Source of the DNA: Shigella phage Sf19
Sequence record: MF327005
Length of the DNA stretch: 64,000 bases
Reading direction: 5' to 3' (one strand)
Shown: positions 1 through 64,000 of the stretch, piece by piece
Layout of the letters: each line of letters opens with the position of its first letter
Position numbering within the stretch: position 1 is the first letter of the stretch
Notes under the pieces: model-generated
The model's database searches: none
Told to the model about the DNA's origin: nothing
The model's input: only the letters and a program-made list of their open reading frames with translations
Position numbers and translations under genes: made by a program

Positions 1-164
1 GCCTCCCTTATGCGGGTGGTATTAACCAGTGTGATATTGACATGCGTCGTCAAAATCCTTGCTCTGTCAAGAAATATACTGAATATGGCGATGCTGTTAG
101 ATACTACGGTAGAGATTACTGTGAACGTGTCAATGGTGTATTTATTATCGAGCGAGATGAATAA
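1..164 (+). CDS. partial CDS, 3' end only (5' end outside window); unknown product
   Basis: Frame 3 is open from the window edge to TAA at 162-164; stop overlaps next ATG (TAATG). Confidence 0.4.
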   Translation, partial: LPYAGGINQCDIDMRRQNPCSVKKYTEYGDAVRYYGRDYCERVNGVFIIERDE

Positions 165-646
165 TGGTTAAAAGGGTTATTCACCCCGCTAGAGCTAAAT
201 TAGTCGGGGCTATGAAGAACTTGCATACGGCTAATGCTCAAGTTGGGTATTTTCAGGAACAAGGTCAACATAGCTCTGGTTTTTCTTACTCTGCTTTAAT
301 GTACTTGCATGAAGTTATTGGTGTACCAGCAGCTTCAGGTAAAGTATATCGTAGGTTGTTTGAAATTACTATGATGTTACACAGACAGACCTTGTTAGAG
401 CAGACTAAGAAGAATCTCTATAAGCAATTAAACAGTCTTAATACTGACCCCTCAGATACTTTAGAAGCATTTGCAAAGAGTGCTCAGAAAGCAATTAAAA
501 GAGGTTTTGGTAATACGGCTATATTGCCTCCTAACGCTCCATCTACAGTTAAAAAGAAAGGCTTCAATGCCCCTCTTGTAGAAACTGGAGATTTACGAGA
601 TAACCTTGCTTATAAAATTTCTACTAAGAAAGGTATTAAAAAATGA
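164..646 (+). CDS. hypothetical virion protein (neck/tail module)
   Basis: 160-aa ORF, first of a tightly coupled co-directional structural gene string. Confidence 0.5.
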   Translation: MVKRVIHPARAKLVGAMKNLHTANAQVGYFQEQGQHSSGFSYSALMYLHEVIGVPAASGKVYRRLFEITMMLHRQTLLEQTKKNLYKQLNSLNTDPSDTLEAFAKSAQKAIKRGFGNTAILPPNAPSTVKKKGFNAPLVETGDLRDNLAYKISTKKGIKK

Positions 647-1044
647 GACTCTTAAATAGACACAGCTTTGTAGTTAAAAGGAAGGTATCTGAAGATGGTC
701 ATTACAATGAAGATGGTGATTGGGTAGCTTCACAGGATATTGTATCAATTAACTGCAAAGGTAATATTCAACCTTATATTAAGGGTTCTGTAAAGAATGG
801 TACACAGATTGTTTTACCTGAAGGTATCAGACTGACAGATACAAGAATCCTTTTCACTGTAGCTGAGTTAAGAACGTCTGATGATGTTGATTGGACTGAA
901 GCTGATATTGTCATGATTAAGGGACACGAATACGAAGTCTTTATGACAATGGATTGGTCTGAACAATTAGCTCACACATCCCATTATGAGTATATCATTA
1001 TTAGAAGGGATAAGATGAATGCAGTTAGAAACAGCAGAACTTGA
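643..1044 (+). CDS. hypothetical virion protein
   Basis: 133-aa ORF, ATGA overlap with upstream gene. Confidence 0.5.
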   Translation: MRLLNRHSFVVKRKVSEDGHYNEDGDWVASQDIVSINCKGNIQPYIKGSVKNGTQIVLPEGIRLTDTRILFTVAELRTSDDVDWTEADIVMIKGHEYEVFMTMDWSEQLAHTSHYEYIIIRRDKMNAVRNSRT

Positions 1045-1618
1045 GAAAGGTATTGTCCGAGTTTTGGTTGATGTTATTGGTCACCGTTTAGCGAGAGACA
1101 AGAATAACAGACCAAATGTTATTAGGGCTTACCCTTCAGATAATTCCAATGATAAAGGTCTGAAACCAGACCAACCTTTTATTACAGTATACTGTCAAGA
1201 TGCTACCACACCTTATGGTTGGGTTCTTGATAAGTTCGTGGAAGATGATGTAGTTTGTTATAGAATTGCTTTTCAGATTCCTGTACTGATTACTGTAAAT
1301 GGTAAAGGTGCTCACAGTATTATGCTTGAGCTAAAACAAAGATTAGAGATGAGTACTACAAGAGATTATCTAGCTGACATGACAGGTGCTTCAGTACTTG
1401 ATACAGGGGCTATCCCGAATGATTATACTTATCTCAACACAGATTTTGAAAATTCTGCACCTCTTGTTGTAACCCTTGTAAAAAATTCAGTATTAAAAGA
1501 TGAACGTGGCAGTATTATTGAACGTGTCATTGTGGATGGTGAATTGGTTTACGAGGAAGGACAGGAGCCACCAGAATATACTATCCATCTAGATGTAGAC
1601 TCCAAAGGGGTAAAATAA
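1019..1618 (+). CDS. hypothetical virion protein
   Basis: 199-aa ORF; start uncertain (26-nt overlap with upstream ORF). Confidence 0.45.
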   Translation: MQLETAELEKGIVRVLVDVIGHRLARDKNNRPNVIRAYPSDNSNDKGLKPDQPFITVYCQDATTPYGWVLDKFVEDDVVCYRIAFQIPVLITVNGKGAHSIMLELKQRLEMSTTRDYLADMTGASVLDTGAIPNDYTYLNTDFENSAPLVVTLVKNSVLKDERGSIIERVIVDGELVYEEGQEPPEYTIHLDVDSKGVK

Positions 1619-2971
1619 ATGTGGAATCCAATTGTTAATGTAGATATTACATTGAACACAGCAGGAACTACAAGAGAAGGTTTTGGTTTACCATTATTCC
1701 TTGCTTCAACAGATAACTTTGAAGAAAGAATCCGTGGTTATACTTCATTAACAGAAGTAGCTGAAGACTTTGATGAAAGTACTGCTGCGTATAAAGCTGC
1801 AAAACAGCTATGGAGCCAAACTCCAAAAGTAACTCAACTGTATATTGGTAGAAGAACTATGCAATATACTGTTTCTATTCCTGACACAGTGGCTGAAGGA
1901 AGTGAATATTCATTGACAGTTGCTATCGGTGGTGGTGTTTCTCAGCCATTCCAATACACTGCAAAAGAAAACGACACAGCACTTATTGTCTTGAATGAGT
2001 TTAAATCACAGATTGAAGCAAGCCCAACAATTAAAGATGGTGTTAATGCTAGTGTAACAGGTACTGGTGCTTCTGCGACGATGATTATTACTAAAGCTGG
2101 TGATAATGACTTCGTAAAAGTAACATCTATTACACCTACAACGTCTATTGCAGCAACAACTGCTGACACGGCTTCCGCTGCTCTGGCATCCATTGAGACA
2201 TATTCAACAGATTGGTACTTCATCTCAGCAGAAGACAGAACTCAACAGTTTGTCTTAGCAATGGCTTCAGAGATTCAGGCTCGTAAGAAGATTTTCTTCA
2301 CAGCTAATGCTGACGTTAAGGCTCTGCAAGGCACTGATTTGACCTCTGCAACAGATGTTCCGGCACAGTTAGCTAAGAGCAAGTACACTCGTACAGTTTG
2401 CTTGTGGCATCACACAGCCGAGTTTGACTACCCAGAAATGGCTTACATTGCATATGGTGCTCCATACGATGCAGGTTCAATTGCTTGGGGTAACGCTCAA
2501 TTAACTGGTGTTGCAGCATCTCTACAACCCGCTAACCAGAGACCACTGACAAGCATTCAGAAGTCAGCTTTAGACACTCGTAGCTGTAACTTCATTGACC
2601 TCGATGGTGGGGTTCCTGTAGTGCGTAGAGGTATCACTTCTGGTGGTGAATGGATTGATATTGTACGTGGTGTTGATTGGCTTGAATCTGATTTGAAAAC
2701 ATCTCTGAGAGACTTGCTAATTAATCAGAAGGGTGGTAAGATTACTTATGATGATACTGGTATTACCCGTATTCGTCAGGTCATTGAAACATCTCTTCAG
2801 CGAGCAGTTAACAGAAACTTTTTGTCAACTTACACCGTTACTGTTCCTAAAGCCTCACAAGTTGCATTGGCAGATAAGAAAGCACGTATCCTGAAAGACG
2901 TTACCTTCCACGGTATTCTTGCAGGGGCTATCTTGGATGTTGACTTGAAAGGCACAGTGGCTTACGAATAA
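1619..2971 (+). CDS. putative tail sheath protein
   Basis: 450-aa ORF immediately upstream of a ~150-aa tube-like ORF, chaperone pair and tape measure (contractile-tail gene order); no motif-level proof. Confidence 0.5.
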   Translation: MWNPIVNVDITLNTAGTTREGFGLPLFLASTDNFEERIRGYTSLTEVAEDFDESTAAYKAAKQLWSQTPKVTQLYIGRRTMQYTVSIPDTVAEGSEYSLTVAIGGGVSQPFQYTAKENDTALIVLNEFKSQIEASPTIKDGVNASVTGTGASATMIITKAGDNDFVKVTSITPTTSIAATTADTASAALASIETYSTDWYFISAEDRTQQFVLAMASEIQARKKIFFTANADVKALQGTDLTSATDVPAQLAKSKYTRTVCLWHHTAEFDYPEMAYIAYGAPYDAGSIAWGNAQLTGVAASLQPANQRPLTSIQKSALDTRSCNFIDLDGGVPVVRRGITSGGEWIDIVRGVDWLESDLKTSLRDLLINQKGGKITYDDTGITRIRQVIETSLQRAVNRNFLSTYTVTVPKASQVALADKKARILKDVTFHGILAGAILDVDLKGTVAYE

Positions 2972-2984
2972 GGAGTAATTAGGA

Positions 2985-3431
2985 ATGGCTATGTATCAGC
3001 AATATTCCCCTAAAGATGTAGTTTGTAGCTGGAATGGCATTGCCATTGAAGGTTTTGCACCAGACTCATTCTTGCGTCTTCAGAGAAACTCTCCACTTGT
3101 TACGCAAGTTGTAGGTGCAGGTGGTCAAGTAGCTCTGACAAGAAATGCAGACAAGACAGGTACGATTGAGATTGAGCTAATGCAGACTTCTCTATCAAAC
3201 CAGATGCTTTCTGCAATTCAAGCTAAACAAGATGACATGGAACTTGAAGAAGATATCTCATCTAACTTTGTAATTTACGACCCATCTGGTTCAGTTCTGG
3301 CAACAGGTATTAATGCTTGGTTGCAAGAGCTTCCACAGATTGAGTTAGGTCGTGACCAGAACTCGAAAACTTGGATTTTCGGTTGTGAGAAGTTAGACTA
3401 CACTTCAACAATCCCTGCGTCAAGCGTTTAA
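2985..3431 (+). CDS. putative tail tube protein
   Basis: 148-aa ORF between putative sheath and chaperones; followed by strong terminator. Confidence 0.5.
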   Translation: MAMYQQYSPKDVVCSWNGIAIEGFAPDSFLRLQRNSPLVTQVVGAGGQVALTRNADKTGTIEIELMQTSLSNQMLSAIQAKQDDMELEEDISSNFVIYDPSGSVLATGINAWLQELPQIELGRDQNSKTWIFGCEKLDYTSTIPASSV

Positions 3432-3444
3432 CAAATCCTAATAA

Positions 3445-3482
3445 GGGGGAGACTGTAAAAGGTCTTCCCCTTTTGTGTTTTT
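3445..3482 (+). terminator. rho-independent terminator after tube gene
   Basis: GGGGGAGAC-loop TGTAAAAG-GTCTTCCCC stem (one G-U) followed by TTTTGTGTTTTT. Confidence 0.65.
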
Positions 3483-3507
3483 ATAGCATAACTTTTAAGG
3501 AATCACA

Positions 3508-3909
3508 ATGAAGACTGAAACTAAAATGATTAACGGCAAGAAGGTAACTATTATTCTTCTTGGAGCAAGAGATGGTATCCGTATCTCTATGAAACTTGGT
3601 AAAGCAGTTGTACCAGCATTTGCACAGATGTTCTCTGGTTTAACCTCTAAAGATGGGGAAGCTAAAATCCCATTTAAAGAACTCGTTGAAGCTTGCTTTG
3701 AAAAGGTTGACGAACTAGATATTGATGCAATGGCAGAGACACTATTTCAGGGGGCAACAGTTAATGACTTCCCACTGAAAATTGATAGTTACTTCCAAGC
3801 GAACTACGGTGAATTTATTGACTTCTTAGCTTTTGCTTTGGAGGCAAACTTCGGAAGTTTTTTCGAGGCAAGCATTTTCAAAAGCCTAACTTCTCAGCAG
3901 GAAGCTTAA
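3508..3909 (+). CDS. putative tail assembly chaperone
   Basis: 133-aa ORF directly upstream of tape measure, typical position. Confidence 0.45.
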   Translation: MKTETKMINGKKVTIILLGARDGIRISMKLGKAVVPAFAQMFSGLTSKDGEAKIPFKELVEACFEKVDELDIDAMAETLFQGATVNDFPLKIDSYFQANYGEFIDFLAFALEANFGSFFEASIFKSLTSQQEA

Positions 3910-3917
3910 GTTATTCT

Positions 3918-4145
3918 ATGCAGACCCCGCTGACTGACGGGGCTGTAAAGGCAACTTATGATGAAGCAGATGAGATGAAATTTGTGCTTGCTATTTATGG
4001 TATGGATGGGTGTAAAGAAACACTCAACCAACTTTTTGATATGACCTTCGTTGATTTATTATCTCTACGTCAATATTTAGAAATCCAGAAGTCATATAAA
4101 GAAGAAATGGCTTACAACGAACTCAGAAAAGCAGGTAAAATTTAA
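3918..4145 (+). CDS. hypothetical small protein (tail assembly region)
   Basis: 75-aa ORF; stop overlaps tape-measure start. Confidence 0.4.
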   Translation: MQTPLTDGAVKATYDEADEMKFVLAIYGMDGCKETLNQLFDMTFVDLLSLRQYLEIQKSYKEEMAYNELRKAGKI

Positions 4146-6381
4146 TGGCACAATATACAGTTGATAGTTTTATTGTTGAACTTGGATTCAGTGAAAAGGT
4201 TGTTAAGGGTTTGCAAAGAGTTGAGAAAATGGCTATGCAGTCTGCTCAACGTATCGAACGCAATATCAATAAAGCCTTTGATGTGAAGCCTAATAGAAGT
4301 TCACAAGACGCTCTAAACAGACTTGTAAAAAACGCTCAGACTGCTTCAGGCAGAATCAATAAATCCCTAAACAATGCTATGAATTTAGATTCACAAGGTG
4401 TAAAATCACTTCGTAGATTAGAAACACAGGGTAAGAAAACAGCCAAAGAAATTAATAAGGCTCTAAGACAAGCTATGAATGTTGAAGGTAAAGTCAATGT
4501 TCGTGGTGGAGTTGGTAGAGGCCGTGGTAACACTATCCCTCCGGTTGGAGGTGGTGGTTCACCTAGAGTTAGACCTGATATTGCTCAAAGACAGATGGAA
4601 AGAATGTTTAATAACAACTTCTACTCTGGTTTGACTCGTCGTCTTGAAACAATTGGTGGACAAGGTAACCAAATGGCTACTTCCTTCAGAGGAAGCTTAC
4701 AAGGAATCTATAATAAGTACAAAGGTAGTGGTAAAGTTGGTGAGTATGAGATGGAAGTCAAGAAACTCATTGACACTACCAAACGTTGGGTTATTGCAGA
4801 AAATGCTAGACTTAAGGCAGTCAGAGAGTCAGCTTGGTTACAAGACAGAGCAAACTCTTCACTAAGACAGCTTGTAGGTGGTTTTGTTTCAGCGTATGCT
4901 ATGCTGGAATTAGCTCAGAAGACTATTGATGCAGGTGTAAAGAGACAGTCTGCACAGTTAGCCTCAACAGCTATCTTTGGAGGGGATACACAGCAAGCTA
5001 GAATGTTCGCTGCTACGTTCTCTCACCAGATTGGTCAGAACTACACAGACACTATGAAGCAGTACTCAAACTTCGCTGCTGGTGCTCAACCAGAGTTAGG
5101 TTTTAAAGGGACTCAAGAGTTCTATAAGAACGCTGCTATGTTCTCACGTATTCGTGGTGCTTCTGATGAAGACTTGAAAGGTATCATGATTGCTTTCCAG
5201 CAAATGGCATCTAAAGGTAAGATTCAGGCTGAAGAACTTCGTGGACAGTTAGGTGACCGTTTAGCAGGTGCTGTTCAGTTATTCTCTGATGCTATTGGTA
5301 AAACTCCACAAGAACTTGACAAGATGATGAAAGATGGTCAGCTTCTTGCAAAAGACGTTCTACCAAAAGTCTCAGAAAAAATGAGAGAGCTTGTTGAAGC
5401 AGCAGGTGGTATGAATGCAGTTTCTAAGCAGACAGCTACCTCTATGGGCCAAGCAAAGGCAATGTGGGATAACACCCTTGTAGCTTTGTTTAACAACTCT
5501 AGCGAAGGTATTTCACAACTCTCTAACTCAGTTGCAATGTTCTTGCAAGGTTCCCTTGGTACATCTGAAGCACTTGGTACAGGTATTGGTTACCTTTTAA
5601 AAGGTGCTAGTAACCTCCTAGACTTCGTGACAGATATCATGTACCGCATTTCTTCATTGTACTACACCTCAATGGGTTATTTCAAGGAATTAGATGCTAG
5701 TCAACAGAAACTAATCAAGGATTCTGCTGAGTTGGTTGCTACGTTCACCGCTATTGGTGTTTCAATTGCAGCTATTACAAAAGTCGCTAAAATCTTCGGT
5801 GGCACTGTAGCATTTGTCAAGAGTATCTTTGAAGAAGGTATCTTAGCTAAGATTGCACAGAAGTTTGGATTAACTACAGCAGCAGAAACAGCAGCTACAA
5901 CGGCTGGTGTATCAGCAACCAGAATGGCTCTTGGTGTAGGTGGTTCTGCATTAATGTTATCTGGTTCAGTTGACAAGAATGCTGGAAAGAGATTTAACGA
6001 GGTTAACACACCTAATCCTTTCAATGAAGCTATCTCAGGAATCACTAATCCAAAACGTCCAATGTTCTTTGACCAGAATGGACAACTTCAGTTTGCACAA
6101 TATACCACAGACACTTCTGGAAATATTCAGAGAGTTGATAATGGTTTGTCAAATTGGGATATTATCATGAACAATCTGTCTGAGTCTCTAAATAACTTTG
6201 CAAACAAGTTTAACCAGACACCTATGATGATGACTCCTTCTGGACTACCATTGCAAACTAAGCAGACGCTTAACGTTTCCTTTAATCTGGATGGTAAGCA
6301 GATTGCTACTAAGATGGTGGATATCACTGATAAGAGTCAGGAAGATATTCTGTTAAACTCTAGCTACCCAGAGGATGAATA

Positions 6382-6382
<1 letters not shown>
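4145..6382 (+). CDS. tail tape measure protein
   Basis: 745 aa, long predicted helical N-terminal half, Gly-rich segment ([19 protein letters not shown]), hydrophobic central stretch; position between chaperones and baseplate genes. Confidence 0.8.
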
Positions 6383-9143
<2,761 letters not shown>

Positions 9144-9144
<1 letters not shown>

Positions 9145-9560
9145 TGAAAACAGATTTTGCAATCAATCTTGGTGGTGACTACGTAGCTAAATTAGGAAAT
9201 GATTCTGTATACGTTGCTCACGGAGATTTAAAAATTACGGGTAATCAGATTAGAATTATCCCAGAAGACGATAAAGCTACTCAGGTAGCTCAAAGATTAC
9301 ATATTAGGTGTCTTCTAAGGGCTGGAGAGGTATTCTTTAATACATCTGCTGGATTCCCTTATTTACAGCTTGCTAAGTTCAAGCAGAAGACCTCTATTTT
9401 TGATAATTATATGAAAGGTTACCTTGTTGAAACGAGAGATGTAACAAACATCTACAACTACTCTTCAACAATGGATAATGCAATGAGAAAAGTGTCAGTA
9501 AGATTTAATGCAACGACAACTGCTGACGATGTTGAAATTAATACAGAGGTAAACATTTAA
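9144..9560 (+). CDS. baseplate protein (possible gp25/W-like wedge)
   Basis: 138-aa ORF immediately before a J-like ORF; size and position only. Confidence 0.4.
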
Positions 9561-11029
9561 TGGCTGGATTAACAACTACAGGTTTACAAACAAAAAGATA
9601 TCAAGAAATCTTGGATGATGTTAAAGCAAGTCTGTATAGAGATATCTCACCAAACCTTGATGTTTCTGAAGATAGCGAACTTGGGTTATTCTTAGCTTCT
9701 GTTTGCCGAGGTCTTGCAGACGTTCATGAAATCTTGTCAGAAATCTATGATGGTGGTACTATTGACAAAGCTGAAGGATTCAGTTTAGATGATGTAACAG
9801 CTTTGAATGCTGTATACAGATATGTGGCACAGGCTACAAGAGGCCAAGCTGAGTTCACTGGTAATTCTGGTGCTCCTGTACCAGCCACTACAAGATTAAG
9901 AAGCACAGCAGGTAATATCTTTTACCCTGTGTCAACTTTCACACTGACTCCATCTTACTGTGTAGAGGCAAACTTAGAAGTTAACTCTTTACGAACAGAT
10001 GCAAACTATGTTATTATCATTGACAACATTGAGTATTCATATCAGCCGACTAGTTCTGATACCATTACAACATTGCTACAGAAACTTGCAGATGCTATTA
10101 ATGGTGGTATTATTGCAAAGGCTGAAGTTACTAATGATGGTTCAGTTCTGAGAATCTATAAAGACACTGGAGATATCATTGCCAGAACTAACCCTATGGT
10201 TGTTACCGCAACGACATTCTTAACATTTACAAAGATTACTTCAATTAGTGACGTTGTAGCAGATGAAACTGGAGCCATCCAGACTCTGGCAGGAACCTTG
10301 ATTGAGATTGAAACAACTGTAGATGGTCTCGATAGTGTTTTCAACAGATATGACTTGACAACAGGTCGTGATGAGGAAACTGACACAGAACTGAGACAGC
10401 GTTACTTAGAATCTCTGGCTGTTACTGGTGTAGGTACTCTAGATGCTATTGTAGCTGCTGTCAAGAGAGTTCAAGGTGTGTCTGATGCTTCTGGTGTAGA
10501 AAATGATACTGAGACAACAAACTCTGATGGTCTTCCTCCGAAGTCTTTTAAGATTGTTGTAGTTGGTGGTCAGAATGATAATATTGCACAGGCAATCTGG
10601 GACACGAAACCTGCTGGTATTCGCCCATATGGTTCAATCTTTGGGACTGCATATGACTTAGGTTCTCTCCCTCACGACGTTTACTTTAGTAGACCAATGC
10701 CTAAATACGTTTTTGTCAAGGTTACTTACTCTCTTTACGATGAAGAGACTCTTAACATCCCTGAACAGGATATTCATGACAGAATTGTTCAAGGTATTAA
10801 TGCCTACGGTAGAACTTTGAAAGTTGGTAACGATGTAATCCCTAACAGAATCTATGGACATATCTATGATGTGATTCAAGGTATCGAGATTAATGAGATT
10901 AAGGTTGCACTTTCAAATAACCAAGCAATTCCACCTGCTGAGGGGCAGTACACAACCTCAAGAATCACTATTGATGGTGACCAGTACACTGTTTGGGAAA
11001 GCTCACAGTATACAATTACCAAGGAGTAA
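9560..11029 (+). CDS. baseplate wedge protein (J-like)
   Basis: 489-aa ORF, size and position typical of J/gp6-like wedge subunit; no motif proof. Confidence 0.45.
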
Positions 11030-11031
11030 CA

Positions 11032-11889
11032 ATGTTTAAAAAGATTGAAAACTTTTATGAGAAAACATTGGACGAAAGAACTGTAACTCAATTCAAAGAT
11101 AAGTTTATTTACACAAGTCTATTGAAATCTATCACAGATGAGTTACAATTATTAGAGGATATCAGTAATCAGTTATATACTGAAAGAAATATTCGTGTAG
11201 GTGTTGGCACACAACTTGATAACATCGGGGCTTTGATTAAAGTCCCTAGACCTATTGGTGCTGATGATGACACTTACAGAGCTATCCTCTACATTCAAAT
11301 TTTCTTAAGACGTTCTGACACCACACCAAGCTTCTTACAAAGAGCTGTTATGACTCTTTACAACGCATCATTCAGCCAGATTTTTGAGCACATTACGCCA
11401 ATGACTGGTGGAATTGTTATCCGTGTAAACACTCGTAATAACGTGTTAGATACAGCATACACACTTTCTAAGATTGCTGCAACAACTATTGGTTCAGCAG
11501 TTATCCTTAGAGATGTTACCTTAAATGGTACTGCTTGGACTCCTGTAGAGGTTGCTGATTCATCTCTGGCAATTACTGATGAGAACAATAACTGGTTTGT
11601 AACAAACACTAACAAGGGTCTTATTACGAACAACACAGGTGGCTCTCTAGAAGCAAATAAATTAGGTAGTTTTGCAGATGCAGGTGTAAGGGATGGTTAT
11701 GTAAGAGTGGATAAAACTGGTGGAAGTACCAGTAAAGATTATTTAAAAGTCAGCAAAACAAACAATAGCAACGACTATTTCATTGCTGGTAAAGAAACAG
11801 TAGCAGGTGGTGATTATGGGATTATGGCAGAAGTCGCCCAAATCGTCAAAGGCAGAAAAGATAAATCTCAACAAGAAGGAAGTTCATAA
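11032..11889 (+). CDS. baseplate/tail fibre attachment protein
   Basis: ATG at 11032 preceded by AAGGAG; track ORF starts at 10993 inside upstream gene. Confidence 0.5.
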
Positions 11890-12188
11890 TGTCTCTTTCA
11901 TGGTCTACAGATACAGTTGATGCTGACGGTAACCAGCTTAAAGTTTTACCACCTCCAGAAATTCAAGCCACTGGCCTATTAAGGGGTGAACCTATGGGTC
12001 GTCAGTGGTTTAACTATATTATCAACTATTTGCTTAACAAAGTAAATGGTACGGTTGGAGAGGTTCGTTCATTTGCTACGGAGCAACCTGATTTAGTTTC
12101 CAATGGTTGGGAATTAATTGACACAGTAACAGGAACTGCACCCACTAGCACGACTAACCTTTACACATACGAATATAAAGGGAGCTAA
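11889..12188 (+). CDS. hypothetical tail protein
   Basis: 99-aa ORF coupled between baseplate and fibre genes. Confidence 0.45.
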
Positions 12189-12190
12189 TA

Positions 12191-13366
12191 ATGCCAGTAG
12201 GTGAAATTCAAATTAGTGCATTGCCTCAAGCCTCGTTGCCTATTGATTTAAGTGATATCTTTCACCTTAAGCAAGGTATTGAGGATAAACGATGCACACT
12301 TGAGCAATTACTTGCTCCACACGCATCTTTAAGAAATAACCCACACGGCGTTACAAAGGTTCACGTAGAACTCGGTAATGTTGTTAACGCACTCCAATTA
12401 GTGGCTGCTAATAACTTGTCAGACGTGGTTAGTGTTGAAGAGGCTAGGCAGAACCTTAATATTCTATCAAGTGATGAAGTTAATGCTCTTATCCAGAATC
12501 ACATTAATGACAAGAATAACCCTCACAACACTAACAAGATTCAAGTAGGTTTGTCTAATATTCAAAACTGGACATATTCAAACTCTTACTCTGAAGACGC
12601 TGATAAGTATGCTACTGCAAAAGCTGTGAATGCTTTATACAGGGCTATCCAGAATAGCTATCCAATTGGTACTATTCATTTGTCAGTTAACCCTGCAAAC
12701 CCATCTACATATTTACTTTGTGGTGGTACTTGGGAGTTAGTTTCTAAAGGAAGGTCTCTTGTCGGTTATGACACAGATACAAGACCTGTAGAATCAGTAT
12801 TTGGTTCTGCTACTGTAACACTTACACAAAATAACATTCCAAGTCACACACACTCTGTATTGTTAACTGGTGGTGGACACTCCCATAATGCAACAGTAGT
12901 AATTTCTAGCTTTGACTATGGGACTAAGAGCACATCAAGTTTTGATTACGGTTCTAAGGCCACAAACGACTCTGGAAGCCACGCTCATAACGTTAATGGT
13001 TCTGTAAGCAGTGCTGGTAGTCACAGCCACAGGATTCCATTGAGGGGTTCTGACAGGGGTGGTGTGAATGCTATTACGGCAACGGCTGATGCAGGGGTTG
13101 GTAATGCGTCATATACAGACTTTGATGGGGTTCACACACATACCTTCAACGTTAATTCTTCAGTTGGTGGTAACCACTCTCACAGTGTGTATATCGGAGC
13201 ACATGGACACAGTGTTGCAATTGGTTCACATGGACACTCAGGTACTGTGACAGTCCAATCTTCTGAGCACACTCACTCAGGTACAACTGGTGCATTTGGT
13301 GCTGGACAAGCATTTAATATTGAGCAACCTTCTTATGTTGTATATGTTTGGAAGAGAACTGCGTAA
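12191..13366 (+). CDS. tail fibre protein with His-rich C-terminal tip
   Basis: C-terminal third contains repeated HxH motifs (HTHS, GHSHN, SHAHN, SHSHR, HTHT, NHSHS, AHGHS, SHGHS, EHTHS); C-terminus ...YVVYVWKRTA resembles next ORF. Confidence 0.7.
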   Translation: MPVGEIQISALPQASLPIDLSDIFHLKQGIEDKRCTLEQLLAPHASLRNNPHGVTKVHVELGNVVNALQLVAANNLSDVVSVEEARQNLNILSSDEVNALIQNHINDKNNPHNTNKIQVGLSNIQNWTYSNSYSEDADKYATAKAVNALYRAIQNSYPIGTIHLSVNPANPSTYLLCGGTWELVSKGRSLVGYDTDTRPVESVFGSATVTLTQNNIPSHTHSVLLTGGGHSHNATVVISSFDYGTKSTSSFDYGSKATNDSGSHAHNVNGSVSSAGSHSHRIPLRGSDRGGVNAITATADAGVGNASYTDFDGVHTHTFNVNSSVGGNHSHSVYIGAHGHSVAIGSHGHSGTVTVQSSEHTHSGTTGAFGAGQAFNIEQPSYVVYVWKRTA

Positions 13367-13376
13367 TTATTTTATA

Positions 13377-13393
13377 AGGGGCTGTGTAGCCCC
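13377..13393 (+). promoter_or_regulatory. GC hairpin GGGGCT-GTGT-AGCCCC between the two fibre genes (possible promoter spacer or processing site)
   Basis: Perfect 6-bp stem with tetraloop, flanked by TTTATA (13371-13376) and TAGAAA (13394-13399) at 17-bp spacing; no T-run. Confidence 0.3.
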
Positions 13394-13411
13394 TAGAAAG
13401 AGGATTTATAA

Positions 13412-15790
13412 ATGGCTGAATATAAGCTAAGTGAGCTAAACAGTATTGATACAGTTCGCTCAGAAGATTTACTTCACCTAAGAATTATCAAAAGGTCTGA
13501 TATGCTAGGTGATGAAGACCGTAAAATGACCTATGCAAATTTCCTTGCCTCTTTCAAACTAGAAAGATTCTTACAACTAACTGGTGGGGATATGACAGGG
13601 AATCTTGGCATCGTTAAATTAAGATACGGTGGAAAAGACTTATTAGACCCAACAGGTTCTTCTGAGGTTATTCTCGGTGACACTGCCAAGACCTTTAGAA
13701 TTAATGCAAGTGCTTTAAGATTAACTGTAAATGATGCCACAAGGTCTGCAACAGTTTATCACACACTTAATAAACCATCTCCTAATGAATTAGGTATGAG
13801 AACTAATACTGAAAATGATGCAAGATACGCTATGAAGGAAACTGAAAATACCTTCTTGGCAAGACAAATCATTAATATCAACGGTGTTGGTTTGACACTT
13901 AAAAGTATCTTACCAGATGGTGGAGCATATATTGAAGCAAGAGACTCAAATAATGCTTTGAGATTCACAGTTGGTAACTTGACTTCTGGGACTGATGTTA
14001 CATTAGTTAACAGCAAAGGTGCTACGTTGACTCTTGGTACAAACTCTGTTAGTGTTGACAAGAACTTTGAAATCAATGGTCAGGTTCAGCCTAATAACTG
14101 GAACAACCTTGATGCAAGATTCTTTACACAGACTGCTGCTGACCAGAGATTTGCAAGACTTAATGCAAGTAATAACTTTGTTGGGGTTAACAACTTCAAC
14201 GGGAAGACTTATGTTATTGCAGATAGTAATGCACTTAACTTAAGAGCGGCTACAGAGAATGCTGCATTATTTATGCGTGGTTACAACAGTGCTGGGACAG
14301 GTGCTTGGTATGTGGGTCAACCAGATGGTACGCAGTCTGAGATTGTTTTAGCAAACCAGATGACAAATGTTAACTTGAAAATTGCTACAGAGTTTTCATT
14401 TAACAAAGCTATTAATGTATCTGGTCAGGTAAAACCAAGTGACTTCGCAAACTTTGATACAAGATATGTTCCAAGCTCTTTAACGAACGTGCTTGCAAGA
14501 ACTAATGCTGCAAACGTTTTTACTAACCCACAAACTATTGTTACTACAGATGCGGCTTTCACATTGCAAAGTGGGACAGCTAATTCATCACTGTATATTG
14601 TTGGCGCTAATGCAGACGGCAACAGACGTTGGTATATTGGTAACGGTGAAGGCAGTAGGCCAAATTCTCTGTTCCTGTACAACTATTCAAGTGGTGGTGT
14701 ACAGTTAGAAATTGCTGACACTTTCATGTTCAACAGAAGCGTATCAGTAACTGGTCAGGTTCAGCCTACAGATTGGACAAACTTCGACTCAAGATACTAC
14801 ACACAGTCTGCTGCAAACTCTAGATATATGTTATCTGGTGTATCTGGAACTGGAACAGAAGTAGGTGATGCAACAGGTATTGCTTGGAATTCAAAAACAG
14901 GTTTGTACAGTGTTACAAATTCAACTGGTGGGTCTACTCACTTAGTTTACCAAATGCACCTTGGAGTTGGTACATCTACACCGACTGCACAGTTTAAATT
15001 TAACTACAAGAATACTGGAATCTATTATAGAACAGCAAGGGATGGATTTGGTTTTGAAGAGGTTTGGGCTAAAATCTACACAGACCAAGACAAACCTACA
15101 CCTTCTGAACTTGGTGCTTACACCAAGGCTGAAGTAGACCAACGTATTGCTTCTGCTGTAACTGATTCTACAGACCTCAAGAAAGTGTATCCAGTTGGTA
15201 TTGTGACGTTCTTTGCTTCTAATGTCAACCCAAATACAGCTTTCCCAGGCACTACTTGGACTTACTTGACAGAGGGTGCAAACAGAACTATTAGAATTGG
15301 TTCTGCAAATGGTTCCGATGTGAAAGGTCTTGGTGGTTCTGATACGGTGGCTCTAAGTGTTGGTCATATTCCTGCGCACACTCATAGCTTCTCTGGAACA
15401 ACAAGTACATTTGATTATGGTACTAAGTACACAGACGCTCAAGGTGCTCACGACCATGACAGAGGTAACATGGAAATCTCTGGTGACTTTGGTTTCTTCA
15501 GAAGTGATGCAAACAGCTTCTATACAGCAAGTGGGGCATTCGCTATCTCAGGTTCACAAGCCTCTAGGGGTTATACTGGTTCACAATTCACTTATGGTAC
15601 ACCTGTCAACTTCTACGCATCAAGAACTTGGACAGGGAGAACAAGTTGGGTAGGTGCTCACGGTCACGGTGTAGGTATTGGTGCTCACAACCACACATTT
15701 AGTGGTAACACTGGTGCAACTGGTTCTGGTGCAGCATTCAGTGTTCTGAACACTTACATTAAATTAATGGCTTGGGTAAGAACTGCATAA
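13412..15790 (+). CDS. long tail fibre protein
   Basis: 792 aa; three internal copies of a GQV(Q/K)P-x-(N/D)(W/F)-x-N(L/F)D-x-R(F/Y) motif; C-terminal His-rich region (HTHSFSG, AHDHD, AHGHGVGIGAHNH) and ...LMAWVRTA end paralogous to upstream fibre. Confidence 0.75.
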   Translation: MAEYKLSELNSIDTVRSEDLLHLRIIKRSDMLGDEDRKMTYANFLASFKLERFLQLTGGDMTGNLGIVKLRYGGKDLLDPTGSSEVILGDTAKTFRINASALRLTVNDATRSATVYHTLNKPSPNELGMRTNTENDARYAMKETENTFLARQIININGVGLTLKSILPDGGAYIEARDSNNALRFTVGNLTSGTDVTLVNSKGATLTLGTNSVSVDKNFEINGQVQPNNWNNLDARFFTQTAADQRFARLNASNNFVGVNNFNGKTYVIADSNALNLRAATENAALFMRGYNSAGTGAWYVGQPDGTQSEIVLANQMTNVNLKIATEFSFNKAINVSGQVKPSDFANFDTRYVPSSLTNVLARTNAANVFTNPQTIVTTDAAFTLQSGTANSSLYIVGANADGNRRWYIGNGEGSRPNSLFLYNYSSGGVQLEIADTFMFNRSVSVTGQVQPTDWTNFDSRYYTQSAANSRYMLSGVSGTGTEVGDATGIAWNSKTGLYSVTNSTGGSTHLVYQMHLGVGTSTPTAQFKFNYKNTGIYYRTARDGFGFEEVWAKIYTDQDKPTPSELGAYTKAEVDQRIASAVTDSTDLKKVYPVGIVTFFASNVNPNTAFPGTTWTYLTEGANRTIRIGSANGSDVKGLGGSDTVALSVGHIPAHTHSFSGTTSTFDYGTKYTDAQGAHDHDRGNMEISGDFGFFRSDANSFYTASGAFAISGSQASRGYTGSQFTYGTPVNFYASRTWTGRTSWVGAHGHGVGIGAHNHTFSGNTGATGSGAAFSVLNTYIKLMAWVRTA

Positions 15791-15798
15791 TTACCTTG

Positions 15799-15827
15799 TT
15801 GACTAACTGTCAAGATGGTGTTAATAT
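15799..15827 (+). promoter_or_regulatory. sigma70-like promoter TTGACT-17-TAATAT
   Basis: Hexamers at 15799-15804 and 15822-15827; 10-bp inverted repeat CAAGATGGTG/CACCATCTTG (15811-15820, 15845-15854) overlaps it. Confidence 0.5.
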
Positions 15828-15876
15828 TTCTTAGTAGGTATTCTCACCATCTTGGCTCAAGAAGTAAGGTGATTAA

Positions 15877-16071
15877 ATGCCAACCATTCTAGCAATCCTC
15901 ATGAAAAACCTTGGGGCATTCTTTTGGAAGCTTCTTTTTTCTCTTCTCAGTGAATACATGATTGAAAAAGTGTTCTTTAAGCTTGCAAGATACCTTGCGA
16001 GCAAAACAGATACACCTATTGATGATGAATTTGTAGATACCTTGGAAAAGGCTTTTAAAGGTGAGAAATAA
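15877..16071 (+). CDS. small membrane protein (holin-like candidate)
   Basis: 64 aa with one hydrophobic segment (ILAILMKNLGAFFWKLLFSLL); own promoter; function inferred only. Confidence 0.4.
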   Translation: MPTILAILMKNLGAFFWKLLFSLLSEYMIEKVFFKLARYLASKTDTPIDDEFVDTLEKAFKGEK

Positions 16072-16445
16072 TGAAGTGGCTTGAAGATGCTTTTAAGAAT
16101 AATATTGGTGCAATCGTTGTAGGTATTTTCAGTGTAATTGGTATGTACACTACAATGCAGGTCTCTGATGGTAAACAGGAAGTGTCTATCACAAATAAGT
16201 TACAGCAGTTGGATGGTTACTCAAAAGGTAACTATTCAGCTATTCGTGACTTACAATCTGATATGAAGCTCCTACAATTAGGGATGGAGAACCAGAAAGT
16301 TCAGCTAGAGAATGTTAAGGGAGAAAACGCTAAGTTGACTAAGACCCTTGATAAGTTCTCTGACAGTGTTAACAACTTAGCACAATCTGTATCAGCTTTG
16401 CAAGCAATTACAGAACAAAATACCCAAAGCACTAAAAAGAAATAA
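16071..16445 (+). CDS. membrane-anchored coiled-coil protein
   Basis: 124 aa, N-terminal TM segment (IGAIVVGIFSVIGMY) then predicted coiled coil; TAATG coupling. Confidence 0.45.
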   Translation: MKWLEDAFKNNIGAIVVGIFSVIGMYTTMQVSDGKQEVSITNKLQQLDGYSKGNYSAIRDLQSDMKLLQLGMENQKVQLENVKGENAKLTKTLDKFSDSVNNLAQSVSALQAITEQNTQSTKKK

Positions 16446-16449
16446 TTCT

Positions 16450-16477
16450 AAGGCTCCTTTTTACGGGAGCCTTTTTT
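16450..16477 (+). terminator. rho-independent terminator at convergent junction
   Basis: AAGGCTCC-loop-GGAGCCTT followed by TTTTT; lies between plus block end and thyA stop. Confidence 0.6.
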
Positions 16478-16481
16478 GTTT

Positions 16482-17381
16482 CTACTTACCTACTGATAAA
16501 GGTGCTTCAATCTTACCAGCATGTTTATACCCTTTCAACCCACCTAGGAAGTCATCTGCTGTCATATGTCTCAAGTCTTCAAGAGACTTCAAATCTTGAT
16601 GAATTTCAAACTTAGGTGCTGGGAACTCTTCATTACCAAGAAGCTGAAAAACCTGTGACATATGGTTCTGGTAGATTTGAGTATCACCATAAGTCCCTAC
16701 CAGATATCGCGGTGTATATCCCGTCAGTTTACACAACACTTCCAAGATAAAGGCATAGGAAGCAATGTTAAATGGTAACCCTAAGAAGGTATCACAAGAG
16801 CGCTGATACCATTTCAAATCCACCTCATTAGTGTTCGAGATATAAATCTGAAAAAGTACATGACAAGGTGCTAATGCCATAGAGTTACTTGAGATATCTG
16901 CTGCATTCCATGCGTTAACGAGCATGTAACGGTCTGTAGGAGACTTTCTCATCTTCTCTACAAGATTACTCAACTGGTCTACAACAACGCCACCATGACC
17001 TTCGTAGGCTCTCCATTGGACTCCATAGATTCTTCCTCCAGCGTCCTCCAGCCAATCATTCTCTGTAGCATAGGTTGTTTTCAACCAACGTTTAAAATCA
17101 TCTGTCCAGATAGTCCAACGCTCTCCGTCGTTCTCTCCCCAAGTTCTGTAACGCAAATGGCCTAGTTGGTTTTCACCGTTCATAAACCATAATGCTTCAC
17201 CGAGGACTTGACGCATAAATGTTTGTTTTGAGGTGATTAAAGGAAATCCACTACGCATATCAAAACGGAACTCAGGTGGAGCAAAGGTAGAAATCACTGA
17301 GCCAGTTCGGGTTTTACGCAACTCACCAACTGATAAAACATGGTTTAAAATAGCTTTGTAGCTTACATCTGCTTGTGACAT
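16482..17381 (-). CDS. thyA: thymidylate synthase
   Basis: ThyA signature blocks: RTGxxxxSxF, WN...ALAPCH (active-site Cys), YQRSCDxFLGLPFNIASYA. Confidence 0.85.
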   Translation of the reverse strand: MSQADVSYKAILNHVLSVGELRKTRTGSVISTFAPPEFRFDMRSGFPLITSKQTFMRQVLGEALWFMNGENQLGHLRYRTWGENDGERWTIWTDDFKRWLKTTYATENDWLEDAGGRIYGVQWRAYEGHGGVVVDQLSNLVEKMRKSPTDRYMLVNAWNAADISSNSMALAPCHVLFQIYISNTNEVDLKWYQRSCDTFLGLPFNIASYAFILEVLCKLTGYTPRYLVGTYGDTQIYQNHMSQVFQLLGNEEFPAPKFEIHQDLKSLEDLRHMTADDFLGGLKGYKHAGKIEAPLSVGK

Positions 17382-17382
17382 A

Positions 17383-17928
17383 TTAGAAACGTCCTCTTAC
17401 TTGTGGAACATAGGTATCAAACACCACAGACTTATCTTCTGAAGGTTTGGACTGTACTTTAGCAAATAAATCTGTGTCATACAAGTACTGGAAGAAACCC
17501 TCATAAGGTAGCTTGACAGTAGCCTCTTCAGTAACTTCCTTAATAACACTGTGGAAAACTACGTCAGCATACGGTAAAGCTGAGATTAAGATGTTGGCTC
17601 CACCGATTACTAAAACATCTTCCTCAATAGAGCTATCAATATACTTCAGGAAAGCCCCAAAAGCTTCAGGCTTAACTCTTGCTTTACAATGAGAGTCATC
17701 TTTAAAGTCCAGACCGTAAAAGTCAAGAGAGTTTGTCAAGATAAGGTTCTCACGGTTTGGCAACGGCTTGCTCCCAAGAGTCTTCCAAGTTTCGCTACCC
17801 ATCAAGACTAACTGGTTAACAGTCTGCTTCTTAAACTCTGCCATATCTTGTTTATTACGAGGCCAAGGCATTCCAGTAGCTGTGCCAAACTCCCCGTTAA
17901 TACCACTTGCAAAAATTAACTTAATCAT
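17383..17928 (-). CDS. folA: dihydrofolate reductase
   Basis: N-terminal IGxxxxMPW and GxxTW DHFR motifs; immediately upstream of thyA. Confidence 0.8.
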   Translation of the reverse strand: MIKLIFASGINGEFGTATGMPWPRNKQDMAEFKKQTVNQLVLMGSETWKTLGSKPLPNRENLILTNSLDFYGLDFKDDSHCKARVKPEAFGAFLKYIDSSIEEDVLVIGGANILISALPYADVVFHSVIKEVTEEATVKLPYEGFFQYLYDTDLFAKVQSKPSEDKSVVFDTYVPQVRGRF

Positions 17929-18197
17929 TTTGTAAATCCTTTGATAATGAACCAGTTCAGAACACGCTTCACAATCCTGTTTGGATGGTAAATAAGGTGA
18001 GGTTGTGGTTCATAACTTCCGTAAGCCCAAAAAGATAAAATCTTTCCACATCCACAGCAACGGGTGTACTCTTCAGCGATATTGCCAGAGACAATCTCTG
18101 AAACTTCACCTTGGAAGTTCTCACCTCCACAATGGCAGCATTTAACTGGCTCACCATCATTCATGTAGCACTGTGATACTCCGCTTAAGATTTTCAT
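17925..18197 (-). CDS. zinc-ribbon protein
   Basis: 90 aa with CCHCGG...CCGCG cysteine clusters. Confidence 0.5.
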   Translation of the reverse strand: MKILSGVSQCYMNDGEPVKCCHCGGENFQGEVSEIVSGNIAEEYTRCCGCGKILSFWAYGSYEPQPHLIYHPNRIVKRVLNWFIIKGFTK

Positions 18198-18709
18198 TTT
18201 TTGTTTACCTTAAAAGTACGTTCAAATTTTAGTATGAAATCAAGGTCATCAACTTCACTTGACAAAAAATCTTCAAAGTGTTTTGGAACAAAGTCTAAGA
18301 AACTCATAGAACCAAAGTCACCTGTCAGTTTGATAGTGCCTTGTTCATACTCAGCAGTTACTACATGACCACCTTCAGTCTGCTTAACAATCTCTACAAT
18401 ATCAGCTATGAAGATGTTTAGCAATGCTTTAAAACTTCTTGGATACTGTGTATCTGAGTACAGTTCAATACTTGGCTCCAGATTAACTTCAATAGAACGG
18501 CTATCCCGTAGCTCTGGAGTAAATAAGTGAGCAGGAAGAACACACAGAGAGTCAGCAGTGTCTTCATCAATGAACTCAATAGTTCCTGCATCATAGTTAG
18601 TGTCAATCAAGAATGTCTTCTCAGTATGATTTGTGGACTTCATATGCTCAGACAACATTGATTTCAAGAACTCTGCTTCAGGCTGGCAAAGGGTAATTCC
18701 AATTTTCAT
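18194..18709 (-). CDS. hypothetical protein
   Basis: 171-aa ORF, coupled in minus-strand string. Confidence 0.5.
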   Translation of the reverse strand: MKIGITLCQPEAEFLKSMLSEHMKSTNHTEKTFLIDTNYDAGTIEFIDEDTADSLCVLPAHLFTPELRDSRSIEVNLEPSIELYSDTQYPRSFKALLNIFIADIVEIVKQTEGGHVVTAEYEQGTIKLTGDFGSMSFLDFVPKHFEDFLSSEVDDLDFILKFERTFKVNKK

Positions 18710-18710
18710 G

Positions 18711-19214
18711 TTAAACCTCTACAAAAGTATCTTTGTCATTATCGTACTTGAAGAATTTTATACACTTTTGTGTATTCCAGTCAACCTTTTCATCATAAGC
18801 AATACCTTTTGCTACACGCTTTCCAATGGTCTGTATAATGATTTCACGGAGCTTTCCATACTCCTTCCAAGGTCTTGAGCCAATAGTTATATTATATTTG
18901 TTATAGCTATCAATTGCTTGTTCGTTATAGCGTATCTCCATAGGACTTGCAGGTTTGTACAGATGGGGTAGTAAATTCCAACCCATATGACCTTCTTCTT
19001 TGGCTAGTTCTAGTTGGTGAAGATATTCATTCAACCGTCCATCTTCCTCAAGCCACCTGTGAAGTGTCTGCAAGCCTAAGATGTTGTTGTTAAAGTGTGA
19101 TGCACGTTTCACAGAACCTAAATCACAACGATAATCTGACTTTGGTAGTGACAGTATGCTGCCTTGCAATACACTGTACCCAAAGTATAAATCGAGTTTT
19201 AAGGGAAGAGACAT
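18711..19214 (-). CDS. hypothetical protein
   Basis: 167-aa ORF. Confidence 0.5.
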   Translation of the reverse strand: MSLPLKLDLYFGYSVLQGSILSLPKSDYRCDLGSVKRASHFNNNILGLQTLHRWLEEDGRLNEYLHQLELAKEEGHMGWNLLPHLYKPASPMEIRYNEQAIDSYNKYNITIGSRPWKEYGKLREIIIQTIGKRVAKGIAYDEKVDWNTQKCIKFFKYDNDKDTFVEV

Positions 19215-19558
19215 TTGATATCCTCATTTTTAAACACAAAAGTTGTGTAGTTGTGACCATCAACATCTAACCAGACAGCCTTAACATCAACACCATCTAG
19301 GTTCTCTGACAACTCTTTGATGAAGTGGTCTCGCACCTTTTTAGCACTTGTAGTTTCAAGTTTGATGTTAGAGATTGCAGAGCCAATTGCCATATAACCT
19401 CTTACACGATTTGCTTCAGTATGCTTCATACCACCAGTTGTGTAAACCTCTTTCAAGGTCTCCAGAATTGCATTACCATAAAGCTTCTCTGCTGGAGTTG
19501 GTTTACCATAGAAGCCAATTGCAAAGTTATCGTTAAAGATTGCATTTTCACGTTTCAT
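19199..19558 (-). CDS. hypothetical protein
   Basis: 119-aa ORF. Confidence 0.5.
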   Translation of the reverse strand: MKRENAIFNDNFAIGFYGKPTPAEKLYGNAILETLKEVYTTGGMKHTEANRVRGYMAIGSAISNIKLETTSAKKVRDHFIKELSENLDGVDVKAVWLDVDGHNYTTFVFKNEDIKCLFP

Positions 19559-19559
19559 A

Positions 19560-19859
19560 TTAATCTGCCAGCCTTAAGTTAAAGTTTACACCAAGTTTTG
19601 TACAAGCATTAAGCATGTACTCTAAAGAAATCTTTTGAGGGTCGTTAATGATATTTGACACACGACTCTGTGAGATTTCACAAACAGTTGCTACTTGAGC
19701 CTGAGAAAGTTTTAGCTTCTCAATCTCTTTAGAGAATCTGAAAGATACAAAGTCTTTCATCTCTTCTATATCCATTGGACAGACATAACTCTCCATTTCA
19801 GCCTCTCTATCAGCCTCCCAAGAATCTTGAGGTGCATATGGGTCAAAGACTTCATTCAT
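19560..19859 (-). CDS. helix-turn-helix DNA-binding protein
   Basis: C-terminal XRE-like HTH (QAQVATVCEISQSRVSNIIND). Confidence 0.5.
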   Translation of the reverse strand: MNEVFDPYAPQDSWEADREAEMESYVCPMDIEEMKDFVSFRFSKEIEKLKLSQAQVATVCEISQSRVSNIINDPQKISLEYMLNACTKLGVNFNLRLAD

Positions 19860-20055
19860 CTTTCTTTCTCCGTTTTCGAGAAGTGTCTATTAACGAATCA
19901 AGATTAGTTGCTCTGACGTTTTCACGAGTCCCATTGATGTAGTTATCTAAAGACTCTACAACGGTTGAATAATCACTTGCCCAAACTCTGTAAATAACTA
20001 CTCCGTCATCATCGACTACTTCACCGTAGTCTACTCTACAGATGTTCTTCTTCAT
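19852..20055 (-). CDS. hypothetical small protein
   Basis: 67-aa ORF, coupled. Confidence 0.4.
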   Translation of the reverse strand: MKKNICRVDYGEVVDDDGVVIYRVWASDYSTVVESLDNYINGTRENVRATNLDSLIDTSRKRRKKDE

Positions 20056-20057
20056 GA

Positions 20058-20438
20058 TTATAAACCCATGCAGTGACGATTTTCAATAAAGTATTGAACA
20101 CCTTTGAAAGACTCACGCATAAAATTATCTTTCACATCTTCTACAGTCTCAATACCTTTGCTATCAAGAATGTCAACGTTCTGAGTAACCATCTCATCTG
20201 CTAATCTGTCATAGTAATCTCCCATAAAATGGTAGTTGTAGTCAACCATCTTATCAGTCATTTCTTGAACAGTCTGAGCAGACAACGGTTTAGTCAACTC
20301 TCCAGCATTTGAAGCGATTTTCTGTACAATCTTACAAGATTCTAAAGCGACACCATTAAAGTTTGCTTCAGGCATCTTCATAGCTGCTGCACTAAAACTC
20401 ATACCAATAGCAATGACACCAACAAGTAACTTTTTCAT
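20058..20438 (-). CDS. secreted/periplasmic protein
   Basis: N-terminal signal peptide-like MKKLLVGVIAIGMSFSAAA; CCTCC (GGAGG on minus) upstream. Confidence 0.5.
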   Translation of the reverse strand: MKKLLVGVIAIGMSFSAAAMKMPEANFNGVALESCKIVQKIASNAGELTKPLSAQTVQEMTDKMVDYNYHFMGDYYDRLADEMVTQNVDILDSKGIETVEDVKDNFMRESFKGVQYFIENRHCMGL

Positions 20439-20530
20439 AACTACCTCCTATATAAAATTTTGTATACATTTGAGTATAAAAATAAGCTATAACACCTGAC
20501 TTGTCAACAGATTTTATAGCTTATTTGGCA

Positions 20531-20790
20531 GATTTTTTATAAGGCTACTGCCATCCTTCCGCACCCGACCTGACCTCGCCCAACCTTACCTGACTGAACC
20601 ACACCCGACCAAACATCACTTAAAAACCCTTTTCAAAGACTCTTAAGTGATGTAATCGAATTTTTATGTAGCTCCGATTAACTACCCATACCTAACCCCA
20701 CCTTGCCACACCGAACCAGACCAAACCCAGCCTCATTAAAAGACCCTTTTAAAGACCTTTTAAAAAGGAGCCTCCGAAGAGGCTACCTAG
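20531..20790. repeat. composite structured non-coding element, copy A
   Basis: No ORF >=60 aa; two C+A-rich tracts with 10-bp phased ACC units (20551-20610, 20683-20732), 11-bp-stem inverted repeat (20613-20653), hairpin (20653-20680), AT-rich quasi-palindrome; homologous to 21906-22190. Confidence 0.7.
20761..20787 (-). terminator. rho-independent terminator (minus-strand sense)
   Basis: On minus strand AGCCTC-TTCG-GAGGCT followed by CCTTTTT; directly after stop of 20796-21236. Confidence 0.55.
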
Positions 20791-20795
20791 TCAAC

Positions 20796-21236
20796 TTAGA
20801 AAGGTTTTCTACGTTGCTTGTTAATGTTAGCTTTCATGGCAGCTAAATGGTTTTGCTGTTCAATCAGTCGTGAACGTTCTTGATGACTAAGTGCCATAGT
20901 GTTCACATTCTCAATCGCTTGAGTGGCTTGTTTTAAAGCACGACCAATCTTACTAGACATTTTACGTTTTGCAATAGTTGCTTGATGTTTAGGTTCCACC
21001 ACACGATAACCAACACCCATTGAAGTGACCAGATAAATCTTCTCTTCTTTAAGAAGCTTCTCAATAAACTTCTCAAGTCGATTTAGGCGTGTAAGTGCGT
21101 AAGCTTTCATTTCATCTTCGTACTTAACAATGTCACCTTGATAAGTCGGCTTCACAATACCTAAGAAGGTGTCCATCTCAGAGTGTGATACAGTATCACC
21201 GTAACTGAACTTTGCTGCTAATGCTTTTGTATTCAT
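20796..21236 (-). CDS. hypothetical protein
   Basis: 146-aa ORF bracketed by the two composite elements. Confidence 0.5.
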   Translation of the reverse strand: MNTKALAAKFSYGDTVSHSEMDTFLGIVKPTYQGDIVKYEDEMKAYALTRLNRLEKFIEKLLKEEKIYLVTSMGVGYRVVEPKHQATIAKRKMSSKIGRALKQATQAIENVNTMALSHQERSRLIEQQNHLAAMKANINKQRRKPF

Positions 21237-21238
21237 AA

Positions 21239-21844
<606 letters not shown>

Positions 21845-21905
21845 TTAGTTGATTGTTAAGTTGTTTGTAAAGAACCCTCAACAGAAGACTCTTTAGAAAC
21901 TTGGT

Positions 21906-22190
21906 AGATTTTTAACGTGGCTACTACCATCCACCCTTACCTCACTTTACCTAACCTGACCTTACCAGACCCAACCGGACACTACCCTACCTAGCGAAAC
22001 CTCATTAAAAGACCCTCTTTAAAGACCTTTTAAAAAGGTGAGTCTCATTTTAATGTAGCTGAGACTAACTACCCTCACCAAACCGGACCAGACCCAACCC
22101 AGCCATACCAGACCATACCACACCCAACCGAACCGAACCTTACCGAGCATCACTTAAAACCCTTTTCAAAGACTCTTAAGTGATGCTGGT
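21906..22190. repeat. composite structured non-coding element, copy B
   Basis: Same modules as copy A in different order: phased tracts 21932-22001 and 22070-22139, quasi-palindrome 22000-22038, hairpin 22041-22066, inverted repeat 22147-22186. Confidence 0.7.
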
Positions 22191-22406
22191 GAGTACCCGT
22201 TGGTTTATGCTGCTCAGTATACTCACCAAATTTTCTATGTCAACAACTTTATATTAAAAATTCTCTGACTACTGCATTTACTACAAATGATAACAGAGTA
22301 AGGGCTAAGGCTGATTTGTATGTTATGCTTAACAGTTTACTTATGAAGTAAGATAATGATAAAACAACAAAAACAAACAGGATAATTGCGCTAAACATGC
22401 TAACCT

Positions 22407-23507
22407 CTATTCATAATCTCGTATAACAAGCCCAACAGGGAACTGTAAAGAACCCTTACGAGTCATCTTCTGGAACTGAACCGTTAAAGGCTTCCCGATA
22501 AACTCTTCAGGATGTTCAGCAAGATACTTTTTCTTCTCGTGTGTAGTTTTCCATGAAACATCTACAAAGACGTTAGGAAGAGTCTCTACAACGAACTTAC
22601 CATGACCACGTTTATCAGTCTTTACACCAGTTACTATGAACTCCTGCGTGTGCATCTTCTTGTGTTTAATCAAGAAGTACGAACGGTGACCACACTCATA
22701 GAACGAATCTGGTGAGATTGACCGATACATTGCCCCTTCAAACTTGAGTTTAACCCAATTGTCATGAGCATTATCAAATTCTTCCCAAGAGTTAACACGG
22801 ATTGTCTGAACAGGTACAACCCTGCAAGCATCACCGAGTTCAACGATTGGTGAATTATCAATAACTTCACGACGCTCAGGCCAAGATTTAGTCTTGTCAC
22901 AGATATCATACCAGTAGAATTTAAGAAGGTGACGGTCTGGATTGTCAGCATTCTTAATCATAGACACAATATCTTCCAAGTCCCAACCATGAGCATAAAT
23001 CTCACCGTCGAAATCTTCAACATCTTTATGAAGCTTCAGCATAAGAAGAACATCAGGAATCAACTCTACAGGAATGTTGTATACCGTGTTCTCACGAGAA
23101 TATGCCGTAAAACTTTCTGAGTCAGCATCTCTTGAAATCCTGCAACGAACCCCGTCAAGTTTAGGTTGAGCATCGGCAGGGAATACCAGATACTTCTTGT
23201 GACTTATCTTGGAAGCATCCTGAGCAAGCTGTACACCAACCTTTTCAACATTCTCTGCTTCAGATTTTGTGTAAGCATACCCTTTACGGTCAACCTGCTT
23301 CTTGTACTTAGCAGCAACTTCAAAGAGAGCTTGCTGTTCAGCATTACGCTCATTCTTTTTACCGATGTTCTTAGGTTCTGCTGTGTACTCTTCGAACATC
23401 ATCTTGCCATTTTCTTTACCATAAGTCGTGACTACTTTATCACCTACAGCAACACATGACCAGACGTTGAAAGAACCATCTTTATTTTGTTTGTACAGAA
23501 TTGTCAT
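22407..23507 (-). CDS. ATP-dependent DNA ligase
   Basis: Nucleotidyltransferase motif I KLDGVR, motif III FDGEIY, motif IV EGAMYRS, motif V LIKHK. Confidence 0.85.
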   Translation of the reverse strand: MTILYKQNKDGSFNVWSCVAVGDKVVTTYGKENGKMMFEEYTAEPKNIGKKNERNAEQQALFEVAAKYKKQVDRKGYAYTKSEAENVEKVGVQLAQDASKISHKKYLVFPADAQPKLDGVRCRISRDADSESFTAYSRENTVYNIPVELIPDVLLMLKLHKDVEDFDGEIYAHGWDLEDIVSMIKNADNPDRHLLKFYWYDICDKTKSWPERREVIDNSPIVELGDACRVVPVQTIRVNSWEEFDNAHDNWVKLKFEGAMYRSISPDSFYECGHRSYFLIKHKKMHTQEFIVTGVKTDKRGHGKFVVETLPNVFVDVSWKTTHEKKKYLAEHPEEFIGKPLTVQFQKMTRKGSLQFPVGLVIRDYE

Positions 23508-23710
23508 TTACGTTTCCCACCAATTTCTACATCAATAACTTGTGTGTCTCCACAAACATCAAACTTATGAATGATATTCTCTACAGTGTAAGTCCAACCA
23601 TCAATCCTTACCCATTCACCTTCTCGTGGCACTATTGGGTTACGTTGTGCTACAGTTGTAGTTGAGTGAACAACGTCATACTTATAGATAAAATTTACCA
23701 GAACCTGCAT
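23504..23710 (-). CDS. hypothetical small protein
   Basis: Start moved to ATG at 23710 (GGAG 9 nt upstream); track start 23761 would overlap upstream gene by 50 nt. Confidence 0.4.
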   Translation of the reverse strand: MQVLVNFIYKYDVVHSTTTVAQRNPIVPREGEWVRIDGWTYTVENIIHKFDVCGDTQVIDVEIGGKRK

Positions 23711-23711
23711 A

Positions 23712-23957
23712 TCAATATTCTCCATCAAAAACTGTGGTGTGTGACTGACTATTCTTCCCATACTTGTAAGAAGTTGTAGTCTGAGAATTTGGGCAGCGAA
23801 CTACAATAACATCCCTGCTAATGGCATCACCATTAAGCTTATAAATCTTGCAGTCTTGCATTTCTGGAGGAAGTCTGTAAGAGGCATCCTTATTCTCATA
23901 AGAAGGGTTGCACCCCACCAGTAAGACTACTAAAGCTGGTATCAATAATTTTAACAT
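23712..23957 (-). CDS. putative lipoprotein
   Basis: N-terminus MLKLLIPALVVLLVGC has lipobox-like LVGC. Confidence 0.45.
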   Translation of the reverse strand: MLKLLIPALVVLLVGCNPSYENKDASYRLPPEMQDCKIYKLNGDAISRDVIVVRCPNSQTTTSYKYGKNSQSHTTVFDGEY

Positions 23958-23967
23958 TTTAAACCTC

Positions 23968-24234
23968 TCAATAAAATAAGTCTGAAGCTTTTGAATTTAC
24001 AGGATTCAAAGAACCTTCGTAATGTTCTTCATAACCCTCTTGGCAGATATTATACAGTTCTTTGAATCGGGTTTCATCAACTGGTTTAACATCTTTCTTA
24101 GCGCATAAGAAAAGATACCAATCATATCCCAAACCTCTGCACCAAGCCTCTGAGACAAAAGCTATTGATTTGTCTTCATTCTTGAAGATTGCTAAAGCTT
24201 CTTCTTCTCTACTGCTCATTTTTGGTGTCTCCAA
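23968..24234 (-). CDS. hypothetical protein
   Basis: 88-aa ORF. Confidence 0.45.
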   Translation of the reverse strand: METPKMSSREEEALAIFKNEDKSIAFVSEAWCRGLGYDWYLFLCAKKDVKPVDETRFKELYNICQEGYEEHYEGSLNPVNSKASDLFY

Positions 24235-24425
24235 AATTCAATGTCAATAAGTTCCTGTGCAATACTTTTCAGATTCCCTTTCAAGAAAACCTTCTCACTA
24301 CCAGAAAGAGAAGTGTTATCAATGAGTCTGTTCATTCTCTCAAACAACTTCTGCTTACGGTTCTTAATAGTCTCCTTTGAAGCATCTTTCATCATTGCCA
24401 GATGTGTTCTTCCACGGTGGCTCAT
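24216..24425 (-). CDS. hypothetical small protein
   Basis: 69-aa basic ORF. Confidence 0.4.
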   Translation of the reverse strand: MSHRGRTHLAMMKDASKETIKNRKQKLFERMNRLIDNTSLSGSEKVFLKGNLKSIAQELIDIEFWRHQK

Positions 24426-24640
24426 AGTAAACTCTCAATATCTACGTGCTCACCTTTTAAGTAGCCTGTCTTATCTTTTGCAATTTTCCCACCAGCAATA
24501 AAGATATCTACTTTACGCAGAACTTCAGGGTTTACCTTCAAATTTCTAGAACCACTGCAAAGAGCAATAAACATACCTTCAATCTCTTTTTGAGAATAAC
24601 CTGCACACTGCAATTGTACTTCAATCTCTGAAAGTGTCAT
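24422..24640 (-). CDS. hypothetical small protein
   Basis: 72-aa ORF, ATGA coupling. Confidence 0.4.
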   Translation of the reverse strand: MTLSEIEVQLQCAGYSQKEIEGMFIALCSGSRNLKVNPEVLRKVDIFIAGGKIAKDKTGYLKGEHVDIESLL

Positions 24641-24700
24641 ATGACCTCCTATACAAGATATAGTATAAGGTACTCTTCCATGAGCACCTTGTCAACACTA

Positions 24701-27400
24701 TTAGTGAACTTCCAGCCAGCTTTTACCAACCTTACCAGCACCAGTTACAAGGGTATCTTTTTTAAGACCTAAGTTCTTAGAAGCTTGCCCGTAGTACCAG
24801 TCAGTTACTGCTTTGACTTCTGCTGTCATGCTCTCTGGACATTCCCAGCTTGTTTCATCGTGGTAAGCACAGAGTAGGCGAGCACCAATAGCTGGTTTAC
24901 GACCATTCAGTTTCATTAACCCTTCATCAATCATACGACGACAAGCAAGGTTGATTGCTTCATTCTGTACTTGTGCTTCTGAACCCATCAACAGATAGTT
25001 CAAAAGTTTATGTGGAGATTTACACCACAACCAAGCACCAGCAACCTTAACAAAACCACCTTTAGCGATAGCAGCAGTTTTACCAAACACCTCTTCCAGT
25101 GCTTTCTTAGTAGCTTTAAAGTCGGCTTCTAAGTTGTCTAACAGTTTCTTAATCTTCGGCAAACGCACAAAGTAAGTCTGTTTAGTTAATGCACCTTCCT
25201 GAGTGGTAGCTGCTTTAATGGTCTTAGCAAACTTTTCATCACCTGCACCGAACAACAGTGCATAGATACCATTCTTAGCTTTCTTACGACCCTTACTAAT
25301 TTCGTGAAGAAGATTTTCATCCTGAGTCATACGACAAGTCAAGATATCCTGCTCATCATTCAAACTAAAGTAGATACTGTTCAGTGTATGAGCATCAGTA
25401 CCTGAGTAAACTACATACAGGTCATTTTCATGGTCATAACGAAGATACTTGTCAACTTCAGGGTTCAAGTATTCATCAAAGTGTTTGCAATAGTAACGAC
25501 CATCTTCTTGACGAACAAACTCAATCTCTTCTTTACCTTCAGTTACAGCCTTTGTGAAATCCTTATCACCCATAAAGTTACAAAGAAGAACAAGCTGTGC
25601 AGAGTTCATATCTACAGAGACTACGTTTGTCCCTTCTTCACAAATCCAAACTGCCCTCATTGGTTCCCCATAAACGGCAGCACCAGAAGGTACGTTTACA
25701 ATACCATACTGCGTCATACGTCCAGTAGATGTACCAAACACCATTGCACCAGCACTCAAACGACCATCTGGACGAATCTGGTTCAACCAGCCCTTTTCAT
25801 CATCTTTTGAGTTCTCAATAGTTCTACGTCGGTGCATCAAAGTATAGTACTTCGCAATCTTCTGTCCAAGCTCACCTTCGATTGTATCATAAGAAGATTC
25901 TGTAAGCTTTGGTGAAGTCCTAATCAAGCAAGGCTCAAGCACATCTGTGTACTTCTTAACAGACCAGTTATGCTCGATGTAATAGACACCTTCATGCTCA
26001 ATATAGTTCAACCCACAACGTTCAACCATCTCATCCCACTTAGGATGTTTGCGAATCATCTTTTTGTTATCTTTGAATCTGCAAACCTTAATAGGACGAC
26101 CATCAGAATCTTTTTTATAGTTCCAATCATCAGGAATCCAGCCAACGGATTTTAAGTAATCCTTCACCACAGCTACCTGAGTCATTCGTGAAACTTCAAA
26201 CTCAATTGGTGTGAATGGTGCATCAATCAAACCAGTGTAGCGACTAGACTCTAACTCAAAGTGGTTAACAACGTGAACATTGTAGTACTTCACAGTTTTC
26301 ACAGTCTTAACTGGCTTCCAATCTTTACACTTCTTGCCAATCTTCTCATTCAGTTCATTACAAACTGCACGAGCATCTTTCATTGCTACAAAACCTTCAG
26401 GGTACTCTTCTTTTGTGACCGTGTTAGTTGGAGTGTAGCAGTTGCGTTTCTCAACATTAAAAATCTTTGTAGTTGGCTTACCATACGGCTTGATAGGGTA
26501 CTGCTTCAACTCGCCTTCACGCATCTGTTCACGATACTTTGTCTTAGGGTACTTGGTAATCCTTTTTAAACCGTCAACGTGACCAAATGTATCTACATAC
26601 TCATTCCAAGACTTGGCAAATTCTTCACCTGTGACTTTACCTTTTGTCTTAATAGTTGGTGGAAGGTGTGGTTCAACCTCAGCAGCCAACTCATTAGTTA
26701 ACTTGTCAAGCTCTTTAACGTGGAACTGCATAAGCTCTACATCAGCTTTCCAACCGTTGATAGCTTGCTGACTCATCCAGAAAGATGTTTCTTTAGCTCG
26801 CATGTAGGTTTCATAAGTGTCAACACCACACTTCTTAAGCTTGAGGTACTCATTATCAAGAGCACGTTTAGTTTTGGCGTTAATCTTAATATCTTCTACA
26901 ACACGAGTAAGAATCTCTGCATTCCAGACACCCCACTCTTCAATCTCTGGTTTACGGACACCTACACGAGCACCCCATGCAGCCAAACCATGAGCACCTT
27001 TGTAACCTTTTGGTGTAGGTCTATCCATCCACTGTACGCGAGATTGGATAAGTGAATCCTGAAAGAAGTCACCCCAAGGCTTACACTTAGGATTCTCAAA
27101 GTTCCACAGGTCAGGTGCAATGTGATTAAACACCCACCAGTCATAACCAAGACCATTATGGATACAAAGACGTTTAGCTTTCAGTGCAAACTCAACCCCT
27201 TCACGCAGACCACCTTTGATGTACTTCGTGTACTTGTGACCAAGGATAGGCTCATCAGTGAACACCCACACAGCAGGTTCGTCACTGTCATCTTTATAGT
27301 CTGCGAAAGCCATTACGTGTGCTTTTGTAAACTCAAGGAGCAACCCATCAGTTTCTGTATCACCAACCAAATGTAATTTTTCGAAATCTACATTGTCCAT
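24701..27400 (-). CDS. DNA polymerase, family A, with 3'-5' exonuclease domain
   Basis: Exo I motif DTETDG near N-terminus; palm motifs VVSVDMNSAQL (A-like), KNGIYALLFGAG (B-like), YHDETSWE (motif C HDE). Confidence 0.9.
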   Translation of the reverse strand: MDNVDFEKLHLVGDTETDGLLLEFTKAHVMAFADYKDDSDEPAVWVFTDEPILGHKYTKYIKGGLREGVEFALKAKRLCIHNGLGYDWWVFNHIAPDLWNFENPKCKPWGDFFQDSLIQSRVQWMDRPTPKGYKGAHGLAAWGARVGVRKPEIEEWGVWNAEILTRVVEDIKINAKTKRALDNEYLKLKKCGVDTYETYMRAKETSFWMSQQAINGWKADVELMQFHVKELDKLTNELAAEVEPHLPPTIKTKGKVTGEEFAKSWNEYVDTFGHVDGLKRITKYPKTKYREQMREGELKQYPIKPYGKPTTKIFNVEKRNCYTPTNTVTKEEYPEGFVAMKDARAVCNELNEKIGKKCKDWKPVKTVKTVKYYNVHVVNHFELESSRYTGLIDAPFTPIEFEVSRMTQVAVVKDYLKSVGWIPDDWNYKKDSDGRPIKVCRFKDNKKMIRKHPKWDEMVERCGLNYIEHEGVYYIEHNWSVKKYTDVLEPCLIRTSPKLTESSYDTIEGELGQKIAKYYTLMHRRRTIENSKDDEKGWLNQIRPDGRLSAGAMVFGTSTGRMTQYGIVNVPSGAAVYGEPMRAVWICEEGTNVVSVDMNSAQLVLLCNFMGDKDFTKAVTEGKEEIEFVRQEDGRYYCKHFDEYLNPEVDKYLRYDHENDLYVVYSGTDAHTLNSIYFSLNDEQDILTCRMTQDENLLHEISKGRKKAKNGIYALLFGAGDEKFAKTIKAATTQEGALTKQTYFVRLPKIKKLLDNLEADFKATKKALEEVFGKTAAIAKGGFVKVAGAWLWCKSPHKLLNYLLMGSEAQVQNEAINLACRRMIDEGLMKLNGRKPAIGARLLCAYHDETSWECPESMTAEVKAVTDWYYGQASKNLGLKKDTLVTGAGKVGKSWLEVH

Positions 27401-27659
27401 TTTTACTCCCTCTCAAATCATTCTGGGTAATACCCTACAGCAATTTTCTGCAAAAAGCAAGTTGACAAACTGCTTGACAAGGTGTTAGTCTTTTCGAAGT
27501 GGGTTTTATCTTAATAGACTCCCTTTATAGATTAACTATACAGTTTCTTTAAAAGTCTTAAAAGATTTTTAATAGCTTTTAAAAAGCTTTAAAGTTATAT
27601 GTATAACATACATAAAGATAAGAGATTAAAATCTTTATAGATACTTAACAGAGGCAATC

Positions 27660-28100
27660 ATGCAGAGGATGTACGTTCACCCAGATATCAATAACCTTGT
27701 CCAAGCTTTAGAAAGAGTTGAAGCACTTTACATCGAGGCTCAGAAGGAGTATGCTTATCAACATCGTCGAATGGTTGATGTTCAGCATGAGATAGAACTA
27801 TCAAGTGGATACGACGAAGGTTTAAAGTGCTCGGTATTTGAGCACATGAAAGAGATATCTTCAGAAAGACGTAAAGCGAAAGACACAATCTTTTTGATAG
27901 ATACCTTAAAAAATAAGTTGCAAAATGGAACGGACTTAGATAGTCTATCCCAACTGCTTCAGGATGCAGAGAATACATGGGACAGAAATTACTTCCCACG
28001 GTCTGAAAAAGGACTTGACTTCTCTTCACAAGAAAGCTTAAGATTGTCACGACTTACTATTAACAAAATGAGAGAGATTAAAGATGAAAACTGTAAATGA
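27660..28100 (+). CDS. hypothetical protein
   Basis: 146-aa ORF, first gene of plus-strand replication block. Confidence 0.45.
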   Translation: MQRMYVHPDINNLVQALERVEALYIEAQKEYAYQHRRMVDVQHEIELSSGYDEGLKCSVFEHMKEISSERRKAKDTIFLIDTLKNKLQNGTDLDSLSQLLQDAENTWDRNYFPRSEKGLDFSSQESLRLSRLTINKMREIKDENCK

Positions 28101-28878
28101 GATTCTTGAAGAAAAAGGTATTGACGAAGCATTCATGCTGAACACTGTTGAGACTCTTGCTATCATTATGCGTAGCAACTCACTGTCAGGAAAATTTATC
28201 CCTGAATCTCTGCGTGTTGTAGAAAACGCTGTAGAGAATGACGAAGATTTCCGTAAAGAGGTTGAATACCTGCTGGCTAATAAGACTGATGCTCTGAAAA
28301 CCATCCTCATTGGTGTTGATGCCTTTGCAACATACATCTTTGATGAAATGTATTCAGGTGGATACATCCAGATTACTGAGAAGGGTATTAAAGAGCTTGA
28401 TAACATGAGTGATGAAGACCTTCTGAAAGCTATTTGTACGCCAGTTGCTGCTGTAATGGCATCACTAGAGAAGCGTATGAATGATAAGTCACCACGTTAT
28501 GCAAAACTGGATTGGGGCTTTGATGAAGTATCTGACAAGGCAATTCAGTATGCTGATGAGACAATGAATAAGCTGTCAGAGATTACTAATGGTCTCTCTT
28601 TAGACCCTATTCAGGTTAAGGTAACTTCACTGTTAAATGCTATCTTTAGCATCATGGGTATCCATGCTTTACTTGAAGTGTCAAAAATGTTAGAGTCTGA
28701 CCCAAGCTTTGTAGAGAGCATTTCACAAGGTGCTCATACAGCAGCACTCGGGGATGTATTTAGCCAAACTGGTGCAGCAGTTCTTAGCACCAAGATTGCA
28801 ATCAACTTCGGTGAAGAGTTTGTTCAGCAGTTAGAAGCAATGTCTGAGCGTGAACTCACTGGTTCTAAACTACAATAA
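28084..28878 (+). CDS. hypothetical protein
   Basis: 264-aa ORF. Confidence 0.5.
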   Translation: MKTVNEILEEKGIDEAFMLNTVETLAIIMRSNSLSGKFIPESLRVVENAVENDEDFRKEVEYLLANKTDALKTILIGVDAFATYIFDEMYSGGYIQITEKGIKELDNMSDEDLLKAICTPVAAVMASLEKRMNDKSPRYAKLDWGFDEVSDKAIQYADETMNKLSEITNGLSLDPIQVKVTSLLNAIFSIMGIHALLEVSKMLESDPSFVESISQGAHTAALGDVFSQTGAAVLSTKIAINFGEEFVQQLEAMSERELTGSKLQ

Positions 28879-28894
28879 TTGTGGCATACCCTTA

Positions 28895-28918
28895 AGCCTC
28901 CTTAATTGGGGGCTTTTT
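28895..28918 (+). terminator. rho-independent terminator
   Basis: AAGCCTCC-TTAATT-GGGGGCTT stem (one G-U) followed by TTTTT. Confidence 0.55.
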
Positions 28919-28935
28919 ATTATGGAGTGAACGAT

Positions 28936-29676
28936 ATGAAAAGTGTTATTGCATTTACTGGAAAAGCTCGTTCTGGAAAGGATACATCTTGCAGCATTGT
29001 AAAAAATCTATTGAATGAGGCTGGATACACTGTTAAAGTGTTTGCGTTTGCCGATAACTTAAAAGCAACTGCTGGATTTATCTTTGACTTGAACTGGCAA
29101 GACCTGTATGGTGATACGAAAGAAACACCTAAAAAGTTTAGCTTAGATTTTGACAATCTTAACTCCCGTGTGGCATGGGCTTTCCAGCTAAACATGAAAA
29201 GTAAGGGCATCCATGAAGATGCAAAACTTTGTGGGGAAATCACAGACAGGCTTATCAAAGAGTTAAAGAAAGTTGGTAAACCTACATTGCTTACAAAGCT
29301 TGGTTTGAAAAATGAATATATGATTTCCTCAAGACAAATACAGCAAGTCTGGGGTAGTGAGGTTATCCGTAAAATTCTTGGAGAGCGTTTCTGGATTACA
29401 GACTTGGCAGAACGTATTGAAAAATTCTATGGTGATTGTGTTAAGAAAAGTCACATAGGTATTGCACTGATATGTGATTTAAGGTTTGATATTGAAGCTG
29501 AGTTCCTTCAAAGCTATGATAGCCAGATAATTGAGATTACAAGAAAAGATGCTATTCAGGTGGCTTCCCATAGCTCTGAACGTGGTATTTCCACTAACTT
29601 CTCTCGTGATATTATCCAGAATAATGGAACGATGGAAGAATTAGAGAGTAAACTTAAAACCATTATCAATCTATAA
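28936..29676 (+). CDS. deoxynucleoside monophosphate kinase-like P-loop protein
   Basis: Start set at MKSVIAFTGKARSGKDT (P-loop GxxxSGKD); GGAG upstream; track start 28906 lies in terminator. Confidence 0.6.
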   Translation: MKSVIAFTGKARSGKDTSCSIVKNLLNEAGYTVKVFAFADNLKATAGFIFDLNWQDLYGDTKETPKKFSLDFDNLNSRVAWAFQLNMKSKGIHEDAKLCGEITDRLIKELKKVGKPTLLTKLGLKNEYMISSRQIQQVWGSEVIRKILGERFWITDLAERIEKFYGDCVKKSHIGIALICDLRFDIEAEFLQSYDSQIIEITRKDAIQVASHSSERGISTNFSRDIIQNNGTMEELESKLKTIINL

Positions 29677-29679
29677 AAG

Positions 29680-29880
29680 GTGTTGAAGATGAGAGAGAAT
29701 AACTTTAAAGTAATTGACCACCGTACAGTGGAACTCTCATCTCTTTCCAAAGAAGTTATGATGGAGCGACTTGAAAGGGTCGCTTCAAGAAGGAAAGAGA
29801 TTGCAGAAGAAATCCATGAGCTTGATAAGATTGAAAACGGTCTTAAGGCAGAACTACAACGAAGAGGTGTGAATGGCTAA
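29680..29880 (+). CDS. hypothetical small protein
   Basis: 66-aa charged, predicted helical ORF. Confidence 0.4.
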   Translation: MLKMRENNFKVIDHRTVELSSLSKEVMMERLERVASRRKEIAEEIHELDKIENGLKAELQRRGVNG

Positions 29881-31864
29881 ACAGAGAAAACTGAAAGATG
29901 CTGGAACATTTGTAGGTCACTGTGCATGTCCACGCCATCAATGTTTATCTTCAGATGCAGGTTCTATATATCGTCATGATGACGGTTCATATTCAATGAC
30001 ATGTTTCAGTTGTGGAAAAGGTTTTCCAGAGTGGGATTTTGATAAAGGGCAGATTGTGAGTACTCATACTTCAGGTTCAGAGAATAAAAACCGTACATTT
30101 CGTGGTATGGATTTAGATGATGTGAAAGAAAACCTAGAAGCAATGGATTTAAAAGACAGGAAGATTCCTGCAAAAGTCCTTGAGCGTCTTGGTATTAAAG
30201 TTGATATTGATGATAACGGTGATATTGATGCACATTTCTATCCAACATACAAAAAGGATGAAGATGGGAAGTTGCAACATGTAGGTTATCGTGTTCGTCA
30301 CAAATATCCAGATGACTATCATAAAGAGCACTTACGTGGGAAGTTGAAAGATTTTTCTGGTGGTGTCGGAGATATTAAAGGTGAACTGGCTATGTTCGGT
30401 TCATGGATTGCTCCAGAAGGTGGTAACCGTCTTTTCATCTGGGAAGGTGAGATGGAATGTGCTACAGCAATCTACATGACTTCTTTAGCAATTAAAGATA
30501 AGTCTAGACGTAAGAATTACTGCCACGTTTCTGTACCATCTGGTGCTAATGTTAAGTCTATCAAAGAGAACTATCAGTATATTACTTCCTTTGATGAAAT
30601 CTACCTGTGCTTTGATAATGATGAAGCAGGGGCTAAAGCAACTAAGGAAGCTGCTGGTATCTTACCTATTGAGAAAGTAAGACTGTTCCAGTATCCTGAA
30701 GGTATTAAAGACCTTAGTGAGTGGTGGACTAAGTTCTTCAAAGACAAAGATACAGTCTTAGAAGGATTTAAACAACGAATCTACAATGCACCTCGTTACT
30801 GTCCTGCTGGTATCAAGAACTTTGCAGACGGTTTCGATGCTATGAAGAATCGTGGTCAGATTCCTTTAATTCCTTTCCCAGATTCTTTCGGGGATTTGAA
30901 TAAGCTGACTTATGGCGGGTATGGTTTAGGTGAAATTACAACCCTTGCTGCACCTTCATCTGTAGGTAAATCTGCATATACTCGTGAGATGATTTACAAA
31001 GCATGGAAAGATACCGAGTACAACATTGGTGTGATTCCTGTAGAAGATACTTACGAAGAACTCATGGAAATGCTCTGTGCAATCCATCTTAGTAAGCAGA
31101 TTTCAGAGATTCCTTACGATGAGCGTAATTGGGATGAGATTAAGGTTGCACATGCTGAGTTATCAAAAGGTCGTCGTATTCACATCGTAGACCACCAAGG
31201 GGCAATTGACCAAGATAACCTGCTGGAGTTTGTTGACTATCTGGTTAACAGTCTCGATTGTAAGATTATCATCCTTGACCCTATTACATTGGCACTGTCA
31301 CGCTCTGATACAGATGAAGAAGAAGTTCTGTCTGAGTTACTTCGTCGCTGTAAGCGTTATCAGTATGCTCAGGTAAACGTATGTCACGTTCGTAAGAGTG
31401 CAGGTGGTCAAAAGGCCAACTCTGAAGGTGGTGATATTTCTGAAGAAGATATCAAGGGTTCTGGTGCATACTTCCAGATTTCCATGAACAACATTTTGCT
31501 TATGCGTAACAAGGTTGACCCAGACCCTGTTAAAAAGAACTTGACAAAAATCAAGCTAACGAAGTGTCGTCGTCATGGTAAATCAACTGGTATTGCTGGT
31601 CACACTTGGTACAATCCAGATACAGGCCGTCTTGTAAAGGCTGCTGGATGCGGTGTTGATATTGATGGTGCAGCAGAGAATATTCGTCAGCAGTTTGGTA
31701 TTGGTGAGGCTGAAGACCATTACGATGACTCTATGCCACACTATGAAGATGTTGATTTTGACCGTGAATCTGGAGAGATTTACACACAAGAGCAACGTGA
31801 AAGCTCCACCATTCCACCTGTGATTAACGAGGATAATGATGACTGTCCGTTCGAAACTGATTGA
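29873..31864 (+). CDS. DNA primase-helicase (bifunctional, T7 gp4-like architecture)
   Basis: N-terminal Zn motif CACPRHQC...CFSCGKG; Toprim FDNDEAG; helicase Walker A APSSVGKSAYT and Walker B IIILDP. Confidence 0.85.
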   Translation: MAKQRKLKDAGTFVGHCACPRHQCLSSDAGSIYRHDDGSYSMTCFSCGKGFPEWDFDKGQIVSTHTSGSENKNRTFRGMDLDDVKENLEAMDLKDRKIPAKVLERLGIKVDIDDNGDIDAHFYPTYKKDEDGKLQHVGYRVRHKYPDDYHKEHLRGKLKDFSGGVGDIKGELAMFGSWIAPEGGNRLFIWEGEMECATAIYMTSLAIKDKSRRKNYCHVSVPSGANVKSIKENYQYITSFDEIYLCFDNDEAGAKATKEAAGILPIEKVRLFQYPEGIKDLSEWWTKFFKDKDTVLEGFKQRIYNAPRYCPAGIKNFADGFDAMKNRGQIPLIPFPDSFGDLNKLTYGGYGLGEITTLAAPSSVGKSAYTREMIYKAWKDTEYNIGVIPVEDTYEELMEMLCAIHLSKQISEIPYDERNWDEIKVAHAELSKGRRIHIVDHQGAIDQDNLLEFVDYLVNSLDCKIIILDPITLALSRSDTDEEEVLSELLRRCKRYQYAQVNVCHVRKSAGGQKANSEGGDISEEDIKGSGAYFQISMNNILLMRNKVDPDPVKKNLTKIKLTKCRRHGKSTGIAGHTWYNPDTGRLVKAAGCGVDIDGAAENIRQQFGIGEAEDHYDDSMPHYEDVDFDRESGEIYTQEQRESSTIPPVINEDNDDCPFETD

Positions 31865-32117
31865 TAGTTATCTGAAGGAGGGTTTTGAACCCTTCTATTC
31901 AGAAGAAAGCAGAGAAAAATTTGTAAAAGAGTGCTTGACTAAGATAGAGCAGTTCGGTAAAGTACTCATCAACAAGGGACATGAAGTAAAGTTTGAACAC
32001 TTATCAAAAGATAATGTTGAGCAGTTTGCATTAGCGATTGATGGTTTATCTACAGTTTACATCTTTACCTTGACTAATAAACATTTTGAATATGAAATAT
32101 ATCGGAGAGATTCATGA
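31836..32117 (+). CDS. hypothetical protein
   Basis: 93-aa ORF. Confidence 0.45.
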   Translation: MMTVRSKLIDSYLKEGFEPFYSEESREKFVKECLTKIEQFGKVLINKGHEVKFEHLSKDNVEQFALAIDGLSTVYIFTLTNKHFEYEIYRRDS

Positions 32118-32251
32118 AACATTCTAAAGCATTCGAGAAAGTATTTGGCGATTCCATGAAAGCAACTGCTGGTAAATCTGCTGAACACTATGTACAGAAG
32201 CGAGTTCGTACAGGTAAGACGGCTCGTAAAGCAGCTAAGAAATCTGCTTAA
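32114..32251 (+). CDS. small basic protein (below 60-aa track threshold)
   Basis: 45-aa ORF MKHSKAFEKVF...KAAKKSA; ATG overlaps upstream stop (ATGA). Confidence 0.35.
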   Translation: MKHSKAFEKVFGDSMKATAGKSAEHYVQKRVRTGKTARKAAKKSA

Positions 32252-32256
32252 AGTGT

Positions 32257-32285
32257 TTGACAAGGGAGTACGAAGTCTGTAAGAT
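32257..32285 (+). promoter_or_regulatory. sigma70-like promoter TTGACA-17-TAAGAT
   Basis: Consensus -35 at 32257-32262 and -10 at 32280-32285; spacer and downstream form inverted repeat GGAGTAC/GTACTCC (32265-32271, 32287-32293). Confidence 0.5.
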
Positions 32286-32336
32286 TGTACTCCTTGATAG
32301 TTGAGTTGGAAGTTAATTTGAGAAAGAGGTATTAAA

Positions 32337-33200
32337 ATGTCTAAAGTTGTTAAAATGAAAGCTCCGGTAGAGAAGTACAATGGTCAAGAACGTGAGACTC
32401 TGCGTTACCTGCTGAAAGATGTTTGGTTCTATTACCTGAACACTATTCCACGCCCTCAAAAGGGTAAATCTGTGGATAAGCATTTTCCGGGCAAAGATTG
32501 TAACTACAGCGTTTCAATTCTGGCAAAAGATGGTAACAAGCTCTTTAAAGAGTTCACCAAGTCTAAAAAGAGTCCTGAAGGTTGGGATAAAGTTACTACA
32601 GAGGCTGTTGATGCAGATGACTTCGAAGAGAAGTTTGGTTGTGAGCCTCCGTTTGAAGCTGACACCTATCACATCCTGAAGGTTAGCCGTTCAGCAGCAT
32701 ATAAAGATGGTGCTGTGTGGTCAGCAAAACAGAGTTTCCCTGTAATGCTGGTTGAAGAAATCAACGGTAAGCGTGTTGCAGTTAAGCAGCCTATGAAGAA
32801 AATCAAGGCAGCAAAATCTGATAAGCACGATGATGATAAGACTTACGATGTAATTCATCCAGATATTGCAGTTGGTAACGGTTCATTTGGTAGTGTGATT
32901 CTGGCGACTCACTTCTACACATTTGAAGGTAACGTTCTGACCAAGCCAATTCAGGAACAATTTATCATTGATACTCTGGTTCCTTACACTGGTGGTACTG
33001 GTGGTGCTACTGAGACTGAACTGGATGAAGATGAACTGGCAATGCTTGGTCTTGCAGGTGTTGAAGACAACGGTGAAATCACTGAAGAAGATGCAAAAGA
33101 TTCTGGTGATGAAGGTAAAGGTGGTGATGACGACGATGACGACGACCTGCCAAACCCAGATGATGACGACGAAGATGATTTCGAAACTGACGACGAGTAA
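32337..33200 (+). CDS. putative single-stranded DNA-binding protein
   Basis: Strongly acidic C-terminal tail (DDDDDDDLPNPDDDDEDDFETDDE) as in phage SSBs; position within replication module. Confidence 0.45.
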   Translation: MSKVVKMKAPVEKYNGQERETLRYLLKDVWFYYLNTIPRPQKGKSVDKHFPGKDCNYSVSILAKDGNKLFKEFTKSKKSPEGWDKVTTEAVDADDFEEKFGCEPPFEADTYHILKVSRSAAYKDGAVWSAKQSFPVMLVEEINGKRVAVKQPMKKIKAAKSDKHDDDKTYDVIHPDIAVGNGSFGSVILATHFYTFEGNVLTKPIQEQFIIDTLVPYTGGTGGATETELDEDELAMLGLAGVEDNGEITEEDAKDSGDEGKGGDDDDDDDLPNPDDDDEDDFETDDE

Positions 33201-33217
33201 TAGTCAGTAACTACTAC

Positions 33218-33247
33218 AAAGCCCTGTACAGACGTATGGGGCTTTTT
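33218..33247 (+). terminator. possible terminator after SSB-like gene
   Basis: AGCCC-13-nt loop-GGGCT stem followed by TTTTT; weaker than others. Confidence 0.35.
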
Positions 33248-33262
33248 CGTATGGAGAGTACA

Positions 33263-34303
33263 ATGGAACAATACACCTTAACAAAGCTCCCAGAGAGCGT
33301 TACACACGTCTTTATTGACTCTGATAGCATTGCTTACAAAGGTGCTTGTGTAGTTGAAAAAGCAAAGTACAAGTATGTGAATAAAATCACTGCTGAAGAA
33401 TCCGACGCTTTTGATAGTGCAAAACTGGCAGCACAATGGCTGTCTGACCAAAGAGTTTTAACTGAAGAGTTAGGACTTGACTTTGATGAAGATGAATGGG
33501 AAAGACAGACTTGGAAGGAGGCTAAGAGTGAAGCTGAAGCAATTATGGCTACACAGCAAGTTCTTCAGGAGTGGTTGAAAGTCGTTGGTAAAGAACGCAA
33601 ATGGATGGGTTACCTTACTGAGAAAGGTGTTCACAAACACAAGGATATCAAAGGTCTTGAACACCAATACCAAGGTAACAGAAAAGAAGCTGTAACACCT
33701 ACACACCTAGTTGCTTGTCGTGAGTATCTTCTGTCACGACCAGAGTTTAAGCTCCTAAAGGGGGGCTTCGAAGCAGACTCTATCGTTATTGCAAAAGCTG
33801 AGAAGATGGGTAAAAAAGCTGCTCTGATGAGTATTGATAAAGACCTTCGTCAAGCTGAAGGAACTTACTGTATTGATATGACTTACGAGAAAGCTCCATT
33901 AATTTTCATTGCAGATAATAACGTTGGTGAGATTTGGGATTGCCCTATCAAATCTAAACCGAAAGCTAAGAAGACAGTCGGAGTAGGTTTTAAATTCCTC
34001 TGCTATCAAGCTGTAGCAGGTGATAATGCAGATAACTACTTCGGTTTAAAAGGTGCTGGTAAGGTTGCAGTGATGAATGCACTGGAAGGTAAAACTACCT
34101 ACAAAGAGTGCTTAGACGCAATCTATGAGCTTTATGCTAAGAAAGAGTCATACACCTATGAATCATGGGATGGTCAGATTGTGACAAGAACTCCACTAGA
34201 ATTAATGGAGCAACACTTCTGGATTGCTTATCAAGAACGAAATCCTAAAGATGATTTTACGTTTAAAAAATACAATTGGGAGCCAGTTATGAATGAAGAT
34301 TAA
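33263..34303 (+). CDS. 5'-3' exonuclease / flap endonuclease (RNase H-like, FEN family)
   Basis: FEN-like acidic blocks VFIDSDSIAY, MSIDKDLRQ, AVAGDNADNY; start set at ATG 33263 (GGAGAG upstream). Confidence 0.6.
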   Translation: MEQYTLTKLPESVTHVFIDSDSIAYKGACVVEKAKYKYVNKITAEESDAFDSAKLAAQWLSDQRVLTEELGLDFDEDEWERQTWKEAKSEAEAIMATQQVLQEWLKVVGKERKWMGYLTEKGVHKHKDIKGLEHQYQGNRKEAVTPTHLVACREYLLSRPEFKLLKGGFEADSIVIAKAEKMGKKAALMSIDKDLRQAEGTYCIDMTYEKAPLIFIADNNVGEIWDCPIKSKPKAKKTVGVGFKFLCYQAVAGDNADNYFGLKGAGKVAVMNALEGKTTYKECLDAIYELYAKKESYTYESWDGQIVTRTPLELMEQHFWIAYQERNPKDDFTFKKYNWEPVMNED

Positions 34304-34793
34304 AGGATTTGGAAATTGCCCTGTTTATGGACATTGGGTTTCACTGTGCGGGGAAATTGACCCCGCTAACTATTTTGGTTTTGTCTATTTAGTATACTGT
34401 AAGAAAACTGGACAATATTATATTGGAAAGAAACAATTTAATAACGTCACTAAGAAAAAGGTTGCTGGAAAGACCAGACGTAAAGTCGTGACAAAAGAAA
34501 GTGATTGGATGACTTATCAAACATCTTCTGAATACATTAAGAAAGATATTGAATCTTTTGGTGAAAAAGAGTTTGACTTCTACATCATCCAGACTTACTA
34601 TACGCGAGGTGGCTTAGTTTATGGCGAAGCTAACCTACAACATAAGTTTGACGTCATGACAAAAAGGATTGACTCTAAGCTTCGACTCTTCTACAATGCA
34701 AACATTGCAGCAATCAAGTTTCTTACAAAAGAGACTTATGATGAAGCTGAGAAGAGAATCACTAAAATCATGAAACTTAATGAGAGAGTTTAA
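34293..34793 (+). CDS. GIY-YIG-like endonuclease (possible homing endonuclease)
   Basis: N-terminal FVYLVYCKKTGQYYIGKK resembles GIY-x(10)-YIG; ~166 aa. Confidence 0.45.
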   Translation: MKIKGFGNCPVYGHWVSLCGEIDPANYFGFVYLVYCKKTGQYYIGKKQFNNVTKKKVAGKTRRKVVTKESDWMTYQTSSEYIKKDIESFGEKEFDFYIIQTYYTRGGLVYGEANLQHKFDVMTKRIDSKLRLFYNANIAAIKFLTKETYDEAEKRITKIMKLNERV

Positions 34794-34794
34794 A

Positions 34795-35010
34795 ATGTTT
34801 AATAAAATCAAAAATGACCATGTTTCTAAAATCCAGAGTGGTGTAGCAGCACTGAAGGAAACTATCAGTAAAGCTAAGTCAGCTACAGAAGCTGAGATGG
34901 ATGCTCTGGAATCACAAATTCAACATCTGTTAAGCAAACGTGTTGAACTCAAAGAACGAATGGACTATATTGAGTCTCAACAAAAGTTGTTTGAAGATAA
35001 GGAGGCTTAA
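34795..35010 (+). CDS. hypothetical small coiled-coil protein
   Basis: Start moved to ATG 34795 (GAGAG upstream). Confidence 0.4.
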   Translation: MFNKIKNDHVSKIQSGVAALKETISKAKSATEAEMDALESQIQHLLSKRVELKERMDYIESQQKLFEDKEA

Positions 35011-35765
35011 TGTTTAATTCCAGAGAATCCGTAAGAAATTGGAATCTACGTTGTGGCAATAATCCAAAAGAACCATACAGCACAGAGTATTGGGAATCAC
35101 TGAAAAGCCAATCTCTGTGTATGCTTGAAGAAGCTAGAGAGTTAGTCGCAGCAGTAGAAGCCAAAGACCCTGTTGAGACCCTTGATGCTCAAGCTGATTT
35201 GCAGTATGTACTTGATGGTTTAATTTTCCTGACACAACATGACCATGATGGTGCTATCAAGGCTGTTTGTGAAAACAACAACCTCAAATACACAGACGAC
35301 TATCAAGAAGCTCTACAGCGAATGTTTGATATTGAGAAACGTACTGGTGATGAATGTTACCTGCGTCAATCAATCATCGAAGGTAAAGAGTGGTTTGCGA
35401 TTATTCGCAAGTCTGATGGTAAGATTATGAAACAGTCTAATCTTCCAAAAGTTCAACTTGAAAGTTTTATTGCAGAAGTTGACGCAAAAGAATTATTTGT
35501 GGTAACATCTGACACATGCGTTATCTGCCAAGGACTGATTGGAAGTCTTGGTAGTCTTGGCATTAAAAACTTTTCTAAAGTTGAACCAATCTCTTCAAAA
35601 GCAGATAAAGATTTCTGCCGTGAGAATGGATTATGGCTTGCGGATATTGTGTACTATGATGGTGAGAAGTTCCATGTAACCTCATATCCGAAATTGAATT
35701 ATGATGCAATCAACCTCAAGCAGTGGTTGAAAGGAGTCGGTTATAATGGATTCACAGAACATTAA
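35010..35765 (+). CDS. MazG-like nucleotide pyrophosphohydrolase domain protein
   Basis: N-terminal EEARELVAAVEAKDPVETLDAQADLQYVL matches all-alpha NTP-PPase (E..E...E..D) pattern. Confidence 0.45.
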   Translation: MFNSRESVRNWNLRCGNNPKEPYSTEYWESLKSQSLCMLEEARELVAAVEAKDPVETLDAQADLQYVLDGLIFLTQHDHDGAIKAVCENNNLKYTDDYQEALQRMFDIEKRTGDECYLRQSIIEGKEWFAIIRKSDGKIMKQSNLPKVQLESFIAEVDAKELFVVTSDTCVICQGLIGSLGSLGIKNFSKVEPISSKADKDFCRENGLWLADIVYYDGEKFHVTSYPKLNYDAINLKQWLKGVGYNGFTEH

Positions 35766-36072
35766 TAAAGGTGAAGAAGTGGTGGCAAAAAGCCACTTCT
35801 CCAACTACAACCTCTCTATGACAGTGTTTATGAATGATTCACTGTTAGACAAGTACGGAGAGAAGCCAGAAACGATTCTGGATAATGAACAAGTATTAGC
35901 AGCAGTGTTGTATAAGTATGGCTTAAATATTGATAAACCGTACTCTTACGAGATTTGCCAGCACAGAAATACTTTTGGTAAAGTTGTTGTAGCCCCCCTG
36001 TTCATGGGTGTAGAGCGCACAGATGACCAGTGGATTTACTTGAAACGAAACTTGGATAGATATCATGTCTAA
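35746..36072 (+). CDS. hypothetical protein
   Basis: 108-aa ORF. Confidence 0.4.
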   Translation: MDSQNINKGEEVVAKSHFSNYNLSMTVFMNDSLLDKYGEKPETILDNEQVLAAVLYKYGLNIDKPYSYEICQHRNTFGKVVVAPLFMGVERTDDQWIYLKRNLDRYHV

Positions 36073-36400
36073 AATTAAGAAGTTAACTAAAGAAGAAATC
36101 AAAGCTGGTGAAGAACTAGGCAATGATAAGTTTGGTGAGACATTACATCATGGTGACTTTGTAATGTACACTGAAGATTGCAAAGGTCGCAGCGATATCA
36201 AATTTGGACGAGTTGTCTGCAAAGTACGTGGTAACTTTTCAATTGCAAGACTTGAAGAAGATATTAGTGAGAAACTTGACATGGCATTCGATGAAGGTAA
36301 ACGTTACTGGTACATGAATACAATGTCTAAAGGTTCACTAACAAAAGTGTCACAGAAGTTCATTGAACTCTGGGAAAGTAAAAAGATTTTTAGCATTTAA
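36065..36400 (+). CDS. hypothetical protein
   Basis: 111-aa ORF. Confidence 0.45.
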   Translation: MSKIKKLTKEEIKAGEELGNDKFGETLHHGDFVMYTEDCKGRSDIKFGRVVCKVRGNFSIARLEEDISEKLDMAFDEGKRYWYMNTMSKGSLTKVSQKFIELWESKKIFSI

Positions 36401-36408
36401 TCTCTAAG

Positions 36409-36431
36409 GGGTCTCTTCGGAGACCCTTTTT
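36409..36431 (+). terminator. rho-independent terminator
   Basis: GGGTCTC-TTCG-GAGACCC followed by TTTTT. Confidence 0.65.
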
Positions 36432-36451
36432 CACCTGTAGGATTTAATATA

Positions 36452-38686
36452 ATGATTACTACTATTCGCAAATCAGACGGTACAATCGTACCATTCGAAC
36501 CAGAACGTTTAAATAAGTGGGCTTCATGGGCTGACAAGAGAGGAATTATCTGGTCAGAAGTTGTAATGGAAGCTATGAAGCGTGTCTATGAAGGTTGCAC
36601 AACAAAAGAAATGCACCAAGCTATGATTGACGTTTGTATTGATAAGCAAACTCAAGAGTACTCTGATATGGCTGGGAGACTACTTCTTGGCATTATCTAC
36701 AAAGAAGCTTTTGGTGGATTTACAAAGGTTCCTCAATTACTTCCATTTGTGATGAAGATGGAGCAGATGGGGCTTTGGGAGCATATGGATTACACACCTG
36801 AAGAGATTGACTATTTACAAGGTCACATTGTACATTCAAAAGATATCTCTTATGGGTATGCAGTACTGAAGCAGTTCCGTGATAAGTATGGAATCCGTGA
36901 CATTAAAAGTGGTAAGCTGTTTGAGTCTCCACAGTTTATGTTCATGGGTATGGCTATGAAATCCTTTGAAAGACAGCCTAAACAGCGCCGTTTAGATGAT
37001 GTTATTAAGCTCTACACATATCTATCTGACCTGAAGATTAATGCCCCTACACCGTATCTGAATGGTCTGAGAGCTACAAAATCTGGCTATGCTTCATGCT
37101 GCCTAATTAAAGCAAACGATACTGCTGAATCTCTTGGCATTGCTACAAAAGTAGCTTATGACATGACCACTAAGCAAGCAGGTATTGGTATGCTGATGGA
37201 GACCAGAACAATTGGTGATGGAATCCGACAAAATACTATTGAGCATATGGGAAAACTCCCTTATTATAAGCTTGTACGTGCTGCTGTAGAAGCTAATAAG
37301 CAGAAGAGTCGTGGTGGTTCAGCTAATAACTTCTTCACTGCATTAGACCCACAGATTGAGGATTTGCTACGCTTGAAGCACCCTACAACGGTTCCTGCAA
37401 AGCGTATTAATGAAATGGATTACTCATTTGGTGCAAATGATTACTTCTGGCAATGTGTACAGTACGATACAGATTGGTTGCTATTCTCTTACAAAGACGC
37501 ACCAAGACTGTATGATATGTTCTACACAGCAAGTGCTGATGAATTTGCTATGGCAGTAGGTCACGCAGTTCATACAGGTGTTAAACATAAACGTGTAAAG
37601 GCTCGTGAGGTTGCCAAGTTGTTTATTCAGCAACGTTATGCTACAGGACGTGTTTACCCGTTCTTTACTAACAACGCAAACTATCATACACCTTTCAAAG
37701 AGCCTTTGAAAATGTCAAACCTGTGTATGGAGATTGTCTTACCAGTTCATGGTTTTGAGGATGAAAGAGACCTGTATAGCTACACAGCCAAGAAAGAAGA
37801 TGGTGAAGTTGCTCTTTGCTTCCTAGCTAGTTTGGTTGCAGGGAGAATCACAGAAGATGAATACGCTGACGTTGCTTATTATGCTCTTGCAATGGTTGAC
37901 TCCGTTATTGACCTTATGGATTATCCGTATCCGTCAATGCGCAACCATGTTCAGAAGCGTCGTTCTGTTGGTATTGGCCTTACTAATGTGGCTCATTACC
38001 TTGCGAAGAACTATGTGAACTACTCATCAAGGGCTGGTAAAACTAAACTTCATGAGTTGGCTGAGATGCACTCTTACTTCTTGCATGAAGCATCTTTAAG
38101 ACTCGCAAAAGAGCGTGGTGTACCAGAGTACATGCAGTTTACTAAGTACCCTGACGGTTGGGTTCCACCAAAGACTGCTAACAAGAAAATTGATGAAAAG
38201 CACGATGCAAAACTTCGTTATGATTGGGATGACCTGTCACATCGAATTAAAGAAAATGGTGGTATTCGTAACTCTGTGTTAGAGGCTTATATGCCTAATG
38301 AGAGTTCTTCTCTGGCAACTAACACGACAAACGGCCTGTACCCTATTCGTGACTTCATCTTAACTAAGAAGTCTGCAACTGGTAACGTTCTGTTTATTGT
38401 ACCTGATTATGAAGAGTTGAAGTATGTATATGAAATTGCTTGGGATATTGACACATTTGATATGATTGATTGCTATGCAATTGTTCAAAAATTCACTGGT
38501 CAAGCTATCTCTTCAGATTTCTATGTTGACTACTCGAAGTCTAAGAAGGTATCATTAGAGCAAGCTTTGAAGTACATGATTTATGCAAACCTTGTTGGTT
38601 TGAAGACTATGTACTATCTTAACAGTCGTATCGGTGTTGGTAAATCAGCACTACAAGATGCCTACTGTGAAGGTTGTGGAGTTTAG
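36452..38686 (+). CDS. nrdA: ribonucleotide reductase class Ia, alpha subunit
   Basis: N-terminal ATP-cone; active-site SNLCMEIVLP; C-terminal CEGCG tail; 744 aa. Confidence 0.9.
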   Translation: MITTIRKSDGTIVPFEPERLNKWASWADKRGIIWSEVVMEAMKRVYEGCTTKEMHQAMIDVCIDKQTQEYSDMAGRLLLGIIYKEAFGGFTKVPQLLPFVMKMEQMGLWEHMDYTPEEIDYLQGHIVHSKDISYGYAVLKQFRDKYGIRDIKSGKLFESPQFMFMGMAMKSFERQPKQRRLDDVIKLYTYLSDLKINAPTPYLNGLRATKSGYASCCLIKANDTAESLGIATKVAYDMTTKQAGIGMLMETRTIGDGIRQNTIEHMGKLPYYKLVRAAVEANKQKSRGGSANNFFTALDPQIEDLLRLKHPTTVPAKRINEMDYSFGANDYFWQCVQYDTDWLLFSYKDAPRLYDMFYTASADEFAMAVGHAVHTGVKHKRVKAREVAKLFIQQRYATGRVYPFFTNNANYHTPFKEPLKMSNLCMEIVLPVHGFEDERDLYSYTAKKEDGEVALCFLASLVAGRITEDEYADVAYYALAMVDSVIDLMDYPYPSMRNHVQKRRSVGIGLTNVAHYLAKNYVNYSSRAGKTKLHELAEMHSYFLHEASLRLAKERGVPEYMQFTKYPDGWVPPKTANKKIDEKHDAKLRYDWDDLSHRIKENGGIRNSVLEAYMPNESSSLATNTTNGLYPIRDFILTKKSATGNVLFIVPDYEELKYVYEIAWDIDTFDMIDCYAIVQKFTGQAISSDFYVDYSKSKKVSLEQALKYMIYANLVGLKTMYYLNSRIGVGKSALQDAYCEGCGV

Positions 38687-38741
38687 TTTGAATAACTATG
38701 AGGGTCGTAAAAGACCCTCTAAAATTAACTTGGAGAAAAGT

Positions 38742-39017
38742 ATGCTAGATTTAATTCGCAATGCGAGAATACGTAGCAAAGATAACTCACTATATTTATT
38801 TTATATTCCAAGACGGTCTTTGTATTATATTGCAGACTTAGACTTAAAAGTTAAGATGCCAGATGGTTCTTGGAAAGAACATATACGATATGTTGATTGT
38901 TTTAATCCAAAGCAAACATATGCAAGGCCACTTGATATGTTCAACAAGGACAAATGGGTTGTTATGACAACAACTGAAGCCAGAAACTTTCTAGATACAG
39001 GAATCTTACCAGAATGA
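38742..39017 (+). CDS. hypothetical protein inserted between nrdA and nrdB
   Basis: Start set at ATG 38742 (GGAGAAAAG upstream); hairpin AGGGTC-GTAAAA-GACCCT at 38701-38718. Confidence 0.35.
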   Translation: MLDLIRNARIRSKDNSLYLFYIPRRSLYYIADLDLKVKMPDGSWKEHIRYVDCFNPKQTYARPLDMFNKDKWVVMTTTEARNFLDTGILPE

Positions 39018-40087
39018 TTAATCCACATCCAATTTTCTTAGGCGGTGAACGAAAAACTTTCGATTCACTGAATAAACACTATCCAAAAATCTTTGAACTG
39101 TATAAGCAGCAGAAAGCACAAGACTGGTCTGAAGATGAGTTCCCATTTGAACAGTCACGGTTAGACTTTGAGAGTGTCCCTCAGTCAATGTCTGGTGTAA
39201 TGCTTGAGATTCTGAAATGGCAATGGGAAGCAGATACACAGGTTGCTAAGAGTTTAGCTTTTGCATTTGCACCGTTCATCTCTGATGATATCTATGCAAC
39301 TGCTATCATGAAGCAATCAGAAATTGAGAACCTTCATGCACTAACTTATTCAGAGATTGTTCGTCAGTGTATCAAGAACCCTGAAACAATCCTTGATGAG
39401 ATTAACCAGAACGCTGCTGTACAGGACAGATTGAAGACTGTGAACAGAGCACTGGCAGAATTACTTGACGAAGGTATTAACTATCGTTTAAGCTATGTTC
39501 GTCAAGAGCTAATGGAGAAAGACCCTTTACACTTCCACAAAGTAATCTTAAAAGGTCTCTTTGCAGTAACAGCACTTGAGGGTATTTCCTTCATGGCATC
39601 CTTTGCATGTACCTTTGCACTTGATGCACAAGATAAATTCCAAGGGATTGCACAAGCAGTACAGAAAATTATGCTTGACGAAATCATTCACACAAAGATT
39701 GATATCGAAGCATTAAAAGAAACTTTGAAAGATGAAGAGTGGCAAGAAGCTTTCCGTCAAGTACTCCCAGAGATTAAAGTAATTCTGGATGAAGTAGTTG
39801 AAAGTGAAGAGAAATGGTCTTACTATATTTTCTCTGAAGGACGTGCTGTTGTAGGTTTGAATACAAAACTTCTTCATGAATGGGTTTACTACAACGCTGC
39901 TCCATTGTATGATATGTTTGGTATTCCAAGAGACTTCGTAGCTCCTAAAGAACCACCTTTGAAATACATGATTAAGAAGATGGAAATTGATAAAGAGCAA
40001 AACGCTAACCAAGAACAACAAAATGGTGCGTATCTTTTGAATACTGTTGTTGATGATTTAAATTCAGGATTTTTAGAGGTTCCTTAA
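39014..40087 (+). CDS. nrdB: ribonucleotide reductase class Ia, beta subunit
   Basis: 357 aa, ATGA-coupled; position and size consistent with NrdB. Confidence 0.8.
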   Translation: MINPHPIFLGGERKTFDSLNKHYPKIFELYKQQKAQDWSEDEFPFEQSRLDFESVPQSMSGVMLEILKWQWEADTQVAKSLAFAFAPFISDDIYATAIMKQSEIENLHALTYSEIVRQCIKNPETILDEINQNAAVQDRLKTVNRALAELLDEGINYRLSYVRQELMEKDPLHFHKVILKGLFAVTALEGISFMASFACTFALDAQDKFQGIAQAVQKIMLDEIIHTKIDIEALKETLKDEEWQEAFRQVLPEIKVILDEVVESEEKWSYYIFSEGRAVVGLNTKLLHEWVYYNAAPLYDMFGIPRDFVAPKEPPLKYMIKKMEIDKEQNANQEQQNGAYLLNTVVDDLNSGFLEVP

Positions 40088-40329
40088 TGACTTATGTAAT
40101 TTACTCAAAAGATGGCTGCCCACAGTGTGTGACTGCTAAGAACTTTGCTCAGGCTCGTGGATTAGACCATGTTGTAAGAATGCTTGGGAAAGATTATGAG
40201 CTAAGTGACCTGATGGATATTGCAAAGATACCTGTTCGTCAGATGCCTTTTATTATGAAGGTTGAAGACAATGAAATGAAACCTGTTGGAACACTACAGA
40301 ACTTTATGGCAGAGGTGAATAATGCTTAA
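40087..40329 (+). CDS. glutaredoxin-like redoxin
   Basis: 80 aa with CPQC active-site motif near N-terminus; adjacent to nrd genes. Confidence 0.7.
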   Translation: MTYVIYSKDGCPQCVTAKNFAQARGLDHVVRMLGKDYELSDLMDIAKIPVRQMPFIMKVEDNEMKPVGTLQNFMAEVNNA

Positions 40330-40522
40330 ACGTTTATGGGATGGTTTTGTTGAAGATGCTCCGATGATTGCTCTGGCATTCATGGTTACTAGCCTGTTTA
40401 CTGATTTAAAACAAGGTGCTCTCTTTGGAGCTATGCTAGTATGGGTTATCTTTGAGATATTAGATATCAAACATGATTTGAGTGGAAAGCTTAAAAAGCT
40501 TATTGAAAAGTTTTCTAAGTAG
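40322..40522 (+). CDS. small membrane protein
   Basis: 66 aa with hydrophobic segments. Confidence 0.35.
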   Translation: MLKRLWDGFVEDAPMIALAFMVTSLFTDLKQGALFGAMLVWVIFEILDIKHDLSGKLKKLIEKFSK

Positions 40523-40533
40523 AATTAATATAA

Positions 40534-40556
40534 GGGTCTCTTCGGAGACCTTTTTT
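40534..40556 (+). terminator. rho-independent terminator
   Basis: GGGTCTC-TTCG-GAGACC followed by TTTTTT; same hairpin as 36409. Confidence 0.65.
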
Positions 40557-40571
40557 GCATTAGGAGTCAGA

Positions 40572-42716
40572 ATGGTTAAAGTACAAATTATTAAGAAAGA
40601 CGGTTCACTGGAAAACCCAAATGTAAATAAAATCGTCGAAGCAGTTACCAAGTCAGCTAATAGAGTTGGCTACAAAGAGTTACCACTAGAAGTTACCCAT
40701 GCTCTTGAATCAGCCTTTATGAGACTGCTTGTCAGAGCAACTAATCAGAATGCTATGCTCATCTCTGTAGATGATGTTCACAGTATTGTGGAAGGAACTC
40801 TGGCAGAGGTAAACCATGAAATCTATGAGTCATATTCAACCTACAGAAACTATCGTAAAGAGGTTGCACAGAATTGGGATGAACTTTACCAGAAAACTAA
40901 AGACACACTCTTCTTAGGTGACCGTGAGAATGCTAACTTTGATAGTAGCTTAATCTCTACAAAAGGTTCAATCATCCGTGGGTATCTGACAAAAGAAATC
41001 TTTAAGCAGTATCACTTGACACCAGAAGAAGCAAGTGCTATTGAAGATGGATTCATTTATATCCATGACTTAAGAGATTTAATCTTCGGTGGTATTAACT
41101 GTTGCTTGTTTGACATTGGAAGCGTCTTGAAAGGTGGTTTTGAAATGTCTGGCATTGAATACTGTGAACCAAAGTCTGTACTTTCAGCTTTACAGGTGAT
41201 TGGTGACGTTGTATTGTCAGCAACTGCACAGCAATTTGGTGGGTTTACTATCCCAGAGATTGACAAGGTTCTTGTGCCATATGCTAAGAAGTCTTTTGAG
41301 TATCATCTGGAGAAAGCAAAGCAGTATAATATCACAGGAAGAGGTGGTGCATACCATTATGCTAAAGAACAACTTCAGATTGAGCTAACCCAAGGCTTCC
41401 AATCTCTGGAAATGAAACTGAATACAGTTCCTTGCAGCCGTGGTGACTTTGCATTCACAACCTTAACATTTGGTTTACTTGAACCAGATATGGCTAGTGA
41501 AGATAACCGCTTGCAATTTATGATTGCGAAGACTATTCTTGATGTGAGAATGAATGGTCAAGGTAAGTCTAAAAAGCCTGTGGTATTCCCTAAACTGGTT
41601 TACATCTATGATGAAACAAGACACATGCTAGACCCTTGGCAGGGAACTCTTTATGACAAAGCTATTGAGTGCTGTTCTAAAGCTATGTACCCAGACTTCT
41701 TAAGTGTTTCTGGTCATGGTTCTGTTGCAGAAGCTTTTGAGCGTTCAGGTGCAGTCATCTCTCCAATGGGTTGTAGGGCTTTCTTATCACCATATTACGA
41801 TGAAGATGGTAAAGAGTTCTACACAGGGCGAGCAAACATTGGTGCAGTATCTCTTAATCTGCCAATGATTTACAAGTATTCTGAAGAGAATGGTTTAGAC
41901 TTCTGGACAGAACTTGACAAGTATCTTGAGATGATTAGAAGCTTTCATAAAAAGCGTTATGAGATGATTGCTAATATGCCAGCAAGTTCTAACCCTCTGG
42001 CATTCACACAAGGTGGTTTGTATAAAGGTCATAAGAAGCCAACTGACAAGATTGGTTGGGATACTGTGAAGTCTTTTACAGCCTCTTTCGGTGTCACTGC
42101 ATTGGATGAGTTGACAGTCCTTGCACAAGGTAAGAGATTACATGAGTCAGACGGTGGTATTGCAAGTAAGGTTTTAAACTACCTGAATGGCAAACTGGAG
42201 CAGTTTAAACAGGAAGATGGTTTCTTGTATGCCCTCTATGGTACACCTGCTGAGAGCCTTTGTGGTACGCAATTGAAGCAGTTTAGAAACATGTTTGGAG
42301 TTGTTAAAGGTGTATCTGATAAAGAATACTTTACAAACAGCTTCCACATGAATGTTGGTGCAGATATTACACCATTTGAAAAGCAAGACTTAGAAGAACC
42401 TTTCTTCCATGCTTGTAATGGTGGTCATATCCAGTACGTTCGTATTGCTAATCCAGAGAATCATAAAGCTATTAGGGCTTGTGTGACAAGAGGTATGGGT
42501 AAAGGTTTCTATCAAGGTGTTAACTTTGACTTGGCAATCTGTGAGAATTGTGGTCACCGTCCAAGTGCAGATGTTGAATTGTGTCCTAAGTGCAACTCAC
42601 ACGATATCTCTGTGATTAACCGTGTTTGTGGTTATCTTGGCTGGACTAAGATTAAAGGTACTTCCAGAATGAACGATGCAAAAATTGCTGAAATTCAGGA
42701 TAGAAAATCTATGTAA
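40572..42716 (+). CDS. nrdD: anaerobic ribonucleoside-triphosphate reductase (class III)
   Basis: C-terminal glycyl-radical motif NRVCGYLG and Zn cluster CENCGH...CPKC; start set at ATG 40572 after AGGAG. Confidence 0.9.
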   Translation: MVKVQIIKKDGSLENPNVNKIVEAVTKSANRVGYKELPLEVTHALESAFMRLLVRATNQNAMLISVDDVHSIVEGTLAEVNHEIYESYSTYRNYRKEVAQNWDELYQKTKDTLFLGDRENANFDSSLISTKGSIIRGYLTKEIFKQYHLTPEEASAIEDGFIYIHDLRDLIFGGINCCLFDIGSVLKGGFEMSGIEYCEPKSVLSALQVIGDVVLSATAQQFGGFTIPEIDKVLVPYAKKSFEYHLEKAKQYNITGRGGAYHYAKEQLQIELTQGFQSLEMKLNTVPCSRGDFAFTTLTFGLLEPDMASEDNRLQFMIAKTILDVRMNGQGKSKKPVVFPKLVYIYDETRHMLDPWQGTLYDKAIECCSKAMYPDFLSVSGHGSVAEAFERSGAVISPMGCRAFLSPYYDEDGKEFYTGRANIGAVSLNLPMIYKYSEENGLDFWTELDKYLEMIRSFHKKRYEMIANMPASSNPLAFTQGGLYKGHKKPTDKIGWDTVKSFTASFGVTALDELTVLAQGKRLHESDGGIASKVLNYLNGKLEQFKQEDGFLYALYGTPAESLCGTQLKQFRNMFGVVKGVSDKEYFTNSFHMNVGADITPFEKQDLEEPFFHACNGGHIQYVRIANPENHKAIRACVTRGMGKGFYQGVNFDLAICENCGHRPSADVELCPKCNSHDISVINRVCGYLGWTKIKGTSRMNDAKIAEIQDRKSM

Positions 42717-42785
42717 GTAGTTGACAAGGTGGTGTAGGTCTTGATAGGCTTACATCACCTTTTTTATTGAGTATGGAATTAACGT

Positions 42786-43043
42786 ATGAGCTATGATTTT
42801 TGGCCTAAATTTTGGTTATGGTTTCTTGGGATTGCATTAGTAATTCTGATAGGTTTTGCTGTGTATGACAGTTACCACACTAAGCTTTGGATGACTGCAA
42901 ACCATTGTCAGCAAACGTCACAGAGTAGAAATTACCTATACTATATGACAGTCATATCAGGCAACACTACAATCATCGTCCCACAAATCGGGACAGAGTA
43001 CCTGTATGTTTGTGATAACAACCAAACAATATGGTGGTATTGA
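42786..43043 (+). CDS. small membrane protein
   Basis: 85 aa, hydrophobic N-terminus FWPKFWLWFLGIALVILIGFAVY. Confidence 0.4.
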   Translation: MSYDFWPKFWLWFLGIALVILIGFAVYDSYHTKLWMTANHCQQTSQSRNYLYYMTVISGNTTIIVPQIGTEYLYVCDNNQTIWWY

Positions 43044-43139
43044 TGATGATTAAGACATTCTTGTTAGTCACCTTAGTAGGCTCTGTCTTACTAGGTTTCT
43101 TGTTAGGGCTTTTATACAACACATTGAAAGGAAAGAGAA

Positions 43140-43532
43140 ATGACTAAATTAAATAAAAATCAAATGGACTGGCTTAAAGACTATGCTTTAGAGTGTGGCT
43201 CTTGTGAGAAAACTCACAGAAAATACTCAGAGTTTTACATAGCATGTACTCTTTTAATAACTGACTCTGTTATTGATGACGCAAAGGATGATGACATTGA
43301 ACTCCCTACGGAGTTGAGTGATAAAGTCTTAGTAGTAACTGGAACATGGTCAGATTCATATGGTACAGAAATTGGTGACATGTCTTTCTACAGTATTCAG
43401 CAAACAATGAATCCAAAGTATGTTGCTTTGATGACTCGTGCTCAGGAAGATGAACTGCTTCAGGAATTTATTAAAGAGCATTGTGAAGAGTACGTCACAA
43501 AACATGTAAGTTTTGAAGTTGAGGTGTGCTAA
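43140..43532 (+). CDS. hypothetical protein
   Basis: 130-aa ORF between nrdD and nrdG. Confidence 0.45.
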   Translation: MTKLNKNQMDWLKDYALECGSCEKTHRKYSEFYIACTLLITDSVIDDAKDDDIELPTELSDKVLVVTGTWSDSYGTEIGDMSFYSIQQTMNPKYVALMTRAQEDELLQEFIKEHCEEYVTKHVSFEVEVC

Positions 43533-44017
43533 TGAACTACATGGAAATACGAAAATTCGATACAGCGAACGGTGAAGGTGCTCGTGTCAGTCTTTTTGTA
43601 GCTGGCTGCAAACATCACTGTGAAGGTTGTTTTAACAAGGAATCTTGGAAGTTTAATGCTGGTAAAGAGTTTACTTATGCAAACCTTTATGGCATTATGC
43701 AGATAATGAATGATGATGGAATCAGTGGTCTATCTATCCTTGGTGGAGAGCCACTTGATGATAGGAATGTTCAGACAGTAACAAATATCTGTAAGCGGAT
43801 TAAAACCGTATACCCAGACAAATCTATATGGTTATGGACAGGTTACCAGCTACATGAAAAAATCAACTTAGAAGTGATGAAATATGTTGACGTGGTAATA
43901 GATGGTAAGTATGATGCTTCTAAACCGACACACAAACCGTATCGTGGGTCTGACAATCAAATACTTTGGAGAAAAGAATATGGCTGGCAAGGCGACTGTC
44001 AATGGAGAGCAGAATAG
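43526..44017 (+). CDS. nrdG: anaerobic ribonucleotide reductase activating protein (radical SAM)
   Basis: CKHHCEGC (CxxxCxxC) radical-SAM cluster motif; ~160 aa; downstream of nrdD. Confidence 0.85.
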   Translation: MLMNYMEIRKFDTANGEGARVSLFVAGCKHHCEGCFNKESWKFNAGKEFTYANLYGIMQIMNDDGISGLSILGGEPLDDRNVQTVTNICKRIKTVYPDKSIWLWTGYQLHEKINLEVMKYVDVVIDGKYDASKPTHKPYRGSDNQILWRKEYGWQGDCQWRAE

Positions 44018-44042
44018 AGCGGGTTTTCGAAGAGGTGAGATT

Positions 44043-44300
44043 ATGACCATCTCTTGCAATAGCTCACTGTTTGGAGAGTATAAGGTTAACCCTAACACTC
44101 TTGAAGATTGGCAGAAGTACACAAAGAGTCTTTTTGATACAACTGGATTAGACGCTTTAAAAAAGCTTGCAGAAGTTGAAGTTTTCAGAGTAAAATATAA
44201 GTCACACATGTCAAACTTCTACGCAACAAATATTGTTGAAGATGACAAAGTGGTTTCCGTAACAGAAGAAGAACTGAAACAGTTCTGTATTAAACTTTAA
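44043..44300 (+). CDS. hypothetical protein
   Basis: Start set at ATG 44043 (GAGGTGAG upstream); track start 43902 overlaps nrdG. Confidence 0.4.
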   Translation: MTISCNSSLFGEYKVNPNTLEDWQKYTKSLFDTTGLDALKKLAEVEVFRVKYKSHMSNFYATNIVEDDKVVSVTEEELKQFCIKL

Positions 44301-44315
44301 TAGAGAGATATTAAA

Positions 44316-44573
44316 ATGGGAATTTTTTCAAACATGAAAGCAGGTTTCTTAGCAGCTCTGGCAAAAGCAGCAGCTATCGTTTCAATGACTGGTAAGCAGG
44401 TTGGAGTAGACGCTTCAGCAGTTGCACAGGTTCTTGCAAGCCAGATTGAACAGCAACCTTACATCCATGTTGGACGTGGTAAAGGTGGCAAGAAGCAAGC
44501 TCATCGCCAAACTGGTGCAGCAGCAATTAAACGTGCAGCTAAAAAAGCTCGCAACCGCAAACGTAGCAAGTAA
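44316..44573 (+). CDS. hypothetical basic protein
   Basis: 85 aa, Ala-rich N-terminus, Lys/Arg-rich C-terminus. Confidence 0.45.
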   Translation: MGIFSNMKAGFLAALAKAAAIVSMTGKQVGVDASAVAQVLASQIEQQPYIHVGRGKGGKKQAHRQTGAAAIKRAAKKARNRKRSK

Positions 44574-44584
44574 GGATTATTAAA

Positions 44585-44896
44585 ATGGAAAAGATTTATA
44601 ACACTCGTAAAATTCAGATTTCTATCCTGTGCCAGTTTATGGCTGATAAACACAAATCCCACTATTGTGGTACAGGTTTCCTTACTTTAGGTGGTGGCTA
44701 CATTAGCTTTAAAGAAGCTGTGAAGATGTACAACGAGCACCCTGAAGATGACAAAGAGTTGAAACAACTGAAGCTTACTTATGACAAGAAGCATAAGAAA
44801 ATTGTATGCTTGAACAACCTTATCAAGCCAACTGAAAACGTTTATGATGCAATTGGTGAGGAAGGTTTCTTAAAAGTCTTGAAAATAGCTCAGTAA
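44585..44896 (+). CDS. hypothetical protein
   Basis: 103-aa ORF. Confidence 0.45.
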   Translation: MEKIYNTRKIQISILCQFMADKHKSHYCGTGFLTLGGGYISFKEAVKMYNEHPEDDKELKQLKLTYDKKHKKIVCLNNLIKPTENVYDAIGEEGFLKVLKIAQ

Positions 44897-44909
44897 ACGT
44901 ATATGATTA

Positions 44910-44934
44910 GGGAACTGTAAAAGGTTCCCTTTTT
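44910..44934 (+). terminator. rho-independent terminator
   Basis: GGGAAC-TGTAAAAG-GTTCCC followed by TTTTT. Confidence 0.6.
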
Positions 44935-44948
44935 ATTTTGGAGAAATC

Positions 44949-45464
44949 ATGTACCATTCAAATCTGAAACGTGCTGCTGCAATGTCTGTTCTTCGTCTTG
45001 ATTTTGATGAGCGTCAAGAGTTCATCGAGTCACATCAGTATGACCCTTCAAATTCTAATCACATGGTGCTTTGGAATCGTGGTAAGTTCCGTGATAGTGC
45101 CTTGTTCCAGTACTACCCTCATTACACTATTGACAACCTCTATGAATACTGCGTTGTCAAGAACACTATTGCAACCCTTAATAAGCTTTGTAGATATTCT
45201 GGAAAGAAAGCTTTCACATTAGGCCACCATAAGCCCGTGACAAAAGGTGGAGAGCACCATTGCTCGAACTGGTTTATCCAGACTCAAGAAGATAACCAGA
45301 AGCAGGGAGAGAAGCTTCCAGAAGCCCCTAAGATGACTTGGGAGGAACAGAAAGCATATCTCAAAAATAATATGCCACCAATGCTTGACAGGGAATATGC
45401 AGTTCTGGCAATATCACTCTTGTTGAAGCTTGAGACAGTTTATGAGGCAACTTATCATGGCTAG
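44949..45464 (+). CDS. HNH endonuclease-like protein
   Basis: HHKPVTKGGEHHCSNWFIQTQEDNQKQG resembles the HNH His/Asn core. Confidence 0.45.
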   Translation: MYHSNLKRAAAMSVLRLDFDERQEFIESHQYDPSNSNHMVLWNRGKFRDSALFQYYPHYTIDNLYEYCVVKNTIATLNKLCRYSGKKAFTLGHHKPVTKGGEHHCSNWFIQTQEDNQKQGEKLPEAPKMTWEEQKAYLKNNMPPMLDREYAVLAISLLLKLETVYEATYHG

Positions 45465-45735
45465 AGAACAATGGGATATCAAAGAGCTTATTAGCGAAGC
45501 TGGAAATGGTAGTGAGATGTATATGATACGTGGTCACGTCCCAGATGCACTTGCTATTGAGATGATAGACCACTACTCCAACGGATTCTATAAAGAGTTT
45601 GGAGAGCCAAATATTGAACGTACTTGGACAAAACCAGTACCAGACGGAACAGGAAACTGTTCAGTTATCTACCACATTGTAGACCCAAAGAAATGTAAAT
45701 CAGCTATGGCTGTAACATTTGTAACTTTTGACTGA
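45457..45735 (+). CDS. hypothetical protein
   Basis: Start set at ATG 45457 overlapping upstream stop. Confidence 0.4.
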   Translation: MAREQWDIKELISEAGNGSEMYMIRGHVPDALAIEMIDHYSNGFYKEFGEPNIERTWTKPVPDGTGNCSVIYHIVDPKKCKSAMAVTFVTFD

Positions 45736-45745
45736 GAGATATATT

Positions 45746-46627
45746 ATGAAAACTACTATTCGAGTTCTACTTAATTCAAATTCCAAAGGTTCTCATCAAG
45801 AGACCTTCAACATTATCCAGTTCCCTTCTGGGGAGATTGGTGGTAACTTCTCAGAAGACTTAGTAGGCTTTGTTGAACATGCTGCTGGTAAGATTGAAAA
45901 TGTTATCTTCACTGTACAAGGTTATGACAAAGACACACTCTTTGCATTGGCTATGGCTAAAGAGGCTATTGACCGCTTGATTCCTCAGAAAGCAACCATG
46001 AAAACTGTTCTTTTTGGATTCTTACCAAATGCTCGCTATGACCGTCACATGTTTAAAGGTGATGCAGCAGCACTTAAAGTCTTTGCAAATCTTGTAAATG
46101 CTATGGAGTTCGATGCAGTATGTGCTCTGGATACTCACAGTAATGTTGCAGAGAATTTGTTTAAGAGCTTCTACAACCTCCCTCAAAAAGAGGCAGCAGT
46201 CCACTTTGCAAGTGACCCACGCATTGATTACTTAGTGGCTCCAGATGCAGGTGCAGCTAAGAAGACTGAAGAGGCTGCTAAAGAGGTTGAGAAACCTTAT
46301 ATTACAATGGCGAAGGTACGAAACCTGAAAACTGGTGAAATCACTGGTATGCGCATCCTTGATGATGTAGACTTAACAGGTAAGACTGTTATGATTCTGG
46401 ATGATATCTGTGATGGTGGTCGAACCTTTATCGAGGCTGCAAAGTATCTTCGTGAAGCTGGAGCAGAACGTGTAGAGCTTTATGTTACTCATGGGATTTT
46501 CTCTAAAGGTGTTGAAAATCTCCTTGACAATGGTATCGACCATATCTACACTACAAACTCACTAGGGGATGAAAAAGACCGTGGTCTTTCCCACTTCTCA
46601 CAAGTGACCGTAGCAAATATTGAATAA
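45746..46627 (+). CDS. ribose-phosphate pyrophosphokinase-like protein (PRPP synthetase family)
   Basis: PRTase loop VMILDDICDGGRT, FPSGE (cf. Prs RFSDGE), DTHS (cf. DLHA); start set at ATG 45746. Confidence 0.6.
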   Translation: MKTTIRVLLNSNSKGSHQETFNIIQFPSGEIGGNFSEDLVGFVEHAAGKIENVIFTVQGYDKDTLFALAMAKEAIDRLIPQKATMKTVLFGFLPNARYDRHMFKGDAAALKVFANLVNAMEFDAVCALDTHSNVAENLFKSFYNLPQKEAAVHFASDPRIDYLVAPDAGAAKKTEEAAKEVEKPYITMAKVRNLKTGEITGMRILDDVDLTGKTVMILDDICDGGRTFIEAAKYLREAGAERVELYVTHGIFSKGVENLLDNGIDHIYTTNSLGDEKDRGLSHFSQVTVANIE

Positions 46628-46635
46628 CAACTTTA

Positions 46636-46651
46636 GGGGCTGAAAAGCCCC
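46636..46651 (+). other. GC hairpin GGGGCT-GAAA-AGCCCC between the two NAD-pathway genes
   Basis: Perfect 6-bp stem with GNRA-type loop; no T-run, so function unclear. Confidence 0.35.
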
Positions 46652-46671
46652 ACTTTGAGAGAGATAAAAAG

Positions 46672-48489
46672 ATGACTAAATCAATCTATGCAGTACCAGC
46701 AGGTCTTAATGCAGATGCTTATAAAGCGGGTCATATCTATCAGTATCCAGATGCTACACAGTATCTTATGTTGAACTTAACACCTCGTGGAGATAAATGG
46801 TTTAACTCTCCGTTAGAGATTGATGGTGTTGTAGCTTTTGGTATTCAGCGTTTTGTAAAAGACTATCTGGTAGACCACTGGAATGCAACGTTCTTTGAAC
46901 GTGATAAGAAAGAAGCCATTGACGAAATCTTGGAAATCATGAATGGTGTCCTTGGTGCAGATGCTATTGGTCGTCAACATTGGGAAGAACTTCATGACTT
47001 GGGTTACCTGCCTGTTGAAGTCTACTCTGTAGAGGAAGGTACAATTGTCCCTATGCGTGTCCCGATGATTGTCTTCAAAAACACTGTAGAAGGATTCCAT
47101 TGGGTAGCTGGTTATCTTGAAGATGCTTTCTCTGCTGAAATCTGGAAGGCTTGTACGATTGCAACTATTGCACTGCATTACAAACGTATCTGTAAGCAAT
47201 GGGCTGATAAGACCTGTGACAATGACTTCCATTTACCTTGGCAGTGTCATGACTTTGCAATGCGTGGTATGTCTGGCTTCACAGATGATGCGTTTAACGC
47301 AGTAGGTCACCTGACAAGTTTTAAAGGTACTGACAGCTTCCCTGCTGTATATACAGCTAAACGTGCATATGGTCAGTTTATGAATGTAGGTGAGATTGGT
47401 AACTCTGTCCCGGCTACTGAGCACTCTGTGATGTGTGCAAACATCTCATGGAACAGTCTTAACAAAGAGGTAAGTGATTGGCATCTATCGCATTCTGACA
47501 ACTTACTTGATGCAATGCGTTGGCGTGGTGAGGTAGAAACTTTCCATCGCCTTCTGACAGAAGTTTACCCAACTGGTATTGCAAGTGCCGTATCAGATAC
47601 TTACAACTTCTGGCGTACTGTTACACAGATTCTGCCAGAGCTACGTAATGTAATCCTGAATCGTGATGGTAAGTTGGTAATCCGTCCAGACTCTGGAGAC
47701 CCTGTTCACATTGTCACAGGTTACAAAGCCATTGAATGGGAAACTGCTAAGTCAATGTTCTATAAGCACATGAAAGAGCTTGCACCGAACAATACACATC
47801 TGCATGACACAATCTTGAATTGTGAAATGTCTGATATTGGCTTTGGGTTCTCTGCTTGGCTAATCTCTGAAGGTTATGAGATGGTTGTTGATAAAGAAGA
47901 TTTTGAATCTGCTGATACAATCAACCTTATTACTGCTCAGAAGACTGGACAGTTTACTGTGAAGCGTATGCTGACAGCAGAAATTGACGGAGCTATCCAC
48001 ACGCTGTATAACATCTTTGGTGGCACTGTTAACTCCAAAGGGTACAAAGTACTGGATGAGCACATTGGGCTAATCTACGGTGATTCTATCACTCTGGAAA
48101 GGGCTAATGAGATTCTGTCACGTCTTGCTGATAAAGGTTTTGCAAGTTCTAACGTAGTGTTTGGTGTAGGCTCATACACCTATCAGTACCTGACTCGTGA
48201 CACCTTTGCATTTGCTGTTAAAGCAACTCTTGCACAGATGGATGGTCAAGAAATTATGCTGGCTAAAGACCCTAAAACTGACAGTGGTCTTAAGAAGTCT
48301 GCTTTTGGTGGAGTTGTCCCTATGTGGGATGGTGACAAGCTGGTAGCTGTAGATGGTTTTGGCTTTGCAGAGTTTGAAGGTGCAATTGACAACTGTCATA
48401 GTGCTTTGAAACTGGTATTTAGCAACTCGCAACCTTATGGTTACATTAACCTGCGCGATGTTCGAAATACTATTGACAAGCAACTTTAA
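46672..48489 (+). CDS. nadV: nicotinamide phosphoribosyltransferase-like protein (NAMPT/NadV family)
   Basis: Blocks matching NAMPT as recalled: HDFAMRGMSG, FKGTDS, VPATEHSV, VSDTYN, VIRPDSGDP, YGDSI, FGVGSYTYQYLTRD. Confidence 0.85.
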   Translation: MTKSIYAVPAGLNADAYKAGHIYQYPDATQYLMLNLTPRGDKWFNSPLEIDGVVAFGIQRFVKDYLVDHWNATFFERDKKEAIDEILEIMNGVLGADAIGRQHWEELHDLGYLPVEVYSVEEGTIVPMRVPMIVFKNTVEGFHWVAGYLEDAFSAEIWKACTIATIALHYKRICKQWADKTCDNDFHLPWQCHDFAMRGMSGFTDDAFNAVGHLTSFKGTDSFPAVYTAKRAYGQFMNVGEIGNSVPATEHSVMCANISWNSLNKEVSDWHLSHSDNLLDAMRWRGEVETFHRLLTEVYPTGIASAVSDTYNFWRTVTQILPELRNVILNRDGKLVIRPDSGDPVHIVTGYKAIEWETAKSMFYKHMKELAPNNTHLHDTILNCEMSDIGFGFSAWLISEGYEMVVDKEDFESADTINLITAQKTGQFTVKRMLTAEIDGAIHTLYNIFGGTVNSKGYKVLDEHIGLIYGDSITLERANEILSRLADKGFASSNVVFGVGSYTYQYLTRDTFAFAVKATLAQMDGQEIMLAKDPKTDSGLKKSAFGGVVPMWDGDKLVAVDGFGFAEFEGAIDNCHSALKLVFSNSQPYGYINLRDVRNTIDKQL

Positions 48490-48503
48490 AACAGTATGAT
48501 AAG

Positions 48504-48525
48504 AGGCTCCTACGGGAGCCTTTTT
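48504..48525 (+). terminator. rho-independent terminator
   Basis: AGGCTCC-TACG-GGAGCCT followed by TTTTT. Confidence 0.65.
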
Positions 48526-48542
48526 AATTTGTGGAGATTACT

Positions 48543-48878
48543 ATGAAAATTAAACAGATGAATGTTAATTTAATCATTGAAGAACGTTGGGAAAACATTA
48601 AGCGTCCTGAAGATGGTCATAAGTTTATCAATGAACTGTTTCAAGCAGCACAATCAGAGTTAGCTTCTGAGATTTATACAACGGTTACTTTGAAGGTCTA
48701 TATCAAAGGTCTTCCACAGAACCATCAAGAAGCTCTTGATTTGTTTCAAGAAAGGTTTTACAATCCAAACAAAAAGATACTTGAGAATAGTTTTGCAGTA
48801 TCTTCGAGTATTGTTCATGACAGGAGTTTTGTCCTATTCAGAACCATAGGAGATAAGGTATGCAAGGTTATTGGTTAG
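48543..48878 (+). CDS. hypothetical protein
   Basis: Start set at ATG 48543 (GGAG upstream). Confidence 0.45.
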   Translation: MKIKQMNVNLIIEERWENIKRPEDGHKFINELFQAAQSELASEIYTTVTLKVYIKGLPQNHQEALDLFQERFYNPNKKILENSFAVSSSIVHDRSFVLFRTIGDKVCKVIG

Positions 48879-49039
48879 AGATTGTTCTTTCACTCGGTTG
48901 TATTGTTGCTTTTGCAGTGTTACTATGCAAGTACTTCTCAGAGACCGAACCTTGTGATGAGTGTGAAGGTTCTGGGGTAGTTGGTATAGGGCATTGTTGC
49001 CCTTACTGTAATGGAACTGGAAAGAAATTTAAAAAGTAA
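48860..49039 (+). CDS. small membrane zinc-ribbon peptide (below track threshold)
   Basis: 59-aa ORF with TM segment and CDEC...CPYC; AGGAG upstream. Confidence 0.3.
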   Translation: MQGYWLEIVLSLGCIVAFAVLLCKYFSETEPCDECEGSGVVGIGHCCPYCNGTGKKFKK

Positions 49040-49101
49040 CTTGACAGTGGCATCTATAAAATTATATAGTTTGCCACATCGACAACTAAGGAGATATTCT
49101 T

Positions 49102-50607
49102 ATGCGCATGGTAAATGACCACGCAACGGTAATTAAAAGCTCAAGTACACTGGAAACCTCTCAGGCTCAGATTAAGATGACACCTGAAATGTTCAGTCTT
49201 CTAAGCTCAGGTGTTTACACATATAAAGAACGTGCTGTAATTCGTGAATTGTCATGTAACGCAGTAGATGCTCACATTGATTCTGGTAACGTTGATAAAC
49301 CTTTCTTGGTTCACTTACCAACTCGTTTCGAGCCATTCTTTGAAGTTCGTGACTTTGGTACAGGACTGACTCATGATAAAGTTATGAAACTTTACATGAC
49401 CTATGGAGAATCTACAAAGAACGATTCAAACGACTACATTGGTGCTATGGGTATCGGTTCAAAGTCCCCATTTGCAATTGCTCAGTCATTCACTGTATCA
49501 AGCTATGTTGATGGTGTAGTTAACAAATACTCAGTTTACCTTGAGAATGGTATCCCTCAAGTAACTAAGTTGACTACTAACCCAACTACAGAGCCAAATG
49601 GTTTAGCTGTTCGAGTAGCGGTATCCGATAACCGTATCAACAAGTTTCATGAAGAAGCGAGCAATGTATACTCGTACTTTAAAGTTAAGCCAGAGTGTAA
49701 TGTTGAGTACTATGACATTCTTGAAGCAATGACTTCCATTTCTCGTGAAGATGGTGTCTATGATGCAATGAAGTACAAAGAGAACTGGCGTTCAAATAGT
49801 AACAGTGTCCATTTCAATGTAATCATGGGTAATATTGCTTATCCTGTTGAAATGGGTGAGTTGCTTGGTTCAGAGTTTACAAGCATTCTGCCTCAGTTCT
49901 TCCGTAGTGCTGTAGACCTTGTTAACATCTACATGCCAATTGGTTCAGTGGCTATTGCTGCATCTCGTGAAGCATTGCAGATGAATGAGACCACTAAGAC
50001 CAAGATTGTTGAAGCTGTGAAGAAAATCACTAAGACAATCGTAGAAGATGTGGTAAAAGAGATTGCTAACAAGCCAACTCTGATTGATGCTGCTCAAGCC
50101 TATGATACCATGAGGAAGGAGGCTCGTGAAATCTTTATTCACGTCCAAGATTCTCTGGAATGGCAAGGCCAGAACTTGAAAAAACTTGAACAAAAACTGT
50201 TAGGTATCCGTCGTGGTCAGTTAACTGAAGCAGATGGTTCTCCGTCATTCTTGAAAGATGATGCAGGTAACTTGAGGCTTGACAAAGATGGTAATCCAGT
50301 TCCTAATATTGGTAATCTGTATGAACCTGTAGCATACTACAAGTACAGCAGTCTGGAGAACCGTATTCGAGCAACTTCAGCAACTTATTCACAAGATGCA
50401 GCAATGTTTAGTATCTTTGGTGCAATGAGTAAAGATAAGTTGAGCAACTATTTGTTCCTTATCAATGACCGTCGAAACAAGAACGGGTCTGAGAAGACAA
50501 CTGGTAAAAACCAGATTATCCGTGGAGCTTGCCGTGACCGTGAACAGGAAGACTCTAACTTCCGTCGCTACAACGGTATTGCTTTCTTGTTCAGCAGTCA
50601 GCAGTAA
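49102..50607 (+). CDS. GHKL-ATPase domain protein, rIIA-like
   Basis: Bergerat-fold motifs: N-box ELSCNAVDA, G1 RDFGTGL, G2 GAMGIGSKS; rIIA assignment from memory. Confidence 0.5.
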   Translation: MRMVNDHATVIKSSSTLETSQAQIKMTPEMFSLLSSGVYTYKERAVIRELSCNAVDAHIDSGNVDKPFLVHLPTRFEPFFEVRDFGTGLTHDKVMKLYMTYGESTKNDSNDYIGAMGIGSKSPFAIAQSFTVSSYVDGVVNKYSVYLENGIPQVTKLTTNPTTEPNGLAVRVAVSDNRINKFHEEASNVYSYFKVKPECNVEYYDILEAMTSISREDGVYDAMKYKENWRSNSNSVHFNVIMGNIAYPVEMGELLGSEFTSILPQFFRSAVDLVNIYMPIGSVAIAASREALQMNETTKTKIVEAVKKITKTIVEDVVKEIANKPTLIDAAQAYDTMRKEAREIFIHVQDSLEWQGQNLKKLEQKLLGIRRGQLTEADGSPSFLKDDAGNLRLDKDGNPVPNIGNLYEPVAYYKYSSLENRIRATSATYSQDAAMFSIFGAMSKDKLSNYLFLINDRRNKNGSEKTTGKNQIIRGACRDREQEDSNFRRYNGIAFLFSSQQ

Positions 50608-50631
50608 TTCGATGAGTTTGTAGATTTGCAT

Positions 50632-51474
50632 ATGCTTGACAAGAGTCTGTTAAGTGTGCATACAATGTCATCTAAAGAGCACCACTATGAGAAACGTACT
50701 ATTGTACGTGGTGTTGTAAAACTGTATAAAGCATTTATATGTCCAAATACTGACATGATTCGCTATACAGAGGTTAAAGAGAACTTTGATGAGATTGAAG
50801 AACCACAACTGTATATCAAAGCACAGAGTGATGAAGTGATTGGTGGAATCTTCTCATGTTCACCAGAACGTGCTGCAACGTTGATGACAGAGTTAACTGG
50901 ACAGTCAGTTTATGTCTTCCGTAAAGCCAACTGGAAAAAGATTCCTGAAGACTGGACAGAAGTCAATGAACAAGTGATGAAAGATTTTATTGATAATACT
51001 CATTGGATTGAGTATCACCGTTACTTGACTCACCAATATATGACTAATAATCATGATATCACTGATTGTAATGTGATTTCTCGAAACTTTATGTTTGCTG
51101 ATAAGCGTAAGTCCAGAGGCCACATTTACAGTAAAGACTTTAAGAAGACTATTTTCTTAGAGGGGAATGAAGAGGCTATAGAAGCAATGTTTGGACGCTT
51201 GGCATATACTGCTGCACCAGTTGCTTACAAAGATATTACCAGCACTCTTGATACCATTCGTAGGAATATGAGAGGTTCTTGTAAGCCAAGAAAGGTTCTG
51301 GATAATGCTAAGAAGCGTCTTGAAAGCAAGTTCAAAGATTACTTTGAGAAACGCCGTAAAGAAAACTTCTTGCTTTCTAATCTGGATTGGAATAAAGTAT
51401 CACCAGTCGAAGTTGGTAAGTTTTTAGGTTTTGACACTAAGAGCATTCCAGAAGATACTGTATGCTGGGATTAA
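50632..51474 (+). CDS. hypothetical protein (possible rIIB-like partner)
   Basis: 282-aa ORF directly downstream of rIIA-like gene; start uncertain (ATG 50632 or 50665). Confidence 0.35.
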   Translation: MLDKSLLSVHTMSSKEHHYEKRTIVRGVVKLYKAFICPNTDMIRYTEVKENFDEIEEPQLYIKAQSDEVIGGIFSCSPERAATLMTELTGQSVYVFRKANWKKIPEDWTEVNEQVMKDFIDNTHWIEYHRYLTHQYMTNNHDITDCNVISRNFMFADKRKSRGHIYSKDFKKTIFLEGNEEAIEAMFGRLAYTAAPVAYKDITSTLDTIRRNMRGSCKPRKVLDNAKKRLESKFKDYFEKRRKENFLLSNLDWNKVSPVEVGKFLGFDTKSIPEDTVCWD

Positions 51475-51481
51475 AAATAGT

Positions 51482-51510
51482 TTGACAGGGGCTGAAAAGC
51501 CCCTTAGAAT
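51482..51510 (+). promoter_or_regulatory. sigma70-like promoter TTGACA-17-TAGAAT with hairpin in spacer
   Basis: Hexamers at 51482-51487 and 51505-51510; spacer is GGGGCT-GAAA-AGCCCC hairpin (51488-51503). Confidence 0.5.
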
Positions 51511-51553
51511 ACGAACCACTAAGTAATTTTAAACAACAAAGAGAGATATTGAA

Positions 51554-52684
51554 ATGACTACTAAGACTAAAGCACAAATCGACGCAGAAATCTATGCACT
51601 GGTTAAAGAAGGTAAACTGACCAAAACTGCAATCGCTCTGAAGTATAACACTTCAACCCGTTCGGTAGGTCGTGCTGTAGAGCGTCATGAAGCAACGCTG
51701 CTGTCAGGGAAAACCAAAGCAAAACCTGCAAAGACTCTGAAAGATATTGCAAAGAGTGCAAAGAGTGCTAAGAAAGCTAAAGCGACCAAGAAAGTATCTA
51801 AGCAGAAACCTGTTACAAAAGCTGTTAAAGAAGCAGTCAAAGCAGAACCTGTAAATGCTCTGCATGAAGCAATGCAGAATAACAGCCAGATTGAATACAT
51901 GATTACTGGTGATTCTGTTATCATGACTTTCGGTGCAGAGTCTGAGATTGTTGAGTCAACTCATCCTAACTACACTGATATTGTAATGGCTGTTGTTTCA
52001 GGTGAGTACAAGAAAGCTTTTGAACTGATGAACATTCGCAAGTCTATTGAGAACTTCACTCAAGGTGCTGTAACCATCAAAGGTGACAACCTGTATTACG
52101 GTGCTGTTCAGATGCGCTCAACTCTGGTAGACCGTATTCTGGATATGATGAAGAAAGGTGATAATGGTTTTGTTCGACTGATTGCATTCTTCGAAAAACT
52201 GATGGAAAACCCATCAAAAGATTCTGTAGAACAACTTTGGGGCTTCGTATCACACCTTGATGTTGAAATTGATGAAGAAGGTTATATCATCGGCTGGAAG
52301 AAAGTCACAACTCGTGGTGGTAAACTGTTTGACTCTCGTACCTGCAAAGTTCCAAATGATTTGGGTAACATTGTAGAGATGCCACGTTGGATGGTTGATA
52401 ATAACCGTCATGTAACCTGCTCTCAGGGTCTGCACGTTGGTGCTTGGGATTATGTAACTAGCTTCTCTGGTGACACTATCCTAAAAGTTCGTGTTCATCC
52501 TCGTGATGTTGTTTCAGTACCAACTGACTACAACGACATGAAAATGCGAGCTTCCCGCTATGAAGTTGCAGCGATTGTAAATAGTCGCCGTGAAGTCATC
52601 AAAGAGTGGGATGGTTCAGAAGCACTCCACGTAGTTGTAGGTACTGCTGGTGAACTAATTTCTCAGCGTAAACGTGAAGTTTAA
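51554..52684 (+). CDS. hypothetical protein with N-terminal HTH-like region and Lys/Ala-rich linker
   Basis: 376 aa; residues ~50-100 are K/A-rich (KTKAKPAKTLKDIAKSAKSAKKAKATKKVSKQKP). Confidence 0.5.
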   Translation: MTTKTKAQIDAEIYALVKEGKLTKTAIALKYNTSTRSVGRAVERHEATLLSGKTKAKPAKTLKDIAKSAKSAKKAKATKKVSKQKPVTKAVKEAVKAEPVNALHEAMQNNSQIEYMITGDSVIMTFGAESEIVESTHPNYTDIVMAVVSGEYKKAFELMNIRKSIENFTQGAVTIKGDNLYYGAVQMRSTLVDRILDMMKKGDNGFVRLIAFFEKLMENPSKDSVEQLWGFVSHLDVEIDEEGYIIGWKKVTTRGGKLFDSRTCKVPNDLGNIVEMPRWMVDNNRHVTCSQGLHVGAWDYVTSFSGDTILKVRVHPRDVVSVPTDYNDMKMRASRYEVAAIVNSRREVIKEWDGSEALHVVVGTAGELISQRKREV

Positions 52685-52702
52685 TAAGTAAATTCCTAAA
52701 GG

Positions 52703-52724
52703 GGCTGCTTCGGCAGCCTTTTTT
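52703..52724 (+). terminator. rho-independent terminator
   Basis: GGCTGC-TTCG-GCAGCC followed by TTTTTT. Confidence 0.65.
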
Positions 52725-52726
52725 AT

Positions 52727-52754
52727 TTGAAAAATGTGCAGGTTAGTGTATAAT
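52727..52754 (+). promoter_or_regulatory. sigma70-like promoter TTGAAA-16-TATAAT
   Basis: Perfect -10 TATAAT at 52749-52754 preceded by TG; spacer contains TGTGCAGG motif also found in 56902-57125 repeats. Confidence 0.5.
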
Positions 52755-52785
52755 TGTCTGCATGTTTAACAAAATAGGAGTGCAA

Positions 52786-53334
52786 ATGAAGAAATTTGTT
52801 TTAGGTTTGTGCTTATTCTTTACAGCACATTTAGCTACAGCATCTGACTGTCCAGAGCTTACAATCAGCCAGAAAGTTAATATGTTAAAAGCATATAACT
52901 ATGGCGAAGGGCAGATGGGAAAAGGTTGGGGAATCCCTTTAGCAGCTATAGCCTTACAAGAGTCACAATTAGGTGTCATGTTAGAAAATAAAAAGACTCA
53001 TGATTATGGTGTTTTCCAGAATCACTTGAAGACTGTTGTAAAGCGTAACAAGGTATCTCCAAAGGTTGCTAAGAAGAAGCTAGTAAGTGACTTCCATTAC
53101 TCAGCGAAAGAGGCTCATAAGGAGCTATTATTCTGGACTAAGGTTCATGGTAACCCAGATGGAAAGTACTCTATGAAGCGTGTCCTAGCTTCTTATAATG
53201 CTGGTTACAAATACAAGATTCCAAAGGCTAGACAATACTCTCAAGATGTGTACAATAACATGAAACTGCTGGCTCAATGTGAGTTTGCAACAAACATTAA
53301 AAAGGTAAAATATGAGCGAATCAAAACAATTTGA
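52786..53334 (+). CDS. secreted lytic transglycosylase (endolysin candidate)
   Basis: Signal peptide MKKFVLGLCLFFTAHLATAS; SLT motifs ES (QESQLG), GVFQ and SYNAG; start set at ATG 52786 after AGGAG. Confidence 0.65.
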   Translation: MKKFVLGLCLFFTAHLATASDCPELTISQKVNMLKAYNYGEGQMGKGWGIPLAAIALQESQLGVMLENKKTHDYGVFQNHLKTVVKRNKVSPKVAKKKLVSDFHYSAKEAHKELLFWTKVHGNPDGKYSMKRVLASYNAGYKYKIPKARQYSQDVYNNMKLLAQCEFATNIKKVKYERIKTI

Positions 53335-54007
53335 TATGGTTCTGTGTCATGCTTATGATATTAAGCCACTTGATTTAGATATCAGTTCTGCAAGTTGGTC
53401 AGATATTGCTAAAGCTGACTTTGCAGATACAGCAAGAGATGTTGTGTGTAGCTTTGAAGACTTCCACTCAACAAAGACACAGATTCCTTGTCAGGATTTG
53501 CTAACAGGTAAAACTGTATATGTTGGTCGTAACAGCCTTATCTTGGTTGCAAAGAACTTGGAAGAAAAACGTAAAATGGTCTTAGCAGACATTGATGGTG
53601 TTCTTACAAGCTTTGACAAGAAACTTAATGCAACTCTGTTAGATGATGGTACTTACTCACAGTATACTAACTTGGTAGACTCTCGCAGAGCTAAACCAAC
53701 ATATGTTTTTAACATTCTGTGTGGTATATCAAGAAATGCTGATATAGGATTCTTAACCGCTCGTGGTGAATCACAAAGAGTTGTCACACATCTTTTCCTG
53801 AATGAGAATGTAGACAGTGATTTCCTACTGTTTATGCGTGGATTTGGTGACAATGAGATTAGTGCAGAAAGTTTGAAAGTTCGTATGCTTCAGTCTTGCA
53901 TTCTACCTTACTATGATGTAGTATGCTTTATAGAAGATACAGTGAAGAACGTGGAGAAGGTTGAAAGAATCTTACCACACATCAAAACAATGCTTGTTAA
54001 AAACTGA
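53312..54007 (+). CDS. HAD-like hydrolase domain protein
   Basis: LADIDGVLT resembles HAD motif I (DxDGxL/T). Confidence 0.4.
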   Translation: MSESKQFDMVLCHAYDIKPLDLDISSASWSDIAKADFADTARDVVCSFEDFHSTKTQIPCQDLLTGKTVYVGRNSLILVAKNLEEKRKMVLADIDGVLTSFDKKLNATLLDDGTYSQYTNLVDSRRAKPTYVFNILCGISRNADIGFLTARGESQRVVTHLFLNENVDSDFLLFMRGFGDNEISAESLKVRMLQSCILPYYDVVCFIEDTVKNVEKVERILPHIKTMLVKN

Positions 54008-54018
54008 GAGAGTAAACC

Positions 54019-54483
54019 ATGCAAAACATTATTACAGTAGCTATCGATGCTTCCGGTAACAAATCACAGGTAGTTCGTGAGATTATCAAAAGTAATTTCG
54101 ATGGTAAAATCTTTCGTGCAGTAAACGTGAAAGCTGATGGTAACATTCGTGAGTATCGTGCAATGTTGAATGTCACAAAACACGTTAAGGGTGTTGGTTC
54201 AACTACTGCTCATAAAGAAAATCTGATGACTATCTATGATATGGGTATGGCTTCAGAGTTAGGTGCAAAAGGGATTGTACAATCCGGTGCTCCTTACCGT
54301 TCTTTCAATCTGGAAACTGCTCTTATGCTTTCCTTTACAAGTGGTTCTCAGACTACCACTTACCTCTTCACAGATACTGCAACGGTTTCTGCGATTAAGG
54401 ACAATACCATTAAGGCTGGCGTAGCTGCTGCTTCAAAAGCCTCAACAATGGCAGCAAATGTCCTTGCGAAAGTTCTTGGTTAA
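54019..54483 (+). CDS. hypothetical protein
   Basis: 154-aa ORF. Confidence 0.45.
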   Translation: MQNIITVAIDASGNKSQVVREIIKSNFDGKIFRAVNVKADGNIREYRAMLNVTKHVKGVGSTTAHKENLMTIYDMGMASELGAKGIVQSGAPYRSFNLETALMLSFTSGSQTTTYLFTDTATVSAIKDNTIKAGVAAASKASTMAANVLAKVLG

Positions 54484-54494
54484 AGTTATTATAG

Positions 54495-54516
54495 AGGCTC
54501 CTTCGGGAGCCTTTTT
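54495..54516 (+). terminator. rho-independent terminator
   Basis: AGGCTCC-TTCG-GGAGCCT followed by TTTTT. Confidence 0.65.
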
Positions 54517-54535
54517 CATTTCTAGGAGAAGTTAA

Positions 54536-54883
54536 ATGACGTTTAAAGAATTTTGTCAAGCAGCTTTTGTAATCATCTTCTTAACAGGTGTTGGTGCTTG
54601 GGGAGGTTACACTTACAAGACCAGCCAAGTTAATGAAAAGGAGCTAACTAACCAGAGACTGGTAAGTGTTGCTAAAGATGCTTATCAAGAAGGTTTATCA
54701 AATCTTAGCTCCAATTACAAAAATGATTTGAAAGATGTGCTTGCTAAAAACAAACACACCAAAGAGGTATTGAACTATGAAAAAACTAAGACAGTCTTTA
54801 TTAATGATTGTGCTACTGAGCCTTATGTCAGGGTGTTCAACGAACAAAGTGAGCAGTACCTTCAAAAACTCCCAAGTAAGTGA
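54536..54883 (+). CDS. i-spanin candidate (Rz-like)
   Basis: N-terminal TM (AAFVIIFLTGVGAWGGY) then charged helical periplasmic domain; overlaps lipoprotein ORF in another frame. Confidence 0.5.
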   Translation: MTFKEFCQAAFVIIFLTGVGAWGGYTYKTSQVNEKELTNQRLVSVAKDAYQEGLSNLSSNYKNDLKDVLAKNKHTKEVLNYEKTKTVFINDCATEPYVRVFNEQSEQYLQKLPSK

Positions 54884-55046
54884 GAGTGACAAGTACACTC
54901 AAGAAGAAGCACGATATGAGGTTAAAGGCACTAAAGGTGCAGACCTTGCAAGTGCTCTTGAGTTTTATCGTGATGGTTACTATGAATGTACTATTAAGGC
55001 AAACAATTTGATTGATATGATTTTGTTAGGGAATAAGCAGCAATGA
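54777..55046 (+). CDS. o-spanin candidate (Rz1-like lipoprotein)
   Basis: Signal peptide with lipobox-like LMSGC; start embedded in 3' end of i-spanin candidate. Confidence 0.5.
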   Translation: MKKLRQSLLMIVLLSLMSGCSTNKVSSTFKNSQVSESDKYTQEEARYEVKGTKGADLASALEFYRDGYYECTIKANNLIDMILLGNKQQ

Positions 55047-55312
55047 CAGAGAAGAATGAAACATTTTTTGTGGAAGGTTATCTTCTGTTACCAAGACCAA
55101 GTAACACTTACATGAGATTTGACATTATGCCAACGGTTATGGATGATGTAACTTGTCACATCTTTATGCAGGGTGTTTCTGCACAACTTAAACATGTTGG
55201 AAGAGATTGCAAAATACGTGTTGACAACCATCCTGAAATCAACGAGAATCACTACACATGGTTCGGAGAAGATTCTAAAGAAATCTATGCAGTCCTTAAA
55301 ACGAGGAAGTGA
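55043..55312 (+). CDS. hypothetical protein
   Basis: 89-aa ORF, ATGA coupling. Confidence 0.4.
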   Translation: MTEKNETFFVEGYLLLPRPSNTYMRFDIMPTVMDDVTCHIFMQGVSAQLKHVGRDCKIRVDNHPEINENHYTWFGEDSKEIYAVLKTRK

Positions 55313-55318
55313 GGTTTA

Positions 55319-55648
55319 GTGATGCAACTAGATGGTAAGAATTATGTAGCCGTCTTTTCAGACGGTGAGAAAGAAATTGGTACAGCACAAGTCTGTCACA
55401 GTGGTAAAGAGTTTCTCTATGGGGTTGTTGCATTCATTGGTACTCGTGGAGATATGAAGTCTTTTAAAGATTGTGTTGACAAGCTTGAAGAATCCATAGA
55501 GAATCATTGGTGTCTGATATGGCTTAATGCAGAGAATGTTAAAGAACGCTATGCAAAAGTTGGTATCCATATTGAAAGCATCGAACATGTTGACCTGTTT
55601 GAGCTAACTGAAAAGGTGATGTATGAAAGCAATTCTGGTAAGAAGTAA
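55319..55648 (+). CDS. hypothetical protein
   Basis: 109-aa ORF. Confidence 0.4.
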   Translation: MMQLDGKNYVAVFSDGEKEIGTAQVCHSGKEFLYGVVAFIGTRGDMKSFKDCVDKLEESIENHWCLIWLNAENVKERYAKVGIHIESIEHVDLFELTEKVMYESNSGKK

Positions 55649-55883
55649 AGTTACACGTCAAGTATTAGCAGGGGCTATATTTGTTGGAAGGGATGAGGTG
55701 ATGCCATTTGGTTCACGAATCTATAAAGGTTCTGTACTATCACATAGCCACTTTAAGGCTGGTGATTTTTGTCACTATATTAACAGGGGCTATCTAAGAG
55801 AGGAACTTGGATATTGGAAGACCCGCATTAAGGAAAGATACGGTGACAGAGTATTCTTACAAGAGGTAATTTCAAATGGCTGA
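55623..55883 (+). CDS. hypothetical protein
   Basis: 86-aa ORF overlapping neighbours; start uncertain. Confidence 0.35.
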   Translation: MKAILVRSKVTRQVLAGAIFVGRDEVMPFGSRIYKGSVLSHSHFKAGDFCHYINRGYLREELGYWKTRIKERYGDRVFLQEVISNG

Positions 55884-56076
55884 TTTCTGCACTAAGTGTT
55901 CTGTTGAGATGTTTGGAAAAGATACAGGAGACTTAAAAGGTCTCTTTACAAAAGCAGAGTTTGAAGCTGGTTCAGCAATGCCAGTAATCTGTGAAGGCTG
56001 TGGTGCTTTATGGGTAGACCATGAAGGTAACCGAGTTAAACCCTCTGAAGATAACGAACGTTGGGAGCATTACTAA
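55876..56076 (+). CDS. small zinc-ribbon protein
   Basis: 66 aa with CTKCS...CEGCG. Confidence 0.4.
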   Translation: MADFCTKCSVEMFGKDTGDLKGLFTKAEFEAGSAMPVICEGCGALWVDHEGNRVKPSEDNERWEHY

Positions 56077-56077
56077 T

Positions 56078-56872
56078 ATGGGTATCGTAAAAATTATTAA
56101 AGGTGATATCTTTAAAGACTTTGATGGTAAGAAGTTTGATATCATTGGTCACGGTTGTAACTGCATGAACTTGATGGGTTCAGGTATCGCAGCAACAATT
56201 GCTAAACGCTACCCAAAAGCTTATGAAACTGACGCTGAGGTTTATGCTACAGTAGGTGGTGAAAATCATAACCCTAAGCACCTAATGCTTGGTAACATCT
56301 CTGTAGCACGTTTTAAGCAGGGTCGGATTGCTAACCTTTATACTCAGGTTATCACTGGCAAAGATGCACGGTACAATGCTTTAGAAGCAGCTTTGCAGCG
56401 TCTGAATAATTACTGCAAAGTCAACCAACTTAAGAAAGTTGGGCTTCCTATGATTTGTGCAGGGATTGGTGGTCTTGATAGTATGGCTGTGCTGTCCATT
56501 ATTAATCAGACTATGAAAGATGTTGACGTATATATGTATGTCTATGAAGATAAGATGTACAGTCAGTTGACTAGTCCTGTTACTGGTTGGGAGAACTTCA
56601 GTGAGCCTCAATATTTTGATGGTGTTGCTGTGGTAGGCAAGGATAAAGTTACCCTCAAGGTGAAGCGTAATGGCAAGGTACACACCAGTTACCCTCCGGT
56701 TGAGAAGTACAATCGAAGTAACGCTCAAGTTACCCACCCGTTACAAGGTCACCACCACAGAGCGGTAACGTTTGGTGATGATGCAAGTGTGTATATCAAT
56801 GCGACTACAGAAGAGTTTGCAGAAGATTATATCACACATGAAAACGTAAACTATGTTGAAGCACGTAACTAA
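56078..56872 (+). CDS. macro-domain-like protein with C-terminal extension
   Basis: IIKGDIF...FDIIGHGCNCMNLMGSGIAATIAKRYP matches macro pattern (GDIT...NAAN...GGGVA.AI) loosely; start set at ATG 56078. Confidence 0.45.
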   Translation: MGIVKIIKGDIFKDFDGKKFDIIGHGCNCMNLMGSGIAATIAKRYPKAYETDAEVYATVGGENHNPKHLMLGNISVARFKQGRIANLYTQVITGKDARYNALEAALQRLNNYCKVNQLKKVGLPMICAGIGGLDSMAVLSIINQTMKDVDVYMYVYEDKMYSQLTSPVTGWENFSEPQYFDGVAVVGKDKVTLKVKRNGKVHTSYPPVEKYNRSNAQVTHPLQGHHHRAVTFGDDASVYINATTEEFAEDYITHENVNYVEARN

Positions 56873-56901
56873 TAAGTTACCCAGATAAACATAGACAAGC
56901 C

Positions 56902-57125
56902 CTCCAAAGTTTGAGTTTAAAATCTCAGGTAAGGGGGGCTTTTTCATTTTAAATTTGTGCAGGTATAGTTGCATAGAACTCTGGACAGATTTCTTTAGCT
57001 GAACTCCAAAGGGAAAATTCATTTCAAATTTGTGCAGGTTTAGACTCCAAAGAGCTTTTTCATTTTCAATCTGTGCAGATGCAGTTGGACTCCAAAGGGA
57101 AAATTCATTTTCAAATTGTGCAGGT
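56902..57125. repeat. four tandem direct repeats, iteron-like
   Basis: Units at ~56902-56964, 57004-57039, 57045-57080, 57090-57125, each CTCCAAAG...TTTCATTT(T)CAA(A)TTTGTGCAGGT; followed by C-rich tract 57142-57178. Confidence 0.7.
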
Positions 57126-57298
57126 AGGTAGCTGTAGGAAACCAGCCCCACCATCCCCTCTTACTCCCCTTCCTCCCAAAAGTCAAGAGAAAAATTTGTA
57201 GAGAACTCAAAAATAATTTTTGACTAGGTTTCTGTTTTAGTGTACCCGCATACGTGCGTTCTATTCACGAAACATCAAAAATATTTTAAAAATTTTTG

Positions 57299-57327
57299 TT
57301 GACTTCATAAATCCAGTCTTATAGTAT
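57299..57327 (+). promoter_or_regulatory. early promoter class I (TTGACT-17-TAGTAT)
   Basis: Followed by ..CATCAACGGGAAACATCCC hairpin and conserved leader AACAATCCTAAACTGGAGAATCTAAAAATG. Confidence 0.55.
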
Positions 57328-57376
57328 TTGCATCAACGGGAAACATCCCAACAATCCTAAACTGGAGAATCTAAAA

Positions 57377-57583
57377 ATGTTATATCAACGTGAGTTAATG
57401 ATTGTTGACAACAACAAAACAAATAAACGTCGTTTCTATATGCTAATTTGTGATGTTTGGCAACGTATCTCAGAAAAGGATTTTGATGAATATGTTGATA
57501 CGTCAATCAGGTCTGATTGTTATTTGACAACTCATACAAGACAGTTTACAAGGCATACAGCAATTTATTATTACAACGTTTAA
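57377..57583 (+). CDS. early small protein
   Basis: 68-aa ORF after class I promoter-leader, GGAG RBS. Confidence 0.5.
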   Translation: MLYQRELMIVDNNKTNKRRFYMLICDVWQRISEKDFDEYVDTSIRSDCYLTTHTRQFTRHTAIYYYNV

Positions 57584-57595
57584 AAAGGCTTGACA

Positions 57596-57757
57596 ATGAT
57601 TAAAGAAAACGATTTAATACAATACAAAGATTTAGACGGATACCCAAAAATTGGTAAAGTCTTCTATCTCTATAAGTCTGCTATGGGTAATGACTGTATA
57701 GCCCTTACAAATAGCGACAAAATAACCATGAAAGATTTTATAAAAATTATTGCATAA
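57596..57757 (+). CDS. small ORF (below track threshold)
   Basis: 53-aa ORF MIKENDLIQYKD...; no own promoter cassette. Confidence 0.3.
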   Translation: MIKENDLIQYKDLDGYPKIGKVFYLYKSAMGNDCIALTNSDKITMKDFIKIIA

Positions 57758-57762
57758 AGTGC

Positions 57763-57791
57763 TTTACATGGGGTTTAAAAGCTAGTATCTT
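57763..57791 (+). promoter_or_regulatory. early promoter class II (TTTACA-17-TATCTT)
   Basis: Part of conserved cassette AGTGCTTTACATGGGGTTT...AAGCCCCAGATAAAGAGCTTTACCAACAATCCTAAACTGGAGAATCTAAAATG. Confidence 0.55.
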
Positions 57792-57841
57792 AAGCCCCAG
57801 ATAAAGAGCTTTACCAACAATCCTAAACTGGAGAATCTAAA

Positions 57842-58222
57842 ATGAAATATCGTGCGCCTAAATTTATCAACAAAGAAAACTTTCGTAGTATCTTAGAGGA
57901 AACTATGAAAGAAAACTTCAAAGGAAAAATAATTGTTGTTCACGCTTACAATTTTAAGTATGATGTTAATGGTAACCGTATTAACCACTACAAAGCTACT
58001 ATGCTTGATGGTACATTATCCGGTGAAAAAGCTATCATAAATGCTATTGCAGGACGTGGTAAAACTGTGATACGATGCGAAAAAAGACGCTATCAAGGCG
58101 GTAAATATGGGTATGAAGATGCAATGTACCATCTTGATAAAATGGGGTATGATATAGAGAAAGCTGGAGTATCTCAAACTATTGGTAGTGATGGCTACGT
58201 TACAGTTTTCAAAATTAACTAA
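57842..58222 (+). CDS. early protein
   Basis: 126-aa ORF after class II cassette. Confidence 0.55.
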   Translation: MKYRAPKFINKENFRSILEETMKENFKGKIIVVHAYNFKYDVNGNRINHYKATMLDGTLSGEKAIINAIAGRGKTVIRCEKRRYQGGKYGYEDAMYHLDKMGYDIEKAGVSQTIGSDGYVTVFKIN

Positions 58223-58231
58223 ATAAAGTCC

Positions 58232-58260
58232 TTTACATGGGGTTTATAGTTAGATAAGAT
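58232..58260 (+). promoter_or_regulatory. early promoter class II (TTTACA-17-TAAGAT)
   Basis: Conserved cassette copy. Confidence 0.55.
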
Positions 58261-58313
58261 AAGCCCCAGATAAAGAGCTTTACCAAACAATAACCTAAAC
58301 TGGAGTATCAAAA

Positions 58314-58571
58314 ATGGCTACTATCAAAAACATCATTGTATCTGCAAAATCTCGTGATGACGCTCGCGCAACTGCTAAAAAATTAAATGGTAAAGTGGTT
58401 GACAACGGAAAAGAATCTGCTGTAAGATGGGGCGTGAAATGTGATAAGGAAATTACTTTAAAACGTAGTTCCTATGACCTTTTCAAAGGTGTAAAAGCAA
58501 TCGGTAGAACTAACGTCTACACGAAGAAAGGTTATAAAATGCACTTATCATTAACTGACAATTTAATCTGA
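58314..58571 (+). CDS. early small protein
   Basis: 85-aa ORF after class II cassette. Confidence 0.55.
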   Translation: MATIKNIIVSAKSRDDARATAKKLNGKVVDNGKESAVRWGVKCDKEITLKRSSYDLFKGVKAIGRTNVYTKKGYKMHLSLTDNLI

Positions 58572-58579
58572 TAAAGTGC

Positions 58580-58608
58580 TTTACATGGGGTTTATAGTTA
58601 GATAATAT
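58580..58608 (+). promoter_or_regulatory. early promoter class II (TTTACA-17-TAATAT)
   Basis: Conserved cassette copy. Confidence 0.55.
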
Positions 58609-58662
58609 AAGCCCCAGATAAAGAGCTTTACTAACCAATAGTCCTAAACTGGAGAATCTAAA

Positions 58663-59175
58663 ATGAATTTTGTTGAAGCTACCTTTGAAGTCCAAAAAGA
58701 AAAATTCACTATCATCTATGAAGCTGTTAATATTTGTGAAGCATCCCATTGTGTGGAGAATTGGAAGTTTACCGATGAGCACAAAGGCGGGGTTACAATC
58801 AAACTTAAAAATCCAGAGCGTAACGGGTACAAATATGCAACTCCACAGCATTACAGCCTTTCACAATTGATGAGTGATTATGCTAAACAAGGCCGCGAAA
58901 ATCCATCTATAGAGGCTTACAAGAGCTTACAAGATGAATTACAAAGAGATTTAGAAGCTAACAGCTATGTGCTATTTGCAAAGGTAGAAGATAAAGAAGG
59001 TAATACGGTATTAAATAGCTTTTCACTTGCTTATGGTTTCGATTGGTGTTATCTTGACGGGGAAGATTTAGATTCACGATTAGAAGAGGAAGTGTCGAAC
59101 TCCGATGGAGAATCTGAAGTAATGGAACGTTTAGAAGCCTTGAAAGATTCTGTTATGAATATCTTTAATATCTAA
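58663..59175 (+). CDS. early protein
   Basis: 170-aa acidic ORF after class II cassette. Confidence 0.55.
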   Translation: MNFVEATFEVQKEKFTIIYEAVNICEASHCVENWKFTDEHKGGVTIKLKNPERNGYKYATPQHYSLSQLMSDYAKQGRENPSIEAYKSLQDELQRDLEANSYVLFAKVEDKEGNTVLNSFSLAYGFDWCYLDGEDLDSRLEEEVSNSDGESEVMERLEALKDSVMNIFNI

Positions 59176-59181
59176 AAGTGC

Positions 59182-59210
59182 TTTACATGGGGTTATCAAG
59201 TTGATAAGAT
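59182..59210 (+). promoter_or_regulatory. early promoter class II (TTTACA-17-TAAGAT)
   Basis: Conserved cassette copy. Confidence 0.55.
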
Positions 59211-59259
59211 AGCCCCAGATAAAGAGCTTTACAAACAATCCTAAACTGGAGAACCTAAA

Positions 59260-59556
59260 ATGTTTATTGCCGCAAACGTTAGAACTAAATTAAGCCAGCT
59301 ATTAAGCAATATTCAATTCATTGAATCCATGCGCCGTACTTCTGAAGCCGTAGAGTGGTATCATGGAAAGATTAACAAAAAAGAAGTAATAATTTGTGTA
59401 TGGAACTTTTGCAAAGAATACAAAAAACCATTGCTTCAGGTTGATATATATGATAACACTAATAAGTCATCGATTAAGACTACTAGAGATATGGTTGATT
59501 CATATGAAATTAGTCACACTGGTAAAGTATTCCACAAAGGTAAAAACAAATGTTAA
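59260..59556 (+). CDS. early small protein
   Basis: 98-aa ORF after class II cassette. Confidence 0.55.
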   Translation: MFIAANVRTKLSQLLSNIQFIESMRRTSEAVEWYHGKINKKEVIICVWNFCKEYKKPLLQVDIYDNTNKSSIKTTRDMVDSYEISHTGKVFHKGKNKC

Positions 59557-59897
59557 TCACATACACTGCAATTTTTATCTCTATTGTGGCGCTCTATAAA
59601 GCTTTGCAAGCGCACAGTATAGCTAATAAGGCACTTACAAGGGATTTAAAAATAAACCTTGTACGGGGCTTTTTAGAGCGTTTGAGCTTAGAACAATTGA
59701 AACGTTTAGAGATGAGCTTTCGATTTAAAGCAGAAACATACCGGATTGATAACATTCTAGATGGTGATTTTAAATTAATCAGTGATTATGACATACTTCT
59801 TGAGTCAATTCAAGACATAAACCTGAAAGATTATTATATTGTAATAGCGCAAGAAATTAATAAAAAAGAGCTTGCAATGCAGAATCAAAACAAGTAA
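59550..59897 (+). CDS. early protein
   Basis: 115-aa ORF, 7-nt overlap with upstream gene; 3' end contains next promoter. Confidence 0.45.
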   Translation: MLITYTAIFISIVALYKALQAHSIANKALTRDLKINLVRGFLERLSLEQLKRLEMSFRFKAETYRIDNILDGDFKLISDYDILLESIQDINLKDYYIVIAQEINKKELAMQNQNK

Positions 59898-59900
59898 AGT
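59872..59900 (+). promoter_or_regulatory. early promoter class I (TTGCAA-17-TAAAGT)
   Basis: Embedded in last codons of upstream gene; identical 44-bp block recurs at 63322-63365. Confidence 0.55.
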
Positions 59901-59955
59901 ATTCATCAACGGGGCAAGTTATAAGCCCCAACAATCCTAAACTGGAGAATCTAAA

Positions 59956-60228
59956 ATGTATACTACTAATGACGGTCGAACTTTGAACGTAACTTTAAAA
60001 CACTATGTAGACGGTGTATTAAACTTTGAAGAGTTAAGAGCAGAACAGCACCTATTAGATTGGCAGGTAGCAGGTCTACAAAAAACCGCCACAGGATATG
60101 GAAAGAAAATTCCTACATCTTGGAAAGTTCGATACCTTGGAAAGTTACGCAGAATTTATCAAGATGTTTACAGTAATAGCGGTGTAAGTTACATTATTGT
60201 TAGTGGTAAAAAATTGTATTTAGTCTAA
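59956..60228 (+). CDS. early small protein
   Basis: 90-aa ORF after class I cassette. Confidence 0.55.
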   Translation: MYTTNDGRTLNVTLKHYVDGVLNFEELRAEQHLLDWQVAGLQKTATGYGKKIPTSWKVRYLGKLRRIYQDVYSNSGVSYIIVSGKKLYLV

Positions 60229-60236
60229 TAAATTGC

Positions 60237-60265
60237 TTTACATGGGGTTATCAAGTTGCTAAGAT
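60237..60265 (+). promoter_or_regulatory. early promoter class II (TTTACA-17-TAAGAT)
   Basis: Conserved cassette copy. Confidence 0.55.
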
Positions 60266-60317
60266 AGCCCCAGATAAAGAGATTTATCTAAAACTAACCT
60301 AAACTGGAGACTAGAAA

Positions 60318-60725
60318 ATGACTAATGTTAATCACAAAGAAGTTGCAATTTTGAAAGCACGTTTGACCATTAACCGCATCAACATTGTAACATCAGCAGC
60401 ACCAGACGAAACACTACATAATATCATCGGTAAAATTCAGGGCGCAGTAGTAGACACAAAACAGCTTAAAGAATCCTTGCAAGATGTAGCAGCAGGAGCT
60501 ATAATTGACGGTGCTCAGTATGAGATGAAAGAAATGCTGTCAAAGTCAAAAGTAATGAATAAAGAACTTGACTTGAAAATGTTTAGATTTGCTGTTAAAG
60601 TGTGGCTATGTGTTGATTTTGATGCAAACTTTGCAATTGCTGATTTCTTTGCAACATGGTTACAGCGTAACTTACCGGTTGAAGTTTTCCGTGAAATCTG
60701 CGATGCAATTTATTCAGAGATTTGA
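60318..60725 (+). CDS. early protein
   Basis: 135-aa ORF after class II cassette. Confidence 0.55.
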   Translation: MTNVNHKEVAILKARLTINRINIVTSAAPDETLHNIIGKIQGAVVDTKQLKESLQDVAAGAIIDGAQYEMKEMLSKSKVMNKELDLKMFRFAVKVWLCVDFDANFAIADFFATWLQRNLPVEVFREICDAIYSEI

Positions 60726-60754
60726 TTGACATTGCAAAAGCATAGTAGTAGAGT
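60726..60754 (+). promoter_or_regulatory. early promoter class I (TTGACA-17-TAGAGT)
   Basis: Followed by CATCAACGGGGCAAGTTAGAAGCCCC hairpin and conserved leader. Confidence 0.5.
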
Positions 60755-60810
60755 ACTCATCAACGGGGCAAGTTAGAAGCCCCAACAATCCTAAACTGGA
60801 GAATCTGAAA

Positions 60811-61059
60811 ATGTTTAATATGTTGAATATCCCTGATACATGCCGACTCTTAACACAACTTGATAACCTTGGCAAGCCGTTTTTATATCATATGCCAGAT
60901 AACACTGCAAAAACTTACAGTTACATTGTAAACCGTTTTACGGCTTATGGTTCAAAGTATGGCTATAATGTCAAGACTCAAAAAGTGACTTTGTTCACAA
61001 GTATTGAAGAGTTACCAACTGTTGCCGTTAAACTAATCTTTACAAAGAAAACTAAATAA
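60811..61059 (+). CDS. early small protein
   Basis: 82-aa ORF after class I cassette. Confidence 0.55.
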   Translation: MFNMLNIPDTCRLLTQLDNLGKPFLYHMPDNTAKTYSYIVNRFTAYGSKYGYNVKTQKVTLFTSIEELPTVAVKLIFTKKTK

Positions 61060-61064
61060 AGTGC

Positions 61065-61093
61065 TTTACATGGGGTTTATAGTTAGATAAGAT
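61065..61093 (+). promoter_or_regulatory. early promoter class II (TTTACA-17-TAAGAT)
   Basis: Conserved cassette copy. Confidence 0.55.
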
Positions 61094-61143
61094 AAGCCCC
61101 AGATAAAGAGCTTTACCAACAATCCTAAACTGGAGAATCTAAA

Positions 61144-61701
61144 ATGAAATGCTTTCATGGTACTACACAAGAAAACTTTGTAAACCTTATCAATGGCGGT
61201 GATAAACCATCAGGAGCTTGGAATTGCTCTGATATGGATGGATGTTTTTACGTCTACCCTGTTAACAAGTTCTATGATGTAGAGAATCTGGATGACGAAC
61301 AAATCACAGATGAAGGTATTAGAAACGCGCTTGATAGCGCAAGCATTACAGCAGCCTATCAAATGAAGTCACAAAAGCTTGTTATCTTGGAACTGGATAT
61401 TCCAGAAGATGATTTACAAGATGACTGGAGCTGTGAGAACATGAGCGACGTAGCAAGCTTTACAGAATATTTCGATAAAGAATGGATTAAAAAGGTTTAC
61501 ACAACTGAATTTAATGCTATGTATGCACCTTTCTTTGTCCCTAACCTAAACAATAGAAATTTAGGATATGTACCAGACGAACTACGCAACATTGCAGAAA
61601 TAGTCCAACGTAGTGATGGGATGAGCAATGTATATTGTGATATCTTTGACACCATGCAATGCAACGTAACAGAAACGGTTATAAACGACTTAACAGCATA
61701 A
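61144..61701 (+). CDS. early protein
   Basis: 185-aa ORF after class II cassette. Confidence 0.55.
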   Translation: MKCFHGTTQENFVNLINGGDKPSGAWNCSDMDGCFYVYPVNKFYDVENLDDEQITDEGIRNALDSASITAAYQMKSQKLVILELDIPEDDLQDDWSCENMSDVASFTEYFDKEWIKKVYTTEFNAMYAPFFVPNLNNRNLGYVPDELRNIAEIVQRSDGMSNVYCDIFDTMQCNVTETVINDLTA

Positions 61702-61764
61702 ACCATAGAATCACACCAGTTCACTAGAAAAGCCCCGCACAGGGGCTTACAAGAGGCTTAAAAG

Positions 61765-61995
61765 ATGCTTACAACAATCTATCTTATCTTATCTATCTGT
61801 AATGGTTCACAATGTGACTTTAAAGGTTTAGAAGAGTTTACAGGTAGCGAAAATAATGCTATTGTTGCCTGTCAGATAGCAAGGCAAGACTACCCAACAT
61901 CGGATGATATCCAATGTTACTATAAGTCAGAAGATGATGAAGGTATTTACTTTGATAGTGTGAATGGTGAATATGAGATTCTTATAGAAAAGTAG
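61765..61995 (+). CDS. early small protein
   Basis: 76-aa ORF with hydrophobic N-terminus; own leader with hairpin AGCCCC-GCACA-GGGGCT and AAGAGG RBS. Confidence 0.45.
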   Translation: MLTTIYLILSICNGSQCDFKGLEEFTGSENNAIVACQIARQDYPTSDDIQCYYKSEDDEGIYFDSVNGEYEILIEK

Positions 61996-62024
61996 TTGAC
62001 ACTGAAAACGCAAGAAAGTAAAGT
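61996..62024 (+). promoter_or_regulatory. early promoter class I (TTGACA-17-TAAAGT)
   Basis: Followed by CATCAACGGGAAACATCCC hairpin and conserved leader. Confidence 0.55.
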
Positions 62025-62073
62025 ATTCATCAACGGGAAACATCCCAACAATCCTAAACTGGAGATTCAAAAA

Positions 62074-62295
62074 ATGTTGCAAGTTCTTAACGTAAAAACC
62101 ATTGATTTTAAATTCTCAAATGTTCGTCGTACCTATTTACAGCCGTTTAGTAAACCTGTTAGGATTCCCAACGATGACGCTAAAAAGTTGATTGATGAAA
62201 TTCTAGCTAATGGCGGTTATCTGGCTAGTCATAAGCAGTATAATGATGAGGATGGAAGCCTGATAAATGAGTTTACATATTATTACTACAAATAA
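62074..62295 (+). CDS. early small protein
   Basis: Start set at ATG 62074 after the conserved leader; track ORF begins upstream within the promoter. Confidence 0.5.
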   Translation: MLQVLNVKTIDFKFSNVRRTYLQPFSKPVRIPNDDAKKLIDEILANGGYLASHKQYNDEDGSLINEFTYYYYK

Positions 62296-62307
62296 CTAAT
62301 AAAGTGC

Positions 62308-62336
62308 TTTACATGGGGTTTATAGTTAGCTAAGAT
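62308..62336 (+). promoter_or_regulatory. early promoter class II (TTTACA-17-TAAGAT)
   Basis: Conserved cassette copy. Confidence 0.55.
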
Positions 62337-62386
62337 AAGCCCCAGATAAAGAGCTTTACCAACAATCCTAAACTGGAGAATCTAGA

Positions 62387-62584
62387 ATGTTATCACTGAT
62401 GCAAAAACTTTCTACCTTGTGGTGTTTAAAAGGTGTAGAGTGTAACCTTAACATGGAAGGTTCAAAGATAGACCTAAAAATAGTATACAATGGAGAAATA
62501 CTATTCTCACAGAATAGCAGTCATCCACACTTCAAAGATAATGCAATTATGGCCGTGAATAATCTGATGGATAGAATTTATTAA
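62387..62584 (+). CDS. early small protein
   Basis: 65-aa ORF after class II cassette. Confidence 0.5.
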   Translation: MLSLMQKLSTLWCLKGVECNLNMEGSKIDLKIVYNGEILFSQNSSHPHFKDNAIMAVNNLMDRIY

Positions 62585-62589
62585 AGTGC

Positions 62590-62618
62590 TTTACATGGGG
62601 TTTAAAAGCTAGTATCTT
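62590..62618 (+). promoter_or_regulatory. early promoter class II (TTTACA-17-TATCTT)
   Basis: Conserved cassette copy. Confidence 0.55.
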
Positions 62619-62669
62619 AAGCCCCAGATAAAGAGCTTTACCAACAATCCTAAACTGGAGAATCTGAAA

Positions 62670-63011
62670 ATGGCCTATGTAACAATTATCACCGATAAAG
62701 AAAATTCGTCATGGTCTACCCAAGTTAACGACAAAATGAAACCTATGCAGTGTCTCAAGTACTTTGAGCAATGGAACAGGGGAGAAGATGTAAGCCCGTT
62801 TCAAGTGATGCAGATTGTACATGTTGACAATGAAGGGAATAAAACTACCCTTAACACTGAATACTATGCTACACGTTTCGAAACTCGCAAATCAGCTATG
62901 CAGGAGTTAAGAGAAAAGGGATATAGTCACATTGCCGCGCTCATTTGGTCTGATTTGCTTAAAAAACAGTCATTAACCTATGTTAAGCCAGAAAAAATCT
63001 TTATAAGCTAA
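62670..63011 (+). CDS. early protein
   Basis: 113-aa ORF after class II cassette. Confidence 0.55.
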   Translation: MAYVTIITDKENSSWSTQVNDKMKPMQCLKYFEQWNRGEDVSPFQVMQIVHVDNEGNKTTLNTEYYATRFETRKSAMQELREKGYSHIAALIWSDLLKKQSLTYVKPEKIFIS

Positions 63012-63139
63012 TCAACAACTTATAAAAATCTTTTGAAAAACTATTGACAATGCCCCTTGACAAGTGTAACTTTGTTCGAGGGGGTTTATCTAAAAGGGAT
63101 TAACTTAATAGATTCTTTATAGATAAGCGTAAAAAGTAC

Positions 63140-63168
63140 TTGCAAAGGTCTAATCATATCTATATAGT
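63140..63168 (+). promoter_or_regulatory. early promoter class I variant (TTGCAA-17-TATAGT)
   Basis: Followed by leader ...CCTAAACTGGAGAATCACTAAATG. Confidence 0.5.
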
Positions 63169-63207
63169 GTCTTCAAAAGGCAACTTCCTAAACTGGAGAA
63201 TCACTAA

Positions 63208-63348
63208 ATGTTAGATATCATTAAAAGCCCTATCCTTTGCGGTATGATTGTTTCTGTTGTGTTGCCATTAGCAATGCTCATCATTGGTGAAATCTCAGAT
63301 AAACTTTTTGATAAAAAACTACTTGCAATGCAGAATCAAAACAAGTAA
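63208..63348 (+). CDS. small membrane peptide (below track threshold)
   Basis: 46-aa hydrophobic ORF; C-terminal MQNQNK codons identical to end of 59550-59897. Confidence 0.35.
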   Translation: MLDIIKSPILCGMIVSVVLPLAMLIIGEISDKLFDKKLLAMQNQNK

Positions 63349-63351
63349 AGT
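63323..63351 (+). promoter_or_regulatory. early promoter class I (TTGCAA-17-TAAAGT)
   Basis: Exact duplicate of block at 59872-59900. Confidence 0.55.
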
Positions 63352-63412
63352 ATTCATCAACGGGGAGGGAGACCTCCCCACTAAACAAAATTCCTAAACT
63401 GGAGAATCTAGA

Positions 63413-63940
63413 ATGAATAAGTTTAATGCTGTTAATGCAATCCGTAGCCGTGAAGTGATGAGCAAGCCTTGTAAAGATACTTGGGAATTTACCTTAAAGA
63501 GCAAAGTTTTTGCAGTTATCACAAAAGGGGAAGATAAGCAGTTTTATGTACACCGACCAAATGTAAAAGCGGTAACAGCCAACAACTTTATGGGGGCTAT
63601 TTCTCTTATTCTGAATGATTATATGGCTATAGTCGCAGAAATTCACGAAATGGCTATTAAGGCAACTAAAAACGAGTTAAACCGCTTTAAAATGGCTTAT
63701 GAGCGCTCTATTAAGTCCCATAATCTTTTTATTGCAATCCACTATACAGGCATGTATGCTATGGGAACGGGTAACCAACAATACCCACTCTATGAAGTGG
63801 AAAACATCTTTACAAGTGACTACCCAACAACTAATTTTAAAATTACGTTAGGGGAAGCATTAAATAGGGGAATTAGGCTTTACGAACAATCTTTAAAAAA
63901 CTTAGAAAATTCCCTTGACGAAATCATCACAAATCTATAA
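63413..63940 (+). CDS. early protein
   Basis: 175-aa ORF after class I cassette. Confidence 0.55.
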   Translation: MNKFNAVNAIRSREVMSKPCKDTWEFTLKSKVFAVITKGEDKQFYVHRPNVKAVTANNFMGAISLILNDYMAIVAEIHEMAIKATKNELNRFKMAYERSIKSHNLFIAIHYTGMYAMGTGNQQYPLYEVENIFTSDYPTTNFKITLGEALNRGIRLYEQSLKNLENSLDEIITNL

Positions 63941-63943
63941 AGT
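63915..63943 (+). promoter_or_regulatory. early promoter class I (TTGACG-17-TAAAGT)
   Basis: -10 overlaps upstream stop codon; conserved leader runs to window end, so the array continues. Confidence 0.5.
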
Positions 63944-64000
63944 ACTTATCAACGGGGAGGGAATGACCTTCCCCAACAATCCTAAACTGGAGACTAGAAA

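Follow-up and report, generated by a model that had tools for sequence, protein, structure and literature searches.

Two side fibres of a Shigella Mooglevirus with histidine-rich, putatively metal-binding tips of the phage T4 gp37 type

Two neighbouring genes of Shigella phage Sf19 (sequence record MF327005) encode tail fibres whose C-terminal ends are both rich in histidine, which raises the question whether they carry the same kind of receptor-binding tip and whether the two tips are equivalent. In the window (the whole analysed stretch, 64,000 nt) the genes, referred to here as ORF A and ORF B (Table 1), stand in the order wedge J-like protein, wedge, small platform protein, short fibre, long fibre, two small ORFs and td/frd. 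The phage is a Mooglevirus (Ounavirinae), and the gene order around the fibres is identical in Sf14, Silverhawkium, Michonne, FO1a and wV8, which identifies the genes as orthologous to, and syntenic with, the Ounavirinae fibre pair. ORF A matches phrog_2097 (E 5e-131) and is 100% identical to Sf14 gp52, while ORF B matches phrog_4277 over its full length (1338 bits) and shares 95.6% identity (757/792 residues) with Sf14 gp53. Both Sf14 proteins were detected in virions by mass spectrometry and were docked into the cryo-EM density as the shorter and the longer of two fibres, measuring 430 Å and 630 Å (Subramanian et al. 2025, PMC11821841). The pairing of a long with a short fibre, one of the options put forward in an earlier note on this DNA, is supported by the homology of the tips described below, by the Sf14 virion fibres of two lengths and by the precedent of the Felixounavirus Bas63 (PMC12609058). 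The 99-aa protein encoded 5' of the fibre genes returned no match in the Pfam search and is 87% identical to FelixO1a gp74; as it occupies the same slot in the wedge-2/wedge-1/platform/STF/LTF order of Bas63 (PMC12609058) and Sf14, it is probably, by synteny, the counterpart of Sf14 gp51 and of the Bas63 'LTF-platform' trimer gp25, the attachment point of the long fibre (PMC12609058).

Table 1. Features of the fibre locus (coordinates in the window; aa, amino acid residues of the respective ORF)
Feature	Position	Strand	Remarks
99-aa protein 5' of the fibre genes	11889..12188	+	phrog_4141; Sf14 gp51 equivalent by synteny
ORF A, short(er) tail fibre, 391 aa	12191..13366	+	= Sf14 gp52; homologue of Bas63 STF gp26
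ORF A aa 1-145, N-terminal baseplate-binding region and short helical shaft	12191..12625	+	
ORF A aa 146-218, first part of collar domain	12626..12844	+	T4 gp10 C-terminal/gp37 type
ORF A aa 219-280, ascending needle strand	12845..13030	+	4 HxH (219, 230, 264, 278)
ORF A aa 281-314, predicted distal head and chain turn	13031..13132	+	putative receptor-contacting segment
ORF A aa 315-362, descending needle strand	13133..13276	+	5 HxH (315, 329, 338, 347, 360)
ORF A aa 363-391, return to collar	13277..13366	+	terminal ...YVVYVWKRTA
GC-rich hairpin GGGGCT-GTGT-AGCCCC	13379..13394	+	read from sequence; inside the 45-nt gap between the fibre genes
ORF B, long(er) tail fibre, 792 aa	13412..15790	+	homologue of Sf14 gp53 and Bas63 LTF gp27
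ORF B aa 1-477, N-terminal attachment region and shaft	13412..14842	+	Pfam gp37_trimer
ORF B aa 478-587, domain common to phage Mu tail fibre S	14843..15172	+	Pfam gp37_C
ORF B aa 588-655, first part of collar domain	15173..15376	+	
ORF B aa 656-682, short ascending needle	15377..15457	+	2 HxH (656, 680)
ORF B aa 683-749, 67-aa His-free aromatic-rich head	15458..15658	+	putative receptor-binding cassette
ORF B aa 750-761, descending needle	15659..15694	+	2 HxH (750, 759)
ORF B aa 762-792, return to collar	15695..15790	+	terminal ...KLMAWVRTA

The C-terminal ends of both ORFs are as dense in HxH motifs as had been claimed. ORF A contains 25 histidines and nine HxH pairs, a number reached in 0 of 20000 shuffles of its sequence (mean 1.5), and in its aa 201-391 all 18 histidines belong to such pairs; the four pairs of ORF B were reached in 1 of 20000 shuffles (mean 0.19). 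Every pair lies within the C-terminal ~190 (A) or ~150 (B) residues, and the other ORFs in the window, counting those with 100 aa or more, have one HxH at most. The motif, mostly in the context G-x-H-x-H-(S/T/N), is conserved at both histidines across 44 (A) and 50 (B) diverse homologues: the pairs of the ascending and descending strands of ORF A are kept in 31-41 and 30-43 of the 44 family members, respectively, and the pairs 750 and 759 of ORF B in 43 and 49 of 50.

Comparison with the crystal structure of the receptor-binding tip of T4 gp37 (2XGF) identified a relationship with ORF A (aa 146-363 with residues 18-228, E 4.2e-25) and, directly, with ORF B (E 4e-5). All seven HxH pairs of T4 gp37 (883, 915, 929, 966, 980, 989 and 998) align to pairs of ORF A, which has two extra, collar-proximal ones. 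The successive spacings are 34 residues in ORF A vs 32 in T4, then 14/14, 14/14, 9/9 and 9/9, the descending series 14, 9, 9 being that of T4 966/980/989/998, and the segment between the HxH runs measures 34 residues in both proteins (929 to 966 in T4 gp37). ORF B keeps four levels, all of them collar-proximal, and lacks the three distal ones. Chance or low sequence complexity as the origin of the histidine richness is ruled out by the shuffles, the conservation and the 2XGF homology. An unusual or new kind of metal-binding repeat was considered as well and is ruled out by the spacing, identical to that of T4 gp37.

The pairs might nevertheless work without metal, as a packing or hydrogen-bond motif of the β-needle, or bind metal at some levels only, which would agree with the distal levels being dispensable in ORF B, where GDFGFF and GRTS replace them. 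We regard this as very unlikely: the two histidines of each pair are strictly conserved together, at the spacing found in T4, and in the T4 tip, a homologue, the same pairs coordinate seven Fe ions (Bartual 2010, cited through PMC12609058 and PMC11705849). As judged from the sequences, the evidence supports the assignment of a T4 gp37-type, His-rich, putatively metal-binding receptor tip to the end of both fibres.

The two tips are also homologous to each other, in agreement with the shared kind of tip proposed earlier: BLASTP aligns A153-391 with B589-792 at 29% identity (E 2e-17), and profile-profile comparison of the tips with hhalign gives a probability of 100% (E 2.7e-56). The terminal motifs ...YVVYVWKRTA and ...LMAWVRTA are present as described, and the ending common to both, ...W(K/V)RTA, falls in the alignment on the C-terminus of the T4 gp10/gp37 collar domain; the W and R of this ending (W387 and R389 in ORF A) are nearly invariant or invariant in both families. 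Pfam Gp10_C (PF21939) matches ORF A with E 5e-17 (profile positions 4-139 at aa 155-390, the latter residue being the end of the profile, position 139/139) and ORF B with 25.9 bits, slightly below the 27-bit cutoff (positions 3-138 at aa 590-790). The 139 positions of the profile thus extend across 236 residues of A and 201 of B, from which it follows that the needle and head form an insertion inside the collar domain; in both A155-390 and B590-790 the collar is split in this way and the C-terminus is back in the collar. The collar of ORF A further matches T4 gp10 (E 5e-7). The profile of the T4 gp12-like collar, PF07484, found no match in either ORF at E <= 0.01, PF21939 being reported instead, and is present in more distant homologues. 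The T4 gp10 C-terminal and gp12 collars have the same fold, with a conserved 'LPxHxH' exit motif (A219, B656), but T4 gp10 lacks a needle and has just one His at this position. A Zn site has reportedly been described in gp12.

AlphaFold2 monomer models were mediocre (pLDDT 67.7 for full-length ORF A and 65.2 for the ORF B tip, <50 in both heads). Foldseek searches of the PDB with these models matched the collar alone, to T4 gp10 (for ORF A, its C-terminal domain at probability 0.99-1.0); 2XGF was not returned, and the remaining matches were long β-hairpins of pore-forming toxins. As a monomer cannot represent an intertwined trimer, these models count neither for nor against the needle.

The central parts of the two proteins differ, again as claimed. 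ORF A aa 1-145 is well conserved among homologues; its monomer model shows strands at 23-36 followed by helices, and the EDKRCT motif (aa 31-36) is treated as baseplate-binding in PMC11821841. The N-termini of A and B have a weak common (E)D(K/R)(R/K)(C/M)T motif, with a small profile comparison giving hhalign E 0.004 and a probability of 8%, and BLASTP found no N-terminal similarity between them; for Bas63 the baseplate-binding N-terminal domain is reported to be conserved in structure across the two fibres (PMC12609058). The shaft of ORF B consists of three repeats of ~110-115 aa (PF20744 in three stretches, E 2.8e-44), seen at the DNA level as a repeat family with copies at 14072, 14417 and 14747. 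It is followed by the PF12604 (gp37_C) domain (E 6.5e-18, 65 bits vs a 22.5-bit cutoff), which is absent from ORF A; aa 477-582 align with the Mu fibre S/S' (PDB 8JU3, E 2.6e-22), and the C-terminal end of Mu S (8JU3 beyond residue 429) gave no alignment to ORF B. The ascending strand of ORF A contains two FDYGxK repeats, and its needle matches lambda Stf at 35-38% identity. T4 gp37, with 1026 aa, forms the terminal part of a fibre made of four proteins; the fibres described here would each be a single protein (391 and 792 aa) that sits directly on the baseplate.

The sole poorly conserved stretch of the tips lies between the ascending and descending HxH runs: A281-310 is the least conserved segment of its family (identity 0.12-0.22, 44 members), and B675-744 that of the other (0.05-0.18, 50 members). 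As the homology to gp37 implies a chain that folds back, we predict that this hypervariable segment (A 281-314, B 683-749), between the HxH runs and away from the C-terminus, forms the receptor-contacting head. The two heads in MF327005 are unrelated in sequence and length (34 vs 67 aa, with 2 vs 13 aromatic F/W/Y residues), and that of ORF B stands in place of the distal HxH pairs. The tips are not equivalent, with nine putative metal sites in A and four, together with a different, larger head, in B.

Among Mooglevirus relatives ORF B varies mainly in the head; the 35 differences that separate it from Sf14 gp53 are concentrated there and in aa 481-560. ORF A is 100% identical in Sf14, ESh19 and the present stretch while ORF B varies, and this could mean that only the long fibre binds a receptor, the short one being mainly structural or regulatory, with a tip that holds or senses the retracted state on the sheath and plays little part in host range. 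In retracted Bas63 the STF head does touch the phage's own sheath, between domains D2 and D3 at ring 10 (PMC12609058), so that some of the constraint acting on this head may come from within the virion. Against such a role, which seems to us quite unlikely, stand the head of ORF A being the most variable part of its family and tracking the host genus, and the homology of ORF A to the receptor-binding T4 gp37 tip. Moreover, the long fibres of T4 also dock on the virion in the retracted state and still bind receptors.

Each head type was found in 59 phage records, and among the matches listed largely the same phages carry both. The carriers are Moogleviruses of E. coli and Shigella and Felixounaviruses of E. 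coli O157, with the ORF A type limited to Ounavirinae that infect E. coli or Shigella, while FelixO1 and the Citrobacter phage Michonne have different heads (and Michonne six HxH in B). The B-type head is present in the long fibre of wV8 and also at the distal end of a genuine T-even gp37 (phage ZQ3, Mosigvirus), with collar and HxH strands of the T4 type around it. The two fibre genes of FelixO1a have a 207-nt repeat in common, 87% identical at the DNA level, which gives both proteins nearly the same distal needle and head, so both fibres there probably see the same ligand. This example, and the co-occurrence of the two head types in largely the same phages among the matches listed, would fit a redundant pair that binds one receptor with added avidity and has no dual specificity. 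For the phage studied here we find redundancy unlikely, as its heads are unrelated and the DNA repeat search linked nothing between the tips of A and B. More tentatively, the heads may act as cassettes that can be exchanged on a shared scaffold, the HxH needle. Given such cassettes and the copying of a head between paralogous fibres seen in FelixO1, a phage with two fibres could pass, through short-patch recombination, from a state of 'one receptor, two fibres' to one of 'two receptors' or the reverse, and the head type alone could perhaps suffice to predict host range.

We consider it very likely that ORFs A and B are the shorter and longer side fibres of an Sf14-like Mooglevirus, with gp37-type tips, metal-riveted needles and host recognition by the heads. 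This reading draws on the homology, the register and conservation of the motifs, the hypervariability and host-linked distribution of the heads and the identity with virion proteins; from these we infer the trimer topology, the occupancy and identity of the metals, the receptors and the sequence in which the fibres bind. As in Sf14 and Bas63, each fibre would be a homotrimer present in six copies per baseplate. Each chain would leave the gp10/gp37-like collar, send one needle strand outward, turn in the small distal head and return to the collar; as each chain runs out and back, the needle formed by three chains would have six strands. Every HxH level would place six imidazoles about the three-fold axis, where they hold one metal ion (Fe2+ in T4 gp37), giving nine predicted sites in ORF A, four in ORF B and up to 78 ions per virion, and the metals would act as structural rivets that fix the register and stiffen the needle. 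Host recognition would fall to the hypervariable heads and, as these are unrelated, each fibre would most likely recognise a surface structure of its own, the probable candidates being parts of the LPS core, with the long fibre as the first, reversible sensor and the short one as the second binder. LPS has been implicated as the receptor for Mooglevirus Henu12 and for Ounavirinae generally.

The same two-fibre plan, with a conserved N-terminal baseplate-binding domain and variable receptor tips, is known from Bas63, whose STF gp26 and LTF gp27 are incorporated in the virion, attached to the baseplate, and have a T4 gp37-like collar, an HxH needle and a head, the chain doubling back (PMC12609058). 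Seven (STF) and six (LTF) di-His motifs are reported there, as against nine and four here, where the long-fibre head is free of His. Bas63 is likened by its published description; the fibres of FelixO1a, another member of its genus, show identities of 67% (A) and 54% (B). The Sf14 paper (PMC11821841) mentions HxH for the tail needle only and describes gp52 as 'C24-like plus gp10-C-like', with no 2XGF-type HxH needle reported; from AlphaFold trimers, its authors place the 'C24-like' domain of gp52 in mid-fibre and not at the tip, which counts against our reading of the tip.

A collar, an HxH needle and a head on both fibres were thus already published in 2025 for close relatives, including Bas63 (PMC12609058), so that the finding is correct but ordinary. 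What is new is incremental: the numbers of motifs, the occurrence of the B-type head, as a cassette, in a T-even gp37 as well, and the FelixO1 fibres sharing one head. For this locus, the architecture is confirmed, the predicted head is located between the HxH runs, 9 + 4 putative metal sites are assigned, and the distribution of the heads appears cassette-like. Since the tips decide which bacteria a phage attacks, knowledge of the ~35-70 head residues should be useful for engineering or predicting host range, e.g. in therapeutic phages against Shigella and E. coli.

No gp38-, gp57A- or Tfa-like chaperone was found 3' of the fibre genes, unlike in T4, where gp38 is the assembly catalyst of the distal long tail fibre, and in lambda and Mu, whose fibres need a downstream chaperone (Tfa and U/U'). 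A promoter and terminator scan of 11800-16600 revealed no enrichment over shuffles, and its only convincing call was a bidirectional terminator at 16450-16473. The hairpin between the fibre genes, without a U-tract, was not called by the terminator scan; an AAGAGGA ribosome-binding site lies 3' of it, before ORF B. In phage wV8 the equivalent position is annotated as a Rho-independent terminator.

The region 12191-15790 contains two consecutive tail fibre genes on the + strand, ORF A (the shorter fibre) and ORF B (the longer one), exactly where the earlier note had placed them. This locus shows 98.8% DNA identity to Escherichia phage vB_EcoM_3HA14, and for Shigella phages Sf13-Sf18 the value is 95-98%; these phages are all Moogleviruses of the subfamily Ounavirinae (FelixO1-like myoviruses).

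Features of the fibre locus and its surroundings (window coordinates)
Feature	Coordinates	Strand	Remarks
Baseplate spike	8503-9144	+	5' of the fibre genes
gpJ-like wedge	9560-11029		5' of the fibre genes
Second wedge protein	end 11889		5' of the fibre genes
99-aa protein	11889-12188		directly before ORF A
ORF A	12191-13366	+	391 aa, consecutive with ORF B
ORF B	13412-15790	+	792 aa
Bidirectional terminator	16450-16473		after two small ORFs 3' of the fibre genes
Thymidylate synthase, dihydrofolate reductase	past the 16450-16473 terminator	opposite	

The high density of HxH motifs noticed in the C-terminal regions of both fibres withstood a shuffling test: ORF A has nine (aa 219, 230, 264, 278, 315, 329, 338, 347 and 360; mean of 1.5 in shuffled sequences, 0/20000 reaching nine) and ORF B has four (aa 656, 680, 750 and 759; mean of 0.19, 1/20000 reaching four), and no further ORF of the window with 100 aa or more has more than one. 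All 18 histidines in aa 201-391 of ORF A belong to HxH pairs. The pairs of ORF A are kept in 30-43 of 44 family sequences, and three of the four in ORF B in 43-49 of 50. The similar terminal motifs, ...YVVYVWKRTA in ORF A and ...KLMAWVRTA in ORF B, are likewise present and near-invariant within the respective families. The BLASTP search aligned aa 153-391 of ORF A with aa 589-792 of ORF B (29% identity, E 2e-17), and the profile-profile alignment of the C-terminal regions (44 and 50 homologues) identified their relationship with a probability of 100% (E 2.7e-56), which bears out the proposal of a tip shared between paralogous fibres. The central parts were correctly described as different: the shaft of ORF B comprises three ~110-aa repeats (PF20744), and the protein possesses a Mu-S-like domain (PF12604; PDB 8JU3, E 2.6e-22), both of which are missing from ORF A. 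The N-termini may at most have a faint motif in common. Besides the head, relatives diverge strongly in aa 381-560 of ORF B (window 14553-15091) in a mosaic pattern, with ESh19 showing an identity of 0.15-0.40 in the third shaft repeat (aa 381-440) and Michonne of 0.10-0.25 in the Mu-S-like domain (aa 461-560); this pattern agrees with what has been noted for the long fibres of Felixounavirus, whose shafts proved unexpectedly variable (PMC12609058).

The sequence of ORF A (aa 146-363) matches the receptor-binding tip of T4 gp37 (PDB 2XGF) with an E-value of 4.2e-25. All seven HxH pairs of T4 (883, 915, 929, 966, 980, 989 and 998) have partners in ORF A, with a first spacing of 34 vs 32 in T4 and the following ones (14, 14, 9 and 9) equal, and the gap between the ascending and the descending run is 34 residues in both proteins; ORF A differs in two additional pairs, 219 and 360, which adjoin the collar, i.e. 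the gp10/gp37-type domain. In T4 these pairs hold seven iron ions on the axis of a needle formed by three intertwined chains, and the chain reverses at a small head that touches the receptor (Bartual et al. 2010, as described in PMC12609058 and PMC11705849). Given the strict pairwise conservation of HxH at the T4 spacing, it is unlikely that the pairs do not bind metal. The 139 positions of the Gp10_C Pfam profile are spread over 236 residues of ORF A and over 201 of ORF B, which indicates that the needle and the head are inserted within the collar domain, and hence the C-terminal ...RTA matches the end of the collar profile rather than the distal end of the fibre. According to the profile alignment, the four pairs of ORF B correspond to A219, A264, A338 and A347; located among them is a segment of 67 aa (aa 683-749) with no histidines and 13 aromatic residues. 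Foldseek searches with AF2 monomer models (pLDDT of 67.7 and 65.2, <50 in the heads) recovered solely the gp10-like collar; the models have no bearing on the needle.

ORF A is 100% identical to gp52 of phage Sf14, and ORF B shares 757 of 792 residues with Sf14 gp53. Both Sf14 proteins were detected in virions by mass spectrometry and their AlphaFold trimers were docked in cryo-EM density as fibres of 430 Å and 630 Å, for which the authors proposed possibly different receptors (Subramanian et al. 2025, PMC11821841). The same paper mentions HxH for the tail needle only, and describes from the AlphaFold trimer a 'C24-like' domain in the middle of the fibre, which by T4 homology is central in sequence yet should be distal in space. 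For the short (gp26) and long (gp27) tail fibres of Bas63, from the sister genus, a T4 gp37-like tip with collar, HxH needle (7 and 6 motifs, respectively) and head was reported in November 2025, with the chain doubling back and a domain organisation identical to that of Sf14 gp52 and gp53 (PMC12609058). The suggested pair of a long and a short fibre with a common type of tip has the same organisation as these two published pairs; the feature is real and its reading correct, and the tip architecture of both fibres is already published. Our additions are incremental: nine and four HxH levels, compared to 7 for T4 and to 7 and 6 for the Bas63 fibres; an aromatic head cassette, present also in a T-even gp37, that stands in the long fibre in place of the putative distal metal sites; and evidence of head copying between the FelixO1 fibre paralogues.

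Conservation is lowest between the HxH runs (identity 0.12-0.22 in A281-310 and 0.05-0.18 in B675-744), and this variable segment is probably the receptor-binding part. Among close relatives the differences in ORF B are concentrated in aa 681-740 and parts of the shaft, and ORF A is near-identical in ESh19; Citrobacter phage Michonne has other heads on both fibres and six HxH motifs in the long one. In tblastn searches each head alone retrieved 59 phage records, and among the matches listed these were largely the same phages, namely E. coli/Shigella Moogleviruses and E. coli O157-infecting Felixounaviruses (such as wV8, EC6 and HY02); FelixO1 and Michonne carry head types different from those of the window. 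Thus, the head type follows the host rather than the phage lineage, as expected of a specificity determinant. For Ounavirinae and Mooglevirus Henu12, studies report or infer a dependence on the LPS core that is not tied to either fibre. A mainly structural short fibre, docked on the sheath, is hinted at by the retracted state of Bas63 (PMC12609058) and by the lack of variation in ORF A across Shigella isolates; against this, the head of ORF A changes with the host genus.

The B-type head is found also in the distal part of gp37 of Escherichia phage vB_EcoM-ZQ3, a T-even Mosigvirus, with T4-type collar and HxH strands on either side. In this protein (L008:729-3869 in the ZQ3 DNA), the head is ~66-68% identical to that of ORF B (window 15458-15658) and takes the place of the two head-proximal HxH pairs of T4, the rest being T4 gp37-like (67% identity). 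It looks as if a head cassette had passed horizontally between Ounavirinae and Tevenvirinae. The fibre genes of FelixO1a, Salmonella phage FO1a, have in common a 207-nt direct repeat of 87% identity (L007:4813-5019 and L007:7263-7469), which codes for the distal HxH pairs and for a head that is nearly the same in both fibres (HTHTVGGRYGGDSIGGKHRVQVSG(T/A)EQVSSVAGDHSHT), and which suggests gene conversion between paralogues and one ligand for both fibres. Redundancy of the two fibres, plausible in FelixO1 with its shared head, is less plausible here: because the heads are unrelated (34 aa in A, 67 aa in B) and no DNA repeat in the window links the A and B tips, two different ligands are more likely than one.

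If Sf14 and Bas63 are a guide, the baseplate would carry six trimers of each fibre at its periphery. The short fibre of Bas63 rests on the gpJ-like wedge protein, whereas its long fibre is attached to a small platform trimer (PMC12609058); the 99-aa protein is probably the long-fibre platform here, on the grounds of synteny and of its 87% identity to FelixO1a gp74. The needle of each tip would be built of three chains with two strands each, and T4 homology predicts one metal ion per HxH level, held by six imidazoles, i.e. up to 78 ions per virion from nine levels in A and four in B. The metals would hold the chains in register and make the needle stiffer, with the head binding the host; the long fibre may bind first, solely by analogy with T4 and Bas63.

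No fibre chaperone of the T4 gp38/gp57A, lambda Tfa or Mu U type follows the fibre genes (window 15791-16445), despite their gp37/Stf-like tips, and the authors of the Sf14 study likewise found no Mu chaperone homologues (PMC11821841). Neither of the two ORFs located there (64 and 124 aa) matches a Pfam family. The 124-aa protein (16071-16445, + strand), labelled 'putative holin' in relatives, exhibits a hydrophobic N-terminal helix and then a long coiled-coil-like tail; its Sf14 counterpart, gp55, is among the virion proteins identified by mass spectrometry (PMC11821841), and, located right behind the fibre genes, the protein may have a structural or fibre-related role. The spike/needle protein contains one HxH motif near its end (...NEHTHHYYW...), which matches H194/H196, proposed as an iron site in the needle gp47 of Sf14, and P2 gpV-type spikes (PMC11821841). 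Finally, the 45-nt gap between ORF A and ORF B harbours a perfect 6-bp GC hairpin without a U-tract (GGGGCT GTGT AGCCCC, 13379-13394, + strand), which may set the relative level of long-fibre expression or help to stabilise the mRNA; the equivalent position of phage wV8 is annotated as a Rho-independent terminator.

Follow-up and report, generated by a model that had tools for sequence, protein, structure and literature searches.

Shigella phage Sf19 encodes a tail fibre protein in which a short motif is found three times, raising the question of whether the motif marks a true internal repeat and, if so, what is repeated, how it varies and what it may do. We analysed the gene within a window of 64,000 nucleotides (sequence record MF327005), i.e., the whole stretch of DNA under study. 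Judging from its fibre gene, which is nearly identical to Mooglevirus fibre genes, the carrier is a Mooglevirus (Ounavirinae, Felix O1-like) myophage. In Escherichia phage vB_EcoM_3HA14, the tail fiber protein gene is 99.2% identical to the open reading frame at the nucleotide level, and the fibre genes of Shigella phages Sf13-Sf18 are 94-98% identical to it. Its ortholog in Sf14, gp53, likewise has 792 residues, with 94.3% nucleotide identity and a matching gene neighbourhood. According to the accessible text of the Sf14 study, gp53 is the 'longer tail fibre' seen by cryo-EM, 630 Å long, while gp52, of 391 residues, measures 430 Å (Commun Biol 2025, PMC11821841). Other open reading frames near the gene encode the second fibre, small proteins, thymidylate synthase and DHFR, and a tRNA scan of the 64-kb window found no tRNA genes. 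The features of the locus are listed in Table 1.

Table 1. Features of the fibre locus, with positions in the window and residues of the encoded proteins
Feature	Position (nt)	Strand	Residues	Description
Second fibre gene	12191..13366	+	391 in total	ortholog of Sf14 gp52; PF21939 Gp10_C, E 5e-17
Tail fibre gene	13412..15790	+	792 in total	open reading frame; ortholog of Shigella phage Sf14 gp53
N-terminal region, conserved	13412..13858	+	1-149	column entropy 0.1-0.5, lower than elsewhere in the protein
Module 1	13859..14179	+	150-256	variable core 150-221; conserved junction GQVQPNNWNNLDARFFTQTAADQRFARL…, 'type A' tail
Module 2	14195..14524	+	262-371	variable core 262-336; junction GQVKPSDFANFDTRYVPSSLTNVLARTNAANVF, 'type B' tail
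Module 3	14525..14836	+	372-475	variable core 372-446; junction GQVQPTDWTNFDSRYYTQSAANSRYMLS, 'type C' tail
T7 gp17 tip-type domain, internal	14843..15172	+	478-587	Pfam PF12604 'gp37_C', E 6.5e-18
C-terminal HxH-rich domain	15179..15787	+	590-792	resembles T4 gp10 C-terminus and T4 gp37 needle

The motif GQV[QK]P…N[LF]D.R[FY] lies at residues 223, 338 and 448 (nt 14078, 14423 and 14753). These sites are spaced by 345 and 330 nt, in good agreement with the ~340 bp given by an earlier reading made from the letters of this DNA (hereafter the sequence-only reading). That the three sites are a chance or compositional coincidence is hardly credible. A blastp self-comparison of the 792-residue protein yielded no off-diagonal match, which could be taken in favour of coincidence, and the self-alignment proposed as a check of the repeat therefore finds nothing in its plain form. 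Because of this outcome, Smith-Waterman alignment calibrated on shuffles and profile methods were used instead. Compared with 1000 shuffles, alignments between units gave z-scores of 5.7 (first and second), 15.4 (first and third) and 27.3 (second and third), and in this calibrated form self-alignment does recover the repeat. The full motif was matched 0 times in 20,000 shuffles of the protein, with 2 matches for the short form GQV[QK]P. Coincidence is also refuted by three independent Pfam matches (E 3e-14 or better) and by a predicted secondary structure that is identical in all three modules. The module cores of this fibre share only 14-30% identity with one another, and the repeat is evidently an old one, at the protein level.

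The triplication proposed by the sequence-only reading is thus borne out by the motif sites, the z-scores and the separate Pfam matches, and its estimate of ~110 residues per module is close to the ~105-115 residues found. The span it assigned, 14060-14830, does contain three copies of the motif. Nevertheless, its start was misplaced: since the motif closes each module, the repeated region begins at about nt 13859, ~200 nt upstream of 14060, and the assigned span takes in only the tail of module 1.

The repeated unit is a catalogued domain in a known fibre, and in this respect an ordinary feature. The whole protein matched PF20744 'gp37_trimer' in 3 stretches (E 2.8e-44, 149.5 bits), and modules 1, 2 and 3 submitted singly matched it with E 3.3e-14, 2.4e-14 and 4.5e-18 (53.1, 53.5 and 65.5 bits), all over the gathering score of 21.7 bits. 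Our own profile, built from an alignment of 28 module units, covered residues 151-249 (E 2.8e-30), 265-364 (E 2.2e-35) and 374-474 (E 2.7e-37). The proposed internal repetition of a shaft or binding domain accordingly holds: one known fibre domain occurs three times in tandem. A six-frame scan of the 64-kb window with the profile revealed no further copies beyond these three, and a Pfam scan found no PF20744 pyramid module in the neighbouring 391-residue fibre.

Comparison with solved structures points to T7 gp17 as the archetype of the domain. A phmmer search of the PDB with the whole fibre protein missed the repeat region, and the module-unit profile alone found T7 gp17 (residues 369-436, E 2e-8) and the Mu fibre S (5YVQ), whose residues 357-442, including QVIPGNYANFDSRYV, aligned with E 1.6e-5 to 3e-3. 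T7 gp17 itself matches PF20744 at residues 371-464 (E 1.6e-40), the part of the pyramid that was crystallised, and PF12604 at residues 466-542. The two proteins therefore share both Pfam families, and the fold of the T7 pyramid (371-447; PDB 4A0T/4A0U) is matched at ~2 Å rmsd. The T7 order of pyramid, short linker and tip-type domain is kept here in module 3 and residues 478-587: the PF12604 domain comes directly after module 3, whereas modules 1 and 2 each precede another pyramid. On the other hand, T7 gp17 has one pyramid in place of three in tandem, and in the profile alignment its linker lacks the GQVxPxDxxNxDxRY motif. Unlike in T7, the tip-type domain is internal here, as another domain, HxH-rich and ~200 residues long, lies behind it, and the carrier is a myovirus whose baseplate is Mu-like. 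Mu has only one copy, divergent and without a PF20744 call in Pfam, compared with three called copies here; residues 327-429 of Mu S' (8JU3) matched fibre residues 477-582 (E 2.6e-22). The origin from T4 gp37 implied by the Pfam name was rejected, as T4 gp37, gp34 and gp36 had no PF20744 or PF12604 match at E <=0.01; furthermore, T4 gp34-gp37 gave no match to the module profile at E <=10. In the Sf14 paper, as far as its accessible text goes, T7 gp17-like and Mu gp49-like domains are reported in gp53 and its relatives are said to contain 'at least one' gp37 trimer domain, which is assigned to T4 gp37 from the Pfam name and is traced here to T7 gp17 (PMC11821841).

An AlphaFold2 model of the fibre agreed with this assignment. 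The model is a monomer with a mean pLDDT of 59 and low-confidence junctions, and its three cores are predicted overall at pLDDT ~76-92. Five β-strands were placed in each core, at residues 173-215 (pLDDT 76-89), 286-330 (pLDDT 79-92) and 395-440. Foldseek superposed the model on T7 gp17 371-553 (4a0u, 4a0t) at a probability of 1.0, with 64-70 columns aligned at 1.8-2.6 Å rmsd, and its best match was the Mu fibre 8ju3. For gp53, AlphaFold trimers were docked into a moderate-resolution map by the Sf14 authors, as stated in the sections available (PMC11821841). In the T7 pyramid, all three monomers contribute to one intertwined β-layer (PMC11680406). Each module here consists of a variable five-β-strand core of ~75 residues and a conserved neck of ~30 residues, GQVxPxDxxNxDxRY…, and the modules are arranged in the order A-B-C, each position having its own junction type. 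By analogy with the solved T7 gp17 structure, the fibre trimer may have a triangular β-structure in which the β-strands of its three chains interdigitate. Each module would then add a rigid segment, of roughly 85-90 Å if estimated from 630 Å for 792 residues. We consider it probable that three tandem T7 gp17 pyramid domains form the middle shaft of the longer of the two tail fibres, with their cores acting as exchangeable cassettes.

The regions flanking this shaft are of other kinds. Residues 1-149 presumably link the fibre with the baseplate, a putative role suggested by their position and by what the accessible Sf14 text describes (PMC11821841). The C-terminal domain consists, by its entropy profile, of conserved arms around a variable insert at ~671-750. 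It resembled PF21939 Gp10_C with E 2e-5 and 25.9 bits, under the gathering cut-off of 27, and the T4 gp37 tip 2xgf matched fibre residues 629-769 (E 4e-5).

Internal repeats are candidates for changes in length, as the sequence-only reading had supposed. We found three modules in every one of the 120 closest homologs, and the isolates listed in our phage-collection searches all had fibre genes of three-module size. Two syntenic metagenomic orthologs carried 4 and 5 modules, so that length variation stands for these two but not for the nearest homologs and the listed isolates. In the 5-module gene, a direct repeat of 300 nt with 74% identity was spaced by 651 nt, exactly two modules, and module number may change by tandem duplication of such junction-to-junction blocks. 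Two proteins considered as many-copy relatives, P0127 and P0201 (13 and 10 'stretches'), were not counted, with ~10-13 bits for each stretch; a Pfam scan of P0127 gave no PF20744 call. The two-module duplication still visible in the 5-module gene, and the occurrence of 3, 4 and 5 copies among distant orthologs, would also suit a DNA tandem array whose copy number is often changed within this gene by slippage or unequal crossing-over. We regard such an array as very improbable. Over 50-74 nt, repeats in this gene agree at only 64-74% of nucleotides, and no exact stretch visible in the aligned copies exceeds 17 nt, a similarity too low for frequent slippage or unequal crossing-over to be expected. 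Tandem Repeats Finder listed nothing of module length; its only entry was a 21-nt stretch with a period of 11 at another place in the gene. Together with the copy number, constant across the close homologs, these results largely refute instability of a DNA tandem repeat.

Sequence variation of the modules is concentrated in their cores. Among orthologs, column entropy was 1.5-2.1 in the cores, 0.3-0.6 in the junctions and 0.1-0.5 in the N-terminus, and mean pairwise identity was ~45% in the cores, 75-85% in the junctions and 89% in both protein ends. No other part of the fibre varies as much as the cores; the tip insert is variable too, but less so. At >=80% identity the core types were position-specific, with about 5-8 larger types per position. 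Within a set of 96 orthologs, the majority of pairs that were at least 90% identical in one core had <=50% identity in another. A recent exchange was visible in the fibre of Shigella phage ESh19, in which core 3 alone was replaced (block at about nt 14537-14770, 44% nucleotide identity) while modules 1, 2 and most other segments were 95-100% identical. The crossovers fell in the tail of junction 2 and in the GQVQPTDW motif, and the ESh19 core 3 was 88% identical at the nucleotide level to that of Felixounavirus REP8-12, compared with 44-70% in the flanks. In Citrobacter phage KMM4 it was the tip-type (PF12604) block that was replaced, with breakpoints at about nt 14790 and about 15095. The expectation of a recombination hotspot thus holds for exchange between phages, as seen in the discordant cores and the ESh19 swap. 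The cores assort independently among Ounavirinae, and crossovers fall in the conserved junction motifs, the source of shared DNA.

Other routes to fibre variation were considered. In Mu, fibre variation arises by Gin-mediated inversion, and the chaperones U and U' are required. Neither the open reading frames beside the present gene, nor the six-frame profile scan, nor the accessible text on Sf14 gave any sign of an invertase, a chaperone homolog or a silent cassette next to it. Since the six-frame scan of 64 kb detected only the three expressed copies, programmed variation through an invertible segment or through silent cassettes within the window was rejected. A likeness is offered by the T-even phages, for which Tétart et al. 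(J Mol Biol 1998) reportedly described mosaicism of gp37, with recombination between conserved motifs swapping adhesin segments. In both systems, short conserved motifs bound variable segments and serve as crossover points between related phages. The domain is a different one, since T4 gp37 lacks PF20744, and what varies here is a whole domain of the shaft, at each of three fixed positions, whereas T-even gp37 varies in segments of the tip. We found no paper on PF20744 or on Ounavirinae fibre mosaicism that describes the triplication or the cassette exchange. The A-B-C triplication, the exchange at junctions and the 4- and 5-module orthologs are not spelled out in the accessible text of the Sf14 paper (PMC11821841).

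What the cores do can be read in more than one way. They might be pure spacers that set fibre length and stiffness, their diversity being old neutral divergence reshuffled by recombination. This is a real possibility, though we hold it somewhat less than probable. The constant module number of the close homologs and listed isolates is consistent with it, as is the strong purifying selection on same-type cores (dN/dS 0.0-0.14, like the rest of the gene), which is as compatible with a purely structural role as with binding. In T7, moreover, the pyramid is structural and the tip binds LPS, as far as the accessible sources state (PMC11821841, PMC11680406). On the other hand, spacers would hardly be expected to vary more than the presumed tip insert, nor near-identical genes to differ by one whole core. 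The core moved between genera also argues against spacers. Its dS was 0.04, compared with >1 in the flanks, and in one pair it carried 15.5 nonsynonymous and 1.5 synonymous changes (dN/dS ~3.2). By a rough binomial estimate made by hand, this excess over neutrality is not significant (p ~0.08), and given so few changes we do not claim positive selection.

Alternatively, the cores could be lateral receptor-binding sites, so that several independent specificity cassettes would lie along the shaft in addition to the tip. The independent assortment of a few discrete, position-specific types, the transfer of a cassette between genera and the absence of purifying selection after that transfer are in line with such sites. 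Contacts with the receptor proximal to the tip are also raised for the sister fibre gp52 in the available part of the Sf14 paper (PMC11821841). Nevertheless, Pfam detected no carbohydrate-binding family in the cores and receptor binding is not known for the homologous domain in T7, and we consider this alternative rather unlikely. The Sf14 authors, in the same accessible text, place most divergence at the distal tip (PMC11821841). Our preferred reading is that at least some exposed surfaces of the cores putatively contact the host envelope. A fully combinatorial adhesin, in which ~5-8 core alleles per position across Ounavirinae genera would set host range through shaft and tip together, with adaptive change following transfer, seems unlikely.

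In itself the feature is of modest interest: the domain is already catalogued, and the ortholog of the fibre that carries its three copies was imaged in 2025. The Pfam names 'gp37_trimer' and 'gp37_C' are misleading, as the archetype is T7 gp17 and T4 gp37 has neither domain, which affects the description of such fibres. The 4- and 5-module orthologs indicate that shaft length can change by whole-module steps, and the junction motifs are natural splice points for building chimeric Ounavirinae fibres in work on phages of Shigella, E. coli and Salmonella.

The motif that defines the sequence-only reading occurs three times in the 792-residue tail fibre, at residues 223, 338 and 448 (nt 14078, 14423 and 14753; spacings of 345 and 330 nt), and its full regular expression was absent from all 20,000 shuffles of the protein. 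Similarity among the units reaches beyond the motif, with Smith-Waterman z scores of 5.7, 15.4 and 27.3 (against 1000 shuffles) between ~100-residue units ending in it. In the self-alignment proposed as a check, a blastp self-comparison of the fibre protein returned no off-diagonal match. Every module closes, at its C-terminus, with the motif and, given the positions of the modules, the repeat starts ~200 nt upstream of where it had been placed; the span 14060-14830 captured a real repeat but opened too far downstream. Core identity between modules is 14-30%. At the DNA level, the copies are 64-74% identical over 50-74 nt (longest exact stretch visible in aligned copies, 17 bases), and Tandem Repeats Finder reported no module-length array in the fibre gene. 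The repeat is not a slippage-prone DNA repeat. These comparisons indicate that the repeat is old and exists at the protein level. No silent module copy was found elsewhere in the 64-kb window. Junction 1 exceeds junction 2 by ~7 residues (residues 251-264, window 14162-14203); the closing N-x-F element occurs twice in it (NASNNF VGV NNF; homolog consensus NNTFTGANTF), which explains the period of 115 versus 110 residues.

Features of the tail fibre region (window coordinates unless a residue range or another sequence is named)
Feature	Position	Strand	Remarks
Second fibre gene, directly upstream	12191-13366	+	391 residues; ~ten HxH motifs; Gp10_C E 5e-17
Tail fibre ORF	13412-15790	+	792 residues; contains the repeated motif
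Modules 1, 2, 3	13859-14836; residues 150-256, 262-371, 372-475	+	
PF20744 'gp37_trimer'	three copies in the 792-residue fibre		Pfam
PF12604 'gp37_C'	residues 478-587 of the 792-residue fibre		Pfam
Gp10_C-like, HxH-rich domain	residues 590-790		Pfam match sub-threshold
Shared core-3 cassette	14537-14770; L003 (ESh19) about 1426-1660; L009 (REP8) 1601-1841		

An internally repeated shaft or binding domain had been predicted, and the units, each submitted alone, all matched Pfam PF20744 significantly (E 3.3e-14, 2.4e-14 and 4.5e-18). The family names 'gp37_trimer' and 'gp37_C' are misleading: T4 gp37, along with gp34 and gp36, matched neither PF20744 nor PF12604, whereas T7 gp17 matched both (residues 371-464, E 1.6e-40, and 466-542, E 1.1e-15), in the regions crystallised as its pyramid and tip domains. 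A profile built from 28 module units likewise had no match in T4 gp34-gp37; against the PDB, it found T7 gp17 (residues 369-436, E 2e-8) and, in Mu fibre S, a stretch at 357-442 that contains QVIPGNYANFDSRYV (E 3e-3). The monomer was modelled with AlphaFold2 from 96 homologs; confidence was poor overall (mean pLDDT 59) but reached ~76-92 in the three cores. Each core was modelled with five β-strands in an identical pattern (173-215, 286-330 and 395-440), and the junctions contained short helical turns. Foldseek placed the model on T7 gp17 371-553 (probability 1.0, rmsd 1.8-2.6 Å over 64-70 columns), and its top match was Mu fibre 8ju3.

Escherichia phage vB_EcoM_3HA14 carries a 'tail fiber protein' gene that is 99.2% identical to this one in nucleotides; for the counterparts in Shigella phages Sf13-Sf18, KPS64 and others (Ounavirinae, genus Mooglevirus), identity is 94-98%. 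The surrounding genes, too, are those of these phages: a baseplate J-like protein, the HxH-rich fibre of 391 residues, small ORFs that carry a holin annotation in relatives, thymidylate synthase and DHFR. A 2025 cryo-EM study of Sf14 assigned gp53 (792 residues), the ortholog of the fibre here, as the 'longer tail fiber' of 630 Å, noting that some of its domains resemble the C-terminus of T7 gp17 and Mu gp49, and assigned gp52 (391 residues) as a 430-Å fibre (PMC11821841). The upstream fibre is the ortholog of gp52 and has no pyramid module. The GC skew changes sign near 16 kb and again near 28 kb, and the first change coincides with the start of minus-strand ORFs (thymidylate synthase, DHFR) at 16482; ARAGORN found no tRNA genes across the window (1-64000).

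Length variation, as anticipated for such a repeat, was seen only at deeper divergence. All 120 closest homologs (identity down to 56%) have exactly three modules, and fibre genes were of three-module size (~2.3-2.55 kb) in all isolate genomes listed in phage-collection searches. When 1.84 billion representative proteins were searched with a profile, 277 matched at E ≤1e-3; on re-scanning, the best 150 of these had one copy (76), two (62), three (10), four (1) or five (1). The last two, metagenomic proteins P0122 (901 residues, four Pfam stretches) and P0121 (1015 residues, five Pfam stretches), align with the window protein along the whole length, and their contigs (87 kb and 77 kb, respectively) keep the gene order found here: second fibre, long fibre, small ORFs, thymidylate synthase and DHFR. 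By sequence and synteny, they are true orthologs of the window fibre. Junction types show that the middle, type B module is the one multiplied, in the pattern A-B-B-B-C. The five-module gene carries a 300-nt direct repeat (74% identity) with copies 651 nt apart, a spacing of two modules, and so preserves the trace of tandem duplication of a two-module block. Two longer metagenomic proteins, P0127 (2080 residues) and P0201 (1711 residues), were not counted as many-copy relatives: their 13 and 10 matches to the module profile were each weak (~10-13 bits), and Pfam made no PF20744 call in P0127, the one scanned. They may be multi-module fibres that have diverged strongly, or the matches may be compositional noise.

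The suggestion that the repeat is a recombination site was borne out between phages. Among 54 non-redundant orthologs, the three cores had the highest column entropy (1.5-2.1), above that of the presumed tip insert (671-750). Entropy stayed low in the junction motifs of all three modules (0.3-0.6) and reached its minimum (0.2-0.5) in the first 140 residues and the C-terminal arms. Mean pairwise identity was ~45% in cores, 75-85% in junctions and 89% at both ends. At 80% identity, each position has its own small set of discrete core types, about 5-8 of them larger; few connections between positions appear, at 50-60% identity. More than half of the pairs at least 90% identical in one core are at most 50% identical in another. 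Phage ESh19 matches the window gene at 95-100% of nucleotides across modules 1 and 2 and in most of the remaining segments; the match falls to 78-80% for junction 3 and for the tip insert, and to 44% for core 3, with crossovers in the junction-2 tail and in GQVQPTDW. Its core 3 is 88% identical to that of Felixounavirus phages REP8-12, with flanks at 44-70%; a cassette has therefore moved between genera (Mooglevirus and Felixounavirus). In Citrobacter phage BSwM KMM4 (L004, 301-2850; 849 residues), the T7-tip-type domain is swapped for a longer segment (21% residue identity, window about 14790-15095); the remainder is mostly 91-98% identical in nucleotides, dropping to 70-75% for junction 3 and for the tip insert. 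Of the megablast end points, those at gene nt 761 and 1099 mark where modules 1 and 2 end, and that at 1339 lies at the module 3 motif.

Same-type cores are under purifying selection (dN/dS 0.0-0.14). The transferred core 3 (ESh19/REP8) has dS 0.04, dN 0.12-0.17 and dN/dS about 3.2, with dS >1 in flanking segments. With 15.5 nonsynonymous and 1.5 synonymous changes, it looks as if it was transferred recently and then gained substitutions that mostly alter amino acids; in so small a sample, the changes are suggestive of positive selection and too few to claim it. Core 1 (window 13859-14074), compared with ESh19 and KMM4, has dS 0.23-0.28 and zero nonsynonymous changes, beside an N-terminal region with dS 0.01-0.10, and seems to have a separate history of same-type allele exchange with very strong protein conservation. 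A variable insert (residues 671-750, window 15422-15661) lies between conserved HxH-bearing arms, HTHSFSG… and GAHGHGVGIGAHNHTFSG. Because this arm-insert-arm arrangement is like the needle and tip of T4 gp37, with its down-and-back topology, the physical tip may be formed by the insert and not by the C-terminus. Contact of the variable cores with the host seems rather unlikely.

Overall, the observation is confirmed and its interpretation supported: the fibre contains an internally repeated shaft domain. The domain family is known, and an ortholog of this fibre has been published. In the published description of the T7 pyramid (PMC11680406), the three chains together build an intertwined β-layer, after which come a short helical linker and the tip. 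By analogy, one module would be one rigid trimeric shaft segment, and the conserved neck, GQVxPxDxxNxDxRY, may keep the chains of the trimer in register from one segment to the next.

What the first reader, a model, noticed from the sequence alone, without database searches (positions are those of the whole stretch)
20653..20692. Hairpin with compensatory stem changes around a conserved loop (covariation between the two copies)
Copy A has stem TAATCG/CGATTA (20653-20658 and 20675-20680) around a loop containing TTTTTATGTAGC. Copy B has a different stem, AGTCTCA/TGAGACT (22041-22047 and 22060-22066), around loop TTTTAATGTAGC. Both are followed by ACTACCC. Different stems that both pair, with a conserved loop and flank, is the classic signature of selection on secondary structure. 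The outermost pair of the long inverted repeat also covaries (A-T in copy A, G-C in copy B). This favours a functional structured RNA or a hairpin-extruding DNA site over neutral duplication.
Basis: seen in the sequence. Interest (0 to 1): 0.7.

Follow-up and report, generated by a model that had tools for sequence, protein, structure and literature searches.

The report
Guide-RNA tail of a phage VIPR system
The hairpin is real and is the 3' cap (hairpin plus pseudoknot) of a guide RNA in a phage VIPR system, which silences a rival satellite element in E. coli; this system was described in two 2026 preprints on a near-identical phage, so it is not new.

Summary
The window is a Felixounavirus/Suspvirus-type phage, 99.5% identical to Shigella phages Sf17/Sf18 over this stretch. 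The two hairpins are two of four copies of one element.

Each copy lies on the MINUS strand, at the 3' end of an array of 9-14 GGY-NN pentamers. The four units flank two genes. One gene (21239-21826, minus) is 99% identical to the 'SUSP1 Vipr protein' (PDB 36pp).

This is a type II VIPR (Viral Interference Programmable Repeat) locus, described in bioRxiv 10.64898/2026.04.26.720920 and .720927. Vipr polymerises on a vrRNA. The NN dinucleotides read double-stranded DNA by a one-base-skip code, and a 3' hairpin/pseudoknot caps the filament.

Across five tail types, 98.8% of pair cells are paired and 8 of 9 pairs show double changes. Slid controls give 29-45% paired.

Under the one-base-skip rule all four guides match an ~11-kb E. 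coli satellite at 85-94%.

Verdict: real, functional and already known. The only possibly unreported features are AT-rich linker hairpins before each array and position-specific tail types.

The parts
22216..22243 (-). Sigma-70-like promoter (TTGACA-16-TATACT, 11 of 12 matches), upstream of the vrRNA-a/vrRNA-b/vipr/vap transcription unit
   Evidence: Consensus scan only. Function is inferred.
22148..22187 (-). Linker hairpin, type a (CAUCACUUAAGAGUCUUU..AGGGUUUUAAGUGAUG), immediately 5' of array a
   Evidence: Folding energy -22.1 kcal/mol, z -6.4. It is 6.7 kcal/mol more stable as minus-strand RNA than as plus-strand RNA. A linker hairpin is found before arrays in the related loci scanned.
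22041..22144 (-). vrRNA-a: 14 GGY-NN units (22075-22144) plus the 3' tail (22041-22074).
   Evidence: Perfect 5-nt register. The tail is identical to those of SUSP1 vrRNA2/3. The guide matches a satellite gene at 24 of 28 positions.
21999..22039 (-). Linker hairpin, type b (CCUUUUUAAAAGGUCUUU..AGGGUCUUUUAAUGAGG), between vrRNA-a and vrRNA-b
   Evidence: Folding energy -14.2 kcal/mol, z -2.9. Strand asymmetry.
21903..21991 (-). vrRNA-b: 11 GGY-NN units plus the 3' tail (21903-21936) with stem GGUAG/CUACC and pseudoknot helix GUGG/CCAC
   Evidence: The tail is identical to that of SUSP1 vrRNA1, the RNA whose 3' pseudoknot was resolved by cryo-EM. The guide matches a satellite at 20 of 22 positions.
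21239..21826 (-). vipr gene (195 aa), the RAMP-like guide-RNA-binding filament protein
   Evidence: 193 of 195 residues identical to PDB 36pp 'SUSP1 Vipr protein', E 1e-129. The GGY-contacting residues H17, R138, D177, W178 and R179 are present.
20796..21236 (-). vap gene (146 aa), the VIPR accessory protein
   Evidence: 144 of 146 residues identical to the syntenic SUSP1 gene. No Pfam or PDB sequence match. Matches phrog_5926, function unknown.
20769..20784 (-). Intrinsic-terminator-like hairpin (AGCCUCUUCGGAGGCU plus a U-run) after vap. Its U-run is the 5' arm of the next linker hairpin
20731..20770 (-). Linker hairpin, type b, 5' of array c
20653..20732 (-). vrRNA-c: 9 GGY-NN units (20688-20732) plus the 3' tail (20653-20687).
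   Evidence: The guide matches the satellite serine-recombinase gene at 17 of 18 positions.
20614..20652 (-). Linker hairpin, type a, between vrRNA-c and vrRNA-d.
   Evidence: Folding energy -16 kcal/mol, z -5.3. It has four G.U pairs on the minus strand.
20527..20610 (-). vrRNA-d: 10 GGY-NN units plus the 3' tail (20527-20560) with stem GGCAG/CUGCC and pseudoknot helix AAGG/CCUU
   Evidence: The guide matches a satellite recombinase gene at 17 of 20 positions; this match is marginal against the permuted-guide null.
20474..20526 (-). Terminator-like AT-rich hairpin plus U-run that ends the downstream array. The -35 box of the next gene's promoter (20479-20507) lies in its loop
   Evidence: Folding energy -17.8 kcal/mol, z -4.4. 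Promoter scan.

Best explanation
The hairpin is the stem of the 3' tail of a VIPR guide RNA (vrRNA), transcribed from the minus strand. The window carries a complete type II VIPR locus: promoter, vrRNA-a, vrRNA-b, vipr, vap, vrRNA-c, vrRNA-d.

The mechanism below was shown for phage SUSP1 in the two preprints and is inferred here by orthology. One Vipr protomer binds each GGY-NN repeat and flips out the GGY. The resulting helical filament presents the NN dinucleotides, which pair with double-stranded target DNA while skipping every third base. This forms an R-loop/triplex that silences transcription.

[quoted passage not shown] The tail is a 5-7 bp hairpin whose loop pairs with the last repeat unit to form an H-type pseudoknot. 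Because its role is architectural, the stems can change as long as they pair. That is why paralogous tails show compensatory changes.

The four guides of this phage are directed against an ~11-kb satellite island of E. coli. Targets include its serine recombinase genes and a small conserved gene, so the locus is a weapon against a parasite of the phage.
For: Shown here:
- Vipr is 99% identical to the PDB 36pp SUSP1 Vipr protein and has the key residues.
- The locus has the same synteny as SUSP1, and vap is 144/146 identical.
- There are four arrays of 9-14 GGY-NN units in perfect 5-nt register, and these are the only such arrays in 64 kb.
- The tails align without gaps. The hairpin is 97.8% paired with 5 of 5 pairs covarying. 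The pseudoknot helix is 100% paired with 3 of 4 pairs covarying. Slid controls give 29-45% paired.
- A fifth stem variant (GUCG/CGAC) occurs in vrRNAs carried by E. coli satellites, which have their own sigma-70-like promoter and terminator on the G-rich strand.
- G.U pairs and the energy asymmetry favour minus-strand RNA.
- Only the 1-nt-skip rule gives above-background target matches: 24/28, 20/22, 17/18 and 17/20. All of them fall inside the satellite part of the sampled loci. Permuted-guide nulls reach the observed score in 0/300, 0/300, 0/300 and 4/300 trials.
- There is no self-targeting.

From the literature:
- vrRNA expression, co-purification with Vipr, the 1-nt-skip rule, satellite targeting and tail covariation (bioRxiv 10.64898/2026.04.26.720920).
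- The 3' pseudoknot capping the filament and the 3'-to-5' intermediates (bioRxiv 10.64898/2026.04.26.720927).
Against: - No expression data exist for this particular phage.
- Only five independent tail types exist, so formal covariation power is limited and paralogue relatedness inflates the shuffle statistics.
- The tail hairpins are not thermodynamically exceptional on their own (z about -1).
- A terminator-like hairpin lies between vap and vrRNA-c, so how the downstream array is transcribed is unexplained.
- Guide d's best target match is only marginally above the null (4/300).
- Both source papers are preprints.
Confidence: 0.93

Rival explanations
1. The hairpins act at the DNA level. They would be cruciform or hairpin-extruding sites, or the pentamer arrays would be iterons or centromere-like binding sites for a partition or replication protein. 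The KhF3 record annotates part of the region this way ('possible binding site of StbAB').
For: The repeats flank a two-gene cassette next to replication genes such as DNA ligase. wV8 and KhF3 annotate them only as direct repeats. Any inverted repeat can in principle extrude on either strand.
Against: - No StbA/ParB-like or Rep-like protein is encoded here.
- The G.U pair in the pseudoknot helix and the four G.U pairs in the linker hairpins work only on one strand as RNA.
- A 3-base motif at 5-bp spacing with free spacers does not fit dsDNA-binding dimers.
- The orthologous SUSP1 elements are demonstrated RNAs bound by Vipr.
Confidence: 0.02
2. The hairpins are transcription terminators or attenuators, or RNA stability elements, of the surrounding mRNAs. 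They would be unrelated to guide-RNA function.
For: - Tail type D is followed by CACCUUUUU.
- The tails sit at the 3' ends of RNA units.
- A 3' structure would protect against exonucleases, which may well be a secondary benefit.
Against: - The terminator scan finds only one terminator in 20000-22600, at 20769-20784, and it is not one of the tails.
- Tails A, B and C have no U-run.
- The stems are AT-rich and short.
- The loop-to-flank pseudoknot covariation is not a terminator feature.
- Cryo-EM places the pseudoknot as a cap on the Vipr filament.
Confidence: 0.04
3. The pattern is neutral duplication plus chance complementarity. The copies would be diverged duplicates and the stems would pair by accident.
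For: - Only five tail types exist.
- Within each type the sequence is nearly invariant across about 40 loci.
- The hairpins have unremarkable folding energies.
Against: - Five different stem sequences all pair in the same columns. 8 of 9 pairs have double changes, and pairing falls to 29-45% when partners are slid.
- The unconstrained-arm scan gave 41 of 41 perfectly paired true tails, while the two chance hits did not pair.
Confidence: 0.01

Closest known systems
Type II VIPR system of Escherichia phage SUSP1 (vrRNA 3' tail with hairpin and pseudoknot). Sources: bioRxiv 10.64898/2026.04.26.720920 and 10.64898/2026.04.26.720927; PDB 36pp
   Same: - Vipr is 99% identical and vap 98.6% identical, with the same gene order between the 126-aa gene and DNA ligase.
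- GGY-NN arrays lie on the gene-sense strand.
- Tail types A, B and D are identical in sequence to SUSP1 tails.
- The guides target the same kind of E. coli satellite by the 1-nt-skip rule.
   Different: - The array layout is 2 upstream + 2 downstream here, against 1 + 3 in SUSP1.
- All four NN guide sequences differ from those of SUSP1.
CRISPR class 1 crRNA with its repeat-derived handle or hairpin, bound by RAMP proteins (Cas5/Cas6/Cas7)
   Same: A variable guide is capped by a conserved structured end. A RAMP-fold protein polymerises along the guide and flips out bases at regular intervals. This analogy is the preprint's own.
   Different: - The guide is non-contiguous: two bases are read in every five.
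- There is no spacer acquisition machinery, no Cas6-type processing and no PAM.
- The cap is a pseudoknot that uses the last repeat unit.
- The system is encoded by the virus.
TRAP (trp RNA-binding attenuation protein) bound to (G/U)AG triplets separated by 2-3-nt spacers
   Same: A protein oligomer reads a conserved triplet at about 5-nt periodicity with free spacer bases. This resemblance was my working lead before the protein was identified, and it comes from my own knowledge.
   Different: - TRAP is a closed 11-mer ring that regulates attenuation.
- Its spacers carry no information.
- There is no DNA targeting and no fold relationship. Membership was not claimed.

Membership tests
VIPR type II (SUSP1 clade) | Vipr protein (minimal RAMP/RRM fold) encoded in the locus | tested here: met
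   ORF 21239-21826(-) is 193/195 identical to PDB 36pp 'SUSP1 Vipr protein', E 1.2e-129.
VIPR type II (SUSP1 clade) | GGY-contacting residues reported by cryo-EM (H17, R138, D177, W178, R179, E71/M72, C173) | tested here: met
   All are present at those positions in the alignment.
VIPR type II (SUSP1 clade) | Adjacent accessory gene vap | tested here: met
   The 146-aa ORF 20796-21236(-) is 144/146 identical to the syntenic SUSP1 gene AVU07_agp038. Its predicted DNA-binding fold was not tested.
VIPR type II (SUSP1 clade) | Flanking vrRNAs made of 9-16 tandem YNNGG (GGY/NN) pentamers with hypervariable NN | tested here: met
   Four arrays of 14, 11, 9 and 10 units, plus one tail-embedded unit each, all in perfect register. 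NN differs between the window and SUSP1 while GGY is kept.
VIPR type II (SUSP1 clade) | Invariable ~40-nt 3' tail forming a hairpin plus pseudoknot | tested here: met
   Structure counts on 27 distinct tails: 98.8% paired, and both helices covary.
VIPR type II (SUSP1 clade) | Natural targets matching at least 80% of NN positions under the 1-nt-skip rule, with no self-targeting | tested here: met
   Matches of 86%, 91%, 94% and 85% in E. coli satellites. Other skip rules give background only. The best self-hits in the window are at most 18/28, 16/22, 13/18 and 13/20.
VIPR type II (SUSP1 clade) | vrRNAs expressed as ~100-nt RNAs that co-purify with Vipr | not testable with these tools
   Shown for SUSP1 by small-RNA sequencing and pull-down. 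Here there are only a promoter-like site at 22216-22243(-) and terminator-like hairpins.
Any Rfam 15 family | Covariance-model match at or near the gathering score | tested here: not met
   No match at gathering threshold in the whole window. The only hit is a chance-level snoRNA hit (E 6) in 19500-23000.
Intrinsic (Rho-independent) terminator | GC-rich stem followed directly by a U-run | tested here: not met
   The scan finds only 20769-20784(-), and none of the four tail hairpins.
Plasmid-type partition site (StbA/ParR-bound direct repeats, as annotated in phage KhF3) | A cognate centromere-binding protein gene and dsDNA iterons of about 9-12 bp | tested here: not met
   The neighbouring proteins have no such Pfam domains. 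The repeat unit is 5 nt with only 3 conserved bases, and it is strand-specific.

The most novel reading that the evidence does not exclude
The 17-18-bp AT-rich linker hairpins that precede every vrRNA array in phage-encoded SUSP1-clade loci may be functional processing or boundary modules. For example, they could be host RNase III sites that cut the polycistronic precursor, or roadblocks that set the 5' end of the Vipr filament. In either role they would be the type II counterpart of the hammerhead ribozymes interspersed in other VIPR types. These hairpins are absent from the satellite-encoded vrRNAs, which have their own promoter and terminator. They are not mentioned in the main text of the VIPR discovery preprint, which I term-searched. 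A related possibility is that the strictly position-specific tail types (B next to vipr, A last, C and D internal) encode array position or processing order.
Probability: 0.4. Interest if true: 0.4.

Novelty: already known. Interest (0 to 1): 0.3.

Why it matters
The element belongs to VIPR, a recently reported RNA-guided DNA-recognition system that the preprint authors propose as an ancestor of CRISPR RAMP effectors. The 3' pseudoknot is the structural cap from which target engagement appears to proceed.

For this window the value is in annotation. About 1.7 kb that public records label 'hypothetical protein' or 'direct repeat' can now be annotated as four guide RNAs, vipr and vap. The guides have predicted targets in a satellite found in about 10% of complete E. 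coli genomes.

It also shows that a sequence-only reader can pick out the structured part of a guide RNA from paralogue covariation alone. Nothing here changes the published mechanism.

Tried and rejected
Ideas considered before the protein was identified:
1. C-rich/G-poor plus-strand arrays as Rho utilisation sites or a Rho sponge. Dropped, because the functional strand is the G-rich one.
2. A TRAP-like ring protein reading GGU triplets in a 5' UTR. The periodic-triplet logic was right, but the protein and purpose were wrong.
3. An R-loop or G-quadruplex replication origin, T4-type promoter/stem-loop shuffling cassettes, or Chi-like sites. No supporting feature was found.
4. A sigma-70 -10 element inside the conserved loop. 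The spacing and -35 are poor, and the scan did not find it.

Searches that gave nothing:
- Rfam gave no match.
- Pfam and PDB sequence searches for vap gave no match.
- The Felix O1 and UAB_Phi87 genome papers do not discuss these repeats.
- A search for the wV8 genome paper failed on a term-syntax error.

Other dead ends:
- The pattern scan GGGTAGTT-N6-AGCTACAT returned two non-VIPR hits (L040, L051). They lie in coding sequence without arrays and were treated as chance hits and used as negative controls.
- BLASTP of vap against the equivalent 148-aa ORF of a distant VIPR locus (L027) was not significant (23% identity, E 0.59), so homology there is unproven.
- Target searches with 0-, 2- and 3-base skip rules gave only background scores.
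- I did not run structure prediction or the large protein-database searches, because the PDB match settled the protein's identity.

Full report
**Observation.**
- Copy A has TAATCG at 20653-20658 and CGATTA at 20675-20680, around the loop AATTTTTATGTAGCTC.
- Copy B has AGTCTCA at 22041-22047 and TGAGACT at 22060-22066, around the loop TTTTAATGTAGC.
- Each is followed by ACTACCC.
- The long inverted repeat next to each copy (CATCACTTAA...TTAAGTGATG) is extended by A-T in copy A and by G-C in copy B.

Judged alone, each hairpin is unremarkable. The folding-energy z-scores are -1.0 to -1.8.

**Wider anatomy.** Repeat finding and a composition scan show four direct modules on the plus strand, not two. 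They lie at 20527-20652, 20653-20770, 21903-22040 and 22041-22187. Each module consists of:
- a short hairpin with a variable stem (GGCAG/CTGCC, TAATCG/CGATTA, GGTAG/CTACC or AGTCTCA/TGAGACT) and a similar loop;
- a 45-70-nt array of NNACC pentamers;
- a long AT-rich hairpin.

These four are the only strongly C-rich, G-poor stretches in the 64-kb window. The two module pairs flank two minus-strand genes of 195 and 146 aa that have no Pfam match. On the minus strand there are three signals:
- a strong sigma-70-like promoter at 22243-22216, upstream of the first pair;
- a terminator at 20784-20769, after the second gene;
- a promoter for the next gene at 20507-20479.

**Identity of the phage and the protein.** The region is 99.5% identical to Shigella phages Sf17/Sf18 and 87-96% identical to many Felixounaviruses. 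Public records annotate only 'hypothetical protein', 'DR_4' or 'possible binding site of StbAB'.

In viral contigs that encode proteins only 37-40% identical to the 195-aa protein, GGTNN arrays again sit directly beside the gene, always G-rich on the gene-sense strand. That ties the protein to the arrays.

A sequence search of the PDB then identified the protein. It is 193/195 identical to chain 36pp_D, 'SUSP1 Vipr protein'.

**What is known.** Two 2026 bioRxiv preprints describe VIPR (Viral Interference Programmable Repeat) systems.

The discovery paper (10.64898/2026.04.26.720920) reports the following.
- Phage SUSP1 expresses ~100-nt vrRNAs from the intergenic regions flanking vipr and the accessory gene vap.
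- The vrRNAs consist of 9-16 YNNGG repeats followed by an invariable 3' tail of about 40 nt. The tail is predicted, with covariation on five tails, to form a hairpin and a pseudoknot.
- The vrRNAs co-purify with Vipr.
- The NN dinucleotides specify dsDNA targets under a 1-nt-skip rule.

The structural paper (10.64898/2026.04.26.720927) reports the following.
- One Vipr protomer binds each repeat and flips out the GGY.
- The filament is capped by the 3' pseudoknot.
- DNA-unwinding intermediates resolve from the pseudoknot end towards the 5' end.

**Orthology with SUSP1.** The SUSP1 record (NC_028808) has the same gene order as the window: a 126-aa gene, three vrRNAs, vap, vipr, one vrRNA, then DNA ligase.
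- Window vap is 144/146 identical to SUSP1 vap.
- The window tails of vrRNA-b, vrRNA-a and vrRNA-d are identical in sequence to the tails of SUSP1 vrRNA1, vrRNA2/3 and vrRNA4.
- All the NN guides differ.

Copy A (tail type C) is a clade variant found in SUSP2 and other Felixounaviruses.

**Independent test of the structure.** On the minus strand all four tails align without gaps over 39 nt: 13 nt of the last repeats, a 5-bp stem, a 16-nt loop, and the 5-bp return arm. They form the second helix of an H-type pseudoknot: GUAG/CUAC in types C and D, GUGG/CCAC in type B, and AAGG/CCUU in type A.

I collected tails from the window, about 40 related phage loci and E. coli satellites. This gave 27 distinct sequences belonging to five tail types. 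The fifth type, (U)GUCG/CGAC(U), comes from vrRNAs carried by the satellites themselves.

Counting pairs on the gapless alignment gave:
- 98.8% of cells paired;
- 8 of 9 pairs with changes on both sides;
- hairpin 5/5 pairs covarying, pseudoknot helix 3/4 covarying and 100% paired;
- covariation score 0.663 against 0.26 in shuffles (0/500 shuffles reached it);
- only 29-45% paired when the 3' partners are slid by 1-3 columns.

A pattern scan that fixed only the 5' flank and the loop returned 41 true tails, all perfectly paired. It also returned two chance hits inside coding sequence, which did not pair.

The limitation is that only five independent types exist, and each is nearly invariant within its type.

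**Strand and molecule.** Several lines point to minus-strand RNA.
- One pseudoknot variant keeps pairing through a G.U wobble, which works only on the G-rich strand.
- The linker hairpins contain four G.U pairs and are 6-7 kcal/mol more stable as minus-strand RNA than as plus-strand RNA.
- The satellite-borne vrRNA has a TTGACA-17-TAAGAT promoter and a GC-rich terminator on the G-rich strand.

These points, together with the published RNA data, argue against a DNA-level or plus-strand reading.

**Function check by targets.** I parsed the NN guides and scanned 14 sampled copies of an ~11-kb E. coli island. The island encodes a large serine recombinase, a baseplate protein, a tape-measure protein, an HNH endonuclease and a long non-coding region. 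Sequence matching a 5.9-kb segment of this island occurs in 567 of 5,426 complete genomes.

Only the 1-nt-skip rule gave scores above background. All the best hits lie inside the island and not in the flanking chromosome.

| Guide | Best match | Location | Permuted-guide null |
|---|---|---|---|
| a | 24/28 | same site in a 279-bp gene, in 9 of 14 islands | 0/300 |
| b | 20/22 | upstream of an HTH gene | 0/300 |
| c | 17/18 | a serine-recombinase gene | 0/300 |
| d | 17/20 | a recombinase gene | 4/300 |

All four pass the preprint's criterion of at least 80% NN match. The window shows no self-target.

**Conclusion.** The element is the 3' hairpin/pseudoknot cap of VIPR guide RNAs, and it is already described for a phage with a 99%-identical effector. 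Rfam 15 has no family for it, and public phage records do not annotate it.

**Features I did not find in the preprints.** I term-searched the discovery preprint's main text and the structural preprint but did not read the figures or supplements.
- AT-rich linker hairpins are found before the arrays in the phage loci scanned. They are absent from the satellite vrRNAs.
- Tail types are strictly position-specific.
- A terminator lies between vap and the downstream array, which leaves transcription of that array unexplained.

Noticed in passing
window 20614-20652, 20731-20770, 21999-22039, 22148-22187 (minus strand); the same element in L001-L021 and L064: The vrRNA arrays in the phage loci scanned are preceded by a 17-18-bp AT-rich linker hairpin. 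There are two sequence families with different basal stems and a shared apical part. The hairpins are rich in G.U pairs on the minus strand, and the 3' arm runs in 5-nt register into the first GGY units. Term searches of the discovery preprint's main text did not find them mentioned, and satellite-encoded vrRNAs lack them. They may be an RNase III processing site or a 5' boundary for the Vipr filament.
   Followed up: partly
L055 19928-20115; also L057 16722-16830 and L059 17008-17115 (E. coli chromosomes): Three of the first nine satellites sampled carry a vrRNA but no vipr gene. Where I read the sequence (L055) it has its own sigma-70-like promoter, and L055 and L059 show an intrinsic terminator after the tail. 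The tail uses a fifth stem variant (GUCG/CGAC) on the type B loop and pseudoknot. This fits satellites borrowing the phage's Vipr, as the preprint suggests.
   Followed up: partly
window 20769-20784 (minus strand): A good intrinsic terminator sits between vap and vrRNA-c, and its U-run doubles as the 5' arm of the next linker hairpin. No sigma-70-like promoter was found for the downstream array. How vrRNA-c and vrRNA-d are transcribed is unexplained; readthrough or a phage-specific promoter are possibilities.
   Followed up: no
L001-L021 and the window: Tail types are position-specific across 22 loci. Type B is always next to vipr and type A is always last in the downstream array. Type C is followed by an a-type linker in all but two loci (L004 and L020), and type D is followed by a b-type linker in all but one (SUSP1 vrRNA3). 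The number of vrRNAs per locus varies from 2 to at least 5.
   Followed up: partly
window 20474-20526 (minus strand): A strong AT-rich hairpin plus U-run (z -4.4) lies directly after the last vrRNA tail, and the -35 TTGACA of the next gene's promoter is in its loop. It looks like a combined array terminator and promoter module.
   Followed up: partly
L022-L027 (viral contigs; for example L027 2359-2477, 3047-3303, 3755-3825 and L025 3096-3517): Distant VIPR loci (Vipr 37-40% identical) have very regular GGTNN arrays before and after each gene. The L027 arrays end in GG(T/A)TTTTTAAC with no SUSP1-type hairpin. L025 has a recurring CAAGGTCAG(A/T)GGT motif between arrays. The 148-aa ORF downstream in L027 is not detectably similar to vap (E 0.59).
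   Followed up: partly
(phages collection): Vipr at 95% identity or more is present in 116 phage records (Escherichia, Salmonella, Shigella and Citrobacter Ounavirinae). That is far more than the 13 loci the preprint used to define the SUSP1 clade. The wV8 annotation gives no Felix O1 counterpart for the vipr and vap genes, which hints at an accessory cassette.
   Followed up: no
L061 14707-14747 and the homologous sites in 8 other satellites: Guide a matches the same site in a conserved 279-bp satellite gene, and the same four mismatches recur in nine islands. Either a perfect-match variant exists that I did not sample, or the satellites carry escape substitutions.
   Followed up: no
window 21732-21773: A 15-nt inverted repeat (93% complementary, 12 nt apart) lies inside the 5' part of the vipr coding sequence.
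   Followed up: no

Follow-up and report, generated by a model that had tools for sequence, protein, structure and literature searches.

The two adjacent genes at 45746-48489 of the 64,000-nucleotide stretch of Shigella phage Sf19 analysed here (the window) are a copy of the published NARP1 system, which comprises Adps and Namat; they are thus a real and already known module, and we hold with high confidence that they constitute the NARP1 counter-defence operon of this phage, a member of the genus Mooglevirus in the Ounavirinae. The phage shares about 99% identity with Shigella phage Sf17 and with Escherichia phage 3HA14, and the proteins of those two are listed in the published NARP1 catalogue both as Adps ('Namat within 10 genes: Yes' in Table S1) and as 'Adps-associated' Namat (Table S2) (10.1101/2024.02.11.579819). 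Given that this very lineage has been catalogued, the pair is not new. The identification rests on the presence of both genes, orthology, synteny, catalytic and specificity residues and fold. The relevant features of the region are:

44949-45735, + strand: two ORFs upstream of adps, encoding proteins of 171 aa (44949-45464) and 92 aa (45457-45735); phrog_3500 and phrog_4726
45746-46627, + strand: adps, ADP-ribose pyrophosphate synthetase of the Prs family, 293 aa (ORF list, Pfam, PHROG, orthology to Bas63)
46636-46651, + strand: hairpin between adps and namat, GGGGCU-GAAA-AGCCCC, followed by just ACUUU (folding)
46672-48489, + strand: namat, nicotinamide ADP-ribose transferase of the NAMPT family, 605 aa (ORF list, Pfam, PHROG, orthology, AF2 fold)
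47443-47529, + strand: second insertion of Namat, about 29 aa (aa 258-286; alignment gaps)
47725-47988, + strand: large insertion of Namat, an alpha/beta subdomain spanning aa 352-439 (about 88 aa; alignment gaps, AF2 model)
48501-48524, + strand: intrinsic terminator after namat, ending the transcription unit (terminator scan, folding)
56078-56872, + strand: Macro-domain protein, a putative Adpp homologue of 264 aa and candidate accessory (Pfam PF01661)

The Prs-like and NAMPT-like ORFs adjoin on the same strand with a gap of 44 nt, in which the terminator scan recovered no terminator. The hairpin in this gap (-12.8 kcal/mol, z = -3.4) has a stem identical to that in Escherichia phage JohannRWettstein (Bas63), with differing flanks, and could serve as a weak attenuator or influence RNA stability. 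The terminator after namat folds at -18.2 kcal/mol (z = -4.5) and has a U-run after its stem. On the upstream side a terminator at 44909-44930 precedes the 171-aa ORF and none was detected by the scan between the two upstream ORFs and adps; these ORFs are therefore probably on one transcript with adps and namat, as genomic context outside NARP1 proper. The 171-aa protein shares 76.6% identity with gp77 of Bas63, which has been reported as a counter to the Ec67 retron. The two upstream ORFs were considered as NARP1 accessories and rejected because nothing links them to the system: the 92-aa protein is found only in Ounavirinae, and in rV5-like phages the homologues of the 171-aa protein are located about 76 kb away from Namat.

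The closest known system is the NARP1 of Bas63 (bas63_0079/bas63_0080), likewise from the Ounavirinae, although Bas63 is a Felixounavirus. The gene order is the same in the two phages, with nrdG followed by two small ORFs, adps and namat, and then by rIIA and rIIB. In the sequence as recorded, the rIIA gene of the present phage contains an apparent in-frame stop codon, at position 50605.

Sequence profile analysis of the 293-aa protein recovered matches above the gathering cut-offs to PF00156 (2.2e-11) and PF14572 (1.1e-10), and a match to phrog_619 (2e-99). Its ORF is open from 45728 (45728-46627), where there is an alternative in-frame TTG start; the in-frame ATG at 45746, giving the N-terminus MKTTIRV, matches the start annotated in Sf17 and Bas63. 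The protein differs from Sf17 gp105 at 4 residues and is 81% identical to Bas63_0079 across 293 aa with zero gaps. In comparison to the NCBIfam equivalog models for Prs, it scores far below every cut-off (e.g. 105.7 bits against 296); TIGR01251, a broad subfamily model, is the single one whose cut-off it exceeds (128.5 bits against 113). NCBIfam was found to hold just generic Prs and NAPRT models and no dedicated ones for Adps or Namat. Identity to the Adps of Bacillus phage SPbetaL1 (WIT26982.1) is 33%, and the alignment scores, 90.5 bits with this enzyme and 68.6 bits with E. coli Prs, place the protein modestly nearer to the former. Its K190 aligns with K194 of E. coli Prs and with the catalytic lysine K162 of SPbetaL1 Adps, an essential residue, the K162A mutant being inactive. 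Given the 81% identity to Bas63 Adps, the listing of near-identical proteins in Table S1 and the failure to reach the Prs equivalog cut-offs, the protein appears, at the level of sequence, to belong to the phage Adps clade apart from housekeeping Prs. In 97% of this clade a Namat homologue adjoins adps.

The 605-aa protein shows matches to PF04095 (4.8e-32), PF18127 (1.4e-5) and phrog_448 (1.6e-199); for both proteins the family assignments lie well outside what chance would produce. It is 100% identical to Sf17 gp106, 76% identical to Bas63_0080 and about 37% identical to the SPbetaL1 Namat. Its best sequence matches in the PDB are the Namat structures 9w5w and 9w5x (2.5e-125), and these same crystals are the top fold matches of its AF2 model (pLDDT 90.8) with a target-normalised TM of 0.95, followed by NadV and human NAMPT. 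Residues were mapped through a HMMER alignment to PDB 9w5x. The NAMPT-like core described in SPbetaL1 Namat (F189, R192, D215, the catalytic His, R306 and D308) is entirely retained as F195, R198, D221, H251, R338 and D340, which are invariant across a 37-sequence alignment. The adenine 'selectivity clamp' of Namat is retained in both of its parts, SCH and SCL. The SCH motif, for which a family signature GSXphiXphiXphiTRD has been defined with phi3 as 'mainly Asn/Val' (PMC12774641), is present as GSYTYQYLTRD at aa 500-510, with aromatic residues at Y502 and Y506. Here phi3 is a leucine, unlike the main Asn/Val of the family; the Bas63 motif differs in one residue alone, having methionine in place of L507. 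In the SCL loop the third residue is expected to be Arg, Lys or Tyr; with Lys or Tyr there, stacking falls to the fourth residue (PMC12774641). K42-W43, identical in Bas63 (DKWFNSPL), conforms to this rule and supplies the predicted stacking residue. At the NAD+-contact positions, 18 of the 22 residues are identical to those of the Namat crystal structure, and the remaining 4 differences are shared with Bas63.

With regard to these basic features the initial annotation has held up well: both ORFs are in the ORF list with the claimed extents, the PRTase-loop sequence DDICDGGRT (aa 219-227, nt 46400-46426), FPSGE (aa 26-30, nt 45821-45835) and DTHS (aa 129-132, nt 46130-46141) are all found where it had placed them in Adps, and the assignment of the second protein to the NAMPT family agrees with its Pfam and PHROG matches. 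It had also remarked, correctly, that the first protein is shorter than canonical Prs (293 against 315 aa in E. coli) and the second longer than typical NadV (605 aa against 491-496 aa in solved Namat and NadV chains). Its contention that these lengths leave substrate specificity open did not survive the comparison with Bas63, given that the residues determining specificity for ADPR-PP are conserved and the extra length of Namat is accounted for by two insertions that are also present in Bas63 Namat. The larger of these is modelled confidently (pLDDT about 84-95, mostly 89-95), with secondary-structure elements from E353 to H439, and is missing from SPbetaL1 Namat and from 496-aa bacterial homologues in both the PDB and the 37-sequence alignments. 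The protein is 12 aa longer than Bas63 Namat on account of a longer insertion at aa 258-286.

NARP1 was discovered, and tested by deletion, in genes 79 and 80 of Bas63 (10.1101/2024.02.11.579819), whereas the system of the present phage is known from sequence and predicted fold. Bas63 lacking both genes is sensitised to SIR2-HerA (10.1101/2024.02.11.579819), and in an independent study the loss of either g79 or g80 lowered plating efficiency on Sir2-HerA cells by 10^4-10^6 (10.1101/2024.10.10.617714). NARP1 activities in vitro have been established only with the SPbetaL1, Paenibacillus and DyoEdafos enzymes, and the in vivo metabolomics are from Bas63; the in vitro chemistry rests on the SPbetaL1 proteins because Bas63 Adps failed to purify. 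The SPbetaL1 system is likewise a two-gene Adps-Namat unit with the catalytic lysine, the Namat core and the GSX..TRD clamp motif (PMC12774641); however, its Namat has neither the 29-aa nor the 88-aa insertion and stacks via Arg40 rather than a Lys-Trp pair (PMC12774641). By analogy to these orthologues, the Adps and Namat of the present phage are likely to share their chemistry and anti-defence phenotype. A host NAD+-depleting defence such as SIR2-HerA, DSR1/2, type I Thoeris, SEFIR or a similar system would convert NAD+ to ADP-ribose and nicotinamide. Adps would then pyrophosphorylate ADP-ribose at its terminal ribose at the expense of ATP, yielding ADPR-pyrophosphate (ADPR-PP), and Namat would replace the pyrophosphate with nicotinamide to give NAD+ directly, a route that would require neither an NMN intermediate nor an adenylyltransferase.

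The database names of the two proteins, and their Pfam and NCBIfam matches to Prs and NAMPT/NAPRT, could alternatively be taken to mean classical salvage, with the Prs-like protein converting ribose-5-phosphate to PRPP, the NAMPT-like protein combining this with nicotinamide into NMN and the host NadR or PncC/NadD completing the synthesis of NAD+. Indeed, Namat enzymes keep PRPP-dependent NMN synthesis in vitro (PMC12774641; 10.1101/2024.02.11.579819), and hence some classical activity is possible. However, SPbetaL1 Adps acts on ADPR and gives no product of the PRPP-synthetase type, while SPbetaL1 Namat prefers ADPR-PP and made only NAD+ when offered both donors (10.1101/2024.02.11.579819). 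Moreover, the effect of Bas63 NARP1 on SIR2-HerA holds even in a pncC nadR double-deletion host (10.1101/2024.02.11.579819). For the orthologues classical salvage is thus largely refuted; in the present phage the adenine-clamp motif of Namat, which is missing in NAMPT, and the sub-threshold scores of Adps against all the Prs equivalogs also speak against it, and we regard it as very unlikely. The initial annotation had set this reading beside one in which a Prs homologue acts on ADP-ribose and a NAMPT homologue regenerates NAD+, and it is the latter, NARP1, that is favoured by orthology to Bas63 g79/g80, the family-specific residues and the catalogue listing of near-identical proteins.

The NAMPT-like character of the second protein also recalls NARP2, known from other phages such as KVP40 (with NadV and NatV). 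In such a system NAMPT and a phage Nmnat would generate NAD+ from PRPP, nicotinamide and ATP, with the Prs-like protein supplying the PRPP. The proteins of salvage and NARP2 belong to the same superfamilies as the pair described here and share its chemistry at the nicotinamide-ribose bond, but differ in that the present pair has the adenine clamp, an Adps below the Prs equivalog thresholds and orthologues that act on ADPR and ADPR-PP. About 30 ORFs across the 64-kb window were scanned against Pfam (the phage genome extends about 25 kb beyond it), and none of them contained an Nmnat/cytidylyltransferase, NadR or Nudix domain, in line with the observation in the initial annotation that no NMN adenylyltransferase adjoins the pair. 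Likewise, no Nmnat is annotated in the regions of Sf17 and Bas63 that were examined. As an Nmnat gene was not found, plain salvage and NARP2 are both unsupported; since the near-identical Namat is moreover classed as 'Adps-associated' in Table S2, the probability of a NARP2-type system is negligible. The location of adps and namat downstream of nrdA, nrdB, nrdD and nrdG, in a region of nucleotide metabolism, might also suggest a general role in nucleotide supply, in which extra PRPP and NAD+ would aid phage DNA synthesis irrespective of host immunity. However, in Bas63 ADPR-PP was seen solely when the wild-type phage infected cells carrying the defence (10.1101/2024.02.11.579819), and the reported phenotypes of the 79-80 deletion were all measured in defence-carrying hosts, making such a role extremely improbable.

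A variant of NARP1 with an accessory enzyme, NARP1-AP, has been described in Vibrio phage Gary, where the order is Adps, the Macro-domain phosphatase Adpp and Namat (bioRxiv 10.64898/2026.01.28.702374). The present phage resembles it in possessing homologues of Adps and Namat (37% identity to the Thalassavirus versions) and in encoding a Macro-domain protein that may belong to the Adpp family. However, in Gary Adpp is in the operon, whereas here the Macro gene is outside it and codes for about 100 additional residues at the C-terminus. No Macro (Adpp) or RyR (RyDEP) domains were found within or flanking the adps-namat operon among the ORFs scanned; the sole Macro-domain gene in this set is about 7.6 kb, or about a dozen ORFs, downstream of namat, which places it beyond the two genes from NARP1 within which a Macro Adpp gene defines NARP1-AP. 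The 264-aa product consists of a Macro domain at about aa 1-165 (PF01661, 3.8e-7, above the cut-off) and a beta-rich C-terminal region for which the fold search recovered no match. It is 30% identical to gp175 of Direpillow8 across the entire 158 aa of the latter. This gp175 is encoded between Adps and Namat and shares 94.3% identity with the Adpp of Gary, which has been validated. The best PDB sequence match of the Macro protein is yeast Poa1p, its fold is about equally close to TARG1, DarG and Poa1p, and its best NCBIfam match is a sub-threshold one to DarG. The gene is retained throughout the Ounavirinae; the Bas63 counterpart, bas63_0095, is 63% identical. It is conceivable, albeit rather unlikely, that these phages run a 'split' NARP1-AP, in which the Macro protein would dephosphorylate aRES-derived ADPR-1''-phosphate and thereby feed NARP1 in trans. 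Such an arrangement would have been missed by the published survey because its search extended only two genes from NARP1.

Thus, in conclusion, the main value of these observations is the correct annotation of the two genes, which in the public records for this lineage are named "ribose-phosphate pyrophosphokinase" and "nicotinamide/nicotinate phosphoribosyltransferase" but are actually a counter-defence module. The presence of this module predicts resistance to NAD+-depleting systems of the SIR2, TIR and SEFIR types, which bears on the choice of therapy phages against Shigella, E. coli and Citrobacter. While the core finding leaves the current understanding of NARP1 unchanged, the unlinked Adpp-like Macro gene is the one forward-looking point: if functional, it would bring aRES-type defences within the scope of NARP1 across a large phage subfamily.

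The window encodes, side by side on one strand, a Prs-like and a NAMPT-like protein, as the ORF list, Pfam and PHROGs all confirm, and the pairing is not one of chance ORFs:

45728-46627, + strand, adps ORF (Prs-like), with an internal ATG at 45746 yielding a 293-aa protein
46672-48489, + strand, namat ORF (NAMPT-like), 605 aa

The Prs-like protein possesses the FPSGE (aa 26-30), DTHS (aa 129-132) and DDICDGGRT (aa 219-227) motifs singled out in the initial annotation, contains PF00156 and PF14572, and matches the ribose-phosphate pyrophosphokinase family of PHROGs (2e-99). The NAMPT-like protein contains PF04095 and PF18127 and matches the nicotinamide phosphoribosyltransferase family (1.6e-199), all four Pfam domains scoring above their gathering thresholds.

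Comparison with the genome of Escherichia phage Bas63 (JohannRWettstein, Felixounavirus; MZ501086) revealed that the Prs-like protein is 81% identical to Bas63_0079 in a gap-free alignment of 293/293 aa, while the NAMPT-like protein shares 76% identity with Bas63_0080. The gene order is likewise shared: nrdG, small ORFs, a 171-aa ORF, a 92-aa ORF, adps, namat, small ORFs, rIIA and rIIB. This Bas63 "operon 79-80", whose published Pfam annotations are exactly those of the window pair, is where the NARP1 system of Osterman et al. was first found, Bas63 being a phage of the BASEL collection; Bas63 without the operon becomes sensitive to SIR2-HerA, and ADPR-pyrophosphate was seen only when wild-type Bas63 infected defended cells (bioRxiv 10.1101/2024.02.11.579819). 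In vitro, Adps of Bacillus phage SPbetaL1 makes ADPR-PP from ADPR plus ATP, with no PRPP-synthetase behavior, and the cognate Namat forms NAD+ from ADPR-PP and nicotinamide, preferring ADPR-PP over PRPP (bioRxiv 10.1101/2024.02.11.579819). In PhageMaP, an independent screen, loss of g79 or g80 lowered Bas63 plating on Sir2-HerA cells by 10^4-10^6-fold; for the Ec86 retron and hhe the effects were weaker (bioRxiv 10.1101/2024.10.10.617714). The window element is an orthologue of a published, twice-validated phage counter-defence operon, and of the two initial readings, PRPP-fed salvage and reconstitution of NAD+ from ADP-ribose, the evidence supports the latter. This lineage has already been catalogued: the 3HA14, Sf17, Michonne and Bas63 proteins appear among the Adps homologues of Table S1, where the entry for "Namat within 10 genes" is "Yes", and among the Namat homologues of Table S2, with an "Adps-associated" genomic environment (bioRxiv 10.1101/2024.02.11.579819).

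The top PDB sequence matches of the window Namat (E 2.5e-125) are 9w5w and 9w5x, the SPbetaL1 Namat crystal structures, whose description distinguishes Namat from NAMPT by an SCH motif, GS-X-phi-X-phi-X-phi-TRD, with aromatics stacking on the adenine, and a variable SCL loop with Arg, Lys or Tyr as third residue (NAR 2026, PMC12774641). In the window protein the SCH motif reads GSYTYQYLTRD (aa 500-510), and the SCL carries K42-W43, as described for Bas63 Namat. Relative to 9w5x, 18 of 22 mapped NAD+-contact and neighboring positions are identical, including F195, R198, D221, H251, R338 and D340; the four that differ (K42, A196, S472, Y502) are all common to Bas63. An AlphaFold2 model built from a 37-sequence alignment (pLDDT 90.8, pTM 0.90) recovered the Namat structures as best Foldseek hits (target-normalised TM 0.95), with Haemophilus NadV and mammalian NAMPT behind.

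Its length, which the initial annotation noted as exceeding that of typical NadV, is due to two insertions relative to SPbetaL1 Namat:

47443-47529, + strand, Namat insertion 1, ~29 aa (aa 258-286)
47725-47988, + strand, Namat insertion 2, ~88 aa (aa 352-439)

Both recur in Bas63 Namat (593 aa) and, more widely, in phage homologues of 590-610 aa. The larger is confidently predicted to form a compact α/β subdomain with a conserved GYE(M/L)VV motif; no discussion of it was found in the Namat structure paper (PMC12774641). Occurring in the validated Bas63 enzyme, it is no argument against Namat function. Chromosomal homologues of 496 aa, ~45% identical to the window Namat, occur in Klebsiella, Phytobacter, Kosakonia, Kluyvera and Erwinia; they bear a Namat-type GS(Y/F)TYQYNTRD despite their annotation as nicotinate phosphoribosyltransferases, and those of the first three genera lack both insertions while keeping the motif. 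Judged by sequence, they would be consistent with the reported 'bacterial NARP1' (PMC12774641).

In a four-way alignment K190 of the window Adps aligns with K194 of E. coli Prs and K162 of SPbetaL1 Adps, whose K162A mutant is inactive (bioRxiv 10.1101/2024.02.11.579819). Identity to the SPbetaL1 enzyme is low (33%, 90.5 bits; E. coli Prs, 27.5%, 68.6 bits), and the functional inference therefore comes mainly from Bas63 rather than from the purified protein. Set against canonical Prs, the window Adps fits only the broad TIGR01251 subfamily of NCBIfam, scoring far below the cut-off of every Prs equivalog model. The closest solved structures are archaeal Prs enzymes (E ~1e-17), with no Adps structure among the solved relatives in the PDB search.

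The surrounding transcription signals point to a unit running from one predicted terminator to the other and comprising the 171-aa ORF, the 92-aa ORF, adps and namat:

44909-44930, terminator before the unit (terminator scan)
44949-45464, + strand, 171-aa ORF directly upstream, probably in the same transcription unit
46636-46651, GC-rich hairpin with a GAAA (GNRA-type) loop, in the 44-nt adps-namat spacer
48501-48524, strong terminator after namat (terminator scan and folding)

Bas63 has the same hairpin stem. Only 3-4 U follow the stem, and the hairpin may act in attenuation or in RNA processing or stability. The 171-aa product is 76.6% identical to Bas63 gp77, a reported counter to the Ec67 retron described as GIY-YIG (PhageMaP, bioRxiv 10.1101/2024.10.10.617714); domain scans gave weak HNH/IscB-like matches only. 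Together these genes suggest a small anti-defence cluster. The initial annotation saw no NMN adenylyltransferase beside the pair, and indeed a Pfam scan of ~30 ORFs across the window recovered no Nmnat, Nudix or NadR domain. This leaves both the NARP2 route (Nampt plus Nmnat) and a self-sufficient classical salvage route unsupported. For the orthologues, the double deletion of pncC and nadR contradicts a classical route completed by the host, PncC and NadR being dispensable for the Bas63 effect (bioRxiv 10.1101/2024.02.11.579819). Accessories known for NARP1 are Adpp, a phosphatase with a Macro domain (NARP1-AP; bioRxiv 10.64898/2026.01.28.702374), and RyDEP, a glycosidase with a RyR domain (bioRxiv 10.64898/2026.05.28.727677); neither was detected by domain scan in the genes flanking adps and namat.

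A Macro-domain gene unlinked to the operon lies ~7.6 kb downstream of namat:

56021-56872, + strand, Macro-domain ORF (Pfam scan), likely starting at M20 (56078) to give 264 aa, as annotated in Sf17 (56078-56872)

Its best PDB sequence match is yeast Poa1p, an ADPR-1''-phosphate phosphatase; by fold, TARG1 and DarG are equally close, and DarG is the best, sub-threshold, NCBIfam match. An extra C-terminal β-rich region (~100 aa) had no match. The protein is kept across Ounavirinae (bas63_0095, 63% identity) and is 30% identical, across all 158 aa, to gp175 of Vibrio phage Direpillow8. The latter is encoded between Adps and Namat and shares 94.3% identity with the Adpp of Vibrio phage Gary, an enzyme validated biochemically (bioRxiv 10.64898/2026.01.28.702374). 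The aRES/NARP1-AP survey covered two genes each side of NARP1 only, so unlinked Adpp copies were not counted (bioRxiv 10.64898/2026.01.28.702374). We hypothesize that the Macro protein could act as an Adpp in trans; as some 2,800 phage records match the same Macro family, T4-like phages among them, its presence in a genome is not specific evidence of a NARP1 link.

Over bases 45000-49500 the window shares 99.3% identity with Escherichia phage vB_EcoM_3HA14 and 99.0% with Shigella phage Sf17 (Ounavirinae, Mooglevirus), and the 261 related records are almost all Ounavirinae of Escherichia, Salmonella, Shigella and Citrobacter. The Namat is 100% identical to Sf17 gp106, and the Adps differs from gp105 at 4 residues. 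Across 48490-49100 the window is mosaic with respect to these relatives: namat and rII are Sf17-like, while directly 3' of namat a ~212-nt Sf17 segment (gp107) is missing and the window is collinear with 3HA14, the alignment falling into two pieces for Sf17 versus one for 3HA14. Other genes of the window include:

34293-34793, + strand, SegE-like GIY-YIG homing endonuclease (PF19835, 1.1e-27)
35010-35765, + strand, protein of 251 aa, PRA-PH/MazG-like NTP pyrophosphohydrolase domain at the N terminus (PF01503, 7.3e-7)
44585-44896, + strand, DUF7390 protein, its Sf17 counterpart annotated as a putative homing endonuclease
49102-51474, rIIA homologue with an in-frame TAA at 50605-50607

The rIIA stop reflects a single C-to-T change from the CAA (Gln) of Sf17 in an otherwise essentially identical region. 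It splits the gene into an N-terminal fragment of 501 aa and, with the frame unchanged, a downstream ORF of 282 aa, and represents either true nonsense variation or an error in the sequencing. As rIIA and rIIB of Bas63 (g84/g85) reportedly counter QatABCD (PhageMaP, bioRxiv 10.1101/2024.10.10.617714), the truncation, if real, could matter.
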